Shown here: positions 1 through 32,000 of the stretch, piece after piece
Layout: every line of letters starts with the position of its first letter
Numbering within the stretch: position 1 is the stretch's first letter
NCBI RefSeq assembly: GCF_035285525.1
Contig: NZ_JAYKGW010000224.1
Span: 4,125-36,124 of the forward strand
Direction of reading: 5' to 3'
Origin: Okeania sp.
Lineage (GTDB): Bacteria; Cyanobacteriota; Cyanobacteriia; Cyanobacteriales; Microcoleaceae
Length of the DNA: 32,000 bases
Program-made: the position numbers and the translations under genes
Notes under the pieces: generated by a model
Seen by the model: the letters and a program-made list of their open reading frames with translations, nothing else
What the model was told of the DNA's origin: nothing
The model's database searches: none

Positions 1-1342
1 GGCTTTTGGTTCAACTTCTGGACAAGTATTATGGGAAGTACAAATTCCTCTGGCTTTACCTACCATACTTGCGGGAATAAATCAAGCGATTTTATTAGCT
101 TTATCAATGTCAGTTGTCACCTCAATGATCGGAGTAGAGGGATTAGGACAAATGGTATTACAAGGTTTAGGACGTTTGAATGTGGGATTAGCTGCGGTAG
201 GGGGGTTAGGTATTGTATTGATTGCGATAATGCTCGACCGTATTACTCAAGTTATTAGTCAAGGTAGTATTCAGTCTTGGCAAGAGCGAGGTTTAGTTGG
301 ATGGTGGCGGTCTCTTAAGTCTTCTAAACGTAATGGTACTTTTGGGGCAGTTTTCATGGTGACTTTGTTGGTTGTAACAGTTTGGCAATTAATATCTCAA
401 ACAAATATCAAGTTAATAGAAGATTCATTGCCAGGGAAAGGCATAGTTGTTAGTCCAGTTTCTACTGTGTCAACCTATGGTGTATTTGTTGCAGAAATTG
501 TGAATATTGGACTGGAAAAATTAGGTTATGAGATAGAAGAACCGAAACAACTGGGTATTCCAGCAATTCACATTGCTGTTAGTAATGGAGATTTAGATTT
601 TACTGCAGCTCATTGGGAAATTGCCCATGAAGAACTTTTTAACAGTAATGGTGGGGAAAAAAAATTAGAAAGGTTAGGAAATCTGATTTCTAATGCTATT
701 CAGGGGTATCAAATAGATAAAAAAACTGCGGAAAAATACAATATTACTAATTTATCACAACTTCAAGACCCAGAAATTGCTCGACTATTTGATTCTGATG
801 ATGATGGTAAAGCAAATTTAATTGGTTGTAATGCTGGTTGGATGTGTGAAAAAACTATTGCTCATCATTTACAAGCTTATGAACTTGAAGATACTGTGGA
901 GCAAATTAGAGGAAATTATTCTGCTTTATTAGTAGATGCTATAACTCGTTATCGAGAAGGAGAACCAGTTCTATTTTTTGCTTGGAAACCACATTGGTCT
1001 TCCTCTACTTTAAAAGAAGGGGAAGATATAGAATGGTTGAATGTTCCTTTTACTTCTTTGTTAGGAACTATGGAAAAGTTTACGGAAAAAGAGACTTCCT
1101 TTAATGGTAAAAATCTCGGTTTTCCTGTTGATAATATTAAGATATTAGCTAATAAGAAATTTTTGGAAACTAACCCAGTTGCTAAAAGTTTTTTAGAGCA
1201 GGTTGAGGTTCCCATAGAGGATGTGAATATTCAACAGGAAAAAGTTCAAAATGGAGAGAATAAACCTGAAGATATTCGTCGTCATGCTGAAGAATGGGTG
1301 AGTAATAATCAAGCATTATTTGATAGTTGGGTAAATAATTAA
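1..1342 (+). CDS. Osmoprotectant/betaine-type ABC transporter, fused permease (ProW/OpuAB-like) + substrate-binding (ProX/OpuAC-like) protein; 5' end lies outside the window
   Basis: The frame is open from nt 2 (AFGSTSGQVLWEVQIPLALPTILAGINQAILLALSMSVVTSM...), upstream of the listed ATG at 107. It contains the last permease helices, one anchor TM (FGAVFMVTLLVVTVWQLI) and a ~300 aa binding domain. It is colinear with and highly similar to the complete paralog at 3181-5178. Confidence 0.85.
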   Translation, partial: AFGSTSGQVLWEVQIPLALPTILAGINQAILLALSMSVVTSMIGVEGLGQMVLQGLGRLNVGLAAVGGLGIVLIAIMLDRITQVISQGSIQSWQERGLVGWWRSLKSSKRNGTFGAVFMVTLLVVTVWQLISQTNIKLIEDSLPGKGIVVSPVSTVSTYGVFVAEIVNIGLEKLGYEIEEPKQLGIPAIHIAVSNGDLDFTAAHWEIAHEELFNSNGGEKKLERLGNLISNAIQGYQIDKKTAEKYNITNLSQLQDPEIARLFDSDDDGKANLIGCNAGWMCEKTIAHHLQAYELEDTVEQIRGNYSALLVDAITRYREGEPVLFFAWKPHWSSSTLKEGEDIEWLNVPFTSLLGTMEKFTEKETSFNGKNLGFPVDNIKILANKKFLETNPVAKSFLEQVEVPIEDVNIQQEKVQNGENKPEDIRRHAEEWVSNNQALFDSWVNN

Positions 1343-1368
1343 TAATTAATAATTAATAATTAATAATT
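1334..1368. repeat. Tandem heptamer array AATAATT x5 overlapping the last codons and stop of the upstream gene
   Basis: Five perfect 7-nt units were counted directly. The gene ends ...gta aat aat taa inside the array. Confidence 0.9.
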
Positions 1369-1375
1369 AGATACT

Positions 1376-1620
1376 TAGGGCTTACTGAATAAATATAAAA
1401 GTGTTTGTCGGTAAAGATTTTAGCCTTTGCAGATACTAATAAAGTACCAGCTTTTGGGTGGTTCCAGTTCAAAAATCTAGGATTTTGAGCATTTCGAGGG
1501 GTAGAAAATCAAGAGAAAATTATTCTGGCTACTTCTTCTATGATTCCCATTCAAATACGGATTCTGGCTTCTGGCTTCTGACTTCTCCACACTACTAAAA
1601 GACTTTTTCAGCAAACCCTA
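1376..1620. mobile_element. MITE-like element, family 1 (termini TAGGGCTTaCTGA ... TCAGCAAACCCTA)
   Basis: Imperfect terminal inverted repeats. TACTTAG is present on both sides (1372-1378 and 1619-1625). The interior is colinear with the copy at 21290-21535 and partly with 6489-6686. Confidence 0.75.
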
Positions 1621-1696
1621 CTTAGATATAGAATTAGAGATAAAAAACTCTTTCATTATCAATTATCTATAAAACTCTTTCAAATTGGTATAACTC

Positions 1697-1797
1697 AATA
1701 CGGTTCAGATAAGATTGAAACTGCTATCGTATGAAACCATTAAAGTAGCTCTTCAAATTACCGAAATGCAAAATAAAATTCTTAACTGAACCGTATT
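1697..1797. repeat. 12-bp perfect inverted repeat pair (AATACGGTTCAG / CTGAACCGTATT) enclosing ~77 bp; small MITE-like unit or long-loop hairpin just 3' of the EgtD-like gene
   Basis: The arms at 1697-1708 and 1786-1797 are exact reverse complements. Confidence 0.5.
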
Positions 1798-1802
1798 ATT
1801 TT

Positions 1803-2768
1803 CTAACTAACCCCTAAAACATGAATAACCATACGTTGATTTTCATCAACAAAGTAATCTATGGGTTTTAATCCTCCTTTTATAGCCTGATTTTGAAAAT
1901 AATCTACCGGATATTTATAAGAACTTAAGAGATGAAATTTTGTGCCTTTCTTAATATTTATCGGAATACCATCTAGAACAAAATTTTGATCTTCAGTTGC
2001 TCTGATATTATGTTCTACACAATGAGTCTCAGCTACCCAATTAAATTCATAATTAAATGCAGTTGGATCGAAGCCAGAAACTGGTAAGTCGCGATTGATG
2101 AAATATAAAATACTGAGTGCCACTTTTGCCATTCTTCCATCATTATAAGCTTTTCTTAATGACGACTCATTTTGATTAGCATCCACACCAACAATGAGAA
2201 TACCATCTGGTTGTAATGCTTGTGAAATTCTTCCGAAAAATTTCAGACAATTACTTATAGAAAGATTAGTAACTGTACTACCTTTAAAAAAGACTACGGG
2301 TTTAGGAAAGTTTTGCACCAGTTCGACATTTTTAATAAAGTCATCTTGCATTATTTGAACTGGTATTTCTGGTAATTCTCGTCCTAAAATTTCTTGAGTT
2401 TGGTGCAGATAAGTTTCACAAACATCTACAGGAATATAACTTTGAAATTTTTCAACTGCTTTGAGAAAGGGCAAAGTTTTATTCTGGAAAGCTATATCTG
2501 TACCAGGGCCAAATTCTATAATATTTGCTTCTGGTGGAACATAAGCAGCTATTTTTTTAGCTACATTATTAATTAATTGGATTTCTTCTTTGTAAAGGTA
2601 GTAACCTAAATTTTGAGATATTAGTTCCATATAACATACTTCCCCATTGGCAGGATCATTCTCAATATTTGGGTCAGGAGTGCTATACAAATAAGCAGCC
2701 ATATTTTCTTCCTGATCTCCTAGAAATAGAGCTTTTGTATCGGAAAGAAATAACTCATTAAAGTCCAT
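1803..2768 (-). CDS. EgtD-family (Methyltransf_33) SAM-dependent amino-acid N-methyltransferase, divergent
   Basis: 321 aa, the same size class as EgtD. The blocks YYLYKEE, IEFGPGT, YIPVDV, FFKGSTVTNL, LQPDGILIVGVD, LRKAYND, FINRDL and FNYEFNW line up with the EgtD blocks EYYPTRTE, ELGSGT, FDV, LGSTIGNL, LLGTD, AYDD, NREL and FEHVAKW, recalled from memory. Confidence 0.8.
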   Translation of the reverse strand: MDFNELFLSDTKALFLGDQEENMAAYLYSTPDPNIENDPANGEVCYMELISQNLGYYLYKEEIQLINNVAKKIAAYVPPEANIIEFGPGTDIAFQNKTLPFLKAVEKFQSYIPVDVCETYLHQTQEILGRELPEIPVQIMQDDFIKNVELVQNFPKPVVFFKGSTVTNLSISNCLKFFGRISQALQPDGILIVGVDANQNESSLRKAYNDGRMAKVALSILYFINRDLPVSGFDPTAFNYEFNWVAETHCVEHNIRATEDQNFVLDGIPINIKKGTKFHLLSSYKYPVDYFQNQAIKGGLKPIDYFVDENQRMVIHVLGVS

Positions 2769-2909
2769 GATATTTTTTTCTCTTGACGTACACTAAGAAT
2801 ATATTATAGCTGATTTCGGGTACTGGTATTTAAGTAAGCTTTTTGAATCATTCTTTCTCAAAAATTTTTATTCATTTTAAGTATAATAATCCTAAATTAA
2901 CTGTGATAA

Positions 2910-2979
2910 TTTTTATAGTAGTTAATTTGAGCTGAAAATATTGAAAATTTTGATTTATAACTCCTAATTACTATAAAAA
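2910..2979. promoter_or_regulatory. AT-rich inverted repeat in the divergent promoter region between the EgtD-like gene and the transporter paralog; candidate operator
   Basis: TTTTTATAGTAGTTAATT (2910-2927) pairs with AATTACTATAAAAA (2966-2979), imperfectly. AT-rich DNA gives such matches easily. Confidence 0.2.
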
Positions 2980-3180
2980 TTCTGATGAAATTAATAGCAA
3001 ATACTTATAGTTGTTAGAAGATATTTTTACCCTAAAACACAAGAGATAGTTTTCCAGATCGTTTATTTAAAATAATAGAAAGTTATAAGGTATAATGCAA
3101 GCAGTTGATACACTTAAAAATTTACAGCAAACAAATAAAAAATTCGATTAAACCAACATTATAGGAGATAATCAACACAA

Positions 3181-5178
3181 TTGATTATGAACAATTTATC
3201 TAACTATTTTATCGCTCAAACTAAAGGAGAATTAAGCAATTTATTAAATCCATTTCAATCAGGTACTTTACCTCTAGATGAATGGGTTAATAATTCTGTG
3301 AATTTTCTAGTTGATAACTTTCGTCCTCTATTTCAAGCTATCAGTTTACCAATTAGCAAAACTCTAGAAATAGTAGAATCAACTTTTTTAGCAATTCCAC
3401 CTTCAATTTTTTTAATAATAATTGCCATTCTAGTTTGGCAACTAGCTGGTAGAAAAATAGCTATTTATGCTTTGATATCTCTTAGTATTATCGGTTTTTG
3501 TGGTGCTTGGGAAGCAGCAATGATTTCCCTATCCTTAATACTAACATCCGTAATATTCTGTATGTTAGTCGGTATCCCTTTAGGTATTGCCTGCGCCGTC
3601 AGCGATCGCTTCAATAATATATTGCGTCCTCTTCTCGACGCGATGCAAACTCTTCCCACCTTCGTTTACTTAGTACCTGTAGTAATGCTATTTGGAATAG
3701 GGGAAGTTTCTGGTATAATAGCAACCTTTGTATTTGCCGTTCCACCTTTAATTCGTCTGACCAATCTTGGTATTAGACAAGTATCCCCAGAAGCAGTAGA
3801 AGCTGCCCATGCTTTTGGTTCAACTCCTGGACAAGTATTATTAGAAGTGCAAGTTCCTTTAGCATTACCTACCATACTTGCTGGAGTAAATCAAGCCATT
3901 TTATTAGCTTTATCAATGTCAGTAGTCACCTCAATGATTGGAGTAGAGGGATTAGGACAAATGGTATTACAAGGTTTAGGGCGTTTGAATGTGGGATTAG
4001 CTGCCGTAGGAGGATTAGGTATTGTATTGATTGCAGTAATGCTTGACCGCATTACTCAAAGTATAAATAAAGGCAATGTTCAGTCTTGGCAAAACCGTGG
4101 TTTAATTGGATGGTGGCGCTCTCGTAACTTGTCGAAACGCGCTCAAGTAACTGTAGGAATAAGTTGTGTAGTTGCTTTGCTAGTTGGGGTAACAAGTTGG
4201 CAATTAATATCTCAGACAAATACCAGATTAACTGAAACTTCATTACCAGGAAAAGGAATAGTAGTACGTCCAACTTATGGTTTAGAAAGCTATGGTGAAT
4301 TTGTCACAGACATTGTGAGTATTGGACTAGAAAAATTAGGATATGAAGTGAAAGGTCAAAAGCAACTAAATGTTCCAGCAATGCATATTGCTGTTAGTAA
4401 TGGAGATTTAGATTTTGCGGGAACTCATTGGGAAGTTGCTCACCAAGAATTTTTTGACAGTAATGGTGGAGAAGAAAAATTAGAACGTTTAGGAACTCTT
4501 ATTTCTCATTCTACTTTGGGATATGAAATAGATAAAAAAACTGCCGAAGAATACAATATTACTAATTTATCTCAACTTCAAGATCCAAAAATTGCTCAAC
4601 TTTTTGATTCTGATAATGATGGTAAAGCAAACTTAATTGGTTGTACTGCTGGTTGGATGTGCGAAAGAGTTATTAATCATCATTTACAAGTTTACGGACT
4701 TGAGGATACTGTTGAGCAAGTTGAAGGTGATTATTCTGCCTTGTTAGCAGATACTTTAGGTCGTTATCGTGAAGGTAAACCTATTCTATATTTTGCTTGG
4801 CAACCCCATTGGTTTAATTTTGTTTTAAAAGAAGGGGAAGATGTAGAATTTTTGAGTGTTCCTTTTACATCGTTATTAGGAAATATGGGCAATTTGACAG
4901 CAAAAGATACTTCATTAAATGGTAAAAATTTGGGTTTTCCTATTGATAATGTTAGGATATTAGCTAATAAGAAATTTTTGCAGGACAACCCAGTTGCGGA
5001 ACGTTTATTTGAACAAATTGAAATTCCTATAAAAGACATTAATATTGAACAAGAAAAAGTTAAAAATGGGGAGAATAAACCTGTAGATATTCGCCATCAT
5101 GCTAAAGAATGGATTGCTAGTCATCAACAATTATTTGATAATTGGTTAGAGATAGCATCATTAGTTAATAATGGATAA
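3181..5178 (+). CDS. Osmoprotectant/betaine-type ABC transporter, fused permease + substrate-binding protein (complete copy)
   Basis: 665 aa. The N-terminal half has multiple TM helices and an ABC permease EAA-like region (AHAFGSTPGQVLLEVQVPLALPTI). The C-terminal half is a ProX/OpuAC-like binding domain. The track start is TTG at 3181 and ATG at 3187 is an alternative. AGGAGA lies at ~3163. Confidence 0.9.
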   Translation: MIMNNLSNYFIAQTKGELSNLLNPFQSGTLPLDEWVNNSVNFLVDNFRPLFQAISLPISKTLEIVESTFLAIPPSIFLIIIAILVWQLAGRKIAIYALISLSIIGFCGAWEAAMISLSLILTSVIFCMLVGIPLGIACAVSDRFNNILRPLLDAMQTLPTFVYLVPVVMLFGIGEVSGIIATFVFAVPPLIRLTNLGIRQVSPEAVEAAHAFGSTPGQVLLEVQVPLALPTILAGVNQAILLALSMSVVTSMIGVEGLGQMVLQGLGRLNVGLAAVGGLGIVLIAVMLDRITQSINKGNVQSWQNRGLIGWWRSRNLSKRAQVTVGISCVVALLVGVTSWQLISQTNTRLTETSLPGKGIVVRPTYGLESYGEFVTDIVSIGLEKLGYEVKGQKQLNVPAMHIAVSNGDLDFAGTHWEVAHQEFFDSNGGEEKLERLGTLISHSTLGYEIDKKTAEEYNITNLSQLQDPKIAQLFDSDNDGKANLIGCTAGWMCERVINHHLQVYGLEDTVEQVEGDYSALLADTLGRYREGKPILYFAWQPHWFNFVLKEGEDVEFLSVPFTSLLGNMGNLTAKDTSLNGKNLGFPIDNVRILANKKFLQDNPVAERLFEQIEIPIKDINIEQEKVKNGENKPVDIRHHAKEWIASHQQLFDNWLEIASLVNNG

Positions 5179-5431
5179 TTAATAATTAATAATTAATAAT
5201 GAATAATAGAAATACGGAGCGCGGTAAATCTCAGAAACCCGGTTTCTAGGTTTTGAGTAGTAAGTATTGAATGGTTAACTATTAGACATCTTCAGAAACT
5301 AAAATTTGCACAAGGAACTATTGTGGTTTAAAATTAACTTTTTGAAATGTCTATCTTTTTCCCTTTTGTTTAATTTACCCCTTCTTATTTCCTCCTTCTT
5401 ATTTCCTCCTTCTGACTTCTTACTTCTTTCT

Positions 5432-6400
5432 TTAAATCTGAATTACACCTGCATCAAAAACACGATTCCAAATATTAATACCCCTAACAATTAAACGGTC
5501 TTCATAAACATCAAATGCAGCAAAACTAAAATTCTCCGTAGAATATTCAGTCCACTCAGATCTACCTACAGGACGTTGTTTTGCTCCAGCACCAGAGATT
5601 AAATAAGTAGTACCATTAATTGGGCGAGTTCTTTCATAATTATGTTCATGTCCGTTAATATAAAGTTGCACCTTATGTTTCTTAAATAAGGGAGTTAATG
5701 TACTAATAAGTTTTTGACTTGAGCCATACTTTCCAGAAGAATAAATTGGATGATGAGCAAATACTATTTTCCAGGGTGCTTTACTATTACTCAATTCTTT
5801 TTCTAGCCAATTTAATTGCACTTCCCAATCTTCTTTTTTAGCATTAGTATCTAAGGCAAAAAATTGAATTGGTTGATACTCAAAAGTATAGTATCTTCCT
5901 GCCATATTAAAATTTGGATATTTTACTTGCGGCTCTCCATTATCAGTCCGAACATCATGGTTGCCTAAACAAGCATAAAATTTCACTTTATTTTCTAGTA
6001 AATACTCGTATGGCTTCTCAAAAACATCATTAATTTTTTCAATTTCTCCATTTGGATAGATATTATCACCAGCAAGAACTACAAAACCAAAAGGAAATTT
6101 TGAATGATAGTGTTTCATAGCTCTAGCTACAGAATATTGAGGCATCTTTCCTGTACCAGTATCGGCAACAGAAACAAACCGAAAAATAGGAGCGGTTTTG
6201 GGATAGGAAATATCGCTTTTTACAGTTTGAGTAGAAAGAAGATTGTTTAGTTCTTTTTTATGAAATAAAAATTCTTTTAATTCTCCTAATTGTTTTCTAA
6301 AAAAACGCAGTTTCCGTATATTAAATGAAAATACTATACCTGCAAAAGTAATGCCACCCAGACCAGCTAATAATAATAATCGACGACGTTTCATATTCAT
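5432..6400 (-). CDS. Calcineurin-like metallophosphoesterase (acid-phosphatase-like) with N-terminal signal/anchor
   Basis: Metallophosphoesterase motifs are present: DTG (VADTGTG), GDNIY, GNHD, HHP and GHEHNYER. The N-terminus MNMKRRRLLLLAGLGG resembles a Tat/Sec signal. Confidence 0.85.
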   Translation of the reverse strand: MNMKRRRLLLLAGLGGITFAGIVFSFNIRKLRFFRKQLGELKEFLFHKKELNNLLSTQTVKSDISYPKTAPIFRFVSVADTGTGKMPQYSVARAMKHYHSKFPFGFVVLAGDNIYPNGEIEKINDVFEKPYEYLLENKVKFYACLGNHDVRTDNGEPQVKYPNFNMAGRYYTFEYQPIQFFALDTNAKKEDWEVQLNWLEKELSNSKAPWKIVFAHHPIYSSGKYGSSQKLISTLTPLFKKHKVQLYINGHEHNYERTRPINGTTYLISGAGAKQRPVGRSEWTEYSTENFSFAAFDVYEDRLIVRGINIWNRVFDAGVIQI

Positions 6401-6488
6401 AAGGCAATTTCCTAACTTATGAGATACTTAGTGTTAATAATTTTAGGTTCTATAAAAAATAAGTCATTTCAATTATAACAATTATAAA

Positions 6489-6686
6489 TAGGGATTACTG
6501 ATTAAATATAAAAGTCTTTACAGATAAAGTTTATAGCCTTTTTAAATCCCAAAAAAGTGCAACTTTTCCAGCTAAAATAGCCAAAAAGTTAATATTTTAG
6601 GCAGACCAAAGGTAGAAAAATCAAGGAAAAATTATTCTTTCTAACGTCTTTGTCTTCCCACACTTAGCTTTTTTCAGCAAACCCTA
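6489..6686. mobile_element. MITE-like element, family 1 (shorter copy)
   Basis: Termini are TAGGGATTACTGA ... TCAGCAAACCCTA. The interior is similar to 1376-1620. A further half copy in inverted orientation ends near 6822. Confidence 0.65.
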
Positions 6687-6917
6687 ATTACCCCAAAATT
6701 CTTACTTTTTCCCCTCCATCAACTGAAAAAATCGTACTTTTAGGGTTCCCGATAAATCAGTACCTAAAATTATTCAAACCTTTATCTATTAAATGCTTCT
6801 ATATTTAATCAGCAAACCCTGAATAGGTTGTCACAAATCAAAAACTAGAAATAAACTCCGAAAATCTTACCCCTTCCTATTGCCTATTCCCGAAAAGCAG
6901 CAAGCTTCTTATACACA

Positions 6918-7010
6918 CAGGACTTACACAGATACCACATATATAACGTTTAAAACTCCATGCCCATGGAGTTTTTTAACTCTATACATAGCACCTTTGC
7001 ATTAGTCCTG
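6918..7010. mobile_element. MITE-like element, family 2 (termini CAGGACTTAC(A/G)CA ... TGC(A/G)TTAGTCCTG)
   Basis: Terminal inverted repeats plus an internal palindrome AAAACTCCATG-CC-CATGGAGTTTT. Related copies lie at 15145-15264, 17737-17852 and 17859-17961. Confidence 0.65.
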
Positions 7011-7122
7011 ACACAAATAAAATATGATTGCTATATCAGTTATCAATAAACCAATTCAAACAACCAAATAAAATATCGAGCTATAGAACCATACCTTCCC
7101 TTTTCTTTCTTCCTTGCTTCCC

Positions 7123-7707
7123 TCAAACTCTAGCAAGATTATTTTGAACCATTTCCTCTAATTGTTTACGAGTCAGACAACGACGTTCAGAACAATAAGC
7201 CATTAAATTAACACCATTCATCATTCTTACCGTACTAACTCTAACCCGAAAATCATCAGTCAAAAACCAACAACGTTCTTGTCCTTGATTTCTTTCATAT
7301 TCTGTATCAATAGTCAAGACTCCATCAGCAGCAAAATGATACCTACCCACCACCGGAATACCCTCAACATAACCACGGTTACGCAAAAATTTTCCACTTC
7401 TACCAATTTCAGAACTTGGAATATCAACTAAAATAGCAGCATAATTTGGATTAGGTTCATCATCATTATCTAAATTATCTTGCCAATTAAAACTTGCACC
7501 ACCCCTTGCTAAAGCTGGATTTACTTTTTGCTCTTCACAAACGGCGATAACTTTAGGGTCATCTTTTGCTAAAACTTTGACAATTAAATTAGATTCTCCC
7601 GACTCATCAGGAGCAGAATCAAAATGATGAACAGTACGTTGAGAAAACCATGTTCCCTCACTTTTAATAAAAAAATCCATCATTGTCATTGGTGGTGTTA
7701 ATTTCAT
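7123..7707 (-). CDS. cpcS: Phycobiliprotein chromophore lyase, CpcS/CpeS family
   Basis: The N-terminal signature FFIKSEGTWFSQRTVHHFD and a size of ~190 aa are typical of S-type bilin lyases. GAGG lies 8 nt upstream of the ATG at 7707. Confidence 0.8.
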   Translation of the reverse strand: MKLTPPMTMMDFFIKSEGTWFSQRTVHHFDSAPDESGESNLIVKVLAKDDPKVIAVCEEQKVNPALARGGASFNWQDNLDNDDEPNPNYAAILVDIPSSEIGRSGKFLRNRGYVEGIPVVGRYHFAADGVLTIDTEYERNQGQERCWFLTDDFRVRVSTVRMMNGVNLMAYCSERRCLTRKQLEEMVQNNLARV

Positions 7708-8138
7708 TTTTTTTACCTCTAAAATTTTGTTAATTAACTAGCTCTTAGCTTTTAGCATTTAGCTATCAACTCTTAGTAGCTCTAAATTAAAATTATTTAC
7801 TTCTAAAAGTAAAATTTTCTTCTCAAAAATAATCTAGTTCCTCAATCAGTGCTTTTTTAGGAATATGCCCCAGATTTTTAGTTAAGAAAAATCAACAAAA
7901 ATATAGTTGATAATCATAACATTATAAGATAAATCAAATGGAGACTTTATAAATAGATAATTAACAAATCTATATATAGAATCCTAAATAGATTGTGAAA
8001 TTTTCTCCTAGAAGTTTGGTTTCCTAACCTAATTTTTCCTTGGGTTTGGAAATAAAACGGCTACATTTTTTGTCATAAATCATTTACGATTGCTATATAC
8101 ACAATTCCATTGTAAATACTAAATTATCTCTAGCTAAA

Positions 8139-8972
8139 ATGCAGTTTCAATCAGCAACAGAAATTATTCAAGCTTATCAGCAAAACCCAAATCTTATTGG
8201 TAGTAATTTACAAGGTATAGACATTAGTGAAATTGAACTATATCAAATTAATCTCAGTCAAAGCAATTTACAACAAGCTAACTTAAATAATACTATTCTC
8301 ATCGGAGCTAACTTCAGTCAAACTAACTTGAGTGGAGCAAATCTCAAAGGTGCCGATTTACGGAGAGCAAATCTTCAGGGTGCAAACTTGACTGGAGCAG
8401 ATTTAACTAATACTTATTTGAATCGAGCTGAACTGCAAAATTCTAATTTTACTAATGCTAATTTAGAAGGTGCAAAACTTCAAGTAGCATATTACGATAG
8501 TGCTACTATTTGGCCAGAAGGATTTGCTTATAAATCGTCAGGAGCAGTTGGACCTGGGGCTAATTTAACTGGAGCTTTCTTAAATACAGCTTACCTCAGA
8601 GGTGCTGACTTACGCGGTGCAAATTTGCGGGGTTCTTATTTGAGTGGTGCAGATTTGCGTGGTGCTAATTTAGAAGGTGCAGCTTTGAGTGGAGCAAATA
8701 TGAAAGGAGCTTTTTTGATAGGTGCAAATTTGCGTCATGCTCGACTCAATGCTGTAGAGTTGGATGGAGCAGATTTACGAGCTGCTGATTTAACCGGGGC
8801 AAGTTTGGATAATATTCTTAGTATTGCTGGAGTTGATTTTACTTTAGTCCAAGGATTGAGTGATGATACCAGAGCTATGTTATCTGGATATTCAGGCAAA
8901 GATTTGGGGACTTGGAATTCTTTTAGTCGGACTAATACTCAGAATAGTTTATTATCTCACATAACGGCTTAA
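8139..8972 (+). CDS. Pentapeptide-repeat protein
   Basis: Long runs of A(D/N)LxG pentads (ANLKGADLRRANLQGANLTGADL...; GADLRGANLRGSYLSGADLRGANLEGA...). Confidence 0.9.
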   Translation: MQFQSATEIIQAYQQNPNLIGSNLQGIDISEIELYQINLSQSNLQQANLNNTILIGANFSQTNLSGANLKGADLRRANLQGANLTGADLTNTYLNRAELQNSNFTNANLEGAKLQVAYYDSATIWPEGFAYKSSGAVGPGANLTGAFLNTAYLRGADLRGANLRGSYLSGADLRGANLEGAALSGANMKGAFLIGANLRHARLNAVELDGADLRAADLTGASLDNILSIAGVDFTLVQGLSDDTRAMLSGYSGKDLGTWNSFSRTNTQNSLLSHITA

Positions 8973-9146
8973 CTTCCTGATCTGACATCGCCAGGGAATA
9001 AATTCCTTGGCTCAAAGTTAAAGTCATCTCAAGATGACGACTAATGTTATTATCTTCATTTTTTGCCGCTCAAGCGATCGCTACTCGAACCCAGAAATCT
9101 CGTTTCTTAAAGAAATCAGGTTTCTGAGCATAAGTCCAAGTCCTGA

Positions 9147-9272
9147 TTCATTCTCTAAAGCTCCTGAAAAAATCGCGCCTCAAAGAATATATAGGGTTGC
9201 ATCCTCACCAAAATTCTGATACAATATATTTAACTGGGGTTTCTCGCCTATACTCATGATTTTTTATTCAAC
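9147..9272. repeat. 126-bp direct repeat, copy 1 (period 246 bp)
   Basis: Near-identical to 9393-9518, with a few substitutions and one small indel. Confidence 0.9.
9197..9225 (+). promoter_or_regulatory. Sigma70-like promoter hexamers inside repeat copy 1 (TTGCAT-17 nt-TACAAT)
   Basis: TTGCAT at 9197-9202, a 17-nt spacer, and TACAAT at 9220-9225. This is sequence-only evidence. Confidence 0.35.
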
Positions 9273-9311
9273 CCAAAGAATGTATTATGGTGGGTTGCAA
9301 GAGCAATAACT

Positions 9312-9345
9312 GTAGATTGGGTTGAGAAACCAAAACCCAATCTAC
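9312..9345. repeat. Perfect 12-bp stem hairpin GTAGATTGGGTT-N10-AACCCAATCTAC (family 3 hairpin element)
   Basis: The arms are exact complements. The architecture matches 24934-24962, 25189-25219 and 26893-26943. Confidence 0.8.
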
Positions 9346-9392
9346 TATAACTAAAAATCCCAAAACTATAACCTTATAGTTTCATTTTTATT

Positions 9393-9518
9393 TTCATTCT
9401 CTAAAGCTCCTAAAAAAAATCGCGCCTCAAAGAATATTAGGGTTGCATCCTCACCAAAATTCTGATACAATATATTTAACTGGGGTTGCTCGCCTATACG
9501 CATGATTTTTTATTCAAC
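9393..9518. repeat. 126-bp direct repeat, copy 2
   Basis: See copy 1. It ends 15 nt before the stop of the convergent methyltransferase-HIT gene. Confidence 0.9.
9443..9471 (+). promoter_or_regulatory. Sigma70-like promoter hexamers inside repeat copy 2 (TTGCAT-17 nt-TACAAT), pointing antisense into the 3' end of the gene at 9533-10393
   Basis: TTGCAT at 9443-9448 and TACAAT at 9466-9471. Confidence 0.35.
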
Positions 9519-9532
9519 AAATCCATAAATTT

Positions 9533-10393
9533 TCAGCGATCGCGAGGAACAACAAACCTCATTCCTCCTTGAGCGCCTAACTCATTCTTTTCATACCGGG
9601 GGATAACATGAATATTGCAGTGCATCATTTTTTGTCCCCCGGCGCGATTAACATTTATCCCCACATTAAACCCATCAGGTTGATAGCTTTCCTGTAAAAT
9701 TTCCTGTACCCGATATACCATAAACCAACATTCTAATTGTTCCTCTATAGGCAACTCAAAATAATTTGCTAAATGACGCTTCGGAATAATTAAAGTATGT
9801 CCTTTTGTGACCGGATAACCATCAAAAATAGCATAAGCTTTTGCCGATTCTGTAATCAACTTGAGACTTTTTCGAGGATTACAAAATAAACATTTATTAT
9901 CCGAATTTTTTTGCTCATTATAATGAGAATATTCATAAATTTCACACAATTTATCAGTATAAATCGACTTAAAAGGTAAATCAACCAAACACTGATAAGT
10001 TGGTTTCTTATGTACAAAATGTTCTCGAAAACCCTCCTTTTTCAAATCTCTTCTCACAGCATAATAAGCCTTTCCCCCTGACCTTAATAACTGAGAAACT
10101 TGCATCAAAACTTCAAATATAACCTTCTCAAACAAAACATTTAAAACATAAAAACAGACAATAGTATCAAAAACTCCCTGGGGATATTCAGGAAAATAAT
10201 AAGGATCGTAACCAGTAATATCAAAACCTTTTTCTCGTAGTAATTTAACATCATTACCCCAACCACAACCAAAATCAAGAATCCTACCTACCAACAAATT
10301 TTTCTCTAGCATTAATTTAGCTGGAAATGAGATAAATTTACGTTCTTTAGCAGTCAGGTGACTATATTTATTTGATTGTTTATCAGTAAACAT
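9533..10393 (-). CDS. Fusion protein: N-terminal class I SAM-dependent methyltransferase + C-terminal HIT (histidine triad) domain
   Basis: SAM motif I is ILDFGCGWGND. The HIT domain shows FDGYPVTKGHTLIIPKRH and the histidine triad HCNIHVIP near the C-terminus. Confidence 0.85.
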   Translation of the reverse strand: MFTDKQSNKYSHLTAKERKFISFPAKLMLEKNLLVGRILDFGCGWGNDVKLLREKGFDITGYDPYYFPEYPQGVFDTIVCFYVLNVLFEKVIFEVLMQVSQLLRSGGKAYYAVRRDLKKEGFREHFVHKKPTYQCLVDLPFKSIYTDKLCEIYEYSHYNEQKNSDNKCLFCNPRKSLKLITESAKAYAIFDGYPVTKGHTLIIPKRHLANYFELPIEEQLECWFMVYRVQEILQESYQPDGFNVGINVNRAGGQKMMHCNIHVIPRYEKNELGAQGGMRFVVPRDR

Positions 10394-10705
10394 TATAGAG
10401 TAAAGAATAAAGTATTATCAGAAATCGGGTTTATAGTAGATAGATGTTAATATATAAAGTATTTAATAAACCAGGTTTCTCGTTTGCTATAGCAATCCGT
10501 GCGGAGGTTGCGGGTAATCAAAAATTAAAGAAAAAAAATACAACTCTTACCTATTCCCTGTTCTCTAGTTCCCTAAAAGCAACTAAGTTTTTGACACAAA
10601 TCAAATAGGATTACTACAGCAGATTTAATATAAGGTTCTTAGGTATAATGATGATTGATTTTAGGTTCAGATTATCAATACTTATATTTAATTAAAGGTT
10701 AAGCT

Positions 10706-11428
10706 ATGACTAATATTGTCAAATCTTCTCTAAATAAAGAACAAACCACTGCCTGGTTAAGAGGACTAATGACCATTGCTTATGCAGATGGAGAACTTGA
10801 TACAGCAGAAAAAGATTTATTTGACCACTTTAGTCACGAAGAATTTGCTTCAAAAATTGAAATTTCCGAACTCAAACCTATTAGTCCAGATGATTTAGCA
10901 AAAGTATTTGGAGAAAATCCTACTCTAGCAGAAAATTTTATGAGAACTGCTGTAATGGTAGCTTTAGCAGATGGAATTTATTCTGTGACTGAGGATGAAG
11001 TGCTTCATAAATATTGTGATGCTTTGGGATTAAAGGTTAAAGCATTAGAAGCATTGCGGAAAAATTTGGAGAAAGCTAAGGAACAAGCAGAAAATGATAC
11101 TTTAGAAAGTTGGCTAGAAGAAACTGAACATATAGATAGCTCTACTATTCCCCATGACCCCGAACACCATAAAACCGTTCTTGCTCCCATCAAAGATTGG
11201 TTGGATGGGTGGGATATTCACGATCCCAAAGTGGCTCACATGGTTTGTAAGATGATTCCTGCTCAATGTCCATTTGAACGAGATGTGGTGGTTTTTGGGA
11301 AGAAGGTAGCCCACATTCCAGCGATGTGCAAGCTTAACCCAGTTTACGATCAGTTAGTTGGTCTGCGTTTTCGCGCTTTATCATATTTGGCAGATGAATG
11401 TCAAGAGGATGTTTCTAAATATTTTTAG
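10706..11428 (+). CDS. TerB-like N-terminal domain fused to a Mo-dependent-nitrogenase C-terminal (Mo-nitro_C) domain protein
   Basis: The N-terminus has the TerB-like pattern WLRGLMTIAYADGELDTAEKDLF. The C-terminus CKMIPAQCPFERDVVVFGKKVAHIPAMCKLNPVYDQLVGLRFRALSYLADEC matches the cyanobacterial Mo-nitro_C family as remembered. Confidence 0.75.
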   Translation: MTNIVKSSLNKEQTTAWLRGLMTIAYADGELDTAEKDLFDHFSHEEFASKIEISELKPISPDDLAKVFGENPTLAENFMRTAVMVALADGIYSVTEDEVLHKYCDALGLKVKALEALRKNLEKAKEQAENDTLESWLEETEHIDSSTIPHDPEHHKTVLAPIKDWLDGWDIHDPKVAHMVCKMIPAQCPFERDVVVFGKKVAHIPAMCKLNPVYDQLVGLRFRALSYLADECQEDVSKYF

Positions 11429-11548
11429 TTTTTAGTTTTTAGTTTTTAGGGAATAGGGAATAGGGAATAGGTATGGAGGGAACAGGTATGGAGGGAACAC
11501 TTAACTGGGAATAGGGAACACTTAACTCTTAACTGGGAATAGGGAACA
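11422..11548. repeat. Composite heptamer array (TTTTTAG x4, GGAATAG x3, GGGAACA-type units) forming the left inverted-repeat arm around the four-helix-bundle gene
   Basis: Units were counted directly. The stop TAG of the upstream gene (11426-11428) lies in the first unit. GGGAACACTTAACTGGGAA occurs here and as its reverse complement at 12103-12137. Confidence 0.85.
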
Positions 11549-11581
11549 AATAGTTAAAAATTAGGAGTTAAGTAAGTAAAA

Positions 11582-11875
11582 ATGTCTGGTATTAATGATT
11601 TTAAAGATTTAAAAATTTGGCAAAACGGAATGGATATTGCCGAAAAATGCTATTTCTTGACTAAACTTTTTCCCAAAGATGAATTATATGGTATGGTGCA
11701 ACAAATAAGGAGAAGCGCTGTATCTATTCCTGCTAATATAGCTGAAGGTTATGGGCGAAGATACACTGGAGAATATTTGAGATTCTTAAACATTGCTCAA
11801 GGTTCAATTAATGAATTAGAAACACACTTAATTTTGTCTGAACGAGTAGGGTTATGTGAAAAAAAAAAGAAATAG
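11582..11875 (+). CDS. Four-helix-bundle protein of the 23S rRNA intervening-sequence (S23-IVS / Avd-like) family, apparently 3'-truncated by a frameshift
   Basis: Family hallmarks are present: LKIWQ..MDI, SIPANIAEGYGR and AQGSINELETHL. The ORF ends in an A10 tract (gaaaaaaaaaag). The expected C-terminal helix continues in other frames (EIETIISLLTEES, then KMIIDYCFD). Confidence 0.75.
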   Translation: MSGINDFKDLKIWQNGMDIAEKCYFLTKLFPKDELYGMVQQIRRSAVSIPANIAEGYGRRYTGEYLRFLNIAQGSINELETHLILSERVGLCEKKKK

Positions 11876-11975
11876 AAACAATTATTTCTCTTCTCACAGA
11901 AGAAAGCTAAGATGATTATTGATTATTGCTTTGATTAAAAAACTTGAAACTTGAAAACTGACCACAATTTCTAAT

Positions 11976-12137
11976 TTCCTTCCTATTCCCTCAAAAAATA
12001 CTTTTTTTCTTCCTTAACTACTTCCTATTCTCTGTTCTCTATTCCCTCAAAAAATACTTTTTTTTCCTAACTATTCTCTGTTCCCTATTCCCTACTATTC
12101 CCTGTTCCCAGTTAAGTGTTCCCAGTTAAGTGTTCCC
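11976..12137. repeat. Heptamer-rich right inverted-repeat arm (CCTATTCCC / CTGTTCCC units; CCCAGTTAAGTGTTCCC x2)
   Basis: This is the reverse complement of motifs in 11495-11548. It ends 10 nt before the obg ATG. Confidence 0.85.
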
Positions 12138-12147
12138 TAAAAAAATT

Positions 12148-13158
12148 ATGCAATTCATAGATCAAGCAGAAATTCAAGTCGAAGGTGGTAAAGGTGGCGA
12201 TGGCATGGTGGCCTTTCGTCGCGAAAAATTTGTGCCTGCGGGTGGACCAGCAGGTGGTAATGGTGGCCGTGGTGGTTCAGTGATTTTAATGGCCGTTGCG
12301 AATCTGCAAACATTGTTGGACTTTAAATTTCAGCGCGTCTTTAAAGCAGAAAATGGTAAACGGGGTGGTCCGAAAAATATGACTGGAGCAGCAGGAAGCG
12401 ATCGCTTAATTGAAGTGCCTCCTGGTACGATGATTTATGATGCGGAAACTGAGGAATTATTGGGAGATTTAGTTAAAGCGGGGCAAACTTGTTGTGTTGC
12501 TCAAGGTGGTAAGGGTGGTTTAGGAAATAAACATTTTCTGAGTAATAGTAATCGCGCTCCGGAATACGCTTTACCTGGTTTAGAGGGTGAAGTGCGAATG
12601 TTGAGATTGGAGTTAAAGTTATTAGCTGAAGTGGGAATTATTGGATTGCCGAATGCAGGAAAGTCTACTTTAATAGCTGCTCTTTCTGCTGCTCGTCCGA
12701 AAATTGCTGATTATCCTTTTACTACTTTGGTGCCAAATTTAGGAGTTGTCAGAAAACCAACGGGAGATGGTACTGTTTTTGCAGATATTCCTGGGTTAAT
12801 AGAGGGTGCTTCTGCTGGTTTAGGTTTGGGGCATGAATTTTTGAGGCATATTGAACGGACTAAGTTACTGTTGCATTTGGTTGATATTACAGATATTAAC
12901 CCAGAGGAAAATTTTGAGACTATTCAAAATGAGTTGAAAGCTTATGGGCGATATTTAGAAGAAAAGCAACAAGTTTTGGCTTTAAATAAAGTTGATGCAG
13001 TTGATGTGGAGAGTGCTGAAGTACAGGAGCTGGTGAATAGGTTTAGGGAAATTTCTGAGGGAAAAGTTTTTCTGGTTTCTGCTGTTGCGGGTATTGGTTT
13101 GGAAGAATTAATGCAGGAAATTTGGCAGTTATTAGATATGGAAACAATTAACAATTAA
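12148..13158 (+). CDS. obg: GTPase Obg/CgtA
   Basis: MQFIDQAEIQVEGGKGGDGMVAFRREKF is the canonical Obg N-terminus. G1 is GLPNAGKST and G3 is DIPGLIEGA. ATG 12148 is preferred over the track's GTG at 12130, which lies inside the repeat. Confidence 0.95.
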   Translation: MQFIDQAEIQVEGGKGGDGMVAFRREKFVPAGGPAGGNGGRGGSVILMAVANLQTLLDFKFQRVFKAENGKRGGPKNMTGAAGSDRLIEVPPGTMIYDAETEELLGDLVKAGQTCCVAQGGKGGLGNKHFLSNSNRAPEYALPGLEGEVRMLRLELKLLAEVGIIGLPNAGKSTLIAALSAARPKIADYPFTTLVPNLGVVRKPTGDGTVFADIPGLIEGASAGLGLGHEFLRHIERTKLLLHLVDITDINPEENFETIQNELKAYGRYLEEKQQVLALNKVDAVDVESAEVQELVNRFREISEGKVFLVSAVAGIGLEELMQEIWQLLDMETINN

Positions 13159-13169
13159 CAATTAATAAT

Positions 13170-13628
13170 TAGGGCTTGCTGATTAGATCTAAAAGTATTC
13201 ATAGATAAAAATTTTAGTCTTTTTAGAGTCAGAAAAAGTGCAAATTTTTAGGCTGTTTAGGTTCAGGTATCTTAACATTTTACATTAACTAGAACAAAAA
13301 AATTAAGAAACTATTTTTTCAACTACTTCTTCTGTAAATTATCTAAATTCTTACTCTTAACTAAGGTTGGCTGATTTATCGGGAACCGTAAAAGTCTTTT
13401 AATAGTAAGGAGAATCCTGCCATCCTGCCATCCAGGAGTCAGGAAAATCACACAAGAGGTAGTTAGAAGAATTATCCCTTGATTTACGGTTCCCGAAAAA
13501 TCGGCTAATTATGGCAGAAAATCCTAGACTTTTTAGCTTGAGAGGCTTAAAAGCTGATACTTTTGACCCACCGAAAAATGCTCAAAAGTTTATCTGTAAA
13601 GACTTTTATCTTTAATCACCAAGCCCTA
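13170..13628. mobile_element. Composite of family 1 MITE halves in head-to-head orientation with a nested family 4 element (13370-13505; termini GATTTATCGGGAACCGTAAA / TTTACGGTTCCCGAAAAATC)
   Basis: TAGGGCTTGCTGA at the left end and TCACCAAGCCCTA at the right end. The inner inverted repeats were read directly. Confidence 0.6.
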
Positions 13629-13654
13629 ACTACTCCCTACTCCCTACTTCCTAT

Positions 13655-15046
13655 TTATCTAACAACATTAACAGCAACAACCAAGAAGAATAAAATCACT
13701 AAAATTACAATACTTATAATCAATAAAAAAGAAATAATCGCCCACATTCTCTGATGTCTTTTAAAATCAGAAATACTCTTCCATTCCCGACTTTTCCAAG
13801 CCCACTCATTTCCTTTAGCACCTAAAATTATTGCTGTTACTAACCACCCCATACCAGAAGTGAGAAAAATAAAATCACTCCAAGCAAATAATCCTACCCA
13901 AACACGATTAGTTATACACCAAAAACCAGGTAATAAAAATCCACCCCAATTCCAACCAATAATTTCTGCGGGCACCTGATTAGAAGTATGAATAAGATTT
14001 TCTGATTCTACAACAGTAACTAACGATGTGTTTGTCTGTATTTCTTGATTTTTTGCCACAATATTACTAATTTCAGTTGGTGCAATAATTTCTGGAGTAG
14101 GAGGTTGTAATTCTGCTAATACTTCCTCTCCCGACTGGAAGCGATCGCGAGGAATAGGAGCCAACATTCTATTTAAAATTCCCTCAAACTTCGGACTTAA
14201 TTTTAACACCTTATTCCATTGCCACTCCATTGTTCTAACATTAATTAATTCCGCAGGAACTTTACCAGTCATTAATACTAAACAAGTCACTGCTAAAGCA
14301 TATAAATCACTATGATTTCCCACAATTCCTAACCGCATTTGTTCATCAGGAGCATAACCAAATTTACCTAATCTAGTAGCAGCATAAACAACATTATTAG
14401 AACTCTTCATTTTGTGAGAAACTTCAACAGCAATTTGTTTCACTCCACCTAAATCTATCAAAACAGGCAACCCATCATCCGCTCGACAAATAATATTATC
14501 AGGAGCAATATCTCGATGAATAATTCCTTGATTATGTAGATAACTTAAAACTGGTAAAATTTGACGCATTAAGTCAATTATTTCAACTTCACTAAAGAAA
14601 TTACCTTGTTTTCGACGTTGATTTAGTAAAGATTCTAATGTTTGCCCCTCAATAAAATCTTGCACCAAAAATAAACATTTATTTTCCCGAATAAATTCCC
14701 AAAAACGAGGAATTTGAGGATGATTAATTTGATGCAATGTCATCGCTTCCCGTTGAAAAAGTTCTTCAGCTTTTTGAATAAATTCTGTACCTTGATTTCC
14801 TGGAGTTAATTGTTTTAAAACTACTGCTTGATTAAATCTACCTGTATCTTCTGCTAAGTAAGTTTTCCCAAATCCACCTTGACCTATTTGCCGAACAACT
14901 ATGTAGCGATTTCTTAATTTATTTCCTGGTTTTAATTCTCTAGATATTGTTGGAGAAGATTTTATTGCTTCTAGAGAAGTACCACAACTAAAGCAAAAAC
15001 GGGAGGGAATAGGATTTTTATTTCCACAGTTTGTACAAGTAATCAT
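13655..15046 (-). CDS. Ser/Thr protein kinase with N-terminal zinc ribbon and C-terminal membrane domain
   Basis: Zinc ribbon CTNCGNKNPIPSRFCFSCG. Kinase motifs GQGGFGKTY, VLK, HRDIAPDN, DLGG and APDE. The C-terminal region has TM helices (GWNWGGFLLPGFW...). Confidence 0.9.
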   Translation of the reverse strand: MITCTNCGNKNPIPSRFCFSCGTSLEAIKSSPTISRELKPGNKLRNRYIVVRQIGQGGFGKTYLAEDTGRFNQAVVLKQLTPGNQGTEFIQKAEELFQREAMTLHQINHPQIPRFWEFIRENKCLFLVQDFIEGQTLESLLNQRRKQGNFFSEVEIIDLMRQILPVLSYLHNQGIIHRDIAPDNIICRADDGLPVLIDLGGVKQIAVEVSHKMKSSNNVVYAATRLGKFGYAPDEQMRLGIVGNHSDLYALAVTCLVLMTGKVPAELINVRTMEWQWNKVLKLSPKFEGILNRMLAPIPRDRFQSGEEVLAELQPPTPEIIAPTEISNIVAKNQEIQTNTSLVTVVESENLIHTSNQVPAEIIGWNWGGFLLPGFWCITNRVWVGLFAWSDFIFLTSGMGWLVTAIILGAKGNEWAWKSREWKSISDFKRHQRMWAIISFLLIISIVILVILFFLVVAVNVVR

Positions 15047-15144
15047 ATTTATTAACTCAAAGAAACCAGCAATAAGTCAGTTATCAGTTATCAGTACCTC
15101 GTCCAATGAGAAGACTTAAGATACTGAGTTTTCTGTTCTTAACC

Positions 15145-15264
15145 CAGGACTTACGCAAAATAACCTATTTCGTCGTTGCCAGGGACAAGGTTTACGTTTC
15201 ATTTGCATAGCAAAGGAGTCCGTAAGGATAGCAATATCAAACACCCATAATTTGTTAAGTCCTG
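15145..15264. mobile_element. MITE-like element, family 2
   Basis: CAGGACTTACGCA ... TTGTTAAGTCCTG terminal inverted repeats. Confidence 0.6.
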
Positions 15265-15418
15265 ATACCCTTAAAAGGCCAGGCTTGAAACCTGACTTTC
15301 TGGTTAATTGGCCTGTCAGTAGATAACTGTTAATATTATACTCTTTACAGAGAATGATTGCTACAAATGCTCCTTAATATAAAATTCAGATGATTACTAT
15401 TTTTATAATGCAAATAAT

Positions 15419-15447
15419 AAGGATGATACCTGATAATTATCATCCTT
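15419..15447 (-). terminator. Candidate intrinsic terminator for the small ORF at 15475-15675
   Basis: A 10-bp perfect stem (AAGGATGATA / TATCATCCTT) with a 9-nt loop, followed on the minus strand by the T-rich ATTATTT. Confidence 0.4.
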
Positions 15448-15474
15448 AATAAGAATAGCATAATTAATATTTAA

Positions 15475-15675
15475 CTATATTTTTGCAGTTTGATAACGTC
15501 TTTGTTTAATATTTATAAATGCCAACATATTATTGGTCTTTAAATACCAATTTATTTTCCTTGATAAATCAACAATTAAGTTGATGGAAAATGGATGTCT
15601 TAAGAAAGCGATATAGGGTTTAAGAAACATTATCCACAGGGTAGTTTCTAATACTAAACTTTTGAGTTCATCCAT
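15475..15675 (-). CDS. Small hypothetical protein (66 aa)
   Basis: AAGGAG lies 7 nt upstream of the ATG and a hairpin lies ~30 nt after the stop. There is one hydrophobic segment. No family was recognised. Confidence 0.35.
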   Translation of the reverse strand: MDELKSLVLETTLWIMFLKPYIAFLRHPFSINLIVDLSRKINWYLKTNNMLAFINIKQRRYQTAKI

Positions 15676-15908
15676 GTATTTTTCTCCTTATATTTTCTCA
15701 TCCTAAATAACAGTTTTAATCTGGGAAAGAGGCGTCTGTAAGCAGCCTTCAGCACTCTGCATTCAGAAGTGCAAGCAGAGGAATAAAGCTGAAGTTATAC
15801 TGTTTCACGGCAGTAAAAAGTCATGTTTTGAGAACTTATAGACTCAAAACTTTGACACTAGAGTAATTTCAAGAAATTATTTCACAATGAAAGTTGGAAA
15901 CTCTCTGT

Positions 15909-16055
15909 GATATCAAATCTGGTAGTATCGGTAAAATTCTCTCTCTGTAAAGGTTTGGTCTCCAATTTATCGGAAACCGCACTCTCTACAAACAAACTAA
16001 GAATTTTAGCTCTTTTCTGATGGTAGAACCTGATTCTCGAAAGCAGATTTGATAT
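15909..16055. mobile_element. MITE-like element, family 5 (termini GATATCAAATCTG ... CAGATTTGATAT; core GGTTTGGTCTCCAA)
   Basis: Terminal inverted repeats were read directly. A related copy is nested at ~19865-19955. Confidence 0.55.
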
Positions 16056-17152
16056 GATATCCTTAATATGAATTGATATCAGAAGGCGCGCAGTTACAGC
16101 AAATTACCAGTATAAGAATTACAGATATTAATAATTCACCAGATTTCAAGTAAATGAGGTAGAAGGGAAATGGCAAAAGCATTTTAGTGCGATTTTTCGG
16201 GAACCGTGCATTTTGCTCCCATGAATGTAACTCACACCTGGTAAAATCTGCTGTAAATTAACAGCACAGAATATTTGATAATGTCTGCACCATAAATGCG
16301 TAACACTGCATCAGTTTCTGTAACGAATTTTATAATCTGCCACTTTTTATGTTGCGCAACATTTTGTATTAGCAGTTGTCGAAAATAGCGATCGCTGACA
16401 CTAAATAAGTAGCACACTTTGCGGAGCGCAAAAAGCGCACTACACTTATTCTCAACAAACGTAGAGGGTTTTAAACCCTTAAATTTTTAGCCGATCTCTG
16501 TTCGCCAAGCATTCCCAATAATGAGAAATCCTATAGTAGCGATCGCTAATAAATACTAGATTCAGTATGAATAAGTCGGGTTTGAAGAAGGAAATCAGGA
16601 GTTTGGGCGATCGCCTGGAAATTTTTACTTCTACTCTAATTGCTACAGTAGAGATAGCTTTAAGTTTTCCAACCTTTTCGGTATTAGGAAAACTTTTTCC
16701 TGACAGCCAATTCTCTTGTTTATAAGAAGAGGTAATTATTAACAATTAATTATTAATTATTTAACTACTCATTCTTCCCTTCTACCGAAGGTATTGAAAA
16801 TCACCAGAAGCGAATAGAGTGACTTAACTACCACGACTAATCCATCTGTTAATTAAGTTTTACCGCTAATTTAATCCCACTATATTGACTGAATGGAAAT
16901 AAATTTTTTCTCTAGGTAGCTTCGTGACCAAACCACATATACAAATCTTCTAAACAGCTACTGAAAAGAAAACTGTTAGAAGTAACACTTTACTTATATG
17001 TAATTTTACTCTGCTACAAAGTATTGTTTTTGTTTCAGCAGTAAACTTTCTTAATTATCATCTTAATAAATATTTCGTTTTCGTCTAAGTATATATACCC
17101 GTACACAAAGGTGAGGTTTTCAACACTTGACTATTATTTACCTTTGAGAAAA

Positions 17153-17252
17153 ATTCCACACTTCAATTTGTAGTATTAAACTAGGAGTCAAAATTTTCTC
17201 TGGATTCTGACTCCTGGATTCTGGATTAGTACTACATTTTGACGTGCGGAAT
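17153..17252. mobile_element. 100-bp MITE-like unit (ATTCCACACTTCAATTTGTAGTAT ... AGTACTACATTTTGACGTGCGGAAT)
   Basis: ~24-bp imperfect terminal inverted repeats enclosing a GGAGTCA/TGACTCC hairpin. Confidence 0.5.
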
Positions 17253-17302
17253 GTAAGTTTTAATATATTTAGCTACTAATTAAAGTTAAAAGCGTTGAGA
17301 AA

Positions 17303-17589
17303 TAGGGCTGGCTGAATAAATATAGAAGCATTGATAGATAAAGATTTTAGAGTTTTTAGGTATCAAAAAGTCTGAACTTGTAGGTTACTGAGGTACGGTT
17401 CCCGAAAAATCAGAAATTGAGCATTTTTGGCTAACTATGATATCGGGATTTAGGGAACGACCCTAGATATGGTGTTTAAAACCATGGCGCAATCGTTTTT
17501 CGCATCTATATATAGTACCTTGGCGTAAGTCCTGAATATAAGAATAACTCTTACTCTATTTCCGGCCAACTCCTCTTTCAGCAATTAAC
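17303..17589. mobile_element. Family 1 MITE variant with nested insertions (degenerate right end)
   Basis: TAGGGCTGGCTGAATAAATAT at the left end and CTTTCAGCAA at the right end. The interior contains ACGGTTCCCGAAAAATC and GCGTAAGTCCTG motifs. Confidence 0.5.
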
Positions 17590-17736
17590 AATGAAAAATT
17601 AATAATTAATAATTACTCCCTCTTAAAAGAAGGGGATTGGCTAAAAGGAAAATTTTTATTTATCCCCTTAAAGGGGGAGACTTCCAGGCGTGAATTGTTG
17701 AATGAATAATTATTGACTATAAACCCTTGATTATTA

Positions 17737-17852
17737 CAGGACTTACGCATAATCGACCAGTTTTAGGCATTTGAGATTGCTATCCTAACAGACTGCTTCA
17801 CAAACGCGCCTCGCGAGCAATGACAGAAATACGTTGCGCGTGTGTAAGTCCT
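17737..17852. mobile_element. MITE-like element, family 2
   Basis: CAGGACTTACGCA ... TGTGTAAGTCCT termini. Confidence 0.6.
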
Positions 17853-17858
17853 ATATTA

Positions 17859-17961
17859 ACAGGACAGAAACACGCGCAACCAAGAAACCGGGTTTCTTGC
17901 CCTAATATTGTGGTTAAAACCACGAAATTTAGTTGATAAACCCAGTTTCTGCGTAAGTCCT
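17859..17961. mobile_element. MITE-like element, family 2 (tandem to the previous copy)
   Basis: CAGGACAGAAACACGC ... TGCGTAAGTCCT termini. The interior contains the AGAAACCGGGTTTCT palindrome. Confidence 0.5.
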
Positions 17962-18318
17962 ATATTAGTTATTAATTGTTTAGTAACTCCTATTTTTCTT
18001 AACTCTGTAAGGACATTCCATCCAACCTCCCTACGACTTCCTATCTCCACCATCAGACTTTTGTTAGCAAACCCCAAATAAAGCTTTTAGCCTTTTTATA
18101 TTGAAAAAAGTACTTAGTTTTTGGCTGTTGTTATGTCAAAATGATAAAATTTTGACCCTGACTACGAGAAAATTTGGCCGTAGGACATTACCTCTGTCAA
18201 AATAGCGGTCAGGGTTTCCCTGGCTGAAGAATCCCCCATTTTCCCGTAAGGGCAACGTCGGGATTATATCAATAAATGTCATTCAACTCCGTTTTGATTC
18301 ATCTAACAACTCAAAGTT

Positions 18319-19644
18319 ATGCAAACATTCGTATTTATATGGTTGGGTCAAGTATTTTCTCTATTAGGTTCCAGTCTAAGTGAATTTGCTCTAGCAGTAT
18401 GGGTATATCAAACAACAGGTTCAATTACCCACTATGCTTTATTGTCTTTATTCATTCATTTGCCTAGTATCTTTATCTCTCCATTTGCTGGTGCGATGGT
18501 GGATCGTTGGAGTCGCCGTTGGGTAATGATTGTCAGTGACTCAATGAGTGGAGTAACAGCATTAGCAATAATGTTTTTAGTCTTCTCCGGGCAACTACAA
18601 GTTTGGCATATTTATGTAGCAGTGGGTATTAGTTCGGTTTGCAATGCCTTTCAATCACCAGCTTATATTTCTGCAATTTCCCAACTTGTGCCAGTACAAC
18701 ACTTGAATCGAGCAAATGGTATGGTACAAGGTGCAATAGGAACTGCTAGAATTATTGGTCCAAGTATAGCGGGATTATTAATAGCCAAAATTCATATTCA
18801 TGGGATATTATTAGTAGACTTTAGTACCTATCTCCTAGCATTTTTCACTTTATTAACTGTCAAATTTCCTACCAGACAACAGAAACATATAAGACGAAAA
18901 GTAAATATTAAATATTTATGGCAGGAAGTTGTTTCCGGGTGGAATCATGTGGTGGTTTCTACTGGTTTGCGCCAGTTAACAATTTTCTTTGGAGTTGTCT
19001 ATTTAAGTGCAGGAGTATTGCAAGTTTTATTTTTGCCAATGGTATTAAGTTTTGCTTCGGAAAAAGAATTAGGAATAGTGATGTCTGCTAGTGGTATAGG
19101 AATGTTATTCGGCAGTATCATGGTTAGTTTATGGGGATGTTCTCAACGTAGGATAGAGGGAATTTTATTTTTTGTATTTATTCAAGGATTATGTTTCTGT
19201 TTAGCAGCATTAAAACCTGCTGTTATTGTCATTGGAATGGGTGGTTTTGGTTATCTATGTTCCCGGGCAATTATTGTTAGTTTGAACCATACTATTTGGC
19301 AACAAAAAGTACCTCAAAATTTACAAGGACGAGTATTTGCTTTGCAGAATATGATGGAAAAGTGTTTGTTAGTAATTACTCACCTGAGTGTGGCGCCTTT
19401 AGTACAGTTTATGTTTAAGCCTTTGATGAGTGAAAATGGTATTTTAGCAAGTAGTATCGGCAGAATTATTGGAGTTGGAGATGGCAGAGGAATGGCTTTG
19501 TTATTTGTATTGATCGGTTTCTTGAATATTGGAGCAGTATTAACTGCCTATCGTACTCCAGAGTTGCGACGGGTGGAGAAAGAATTGCCTGATGTTGAGA
19601 GATTGAAAGTCGATGATACTGAAGGTTTTATCAATGCAGGATAA
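18319..19644 (+). CDS. MFS transporter (DHA3/EntS-like efflux type)
   Basis: 441 aa with ~12 predicted TM helices. The MFS loop motif GAMVDRWSRRWVMIVSD lies between TM2 and TM3. Confidence 0.9.
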   Translation: MQTFVFIWLGQVFSLLGSSLSEFALAVWVYQTTGSITHYALLSLFIHLPSIFISPFAGAMVDRWSRRWVMIVSDSMSGVTALAIMFLVFSGQLQVWHIYVAVGISSVCNAFQSPAYISAISQLVPVQHLNRANGMVQGAIGTARIIGPSIAGLLIAKIHIHGILLVDFSTYLLAFFTLLTVKFPTRQQKHIRRKVNIKYLWQEVVSGWNHVVVSTGLRQLTIFFGVVYLSAGVLQVLFLPMVLSFASEKELGIVMSASGIGMLFGSIMVSLWGCSQRRIEGILFFVFIQGLCFCLAALKPAVIVIGMGGFGYLCSRAIIVSLNHTIWQQKVPQNLQGRVFALQNMMEKCLLVITHLSVAPLVQFMFKPLMSENGILASSIGRIIGVGDGRGMALLFVLIGFLNIGAVLTAYRTPELRRVEKELPDVERLKVDDTEGFINAG

Positions 19645-19685
19645 TTCTTCATTAATGGATAATTGATAATGGATAATTGATAATT

Positions 19686-20025
19686 ACCTATCCTTAAAAG
19701 CTATCTCTTATAAAGTTTTAGCCTTATTTGGGTTTGTGGCAAAAAAAAGTGCAAGTTTTTAGGTTTGAGTGAGCAGAAAATTAGAATTTTCGGGTAGACA
19801 AGTACATAAAAATTAAGAGAAAATTATTCCTATCAATTTGTCTGTCTTCCCCAGAATTGAAGAGCGTAGGGGTTTGGTCTCCAAACCCTCTACAAACTAG
19901 GAATTTTCGCTCTTTTCTAATGGCAACCTTATTCTCCAAAGCAAGCAGATTTGATATTAGGGATGGGTTCCTTCCTTCTCAGATTTCCCAAAGTTTCTGA
20001 CACTCTGTTTTTTCGCTAAACCCTA
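19686..20025. mobile_element. Family 1 MITE with degenerate left end and a nested family 5 element
   Basis: The right terminus is TTTTCGCTAAACCCTA. The interior is colinear with other family 1 copies, interrupted by GGTTTGGTCTCCAAACC...CAGATTTGATAT. Confidence 0.5.
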
Positions 20026-20085
20026 CTTGGGTTTGGTCTCCAAACCCCTACAGTTTTTTCTCACAAATCATTTATGATTTTTAAA

Positions 20086-20232
20086 TAGGGCTTGCTGAAT
20101 AAATCTAAAAGCTTTAATAAATATAAAGTTTTAGCCTTTTTATATCGAAAAAAGTACCTAGTTTTTGGTTGTTGTTGTCTTAAAATGATCAAGTTTTAAC
20201 CCTGACTATCAGAAAGTTTGGCCGTGACAAAT
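20086..20232. repeat. Family 1 MITE left half (variant shared with 18063-18190)
   Basis: TAGGGCTTGCTGAATAAATC..., colinear with the sequence at 18075-18190. Confidence 0.5.
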
Positions 20233-20274
20233 AGTCTAAATTGTTCCCTACTCCCTACTCCCTAATAGATAATA

Positions 20275-21111
20275 ATGTACAAAACTCAAGCAGCAGATAC
20301 AACAATAGAAGCTGAAAAAATCTGGTTTAAATTGATAAGCAAAATGCCTATAGAAACCAGAATTATGCAACATCATAGAGCATCTATTCAGTCACAACAA
20401 ATTTGGTGGGATTTATTTAAACAGGAACGTAAAAATTTAACAAATAAGCAATTAAAAATAGAGTATATCAAGTTAATATTAGGAGAAGAATATTGTTTAA
20501 TAAATAAATTAATTGATACAGATTTTATGATTATTTCGGAAATAGATTTAGCTATAAATATTGGGAAAATATTAGATGATTTGTACATTCCTTATTATCT
20601 AAGTGGTGGTCTTGCTAGTTCTTTCTGGGGAGAACGGAGACAAACAGAAGATGTTGATATGGCAGTAATTTTAGAACCAGAAAAAGTACCACAATTAATA
20701 GCAGCTTTATCAACAGAATTTTATGTTAGTGACATTGCTATAGATGATGCTATGAGTGGTCGTACTAATACTTTTAATATTATTCACTTGGCATCCGTCA
20801 TTAAGGCTGATATTTATTCTATTCAACAATCAAATAATTTTGATTTTTCCGCAATATCGCGCCGTCAACAAGTGGAATTATTTTCCACAAATCAATTTAT
20901 TTATATTGCTACTCCTGAAGATATTGTTTTACAGAAATTAAAATGGTACAAAATTGCAGATGATTATTCTCAAAAACAATGGCGCGATGTATTAGGAATC
21001 TTAAAAGCTAGACAACAAATATTAGATTTTGACTATTTGAAATTATGGAGTAATTATCTACAATTAACGCCAGAATTAGAAAAGGCTTTTGATGAAACAA
21101 ACTTAACTTGA
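20275..21111 (+). CDS. Nucleotidyltransferase-fold protein (pol-beta/MNT-like superfamily), function unknown
   Basis: The G[SG]-x(n)-DxD signature is YLSGGLASSFWGERRQTEDVDMAV. A third acidic strand is NIIHLASVIKADIY. There is a ~100 aa helical N-terminal extension. Confidence 0.7.
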   Translation: MYKTQAADTTIEAEKIWFKLISKMPIETRIMQHHRASIQSQQIWWDLFKQERKNLTNKQLKIEYIKLILGEEYCLINKLIDTDFMIISEIDLAINIGKILDDLYIPYYLSGGLASSFWGERRQTEDVDMAVILEPEKVPQLIAALSTEFYVSDIAIDDAMSGRTNTFNIIHLASVIKADIYSIQQSNNFDFSAISRRQQVELFSTNQFIYIATPEDIVLQKLKWYKIADDYSQKQWRDVLGILKARQQILDFDYLKLWSNYLQLTPELEKAFDETNLT

Positions 21112-21591
21112 TATTGCTAAACTAAGGAAACTCTATTGGGATGTTCAAAAAATAGATATTGACTAATTTCTTTCATGCCAAAACCTGTGTATTTTCTTAC
21201 CTCTGGTTCGTGGAAACCCAAGACAATATCTTTTTGCTATATATAGCAATCTTTCGGAACGGAAATATTTGATAACTTTCTAATATAAATAGGGCTTGCT
21301 GAATTATTTATCAAAGTTTTTACGGGCATTGCTTTCAGCATTTATAGATACTAAGAAAGTACCAACTTTTAGGTGATTCCAGCTTAAAAATCTACGATTT
21401 TGAGCCAAACTAGGGGTAAAAAATTAAGGGAAGATTCTTCTGGCTACTTCTTCTCTGATTCCCATTCCTCCTAAATTCTGGATTCACCGATTCTGGCTCC
21501 TCCCCTCTACTAAAAGACTTTTTCCGCAAACCCTAAATAGTGTTTACTCAAGGTTTGTTTCAGGTCTTCTATTTCAGATTTGCCAACAAAA
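21064..21591. repeat. Long direct repeat A: copy of NTase 3' end + xisI 3' remnant + xisH fragment (with ~380-bp internal deletion and a MITE insertion)
   Basis: Colinear by eye with 24014-24695. TTAGAAAAgGCTTTTGATGAAACAAACTT..., ...TTCTGGTTCGTGGAAACCCAAGACAATATCTTTTT, GCTATATATAG..CTTTCGGAACG and ...TCTTCTATTTC.GATTTGCCAACAAAA are shared. Confidence 0.85.
21290..21535. mobile_element. MITE, family 1, inserted into repeat A (filled site; the empty site is at 24646-24652)
   Basis: TAGGGCTTGCTGA ... TCCGCAAACCCTA. TAAATAG is present on both sides (21286-21292 and 21534-21540) but only once in the paralogous sequence ...GTAATATAAATAGTATTGACCC at 24639-24660. Confidence 0.85.
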
Positions 21592-21654
21592 ATATGATTC
21601 ATTAATTACTAAAAATTAGAGCCACTCAGCAAAAGTTTTTTTTACAATCAAAAC

Positions 21655-22719
21655 TTATCTTATTAAAGCAGGTGGTAAATCTTTAAAAGATGCACCTGCT
21701 CCATTATAAAGTGGTAATCCAAAAATATTTGGAGTCTCACAATGAGTAGGTCTGGGAAAACAAAAATTACTTAAATTATTGGCTGCAATAAAGAATAAAC
21801 GCTTCCTTTTTTGTGGCGTTCCATAATCAGTAGCTAGTAACTGTTTATGAGTAATTTCATATCCTATATTATTAAATGATTTATAAATTTCTTCTATCAT
21901 ATTAGTAGCTTTAACCTGAGCTAAACCATAAACATTTTCCATAACCACAATTTCAGGTTGTAATTCCTGAATATGAGCCACATAATCTTGATATAAAACA
22001 CCTAATGGATCATTAGTTGCAGCTTGTTTACCAGCAACACTGAATGGCTGACATGGCGGCCCCCCAATTATAATGTCAGGTTTTTTTCCTATTTTTTCTA
22101 GCACTATTTCAGGTTTTAAATCTCTAATATCTGCCTTGAAAAAATTCCATTTTGGGCGATTTTTTTTGATAGTTTTTTCCACAAAATCTTCTATATCAGT
22201 AGAAAAAGCAGTTTCAAAATTAATCCTTTCATTTGATGCTTGCTCGAAACCTAAATCTAGTCCTCCTGCTCCAGTAAAATATGAAGCTATTTTCAATATT
22301 CTACTCTTATTTTGTCTTTGAAAATAACGATTAATTTCTCCAGCAATAGCTTTCCCTAATCTCACTGGTACCGCATTACCAATTTGCTTTTGTACTTGCC
22401 CTAAAGTACCACAAAACTGATAATTTATAGGAAAATCTTGTAAACAAGCAGCTTCCCTGGGAGTGATATATCTATCCTCTATAGGATGAACAAATTTATT
22501 AAAAATATGCGCTGTTACTGTTAGAGAAGGTTTATCCATTTCTAGTCTAATTAAACGCATATTCGGACCCCCTGTTTTTTTAGCTCCTTTCCTAACAAAA
22601 CTTTTGTGTTGAAGTCGAGGGGGTAGATTACCCATTTTACCTCCAGGGGGGAGATTTTTTATCCTTTCTAATACAATTCCTGTATATTCTCTAGTTTCGT
22701 GGTTTACTACCTCTATCAT
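21655..22719 (-). CDS. DNA (cytosine-5) methyltransferase with circularly permuted motif order (IX-X-I-IV-VI-VIII)
   Basis: TPREAACLQDFP (aa 86-97) and QIGNAVPV (112-119) precede YFTGAGGLDLGF (147-158), GGPPCQPF (219-226), ENV (260-262) and QKRKRLFFI (303-311). The C-terminus FPRPTH...FKDLPPAL and the N-terminus VVNHETR... look like the two halves of a split target-recognition domain. Confidence 0.85.
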   Translation of the reverse strand: MIEVVNHETREYTGIVLERIKNLPPGGKMGNLPPRLQHKSFVRKGAKKTGGPNMRLIRLEMDKPSLTVTAHIFNKFVHPIEDRYITPREAACLQDFPINYQFCGTLGQVQKQIGNAVPVRLGKAIAGEINRYFQRQNKSRILKIASYFTGAGGLDLGFEQASNERINFETAFSTDIEDFVEKTIKKNRPKWNFFKADIRDLKPEIVLEKIGKKPDIIIGGPPCQPFSVAGKQAATNDPLGVLYQDYVAHIQELQPEIVVMENVYGLAQVKATNMIEEIYKSFNNIGYEITHKQLLATDYGTPQKRKRLFFIAANNLSNFCFPRPTHCETPNIFGLPLYNGAGASFKDLPPALIR

Positions 22720-23225
22720 AGTTCAAAATCTCTTAAAATTGGCTCTTCTATTGTTATTATATAATCAAAAATCCTTCTCATTTTTTCCTGTTTCAGGACA
22801 TTAAAACCTGAGAGATTTTCAACATCTTCTTCATATCCCCACAAAATTTTTAGGAAAGGAGAAATATATTCTTCGCCGTGACGATATGCTGGTAAATTAG
22901 AGATTAGAGCAGTCTTTACTTCCCGATATTCTTTGTAATTAGAAGCAATTTTTAAGACTTGGTATATACCTTTTTTAATATCATCTGTTCTATCCATACC
23001 TACACTGGTTTTACTATCGCTAATTGACTCTCGAATTGGCCATTTATCTATAGTTTTAGCGATCGCAGGTGGCGAACCACTGGCATTTGATAAGTAATAC
23101 ATTTTATTATTTTTATCCCTGTTTTGATAAGCTGTTTTTGCTTCTAACCAAGTTTCTACAAAACTAAAGACTATTTGTTGATTTTTAGGAGTAATAATAA
23201 GTTCTACAGCGCTTTCAAAAGGCAA
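22716..23225 (-). CDS. Hypothetical protein; probable C-terminal fragment of a decayed restriction endonuclease
   Basis: The stop overlaps the methyltransferase ATG (ATGA). The track start is TTG. The frame is open a further 11 codons upstream, back to a TAA. No family was recognised. Confidence 0.5.
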   Translation of the reverse strand: MPFESAVELIITPKNQQIVFSFVETWLEAKTAYQNRDKNNKMYYLSNASGSPPAIAKTIDKWPIRESISDSKTSVGMDRTDDIKKGIYQVLKIASNYKEYREVKTALISNLPAYRHGEEYISPFLKILWGYEEDVENLSGFNVLKQEKMRRIFDYIITIEEPILRDFEL

Positions 23226-23295
23226 GAGTTTGGCATATACTTTTCCTAGAGGAAGAATTTATTGATTGTGCATATAAAGAGCTGAACTTGCATTT

Positions 23296-23709
23296 TTAAG
23301 TTGAGATGTTTGTTAGTATTACTTTCTGATGAGGTTTCTCTATTTCGATATTTTGCAGATAAAAAAGCATAGGATAAGTTATTAAAGGAGCAGATTTAAC
23401 TTCTCCAAAAATTAGCAATCCTTCTTGATGATATAAAATAGCATCTGCTAACTCTGTACCTCCAATCGAAACTACTTTTTCTAAATTATTTGATAATTTT
23501 TCTATAAATTTGAGGATAACTTCACTGCTTAATTTTCCAATAGCACCAGATTGCGGTTTAGCTGCTTTTTGGTAAGTCCAAATTTCTCCTTTTTCATAGC
23601 AAGGAGAACAAAGGTTTATAAATCCTATATGAAAATTATAGGGAGCTGGAAGATTGTCGCAACTTTCAATATATGTTTCTATTCCTGATGTCGCATCTAT
23701 AATAAGCAA
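23296..23709 (-). CDS. Hypothetical protein; probable central fragment of a restriction endonuclease carrying a PD-(D/E)xK-like motif
   Basis: ELADAILYHQEGLLIFGEVK reads as D-x13-EVK. The TTG start overlaps the upstream 61-aa ORF by 44 nt in another frame. Confidence 0.5.
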   Translation of the reverse strand: MLIIDATSGIETYIESCDNLPAPYNFHIGFINLCSPCYEKGEIWTYQKAAKPQSGAIGKLSSEVILKFIEKLSNNLEKVVSIGGTELADAILYHQEGLLIFGEVKSAPLITYPMLFYLQNIEIEKPHQKVILTNIST

Positions 23710-23851
23710 GAGACATTACCACATCAAAACAAAAAGCATGAGTATGGGAATTTTTATTACTAGCCCAATCTAATAATTTTTCAATGGTTGAACACCAAGG
23801 ATATTCTGATAAAGGCGGTTTACCTTTGAATTTTTCTATAGCTAAATTCAC
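23666..23851 (-). CDS. Short ORF; probable N-terminal fragment of the same decayed nuclease gene
   Basis: ATG-initiated 61 aa ORF. Its frame runs into the 137-aa ORF frame with a 1-nt offset near 23700. Confidence 0.3.
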   Translation of the reverse strand: MNLAIEKFKGKPPLSEYPWCSTIEKLLDWASNKNSHTHAFCFDVVMSLAYYRCDIRNRNIY

Positions 23852-23915
23852 TATTTTCCTATCTTTTTAATTAAATAAAATGGGATATATTTAGCATACA
23901 ATACAATAAAATAGA

Positions 23916-23942
23916 CTAATACGCATTTAAAATGCGTATTAG
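23916..23942. promoter_or_regulatory. Perfect 13+1+13 palindrome CTAATACGCATTT-A-AAATGCGTATTAG upstream of the R-M cassette
   Basis: Exact reverse-complement arms were read directly. It lies 65 nt upstream of the first nuclease fragment. Confidence 0.35.
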
Positions 23943-24013
23943 CAATTAAAAAGTAAAAATTAATAAGAGTTTTGTTGTTAAACAGGTATAAAATAAATAT
24001 GTCGTTTAAATGC

Positions 24014-24695
24014 TTAACAGCTTATTAGAAAAAGCTTTTGATGAAACAAACTTGACTTGATATTGCTAAATTGAAAAACTTTGTTTCCACTAAAAAAATT
24101 AGTAGGGCAGATATTCAAAAAATGAATATTAGCTAATTTATTTCATACCAAAATCTGTGTATTTTCTTACTTCTGGTTCGTGGAAACCCAAGACAATATC
24201 TTTTTTAGGAATACCTTCTTTTACTAATTCATCAGCAATCCCATCTTCCGTATTATCGCACTGAATCCAAACTTGATTATTTATAATTTCCACATGAATT
24301 AGAAAACTATGAAAATGTTTTTGCTCTATCCATCCTTCGGAAATAATCACATATTGCCCATTTTTATTGTCAAAAGCAGCACGATTTTTAATCGGAACAT
24401 TGGCATATTTAATATCAACATAAGGCTGCATAACTTTACAGATAATCATCTGATAATTTTCTAGTTTATCCATTGTGTAATTTCCTCTTTTTCTGGATTA
24501 AAAATAATTAGTTTTAAGCTCTTATCCTCTAGCAACATTTGACCGATTTATAAACTGAATAATCTTTCAAAAACTGCTTTTCTGATTGCTATATATAGGA
24601 CTCTTTCGGAACGAATATATTTGATGACTTTGTAATATAAATAGTATTGACCCAAAGTTTATTTCAAGTCTTCTATTTCCGATTTGCCAACAAAA
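24014..24695. repeat. Long direct repeat B: NTase 3'-end fragment + intact xisI + 3' two-thirds of xisH
   Basis: See repeat A. Homology starts inside a 45-nt copy of the NTase gene end (including its stop) and stops at TGCCAACAAAA inside xisH. Confidence 0.85.
24138..24473 (-). CDS. xisI: XisI (fdxN element excision controlling factor family)
   Basis: 111 aa. MDKLENYQ..., ...GW...H...H..I.N..VWIQCDNTEDGIADELVKEGIPKKDIVLGFHEP are typical XisI blocks. The ATG overlaps the xisH stop, as in canonical xisHI pairs. Confidence 0.9.
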   Translation of the reverse strand: MDKLENYQMIICKVMQPYVDIKYANVPIKNRAAFDNKNGQYVIISEGWIEQKHFHSFLIHVEIINNQVWIQCDNTEDGIADELVKEGIPKKDIVLGFHEPEVRKYTDFGMK

Positions 24696-24878
24696 CTTTT
24701 AACTTCTACTGCTATTTTCTGCCCTTCTTTTTCCGCAGCTAAGATTTTTTCCGCTCCTAAATCAATAAAGATGTCTTTTTGACCAATTTTAAGACTTAAA
24801 GGATCGTCAGTAATTACCCATCCATCTTTGAATTAGTGCTTTTTTAACGCATTCGTGGTAAATATCTTTGGCTGGCAT
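24461..24878 (-). pseudogene. xisH: xisH pseudogene (one frameshift, two in-frame TAA stops)
   Basis: The reading is MPAKDIYHECVKKALI, then a frameshift near 24828-24832. It resumes as KDGWVITDDPLSLKIGQKDIFIDLGAEKILAAEKEGQKIAVEVKSFVGKSEIEDLK, then TAA (24659-24661). It continues TLGQYYLYYKVIKYIRSERVLYIAIRKAVFERLFSL, then TAA (24548-24550), and ends IGQMLLEDKSLKLIIFNPEKEEITQWIN. The span is 418 nt, which is not a multiple of 3. Confidence 0.85.
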
Positions 24879-24933
24879 TTTTAAGAATAAATAATAATTA
24901 TAATTATATCACCAAGAAAAGTATATCTTAGCA

Positions 24934-25219
24934 GTAGGTTGGGTTGAGGAACGAAACCCAACAAAATATAGCGCTATGTACAAGTAAAAAGCCATCTCTG
25001 ACTAAATTGTTGGTTCGGAAATGCAGCACAAACAGAGTTTATACTATTTCTCTGTAACAATGCGCTTAATAATTTTTAGGCAGACCCGAATTTTACTAAT
25101 AGCTGTTATTTTTTATTAAGTGCAACATTAAGTTGAATTGGTATTAGAATTATTCTAACCTAAAATCGTATTATAATATAATATCTATGTTGGGTTTCAC
25201 TTCGTTCTACCCAACCTAC
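24934..25219. mobile_element. 286-bp MITE-like unit bounded by inverted family 3 hairpin modules
   Basis: The left end is GTAGGTTGGGTTGAGGAACGAAACCCAAC and the right end is GTTGGGTTTCACTTCGTTCTACCCAACCTAC, close to its reverse complement. It ends 27 nt before the cobA-hemD ATG. Confidence 0.55.
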
Positions 25220-25245
25220 GTTTTTACTAATAATTAATAACTAAA

Positions 25246-26781
25246 ATGAAAGCATATATTATTGGAGCTGGACCCGGAACTAAAGAATATTTAACGGTCA
25301 AAGCATATTCCCTAATTACTCAAGCAGAAGTATTAATTTATGATGCTTTAGTTGATAATTCTATTTTAGAATTAGCACCAGAAAATTGTTTGAAAATAGA
25401 GATGGGTAAACGTGGCGGTAAACCCAGTATTTCTCAGTCAGAAATTAATAGTTTATTAGTAGAAAAATGTCGTTTAGGAAAACAAGTAATTAGATTAAAA
25501 GGAGGCGATCCTTTTATTTTTGGTCGGGCTACTTCAGAGATTCAAACATTAATTGAAGCTGGTTGTGATTTTGAAATTGTTCCAGGAATTTCTTCTGTTT
25601 TAGCTGCACCTTTATTGGCAAATATTCCGCTGACAGACCCGGTAATGAGTAGAATTTTTTTAGTCTTAACTGCTCATAATATCGAAGCATTAGATTGGGA
25701 AACAATATCTAAAATTGAAACTTTAGTAATTTTAATGGGAGGAAAAAATTTAGGTCAAATTTTACATCAGTTATTAAGACATCAAAGAACCCCCCAAACT
25801 CCTGTTGCTATTATTCAAAATTGTGCCACTCCTAAACAACAAATTTGGATTGGTACCTTGAGGGATATTGCTCAAAAAACTTATGCTGAATATTTGTCGC
25901 CTTGTGTGATAATTGTAGGAGAAGTAGTTAGATTAAGAGACTATTTAAAATATCCAAATAATATGATTAAAGAAAACTCAGAAGCAAAAACAGAAATAGC
26001 ACCTTTAGCAAATAAAACTATTTTAGTAACTCGTTCCGCAGGGCAGTCTAGTAAGTTTACCGAACTTCTCAAAAAACAAGGATCAAAAGTAATTGAAATG
26101 CCAGCTTTAGTTATTACTTCACCTTCAAGTTGGCACGATTTAGACATGGCTATTAATAATATAAATAGTTTTGATTGGTTAATTTTGACTTCAACAAATG
26201 GAGTAGAATATTTCTTTGCCAGATTAACAGAAAAAGGTAAAGATACTCGCGCTTTAGCTGGAGTAAAAATAGCAGTAGTTGGTAAAAAGACCGCAGAAAG
26301 TTTGCAGACTTTTGGTTTAACTCCAGATTTTATTCCACCTAATTTTGTGGCTGATTCTTTGGTGGCAAATTTCCCAGAAAATTTGAATGGAAAAAAGGTT
26401 TTATTTCCCAGGGTAGAAACTGGTGGTCGAGAAGTATTAGTAAAGGAATTAAATAGTCAAAATGCAGAGGTAATAGAAGTAGCTGCTTATGAGTCTAGTT
26501 GCCCAGAAAATATCGCACCGGAAGCTTTATTAGGTTTACAGAATTTGCAGATAGATGTTATTACTTTTGCTAGTTCTAAAACTGTGAGAAATTTTTGTAA
26601 TTTAATTGAAAAAAATAAGGATAAGTTGCCTGAAAATTGGTTAGAAAATATTTGTATTGCTTCTATCGGACCTCAAACTTCTGAAAGTTGTCAAAGTTTA
26701 TTAGGTAGAGTTGATGTCGAAGCTAAAGAATATACTTTAGATGGTTTGACTTCAGCTATTATTGATAAAATTCAAAAGTAA
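25246..26781 (+). CDS. cobA: Bifunctional uroporphyrinogen-III C-methyltransferase (CobA/SUMT) / uroporphyrinogen-III synthase (HemD)
   Basis: The N-terminus AYIIGAGPGTKEYLTVKA...VLIYDALV...RLKGGDPFIFGR is SUMT. The C-terminal ~250 aa (ILVTRSAGQSSKF...LILTSTNGV...FASSKTV) is HemD-like. Confidence 0.9.
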   Translation: MKAYIIGAGPGTKEYLTVKAYSLITQAEVLIYDALVDNSILELAPENCLKIEMGKRGGKPSISQSEINSLLVEKCRLGKQVIRLKGGDPFIFGRATSEIQTLIEAGCDFEIVPGISSVLAAPLLANIPLTDPVMSRIFLVLTAHNIEALDWETISKIETLVILMGGKNLGQILHQLLRHQRTPQTPVAIIQNCATPKQQIWIGTLRDIAQKTYAEYLSPCVIIVGEVVRLRDYLKYPNNMIKENSEAKTEIAPLANKTILVTRSAGQSSKFTELLKKQGSKVIEMPALVITSPSSWHDLDMAINNINSFDWLILTSTNGVEYFFARLTEKGKDTRALAGVKIAVVGKKTAESLQTFGLTPDFIPPNFVADSLVANFPENLNGKKVLFPRVETGGREVLVKELNSQNAEVIEVAAYESSCPENIAPEALLGLQNLQIDVITFASSKTVRNFCNLIEKNKDKLPENWLENICIASIGPQTSESCQSLLGRVDVEAKEYTLDGLTSAIIDKIQK

Positions 26782-26892
26782 GAATTAATTAATGCAAAAG
26801 TCACAAGTTACAGCAGATTCCAACTAAATGTTTCCAGTGGGATTTTTCGCTTTCTTATTAAGAAGTTAAAGAGGTAGGTTAAAAAGATTATT

Positions 26893-26943
26893 GTTGGGTT
26901 TCGTCCCATGCTGCGCAATGCTAACGCAAACAACCCAACCTAC
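26893..26943. repeat. Family 3 hairpin element (GTTGGGTTTCG...CAACCCAACCTAC)
   Basis: Stem GTTGGGTT / AACCCAAC with an inner GCGCAATGCTAACGC region. Same family as 9312-9345. Confidence 0.7.
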
Positions 26944-26980
26944 GTCTGTTACATCATTTTAAAATGAAACAATCCAGTAG

Positions 26981-27036
26981 GGGCGGGTTTTATCTAGAAT
27001 TTTTATACTGACTCTAAAATTTAGACAAACCCGCCC
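26981..27036. repeat. 10-bp perfect inverted repeat GGGCGGGTTT ... AAACCCGCCC between convergent genes
   Basis: The arms at 26981-26990 and 27027-27036 are exact complements separated by 36 nt. This is a possible bidirectional terminator or repeat element. Confidence 0.5.
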
Positions 27037-27079
27037 TTTCAGTTATCAGTTTTAGATAAAAAAAATCAATGAAAAATTC

Positions 27080-27484
27080 CTACAATTTGTTATTTTTTTC
27101 TACTAAATAAATTCTCAAATAACGTAAAATCATCCAAGTTAATGTACAGCCTAATACATAGTACCAAAAATCCCACCAAGAAAAACTATTTCCTAACAAC
27201 AATCTCCCAATTAATGTAGCTCTAATAGCTTGTAAAAAAGGTGGTTTCCATAATTGCAGAAATTCTAGAAATGAAGTAACAAGAAACACCCAAAAAGATA
27301 CTAAACCTGGTGAAAGTTGAGGTCGAATCAAAATAACTAATAAAATCCAGCACGCTTCATAAAAAATCGAACTAAAAGAATTATTCAACCATTCAGCAAA
27401 CATTCCTTCATAGAACTTAGTTGCTAAACCTAAAATTACAGTCAAAATCAAACTTATAAAAATAATATTTCTGTACTTTTTCAT
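27080..27484 (-). CDS. Small integral membrane protein (4 TM; DUF2809-like)
   Basis: 134 aa with four hydrophobic helices. The C-terminal LLGNSFSWWDFWYYVLG motif resembles DUF2809 as remembered. Confidence 0.6.
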   Translation of the reverse strand: MKKYRNIIFISLILTVILGLATKFYEGMFAEWLNNSFSSIFYEACWILLVILIRPQLSPGLVSFWVFLVTSFLEFLQLWKPPFLQAIRATLIGRLLLGNSFSWWDFWYYVLGCTLTWMILRYLRIYLVEKNNKL

Positions 27485-27620
27485 AACTTTAATAAGTAGA
27501 GAAAAGAAATTAATCTGAAAAATTTACCTCAATATTCTAACCAAAGTCAAAATCAACCCGGTTTCTAAGTTGCTATTAAAAGCGATCGCCTGACTTTACC
27601 AATAGTAAATAAATATTTTT

Positions 27621-28823
27621 TTAGGTGAAAACTAAATCTAAAATTGCTTGAGCTGCCCGATCGCATACCCCTTCTTTTCCCAAAGATTGACGCATTTCTT
27701 GATAATCAGCTAATGTTTGATTACGACGTTGAGAGTTCAATAAAAGTTCCAAAGCTTCAGAAATAATATTTTCCGCAGTAGCATTTTCTTGGAATAATTC
27801 TGGTACAATAGATTTCATTTGCACTAGATTCGGTGGAGACATAAATGGAATCGAAAATCTCAGAATATTTCTCGCTATCCAAACAGTTATGGGATTAACT
27901 TTATAAATGACAACTTGAGGAACATTTAATAAAGCTATTTCCAAATTTACAGTACCAGATTTAGCGATCGCCAAATCAGCACCAGCCAAAATTTCTAAAT
28001 TATTCCTTTCTTGTATTTCTTGACTACTTTGTGGAGAAGATGGATAAATGGTTGCCTGTAGTTGATACTTTTTAATTGCTTCTACAATGGGTGAACGATA
28101 AATTTCTAAAGAGAGAGGAATCAGAAAATGAACTTGAGGTAATCTTTCCTGAATAATTTTAGCAGCTTCAAAAATTACAGGCATTAAATATTTAACCTCT
28201 TGTTTTCGAGAAGCAGGAAATAAAGCGAGCGCCAAAGTATCAGCAGATATTCCCAAACTACGGCGAGCATCTTCTCTAGTGGGAGCGTTTTTAACTCTAT
28301 CAATAATAGGATGACCTACCCAAGTAACATTAGCTCCCTTTGCCCGAAAATAATTTGCCTCTTCTGGAAAAATAGCCAAAAGTTTGTTTGTCAAATTAAC
28401 TATTTTAGATGTTTTACTTTTTCCCAGAGACCAAACCCATTCTTGAGGAGCAATGTACCAAACAATTGGCAAATTCTGATAATTTTTATGAATATAACTA
28501 CCAATATTTAGATTAGGACCCATGTAGTCAATCAAAATAACTATATCAGGAGATTCGTTGCGTAAATATTCTTTAGCTTTTTGTTGAACTTTCAGAGTCG
28601 GGAAAATGAAAGACAAAGATTCAATAATTCCCACAGAACCTATTTTAGTTGTACTTCCCAATAAAGTAGCACCAGCAGCAGCCATTTTTTCGCCACCCAA
28701 AGCAACAATATCCAAATTTAAACCCCGAAGTTGAGCTTGACGGTGAAGTGCTTCCACTAACAAAGCACCTTGTAAATCTCCAGAAACTTCACCTGTACTA
28801 ATAAAAATTTTCATAGAAGTCAT
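27621..28823 (-). CDS. lpxB: Lipid-A-disaccharide synthase LpxB
   Basis: MKIFISTGEVSGDLQGALLVEAL is the canonical LpxB N-terminus. It is ~390-400 aa and sits in operon context with lpxA/fabZ/lpxC. The alternative start is Met4. Confidence 0.9.
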   Translation of the reverse strand: MTSMKIFISTGEVSGDLQGALLVEALHRQAQLRGLNLDIVALGGEKMAAAGATLLGSTTKIGSVGIIESLSFIFPTLKVQQKAKEYLRNESPDIVILIDYMGPNLNIGSYIHKNYQNLPIVWYIAPQEWVWSLGKSKTSKIVNLTNKLLAIFPEEANYFRAKGANVTWVGHPIIDRVKNAPTREDARRSLGISADTLALALFPASRKQEVKYLMPVIFEAAKIIQERLPQVHFLIPLSLEIYRSPIVEAIKKYQLQATIYPSSPQSSQEIQERNNLEILAGADLAIAKSGTVNLEIALLNVPQVVIYKVNPITVWIARNILRFSIPFMSPPNLVQMKSIVPELFQENATAENIISEALELLLNSQRRNQTLADYQEMRQSLGKEGVCDRAAQAILDLVFT

Positions 28824-29071
28824 TATTTCAGTTATCAGCTCACACGGATTATGCCACGGATATACGGATTAGGGCGTTGGTAAATCAAGGGATGAAATTG
28901 TAAAAGTAATCTGTTTCTAATACCTCTAAATATTTAACCAAAGTAAGTAATGGGTATCACCGTGCATCTTGCTTGCGCAGGTGTACCTCACTATGATGAA
29001 ATCTGCTATAGTACGGGTATTCCACCCAGGATAAGTTTACCTCAAAGATTTGCAAAGCGATGTAATTATGA

Positions 29072-29875
29072 TTAATTATTAATTATTTTTCCAGGCATTG
29101 GTCCGCGACGTTTCGACTGAACAGATAAGCTTAAAAACTGATGTAACTCTTGAATATACTTATTATCTGAAAGTAATTCTAATTCTTCTAAAGCTTCACT
29201 AAAAAGTTTACCCGAACGATAGAGAATCCGAAAAGCCTTTTTCAATATTGCTAAATCTTCACTGGTTAAACCAGCACGCTTTAATCCTACTAAATTGAGC
29301 GATCGCACCAAACAAGGATTTCCCTCCACCAACATAAAAGGTGGCACATCTTGAACAACCCTAGCCATGCCACCCACCATTGCCATTTTACCAATATGAA
29401 CAAACTGATGAATACCTACAATTCCACCAATTACAGCTTTAGACTCAATTTTAACATGACCTGCCAAAGATACAGCATTAGCTATGACCACAGAATCTTC
29501 AACAATACAATTATGCGCTACATGAACATAAGCCATTAGTAAATTACCATTACCAATAACCGTACTCTCTTCTTCATAAGTAGCACGGTTAACCGTAACA
29601 AATTCCCTAATTTGGTTATTATCACCAATTTTCACCATACTGGGAGCGCCCGCATATTTTAAATCTTGGGGTTCCAAACCAATAGCTGCCCCAGGAAAAA
29701 TTCGATTACCAGAGCCTATTTCTGTTGGCCCTTCAATTACAACATGAGCGCCAATAGTAGTTCCAGCCTCTACCTTTACCTTTTCTCCAATTACAGCATA
29801 AGGCCCCACCTGCACAGTGGGATGTAGTTCGGCACTTTCAGCAATAATGGCTGTGGGATGAATCAGAGTAGGCAT
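29072..29875 (-). CDS. lpxA: Acyl-ACP--UDP-N-acetylglucosamine O-acyltransferase LpxA
   Basis: IHPTAIIAESAELHPTVQVGPYAVIG is followed by hexapeptide repeats and a C-terminal helical domain. The ATG lies 4 nt after the fabZ stop. Confidence 0.95.
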   Translation of the reverse strand: MPTLIHPTAIIAESAELHPTVQVGPYAVIGEKVKVEAGTTIGAHVVIEGPTEIGSGNRIFPGAAIGLEPQDLKYAGAPSMVKIGDNNQIREFVTVNRATYEEESTVIGNGNLLMAYVHVAHNCIVEDSVVIANAVSLAGHVKIESKAVIGGIVGIHQFVHIGKMAMVGGMARVVQDVPPFMLVEGNPCLVRSLNLVGLKRAGLTSEDLAILKKAFRILYRSGKLFSEALEELELLSDNKYIQELHQFLSLSVQSKRRGPMPGKIINN

Positions 29876-29878
29876 ATT

Positions 29879-30403
29879 TTAATCCATAAGTGAAAACATC
29901 AAGTCCCCTTCAGCAGCTTTTTGACCATCTACTTCTGCCAGACCACGCATTTTGGCAAACCTACCTTTTCTAATAGATAGTAATTCTGTAGTTAATACTA
30001 GCTGGTCTCCTGGTACTACTGGACGACGGAATTTTACCTTATCCATAGCTGCAAATACAAATAATCCTGACTGAATCTCGGGCATTTGAGCGAATATTAT
30101 ACCCCCAACTTGCGCCAATGCTTCTATAATTAAGACTCCTGGCATAATTGGTCTTCCAGGAAAATGGCCTTGAAAATGGGGTTCATTAAAAGTCACATTT
30201 TTAATCCCAACAGCTTTTTCTCCCGGTACATATCCTATAATGCGGTCTACTAAAGCAAAGGGGTATCGGTGGGGTAATATTTTGTGAATTTCTTCCACAG
30301 TCAGAATATTTGTCCCAGTAGTTGTAGCCTCCTGATTTTCCTGAGTCTGAGGTTTGGCTGTGGTAGCTATGGAATTAGTTGTAGTTTCTTCAAAGGTTGA
30401 CAT
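29879..30403 (-). CDS. fabZ: 3-hydroxyacyl-ACP dehydratase FabZ
   Basis: [13 protein letters not shown] and [23 protein letters not shown] hot-dog signature. Confidence 0.95.
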
Positions 30404-30481
30404 TTGTACAGTTATTAATTGCCGATATTAATCCTACCATTTATTAGAGGAGGAATCTTAAAATTAATTTTTCAGAAAAGA

Positions 30482-30522
30482 GGGAATAGGTATGGAGGGA
30501 ACAGGGAACAGGGAACAGGGAA
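30482..30522. repeat. Heptamer module GGGAATAGGTATGGAGGGAACAGG + GGGAACA repeats
   Basis: The first 24 nt are identical to 11463-11486. They are followed by GGGAACA x3. Confidence 0.85.
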
Positions 30523-30620
30523 GAAGAATTGATAATTTATAGATAATAATTGATTTTACTTTTTATTTTTGGAGATGTCTAATTGAATATCATTATTAAT
30601 TATTAACTATCCATTACTCC

Positions 30621-31539
30621 CTACTCTCTAATTTCAGAAATTTTTTTAGCTAATTGGATATGTAATTTATGGCTAGCTTTGTATGCCAAATAATGAGCTT
30701 GAGGAAAATTTCCCAATAAACTTAAGTCTCCAATTAGGTCTAACATTTTATGACGTACTGGTTCATTTGTAAACCTTAAGGGTGGATTTAACCATCCAGT
30801 TTCGCTACAAACTAGAGCATTTTCTAGAGTACCACCTTTGATTAAACCAGCTTCTCGTAATTTGTCAATTTGATGGGCTAAACCGAATGTCCGAGCTGGA
30901 GCAATACAGTCAGCAAAATTTTCTGTTTTCGGATACCAACTATACCATTGGTTACCAATAGCTGGCAAATCAAAATCTATACCATAAGTAAAGCGAGTTT
31001 CTGGACTAGGTAAAGCTGCCACAAAAGCATCCCCATCATATACCCATACTGGTTGATAAATCACAGGTGGGTTATGAAATCTTAGGTCTGGAGCATAAGT
31101 ATTTTTACTTCCCATCTCCGCGTCCCCCCATCTCCCCATCTCCCCATCTCCCCATCTCCCGATCTTCTTCTTTTGCTTCTACTAATCCTACGGAAGTGAT
31201 CGCCTCTGTCCAGACTTTGGCAGAACCATCTAATAAGGGAACTTCTGGGCTATCAATTTCTATTCGAGCATTATTTATGCCCATTCCTGCTAGGGCAGCT
31301 AATAAATGTTCTACAGTCCGGATGTGAATATCTCGAACACCTAATTCTGTGGAAAGGGTAGTAGAAATTACAGAAGATATTCTAGCATTGATAATTGGAG
31401 TTTCTGGCAAGTCAACCCTGACAAAATATCTACCTGTATTTTGAGCAGCAGGCATAACTTTAATATGAGATTTTATACCACTATGTAAACCTATTCCGGA
31501 CTGTGAAAATTCTGATCCTAAAGTATATTGATTATTCAT
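30621..31539 (-). pseudogene. lpxC: UDP-3-O-acyl-GlcNAc deacetylase LpxC, reading frame broken inside an internal 8-nt tandem repeat (or homopolymer sequencing error)
   Basis: The N-terminal ORF (31105-31539) carries GIGLHSG..., IRTVEHLLAALAGMGI and PLLDGSA. The C-terminal ORF (30621-31139) carries [22 protein letters not shown] and YKASHKLH. The two frames overlap in the repeat 31113-31160. Confidence 0.85.
31113..31160. repeat. Octamer tandem repeat CATCTCCC (4 perfect + 2 degenerate units) inside lpxC
   Basis: The perfect units span 31129-31160 and the degenerate units CATCTCCG and CGTCCCCC span 31113-31128. On the coding strand it reads GGGAGATG, encoding EMGRWGDG-type peptide in any frame. 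Confidence 0.9.
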
Positions 31540-31697
31540 AATTCTGGGAAATAATTTTTTTATCGTTTGTTACACAGGCATCTTGTCTGTAATAGCTGTA
31601 CCTTAATCAATGCAATTTTGAAAATAGTAGAAAAATTGGTAGTTGTGTATAGTTCTAGTAATGGTATGCTAAAAATCAGGAAGATAGATACGCGGAA

Positions 31698-31879
31698 GCA
31701 AGATGCTCCTACTGTTTTCCTAGCAAAGGTAATGAAAATGCACGACTATTACAATACACCACTACCGAAAAATCAAAGGAATACCTGATATGGGAGCAAG
31801 ATGCTCTCACTGTACCTCCTAACAAAGGTAATAAAAATGCACGACTATTACAATACACCACTACCGAAAAATGAAGGAA
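31698..31879. repeat. Tandem direct repeat, 98-bp period, two copies, upstream of lpxC
   Basis: GCAAGATGCTC..ACTGT...AAAGGTAATgAAAATGCACGACTATTACAATACACCACTACCGAAAAAT is repeated from 31796. There is a long identical core with divergence at the edges. Confidence 0.85.
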
Positions 31880-31906
31880 CAAAATATCTAACTACCTCTC
31901 CCACCC

Positions 31907-32000
31907 CCCCTACTCCCCTACTCCCCTACTCCCCTACTCCCCTACTCCCCTACTCCCCTACTCCCCTACTCCCCTACTCCCCTACTCCCCTACTCCCCTA
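31907..32000. repeat. Octamer tandem array CCCCTACT, at least 11 copies, running off the window edge
   Basis: The period of 8 was verified by the 2-nt phase drift per 10-nt column. No spacers, so this is not a CRISPR array. Confidence 0.95.

Follow-up and report, generated by a model that had tools for sequence, protein, structure and literature searches.

The insertion of restriction-modification (R-M) gene complexes with long duplication of the target was reportedly described by Nobusato et al. in 2000 (Gene 259:99). In Table 3 of Furuta et al. 2010 (NAR 38:2428, PMC2853133) the identity between left and right repeats ranged from 86 to 100%, the repeats reached at most ~423 bp among the rows considered here, and the sole cyanobacterial case in that table was Microcystis aeruginosa NIES-843, with an 88-bp repeat. 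An earlier note on the DNA analysed here took the arrangement to be undescribed in cyanobacteria, which was wrong in view of the Microcystis case. As to the enzymes, circularly permuted C5 methyltransferases of the M.BssHII type ('type H' topology) are attributed to Xu et al. 1997, as cited in PMC5944983. The locus reported in this work lies in a stretch of 32,000 nucleotides (the window) from a metagenome-assembled genome of Okeania sp., and appears as a clear example of a known route of R-M entry rather than as a new phenomenon.

The R-M unit and the repeats around it

The features of the locus, in window coordinates, were the following:

20275-21111, plus strand: NTase-like gene, intact ORF of 278 aa
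21075-21591: left repeat copy, decayed, 517 bp after a deletion and an insertion; collinear blocks with the right copy
21235-21236: deletion junction in the left copy, placed from block offsets and alignment
21293-21533: MITE in the left xisH remnant, 241 bp, with a 7-bp target duplication (TAAATAG)
21592-21643: 52 bp from the left repeat to the R-M core, absent from related loci L015, L021 and L029
21644-23872, minus strand: conserved, mobile R-M core, 2,229 bp, with 93.6% nucleotide identity to L021 1994-4220
21655-22719, minus strand: C5 DNA methyltransferase (M) gene, intact, 354 aa; PF00145, TIGR00675, PADLOC MTase_II
22716-23851, minus strand: type II restriction endonuclease (R) pseudogene, overlapping M by 4 nt
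23873-24023: 151 bp from the R-M core to the right repeat, absent from L021 and L029
24024-24695: right repeat copy, full length, 672 bp; collinear blocks with the left copy
24138-24473, minus strand: xisI, intact, 111 aa; PF08869, E=3.7e-39
24461-24878, minus strand: xisH pseudogene, from three-frame translation and alignment to the intact xisH of L012
25246-26781, plus strand: cobA/hemD fusion gene, identified by Pfam; conserved right anchor of the variable interval

The two repeats were direct, collinear and ~90% identical overall (88-96% by block). Four ungapped blocks aligned, namely 21075-21121 with 24024-24070 (96%), 21140-21235 with 24110-24205 (91%), 21229-21292 with 24581-24644 (88%) and 21534-21591 with 24638-24695 (88%), with BLAST E-values of 1e-14 to 1e-39 for a search space of 0.8 x 1 kb; the longest identical run was 34 nt. 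The central claim of the earlier note, an R-M unit between long direct copies of NTase-xisI-xisH sequence, was thus borne out, and the flanks proved truly homologous beyond short repeats. Its placing of the repeat start at 21064/24014 was right as to homology but not as to the exact start, since strict homology runs from 21075/24024 and the extra part shows only a weak 'TTAAC' match. The left copy begins within the intact NTase-like gene (last 37 nt and stop codon, from 21075) and goes on through the spacer, the last 22 codons of xisI, whose stop codon is lost, and two xisH fragments split by the MITE. The right copy comprises the last 37 nt and stop codon of the NTase-like gene, the spacer, the entire xisI and the 3' 56% of xisH, ending inside the xisH pseudogene at 24695 (xisH codon 62). 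Only these two repeat copies were present in the 32-kb window, and no extra copy of xisI, xisH or the NTase-like gene was found in it outside them. Independent Logan contigs (run SRR19514071) were 100% identical to 20046-21231 and 21478-24201, thus reproducing both junctions of the cassette.

The loss of ~380 bp ascribed earlier to the left copy was confirmed as a deletion of 382 bp with the very junction quoted; positions 24206-24587 of the right copy have no counterpart on the left. The MITE also stood up to analysis: its target duplication lies at 21286-21292 and 21534-21540, and a second full copy at 1379-1618 (78.6% identity), with a 7-bp duplication of its own (TACTTAG), indicated that the 241-bp insertion is a genuine MITE. 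A partial copy occurred at 13446-13625. Both the deletion and the MITE are events that came after the duplication. MITE-related pieces were also present in L002, L007, L010, L013 and L030.

The NTase-like protein, which matches an NCBI entry named 'hypothetical protein [Okeania sp.]' at 100% identity, gave zero Pfam, NCBIfam or PADLOC matches; its sole PDB match was weak ('nucleotidyltransferase-like protein' 5uvd, E=0.27, covering the G-S...DxD region). The xisI and xisH genes are adjacent and overlapping and display the Pfam XisI and XisH domains, the latter through the intact L012 ortholog (PF08814, E=5e-54), to which the window xisH showed 91% protein identity over all 138 residues; nucleotide identity of the xisI-xisH segment to L012 was 93.6%. 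The right-hand xisH is itself a pseudogene, disrupted by a 1-nt insertion near codon 17 and two in-frame stops, a point missed in the earlier note.

Besides the M gene, the segment between the repeats (21592-24023; 2,432 bp) carries a single endonuclease gene broken into three fragments, and a hairpin, with no tRNA gene, Rfam family or long ORF besides M and the R fragments. The hairpin (23915-23943, minus strand; fold z-score -5.9) is terminator-like and falls inside the 151-bp flank. The methyltransferase, nuclease fragments and palindrome listed earlier for the insert were therefore there, but they are not its only content, as 52 and 151 bp, palindrome included, lie outside the core; neither flank gave a match among all fetched loci. 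The core itself begins 21 nt before R starts and ends ~11 nt beyond the M stop.

In M the motif order is IX, X, I, IV, VI, VIII, that is, circularly permuted with all catalytic motifs there; PF00145 matched in two stretches, the Pfam and TIGRFAM stretches appeared in swapped order, and the PADLOC models PDLC03381 and PDLC03237 matched contiguously. The R pseudogene contains two +1 frameshifts, each from a single inserted nucleotide (gene positions 150 and 541), and a nonsense change at codon 197 (CAG>TAA). Its three fragments align collinearly across residues 1-376 of the intact 376-aa R found upstream of the M ortholog in Marinobacterium (L014), which matches PADLOC REase_II PDLC03440 (E=6.7e-38), and its amino acid identity to an intact 377-aa ortholog (P0121/L021) was 91%. 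By these matches R is predicted to be a member of a recognised type II endonuclease family, adjoining M and co-oriented with it.

The complete pair (377-aa R plus 354-aa M) is intact in L021/L029, from Okeania-like genomes, where the 2,229-bp core, 93.6% identical to that of the window, sits between two kinase-WD40 paralogs; L015 shares the M end of the core. The 4-nt overlap is kept in L014, L021 and L029. Collinearity with the Marinobacterium R, together with the intact pair in L021/L029, indicated that R and M form a genuine operon, and the finding of the core at an unrelated locus that the unit is mobile. No long target duplication was found around the core at the L021/L029 locus, so that duplication is not obligatory for this R-M unit. 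The dN/dS of R against its intact ortholog was 0.19, pointing to a recent loss of R, and that of M against L021 was 0.24; M probably persists as an orphan methylase, its activity being predicted.

Relatives of the locus and ancestry of the copies

The comparison covered ~25 related loci (cobA/hemD, the right anchor, is syntenic in L002, L007, L008, L010, L012, L013, L020 and L030). None had two xisI-xisH copies without R-M genes, an arrangement that would have separated the duplication from the cassette; relatives had at most one copy at the locus and no R-M genes there. A single copy lies between the NTase-like gene and cobA in L012 and L002, together with other indels, the NTase-xisI joint being altered by a deletion in L012 and by a 5.3-kb insertion in L002. 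The empty site that the earlier note proposed to look for in relatives was not found in its exact form, the uninterrupted NTase-xisI-xisH, in these ~25 loci or in genome, metagenome and protein-based searches. At the position of the first junction L012 is continuous across, and at the second so is every relative with a complete NTase-like gene. In each of the two window copies, independently, the NTase 3' end, the spacer and xisI are contiguous, which indicated that this arrangement was the target.

The left and right copies have derived bases in common: both carry ATTGCTAAA where all nine relatives retaining the stretch (10 sequences) carry ATTACTAAA, and both carry GCTATATATAG where L012 and L002 carry GCTATATAGAG. 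These bases, shared by the copies and absent from relatives, indicated that the copies are sister sequences, duplicated in this lineage. Of the remaining differences, most were confined to a single copy (8 in the left, 10 in the right), which is what decay after the duplication would give. Divergence between the repeats (~0.11) was well under that of synonymous sites in cobA when compared with other Okeania (0.29-0.44); in pairwise comparison of the two copies and L012, left against right gave nominally the largest distance (22/204 sites).

Possible origins of the duplication

The locus is best read as an insertion with long target duplication and prolonged decay thereafter, a reading to which we assign a probability of roughly 0.58. 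On the Okeania sp. chromosome the NTase-like gene would originally have been followed by xisI and xisH, both on the other strand, and these by cobA/hemD. Into it a 2.43-kb fragment with a two-gene type II R-M operon (R upstream of M, 4-nt overlap) would have been inserted by illegitimate recombination, leaving the 672-bp target, from 37 nt before the NTase-like stop to xisH codon 62, on both sides of the insert, with no recombinase, transposase, tRNA gene or terminal inverted repeat taking part. We infer that a single event gave rise to both junctions and to the duplication; the fragment was likely joined to two breaks or nicks ~0.67 kb apart, with the interval filled in or replicated. In the long decay after insertion, the copies diverged to ~90% identity, and the left one lost 382 bp and gained the MITE; R was inactivated fairly recently (two +1 frameshifts plus one nonsense change), the right xisH was inactivated too, and M was kept intact. 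Some findings fit less easily. The ~10% divergence of the repeats, with a left-right distance that is nominally larger than that of either copy to L012, requires that both copies evolved faster, in the manner of pseudogenes; some 200 bp in the insert, at 21592-21643 and at 23873-24023, are neither target nor conserved core, so that the inserted DNA exceeded the minimal R-M unit; and non-R-M cargo with long flank duplications occurs in relatives at the same hot spot, which hints at general host recombination rather than at a process driven by the R-M genes.

Two other classes of element were tried and rejected: a site-specific integrase/att island, there being no integrase ORF and no tRNA gene and the repeat being 672 bp of ordinary coding sequence, and a transposon-like R-M unit, no inverted repeat pairing 21592-21660 with 23850-24023. 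Terminal inverted repeats were likewise absent from the core ends in L021 and L029.

Recombination with DNA of a related strain, and not insertion chemistry, might also have produced the duplication, an account that we regard as rather unlikely. The donor cassette may simply have been inserted 37 nt before the NTase-like stop, and a fragment with the cassette, NTase 3' end, xisI, xisH and following DNA would have entered by transformation, anchored by homology on the right side and joined illegitimately in the recipient xisH on the left (homology-facilitated illegitimate recombination); otherwise, a circle with the cassette and one repeat copy would have been integrated through a single homologous crossover. 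The ~10% divergence with roughly symmetrical unique changes would then be the divergence of donor and recipient, with no long wait needed, and at one site (TTACCTCT/TTACTTCT) the left copy agrees with L002 and the right one with L012. The 52-bp and 151-bp non-core flanks resemble DNA carried along from an earlier site, and blocks at the hot spot in relatives do bring fragments of former neighbours: a 72-98-nt cobA 5' fragment is attached to xisH in L002 and L012 and stands beside the NTase-like gene in L003, these fragments ending at nearly the same position (window-equivalent 25320-25329), and NTase 3' fragments of 53-316 nt surround the CBAH amidase gene. However, the two to three derived bases that unite the copies against all relatives would demand a very closely related donor, the donor-type structure (cassette within the NTase-like gene, no duplication) was not found, and the transformation version requires an illegitimate event in each of two genomes rather than a single one.

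A prior tandem duplication of the NTase-xisI-xisH module, whose middle (the 5' 44% of the first xisH through the second NTase-like gene minus its last 37 nt and stop) was later replaced by the R-M fragment, seems improbable to us. The window structure by itself cannot tell such a module from a target duplication, and segmental duplications abound in this interval among relatives (a 300-400-nt repeat of the NTase 3' part in L003, 310-nt repeats around the NTase-like gene in L002), but neither a second xisI-xisH copy nor a second complete NTase-like gene is present at the locus in any relative, and the account requires two events as well as a 1.1-kb deletion that coincides exactly with the insertion. 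Even less credible is an assembly artefact that merged an uninterrupted NTase-xisI-xisH-cobA chromosome with a separate circular or tandem cassette element of 2,970 bp. The source is a metagenome-assembled genome, the 34-nt run common to both copies permits an alternative resolution of the assembly graph, and two Logan contigs (k=31), L001 and L016, break off precisely at this run (21231 and 24201), so that independent support for the assembly ends on either side of it. Nevertheless, 34 nt is far below normal read length and large assembly k-mers, many SNPs distinguish both sides, and the left copy upstream of the run, without a xisI stop codon, fits a dead remnant better than an intact xisI end; both illegitimate junctions (21591/21592 and 24023/24024) would be real even so. 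Excision of the cassette by recombination between the repeats, as raised in the earlier note, is possible, constrained by their ~90% identity and 34-nt longest identical run.

A possible hot spot and known systems

Tentatively, the region bounded by the NTase-like gene and cobA in Okeania, Trichodesmium and Dapis could be a hot spot that gains varied cassettes with long (50-670 bp) flank duplications. Its cargo may range from the R-M pair, a CoiA-like nuclease and the CBAH amidase to STAND NTPases and the NTase-like gene itself. On that view, hosts would drive insertion with long target duplication as a general mode of gene gain in these polyploid, repeat-rich cyanobacteria, for instance by staggered integration of allelic DNA acquired from relatives, and it would not be a property of restriction-modification.

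Homology-facilitated illegitimate recombination, reportedly set out by de Vries and Wackernagel in 2002, could give one homologous and one illegitimate junction, with foreign DNA beside a duplicated anchor. That process usually leads to deletion or replacement and not to a 0.67-kb duplication, and the window shows no sign of a transformation event. Judged by motif order, M has the M.BssHII-type topology, with IX and X N-terminal to I-VIII and all catalytic motifs, and its partner endonuclease belongs to no Pfam family and has no solved structure. M resembles orphan methyltransferases left after R decay, itself intact (dN/dS 0.24) beside an R disabled by three lesions.

From its sequence, the window structure appears to fit the class of Furuta, Abe and Kobayashi 2010, the empty site being seen only with indels (L012, L002). 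As in that class, R and M homologs are both in the insert (R now as a pseudogene), which at 2,432 bp is under 20 kb and free of integrase, transposase, tRNA gene and prophage (the MITE sits in a repeat, not in the insert); the direct repeats (672 bp right, 517 bp left) are far above 30 bp and are single-copy host sequence in relatives. The present case differs from that class in that no exact empty-site genome was found among the ~25 related loci. The ~90% identity of its repeats falls inside the range of Table 3 (Furuta et al. 2010, PMC2853133), whereas their 672 bp exceed the ~423-bp maximum among the rows considered. In contrast to the published cases, the repeat spans parts of three genes and is heavily decayed through deletion, MITE insertion and pseudogene formation, and its host, Okeania, is a filamentous marine cyanobacterium, the cyanobacterial case of that table being Microcystis with 88 bp.

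Repeat copies and the genes between them

The long direct repeat proposed in the earlier note was borne out, since four collinear ungapped blocks join both flanks of the restriction-modification (R-M) cassette, which comprises a C5 DNA methyltransferase gene (M) and an endonuclease gene (R). Only the start of the repeat had to be moved: the homology itself held, the additional 10 nt claimed for it were marginal, and strict homology begins at 21075/24024. The duplicated stretch measured 672 bp and covered parts of three genes.

Ungapped blocks shared by the left and right copies
21075-21121 and 24024-24070: block 1, 96% identity
21140-21235 and 24110-24205: block 2, 91% identity
21229-21292 and 24581-24644: block 3, 88% identity
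21534-21591 and 24638-24695: block 4, 88% identity

Genes and elements at the locus
21655-22719 (-): M, C5 DNA methyltransferase gene, intact (PF00145, TIGR00675)
22716-23851: R, endonuclease gene, three ORF fragments of one gene by collinear alignment to intact R
24138-24473 (-): xisI, intact (PF08869)
24461-24878 (-): right-hand xisH, pseudogene, judged against the intact ortholog in the related locus L012
1379-1618, 13446-13625, 21293-21533: MITE family of ~240 bp, ends GGCTTGCTGAA...TTCCGCAAACCC, 7-bp target duplications

Shifts in offset between blocks indicated that the copies differ in three ways. The spacer that follows the NTase-like stop codon contains a 21-nt indel. The left copy has lost 382 bp, equivalent to right-copy 24206-24587, and with them xisI codons 1-89 and the final ~40 codons of xisH; it has also gained 241 bp (21293-21533). 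This insertion was bordered by a 7-bp duplication, TAAATAG, and the other full-length copy in the window (1379-1618, 78.6%) had its own, TACTTAG; these separate target duplications, together with related pieces in several relatives, indicated a true MITE. Loci from Okeania and Dapis also contained pieces of the family, and in L007 the NTase-like gene was interrupted by a copy. Between xisH and cobA lay a further element of ~300 bp (24917-25230) bounded by inverted repeats GTAGGTTGGGTTGA / TCTACCCAACCTAC, with a third arm at 26931-26960 and related sequence in L007 and L008.

The methyltransferase motifs occurred in the order IX, X, I, IV, VI, VIII (residues 88, 114, 148, 222, 261, and 303), which makes M a naturally circularly permuted C5-MTase. 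M.BssHII and a small number of other enzymes are known to be permuted in this natural way (PMC5944983), and M has the same rare motif topology as M.BssHII. Homologs of M with 70-74% identity numbered thousands in metagenomes and Proteobacteria. The R fragments were collinear over residues 1-376 with the gene that immediately precedes the Marinobacterium iners ortholog of M, and the intact 377-aa ortholog P0121 aligned to them at 91% identity; relative to P0121, the window gene has a single extra nucleotide at each of two places and TAA instead of CAG at codon 197. R matched neither a Pfam family nor a solved PDB structure, PADLOC REase_II being the only hit, and the intact Marinobacterium ortholog matched PADLOC Type II REase models. 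With dN/dS at 0.24 in M and 0.19 in R, the loss of R is recent when set against the split of the two cassette lineages.

The right-hand xisH, the "complete" copy, was disrupted by two in-frame stops and, close to codon 17, by a 1-nt insertion; the overlapping xisI was intact. The NTase-like protein (20275-21111) had no Pfam, NCBIfam or PADLOC match, and its putative label comes only from a G-S...DxD-like motif and its sole PDB match (E=0.27). The region 19500-25400 matched no known RNA families.

Relatives, hot spot and age of the duplication

In many genomes of Okeania, Trichodesmium, and Dapis, cobA/hemD was preceded by the NTase-like gene or its remnants, and the interval between them was hypervariable.

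Content of the NTase-like/cobA-hemD interval in relatives
L008, L020: NTase-like gene and cobA/hemD nearly adjacent
L013, L010, L007: CoiA-like nuclease gene
L003, L012: CBAH amidase gene
L002: STAND NTPase genes

Among the relatives, the same xisI-xisH pair occurred only in L012 and L002 (92-94% nucleotide identity to the right copy), once in each, in the same orientation as in the window and free of R-M genes. No relative carried two copies of the pair, so the case that the earlier note had set against its own reading, a duplication older than the cassette, was not encountered. L012 was unbroken across the position of the left junction inside xisH (21591/21592), and the position of the right junction at the NTase-like 3' end (24023/24024) was unbroken in all complete NTase-like genes. 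The NTase-xisI joint was changed by a deletion in L012 and by a 5.3-kb insertion in L002, and an exact empty site was found neither in the genome and metagenome scans nor in a protein search with six context look-ups and an exact XisI look-up.

Long direct flank repeats (88-96%) also bracketed other cargo at the hot spot (L002 17097-18586, L003 10547-13604, L012 2560-5396); in this set a 98-nt cobA 5' repeat surrounded the CoiA-like gene and a 300-400-nt NTase 3' repeat the CBAH amidase gene, and L012 had repeats of 72 and 53 nt. In L002 (9678-11134) the NTase-like gene itself lay between 310-nt direct repeats (94-100%), and in more distant contexts (L022, L024, L026, ~7000-7840) homology to the window was limited to this gene ± 4-12 nt. 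The NTase-like gene thus behaves as a minimal cassette. In two loci of other Microcoleaceae (L022 5345-7837, L026 5292-7837) it followed a distant xisH-xisI pair (35-43% identity), with a gene of the DUF4058 or Uma2 nuclease family in between, which indicated that NTase-like gene and xisHI co-occur in a second, different arrangement.

The two window copies differed at 22 of 204 comparable sites, and the number of differences between either copy and L012 was similar or lower; most differences were private to one copy (8 left, 10 right). With only 204 comparable sites, these three-way distances are no more than suggestive for dating and polarising the duplication. Both copies had ATTGCTAAA where all nine relative genomes keeping that stretch (10 sequences) had ATTACTAAA, and both had GCTATATATAG vs. 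GCTATATAGAG in L012 and L002. These two positions, common to both copies and unlike every relative, indicated a duplication within the window's own lineage. Repeat divergence (~0.11) was below synonymous divergence against other Okeania (0.29-0.44 for cobA, 0.19 for xisI and xisH), indicating an event that is old, yet younger than the species splits.

The cassette at a second site

Two other Okeania-like loci, L021 (Logan SRR7608425) and L029 (JGI 3300019849), carried an intact R-M pair with 93.6% nucleotide identity to window 21644-23872, located between two Ser/Thr kinase-WD40 genes. Homology began 21 nt ahead of the R start codon and reached ~11 nt past the M stop, which set the conserved core at 2,229 bp. 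The cassette is, by this comparison, a mobile unit. No long target duplication surrounded it at the kinase-WD40 locus; the flanking genes at L029, considered as a second such case, were old paralogs (49% amino acid identity) and this candidate was rejected.

The window has 2,432 bp between its repeats: the core, a 52-bp flank next to M and a 151-bp flank next to R. Neither flank matched any fetched sequence. The R-side flank contained a strong hairpin (23915-23943, minus strand; perfect 13-bp stem, T-rich tail, fold z-score -5.9), located 64 nt ahead of the R start, outside the conserved core and absent from the intact L021/L029 cassettes. It looks like an intrinsic terminator; a C-protein operator was ruled out by its position outside the core and the lack of a C gene.

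The cassette ends had neither terminal inverted repeats nor short target duplications. Integration of the tRNA/integrase type was discarded, as neither a tRNA gene nor an integrase was present, and composition gave no signal of foreignness (GC 31.3% vs. 33.7% for the window; tetranucleotide distance z=0.41). The M protein was 70-74% identical to proteobacterial genes of the wider R-M family, which was also seen at 68% nucleotide identity on a 12.4-kb Acinetobacter indicus plasmid (NZ_CP044453.1 844-2204) and in a 14.4-kb phage-like element of Vibrio cyclitrophicus (PQ189389.1 1478-3438).

Origin of the arrangement and known systems

The most economical reading is that a single illegitimate insertion made both junctions and would have left the 672-bp target on either side. 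On this reading, one window displays R-M entry, target duplication, endonuclease loss, retention of an orphan permuted methylase, and repeat erosion. Recombination with a related allele, whether by homology-facilitated illegitimate recombination or through one crossover with a circular molecule, is unlikely but draws some support from the hot spot: hot-spot blocks in relatives bring pieces of former neighbours with them, cobA 5' fragments stop at window-equivalent 25320-25329 in three genomes, the amidase gene is flanked by NTase 3' fragments of 53-316 nt, and the 310-nt repeats around the NTase-like gene of L002 point the same way. We regard it as rather improbable that the complete NTase-xisI-xisH module was first duplicated in tandem and its middle replaced later.

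Logan contigs (run SRR19514071) matched window 20046-21231 and 21478-24201 at 100% identity, and both cassette junctions are therefore present in a second assembly. A mis-join at the longest identical run between the copies (34 nt, 21202-21235 = 24172-24205), precisely where two Logan contigs (k=31) terminate, has very little probability, and the lack of a xisI stop codon in the left copy favours the assembly as given. A crossover within this run would delete exactly 2,970 bp and give xisI the stop-less tail of the left copy.

The other hot-spot cargo hints that cassettes may generally be gained there with duplication of the flanks, independent of R-M genes, which is the most interesting possibility raised. 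This cargo, and the cassette at a second locus without duplication, provide test material for the origin of such insertions.

R-M insertion with long target duplication has reportedly been on record since 2000. A 2010 survey of such insertions across bacteria included Microcystis aeruginosa (PMC2853133), and the earlier argument for novelty, that the phenomenon was not known to be described in cyanobacteria, fails on this account. The class is thus already known, its mechanism is unexplained, and the window, which leaves current understanding as it is, represents a further example. Apart from an empty-site genome, and with repeat copies counted within the window, it agrees with the criteria stated by Kobayashi's group. 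Within this class it is a well-resolved case with an unusually long repeat, from Okeania sp. (Microcoleaceae), a marine filamentous cyanobacterium, and its particular features are a duplication that reaches 672 bp and takes in parts of three genes, decay that is both advanced and well resolved, a permuted methylase outliving its endonuclease, and the same cassette at a second site without duplication.

Follow-up and report, generated by a model that had tools for sequence, protein, structure and literature searches.

LpxC catalyses the first committed step in the synthesis of lipid A. In the Okeania sp. studied here, its gene is represented on the minus strand by two ORFs, one of 144 aa with domain I and one of 172 aa with domain II. 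The stretch of DNA analysed (the window) comprises 32,000 nucleotides. Taken by itself, the frameshift is a modest observation: a conserved gene is broken, once, in a draft genome. The locus raises the question of what kind of change separated the two halves, whether living cells carry it, and whether the tandem repeat in which it lies has a function of its own.

Two ORFs for one gene

The two ORFs overlap by 35 nt, and the domain-II ORF lies in the +1 frame relative to the domain-I ORF (Table 1). Both gave matches to Pfam family LpxC (PF03331), at profile positions 1-121 for the 144-aa ORF (E = 6e-42) and at 124-267 for the 172-aa ORF (E = 4e-54). Aligned with P. aeruginosa LpxC, the ORFs covered residues 3-123 and 133-273, respectively, and LpxC chains from the PDB matched the window gene with E about 4e-45. 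A single unbroken LpxC frame is absent from the window; frames 0 and +1 are used, and the switch falls at some point inside the octanucleotide array. A first-pass annotation of the DNA had described the gene as two overlapping minus-strand ORFs broken in an 8-nt array, with which ORF coordinates and Pfam matches agree. Its three proposed repairs of the frame each yielded one ORF when tested: deletion of one C from the C6 run (305 aa), addition of one octamer unit (308 aa) and deletion of two units (300 aa).

Table 1. Positions of lpxC, its repeat array and the neighbouring operon genes in the window.
Feature	Position	Strand	Description and source
lpxC 5' ORF, 144 aa	31105..31539	-	whole domain I and repeat-encoded tail; stop TAA at 31107-31105; ORF list
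lpxC 3' ORF, 172 aa	30621..31139	-	+1 frame; whole domain II; H-K-x-x-D, D and H catalytic motifs; ORF list
Octanucleotide array	31113..31160	-	six exact 8-nt units: GGGAGATG x4, GGGGGACG, CGGAGATG; Tandem Repeats Finder, pattern search, direct reading
Four perfect GGGAGATG units	31129..31160	-	pattern search
G-quadruplex motif G3-4 N4 x4	31134-31160	sense strand	regex search
C6 run (G6 on sense strand)	31124..31129	+	A-to-G substitution in unit 5; 8-nt period kept
First ATG, domain-II frame	31137..31139	-	GGAG motif ends 8 nt upstream
Second in-frame ATG, domain-II frame	31115-31113	-	
fabZ, intact	29879..30403	-	next operon gene; exact match to NCBI FabZ MEB3343195.1, Okeania sp.
lpxA, intact	29072..29875	-	exact match to NCBI LpxA MEB3343194.1; Pfam families on L072
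lpxB, intact	27621..28823	-	Pfam LpxB positions 1-371 of 374, E = 3e-100

Apart from the break, both halves are well preserved. No further stop or indel was found in either. Of 112 alignment columns that show no variation among 37 relatives, the repaired LpxC deviates at one (N89), compared with 0-3 deviations in intact relatives. The TVEHLL, RHKxLDxxGD and SHxLH motifs are present, SHKLH among them. Zinc ligands and catalytic residues (E. coli E78, H79, H238, D242, D246 and H265), as aligned to the P. aeruginosa residues, are kept, and the catalytic positions are invariant alignment columns. The remainder of the lpxC-fabZ-lpxA-lpxB operon had been called intact in the first pass, and the exact NCBI matches of fabZ and lpxA and the near-complete Pfam match of lpxB bear this out.

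Pfam coverage of the 22 other window ORFs (19.8 kb) was full length, and their homopolymer runs of at least 6 nt were broken in 0 of 52 cases. No Rfam family or tRNA was detected in the window; its intergenic DNA also holds several related 7-nt and 8-nt arrays. Exact look-up of both lpxC ORFs returned no match, scans of genome and metagenome collections no lpxC locus above 81% identity, and protein searches no LpxC fragment above 90% identity. The sole same-species contig, Logan SRR19514071 (L072), ends at a heptamer array 107 nt upstream of fabZ, with lpxC outside.

The octanucleotide array

Tandem Repeats Finder reported the array as 31111-31165 with period 8, 6.9 copies and 85% matches. The two-unit GGGAGATG pattern was matched four times, with 0.01 matches expected by chance. 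On the sense strand, the microsatellite reads (GGGGAGAT)n, and its fourfold tract is (GGGGAGAT)4 as DNA and (GGGGAGAU)4 as RNA. The octamer gives one identical cyclic peptide in all three frames. The idea that it is special as being stop-free in every frame was rejected; 46% of octamers overall lack stops on both strands.

The tract contains at least four successive G-tracts of at least three Gs with short loops, the pattern by which G-quadruplex repeats are recognized. Folding of the array with ViennaRNA gave -30.4 kcal/mol with G-quadruplexes allowed vs -1.5 kcal/mol without, and a stable G-quadruplex is predicted for the tract. The unit had been termed STRR-like in the first pass; it is a G-quadruplex-type octamer and no STRR heptamer.

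For the structure of the encoded segment, an AlphaFold2 model was computed for the related LpxC P0005. With 94 input sequences the mean pLDDT was 85 (29 close relatives as input gave a mean of 43), and only the array-encoded residues 126-164 fell below 50 and were without secondary structure. The array-encoded segment is accordingly modelled as a disordered loop joining two well-folded domains. Across 94 homologues, the linker measured between 16 and 92 aa. In the repaired window LpxC the linker is about 40 aa long, and the unaligned gap in the alignment with P. aeruginosa LpxC is 9 residues.

The repeat in LpxC of relatives

The DNA comes from Okeania sp. (Microcoleaceae) and not, as assumed in the first pass, from one of the Nostocales. 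LpxC of Okeania, Dapis, Trichodesmium and Symploca carries the identical sense-strand octamer at the identical linker site and in frame. It is translated as (GDGEMGRW)n with variable copy number (P0001, P0003-P0007, P0010, P0014, P0015, P0018, P0019 and P0026). Other genera have 7-nt or 9-nt arrays at this site. Among the DNA loci, L003 has 5 perfect octamer units within a longer in-frame array, L073 has 9 perfect units in frame, and Okeania KiyG1 (L112) has 16.4 copies, also in frame. Ten DNA loci and over 40 proteins from relatives yielded no second out-of-frame allele. P0005, with 313 aa, and P0187/P0188, with 305 aa, are near-identical members of one 90% cluster and differ by exactly one octapeptide, which equals three units. 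Strain-level changes in array length are, as read from such sequences, confined to multiples of three units. Members of the Okeania hirsuta LpxC cluster have 329, 335, 342 and 343 aa.

The proposal that a short tandem repeat was taken into coding sequence thus holds lineage-wide at the LpxC linker, and the suggested comparison with related LpxC proteins found the insertion present, varied in copy number and in frame throughout. The octamer tract belongs to the inherited make-up of LpxC in the Okeania/Dapis/Trichodesmium lineage, where it varies in length. It is found in Symploca as well, and relatives normally keep it at a frame-preserving unit count.

Two candidates for a second split lpxC were rejected. 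The lpxC of Okeania sp. SIO2C2 (P0190, P0194) runs out in degenerate G-rich sequence, 20 nt short of the end of its contig, and L110 is a contig-end case of the same kind. The assemblies of L109 and L110 break inside the array or decay into G-rich junk, and partial LpxC proteins end at the array in P0127, P0192, P0195 and P0198. Short N-terminal LpxC fragments within long contigs of other cyanobacteria (P0131-P0173) look like frameshifts at scattered positions and are unrelated to the octamer.

Unit count or extra base

Between conserved anchors, the window differs from two in-frame Trichodesmium orthologues by one gap of exactly 16 nt, the length of two units, and by no 1-nt indel. From GAAGAT to AATACT, the window has 6 units and a 10-nt tail (58 nt), and Trichodesmium has 4 units and a 10-nt tail (42 nt). 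Unit counts of 4 or 7 are in frame; the window has 6. Because the 16-nt gap is the sole indel relative to Trichodesmium, the frameshift is probably a matter of unit count and not of a base gained in the C6 run.

A homopolymer error in this run had been among the options of the first pass. Removal of one C does restore the frame, and it is nevertheless the least parsimonious of the three repairs in view of the 16-nt gap, the uniform units and the unbroken homopolymer runs elsewhere in the window. The G6 run itself goes back to an A-to-G change in unit 5, and all six units measure 8 nt. Intergenic arrays of the octamer motif (L069-L071) include 7-nt and 9-nt units, and such irregular units weaken the argument from periodicity.

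Origin of the break

The most likely reading, to which we give about an even chance, is that the break is a recent slipped-strand allele and that the C6 run has gained no base. Repeats of the G-quadruplex type are in general prone to slippage. Such repeats have been described as a class in cyanobacteria (PMC4692102). A slip in unit number would have removed one unit from seven or added two to four. The break would then be very recent, an accident of a hypermutable, G-quadruplex-prone coding repeat and no evolved device, and further slippage could undo it. If six units is also the count in living cells, full-length LpxC would by default be lost or strongly reduced. Anabaena with an interrupted lpxC (alr2270) grows and is sensitive to SDS, lysozyme and ampicillin (PMC4488944), so a broken lpxC is not necessarily lethal in a filamentous cyanobacterium. 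Besides the irregular intergenic units, further points weigh against a slip allele: the count of six comes from one draft contig, the array is technically difficult and other assemblies break or decay there, and an out-of-frame lpxC as dominant genotype should be rare and was seen in 0 of about 50 relatives.

The main rival, possible though less probable, is an artefact: the draft contig would miscount the array by one unit or contain one extra G, and the real lpxC would be intact and encode a normal LpxC some 305-308 aa long. In an otherwise perfectly conserved lpxC, the frameshift stands as a singleton, and a large survey regards singleton frameshifts validated by BLAST and Pfam as mostly sequencing errors or recent indels (PMC3711429), which favours this reading. 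So does the behaviour of several Okeania and Dapis assemblies, which stop in the array with G-rich junk at contig ends, and so does the source, a 36-kb contig of a draft genome that is possibly a population consensus. A miscount is less expected for an array that lies mid-contig between unique flanks. At 55 nt, it is also shorter than ordinary reads and k-mers. With an extra G in particular, the true unit would measure 7 nt and the difference from Trichodesmium 15 nt; the gap seen is a clean 16 nt. The 52 other coding homopolymer runs of at least 6 nt are free of breaks.

It is unlikely that the octamer tract is a functional device, either as a reversible lipid A switch or as a source of split LpxC from the GGAG and AUG present in every unit. 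The switch would be a case of evolved phase variation, an octamer contingency locus that turns lipid A on and off reversibly, e.g. for escape from phage or grazers, and that was assembled here in the OFF state. The unit length is no multiple of 3, the tract lies within the ORF, unit number differs between and within species, and near-perfect repeats are kept across genera, implying ongoing turnover; the Anabaena interruption mutant is viable (PMC4488944). We nonetheless consider phase variation quite improbable. The related loci and proteins provided no other OFF allele, the window lpxC has just 4 perfect units, and the tract occupies the middle of a gene for a core biosynthetic enzyme. Phase switches usually act on surface-modifying genes. 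Purifying selection on a tolerated loop explains the in-frame persistence equally well, and slipped-strand on/off switching, as proposed in the first pass, is left unsupported by loci and proteins that are all in frame.

Very improbable, with its two routes taken jointly, is that lpxC functions despite the frameshift, either (a) as two separate polypeptides that assemble or (b) by a ribosomal +1 shift. Each ORF does hold one whole structural domain. For route (a), GGAG-N8-AUG modules occur in every frame, and translation of domain II would start at 31139 or 31115 and be coupled to that of the upstream ORF, whose stop lies 8 nt past the second ATG. Within the operon, predicted pairing with the anti-Shine-Dalgarno sequence is strongest at these two ATGs (-8.6 and -9.3 kcal/mol, respectively, vs +0.2 to -3.1 kcal/mol at the actual gene starts). 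The predicted G-quadruplex would hide these Shine-Dalgarno-like motifs. The LpxC active site draws on residues of both domains, which counts against separate polypeptides, and we know of no natural split LpxC.

For route (b), the +1 shift would occur at AUG GGG GGA, where, as in prfB, a Shine-Dalgarno-like GGGGAG precedes the slippery GGG by 3 nt. By direct reading, GGG re-pairs perfectly on moving to the next G. The domain-II frame is open across the whole array, and therefore a +1 shift at any point in about 60 nt would give full-length protein. GGA, the codon in the A site, is no stop codon and not obviously a slow one. A G-quadruplex-stimulated -1 frameshift was rejected; the needed shift is +1, and -1 leads to a dead frame. 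Programmed frameshifting is usually recognized by a conserved shift site (PMC3711429). The position is conserved in none of the examined orthologues, all of which are single-frame, so that neither route shows a sign of selection. If true, a split-LpxC device would mean that out-of-frame counts still give both domains and that an essential gene is robust to a hypermutable linker.

That lpxC is an old pseudogene, decaying in a lineage that gave up lipid A or uses a second lpxC, is hardly credible: the frame is broken, and neither half is an NCBI protein while the neighbours are, which suggests that the submitters annotated a pseudogene, but neither half has an added stop or indel, the single deviating invariant column is as in intact relatives, fabZ, lpxA and lpxB are intact, lpxC is in frame in all relatives, and the genuine pseudogene considered in the first pass thus lacks any other lesion to establish it.

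Significance of the locus

The LpxC inter-domain loop is a recurrent site at which cyanobacterial repeats of a non-coding type run as coding sequence, with 8-nt GGGGAGAT, 7-nt STRR-like and 9-nt units. The locus offers a natural system for slippage rate and frame selection in a G-quadruplex-prone coding repeat, a system for asking how ribosomes read such a tract, and a test of natural lipid A loss in mat-forming marine cyanobacteria. In practical terms, the tract breaks assemblies and yields false "partial" or "hypothetical" LpxC annotations.

Comparison with known systems

The window gene retains the two domains, zinc ligands and catalytic residues of known LpxC proteins (PF03331; structures such as 4J3D, 4MDT and 1P42), and the gene order lpxC-fabZ-lpxA-lpxB is typical of cyanobacteria (PMC3087551). 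It differs from these proteins by its longer, repeat-encoded linker and by the interrupted ORF.

The coding simple sequence repeats of contingency loci in Haemophilus, Neisseria and others (PMC3315296, PMC3711429) are similar in that a non-triplet repeat lies in an ORF, that gaining or losing units alters the frame and that copy number varies between strains. Their units measure 1-5 nt, whereas the lpxC unit measures 8 nt with just four perfect copies. The lpxC tract, unlike theirs, occupies the middle of the gene for a core lipid A enzyme, in a cyanobacterium that is free-living; a single out-of-frame allele was seen, and in every relative the tract is a tolerated translated loop.

With prfB-type frameshifting, lpxC has in common the need for +1 and a GGGGAG that ends 3 nt before a P-site GGG that re-pairs in +1. 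The lpxC A site differs in having no stop codon and no obviously rare one, and the shift is conserved in no orthologue examined. The resemblance is an automatic outcome of the repeat sequence.

A further likeness is to G-quadruplex-forming G-rich short tandem repeats known from cyanobacteria and Xanthomonas, with units GGGNATC and GGGGA(C/T)T and including STRR-type heptamers (Rehm et al. 2015, PMC4692102). Like these, the lpxC array is G-rich, has a G3-4 tract per unit and is predicted to form a stable G-quadruplex, and its four perfect units match the number preferred in that class (PMC4692102). In contrast to them, the unit is the octamer GGGGAGAT and not a heptamer, and it lies on a coding sense strand and not in intergenic DNA. 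Coding regions are under-represented for this class, whereas the lpxC array is coding and occupies one orthologous site across genera.

Split lpxC gene and operon context

The lipid A deacetylase gene lpxC is represented on the minus strand by two overlapping ORFs with one domain each, as described in the first-pass annotation, ORF 31139..30621 being in the +1 frame relative to ORF 31539..31105 (Table). The location of the frame break inside an 8-nt coding tandem repeat was confirmed by TRF and by a pattern count, in which the two-unit pattern had 4 matches (0.01 expected by chance). The three proposed repairs (removal of one C from the C6 run, addition of one unit, deletion of two units) were recomputed, and each yielded a single ORF (305, 308 or 300 aa).

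The downstream genes fabZ, lpxA and lpxB are undamaged, leaving the operon otherwise intact as claimed. Exact NCBI matches, all to Okeania sp. (taxid 3100323), were found for FabZ (MEB3343195) and LpxA (MEB3343194) and, elsewhere in the window (33.9% GC), for CpeS (MEB3343176), CobA/HemD (MEB3343191) and a Mo-nitrogenase C-terminal domain protein (MEB3343179). The protein databases searched held no entry for either lpxC half, whereas neighbour proteins have entries; this would fit annotation as a pseudogene by the submitters. The source is a marine Microcoleaceae, not a member of the Nostocales as had been supposed, and the nearest LpxC proteins (~81% identical) are from Trichodesmium, Okeania and Dapis.

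Table. Coordinates of the split lpxC gene, its octamer array and further repeats (window positions unless a contig is named)
Feature	Position	Strand	Remarks
lpxC 5' ORF, 144 aa	31539..31105	-	Pfam LpxC (PF03331) profile positions 1-121
lpxC 3' ORF, 172 aa	31139..30621	-	Pfam LpxC (PF03331) profile positions 124-267
8-nt tandem array, 6.9 copies	31111-31165		TRF; ORF junction falls inside
Four perfect GGGAGATG units	31129-31160		then GGGGGACG and CGGAGATG
Perfect CCCCTACT array, 11.8 copies	31907-32000		runs off window end; G-rich (GGGGAGTA) on lpxC sense strand, ~370 nt upstream of lpxC start; three G-quadruplex motif matches
99-nt direct repeat, 1.9 copies, 89% matches	31697-31879		between upstream octamer array and lpxC; no Rfam match
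(AGGGAAC) heptamer array, 3.9 copies	30496-30522		lpxC-fabZ spacer; plus-strand G-quadruplex motif
3.3 kb between Ser/Thr kinase and MFS transporter genes	15047-18318		no ORF of at least 90 aa, Rfam family or tRNA
Dense 7-nt to 21-nt arrays	11422-11539, 11983-12137		TTTTTAG, TAGGGAA, AGGGAACAGGTATGG, CTATTCC, others
97-aa gene flanked by these arrays	11582-11875		23S-rRNA-intervening-sequence protein family
Dapis M172, lpxC	L003		5 perfect octamer units within longer array
Metagenome contig, lpxC	L073		9 perfect octamer units
Okeania KiyG1, lpxC linker	L112:683-813		GGGAGATG array, 16.4 copies
Kamptonema, lpxC linker	L111:700-800		7-nt CAGTTAA array, 14.4 copies; encodes QQLTVNS repeats
Trichodesmium-like MAG, lpxC linker	L005		9-nt GGAGGTGTG array
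LpxC proteins P0272, P0108 (other genera), linker			antisense reading ISPSPHL of the octamer
Microcoleaceae MAG, lpxC 3' end	L006:3001-4354		last ~30 codons present twice, ~450 nt apart
Okeania sp. SIO2C2, contig end	L109:3440-3548		within lpxC octamer array, degenerate G-rich
Another cyanobacterial MAG, contig end	L110:3440-3479		within lpxC octamer array, degenerate G-rich

Repeat-encoded LpxC linker in relatives

Relatives share the octamer at this lpxC site, likewise on the sense strand, and read it in-frame as (GDGEMGRW)n. This peptide repeat is present in many Okeania, Dapis and Symploca LpxC proteins; Trichodesmium orthologues carry degenerate remnants (e.g. EETGKWGNE). The check proposed earlier, for the insertion in related LpxC, thus found it present, in-frame and of varying copy number. 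Near-identical proteins differ by whole octapeptides, equal to three units (P0005, 313 aa; P0187 and P0188, 305 aa), and members of an Okeania hirsuta cluster measure 329, 335, 342 and 343 aa. Across 94 cyanobacterial homologues, the shortest linker had 16 aa and the longest 92 aa. Proteins listed as linker-repeat cases were P0042, P0272, P0108, P0070 and P0026; in filamentous cyanobacteria, short tandem repeats generally settle in the linker between the two LpxC domains.

When the repaired protein was aligned with P. aeruginosa LpxC, residues 3-123 matched 3-123 and 165-302 matched 133-273, which places the extra residues in the inter-domain linker. An AlphaFold2 model of P0005 (94-sequence alignment) had a mean pLDDT of 85 and a pTM of 0.84; pLDDT was <50 only at 126-164, the array-encoded part, where no secondary structure was predicted. 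Judged by this model, the segment is tolerated as a disordered loop. The lineage-wide in-frame octamer, its placement and the model together show that the earlier idea of a repeat domesticated as coding sequence was correct, but it is common across the lineage rather than peculiar to the window. None of the papers searched described a repeat-encoded LpxC linker; this recurrent feature is neat and appears undescribed. The frameshifted lpxC copy is in itself probably unremarkable.

Other irregular lpxC loci

The doubled 3' end in L006 looks like an insertion with duplication. The truncations at the ends of L109 and L110 gave rise to database entries of 166-175 aa, named 'hypothetical protein' or non-partial LpxC, which are artefacts. 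The only same-species public contig, L072 (Logan), stops at about the heptamer array of the lpxC-fabZ spacer, and the sequence databases searched yielded no lpxC from the species itself. For several other cyanobacteria with complete or nearly complete genomes, the sole LpxC entry is an N-terminal fragment, encoded on a long contig, with a tail that reads as out-of-frame sequence (P0131, P0134, P0135, P0138, P0155, P0173), which suggests frameshifted lpxC or sequencing errors unrelated to the octamer.

Cause of the frame break

For comparison with two in-frame Trichodesmium orthologues, sequences were aligned with MAFFT. Between conserved anchors the alignment contained one gap of exactly 16 nt (two units) and no single-base indel. 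From GAAGAT to AATACT, the window has six 8-nt units and a 10-nt tail (58 nt), and Trichodesmium MAG_R03 has four units and the 10-nt tail (42 nt). The frame is intact only at n = 1, 4 or 7 units; the window has n = 6. The C6/G6 run reflects an A-to-G substitution inside unit 5 that keeps the 8-nt period, and deletion of one G would leave a 7-nt unit. Within 22 other window ORFs with full-length Pfam coverage, none was broken despite 52 homopolymer runs of at least 6 nt (16 of at least 7 nt). The gap, the unit counts, the kept period and the unbroken ORFs indicate that the break is a unit-count state, and the extra base in the C6 run suspected in the first-pass annotation is disfavoured on the same grounds. 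The simplest route to six units would be loss of one from seven; since octamer-motif intergenic arrays in other genomes include 7-nt and 9-nt units, the periodicity argument is one of parsimony, not proof. The original observation stood in every detail, its interpretation in part.

The frameshift is most probably the result of a recent and accidental slip in unit count, within a hypermutable coding microsatellite that LpxC normally contains in this lineage. Slippage would have altered the unit number to n = 6 and put domain II out of frame. All readings as a real allele, taken together, are rather probable.

Alternative explanations

The main rival, possible though somewhat doubtful, is a unit miscount in sequencing or assembly. 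The gene is conserved and the frameshift stands alone; a large survey attributes such singletons mostly to sequencing errors or recent indels (PMC3711429). Several other assemblies stop inside the octamer array with G-rich junk. Against a miscount, the window array lies mid-contig with unique flanks, homopolymers in the rest of the window are clean and the orthologues differ by exactly two units. At 55 nt, the array should also be shorter than read and k-mer sizes.

On/off switching by slipped-strand mispairing, as also proposed earlier, agrees with the unit size (not a multiple of 3), the position inside an ORF and the strain-to-strain variation. Recurrent ON/OFF alleles, the defining feature, were not seen: the window is the sole out-of-frame case among ~50 relatives. 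The position of the tract, in the middle of a gene for a core enzyme, also speaks against switching. The persistence of near-perfect repeats across genera indicates continuing turnover; purifying selection on the frame in a tolerated loop explains it equally well.

The sequence would allow two rescue routes, both unsupported. Domains I and II, each complete, could be translated separately: in every frame the array offers ATGs with a GGAG 8 nt ahead of them, and the stop of the upstream ORF lies 8 nt beyond the second domain-II-frame ATG (31115). Predicted anti-Shine-Dalgarno duplexes were -8.6 and -9.3 kcal/mol at ATGs 31139 and 31115, and +0.2 to -3.1 kcal/mol at the real gene starts of the operon. 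Alternatively, a +1 ribosomal slip could occur at AUG-GGG-GGA, which is similar to the prfB +1 site in having a GGGGAG that ends 3 nt before the GGG codon; a +1 slip anywhere within ~60 nt would give the restored protein. Both routes are weakened by the absence of the split from every orthologue and by a predicted four-layer G-quadruplex in the array (-30.4 kcal/mol; -1.5 without G-quadruplexes), which would mask the Shine-Dalgarno-like motifs. A -1 shift was ruled out, as it leads to a dead frame.

An old, established pseudogene is disfavoured: neither half has an additional stop or indel, catalytic motifs are intact, and the repaired protein deviates at 1 of 112 columns invariant in 37 relatives (N89, D expected), within the 0-3 of intact relatives. 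Conservation of this kind points to a lesion that is very recent, or not real.

Consequences and comparison with known systems

If the slipped allele is real, full-length LpxC would be lost or strongly reduced by default, and further slippage could reverse this. The cyanobacterial lipid A pathway comprises four genes only, lpxA, lpxC, lpxD and lpxB (PMC3087551). Viability is plausible, since Anabaena with an interrupted lpxC (alr2270) grows, although sensitive to SDS, lysozyme and ampicillin (PMC4488944).

Two known kinds of system come closest. In its working the tract resembles frameshifts caused by slipped-strand mispairing within coding simple sequence repeats (PMC3315296, PMC3711429), and in its appearance the G-rich short tandem repeats that form G-quadruplexes in cyanobacteria and Xanthomonas; those favour four units and are scarcer than expected on the ORF coding strand (PMC4692102). 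The tract is set apart by its unit, the octamer GGGGAGAT, by its translation, and by its fixation, in several genera, at a single orthologous position within an essential enzyme.
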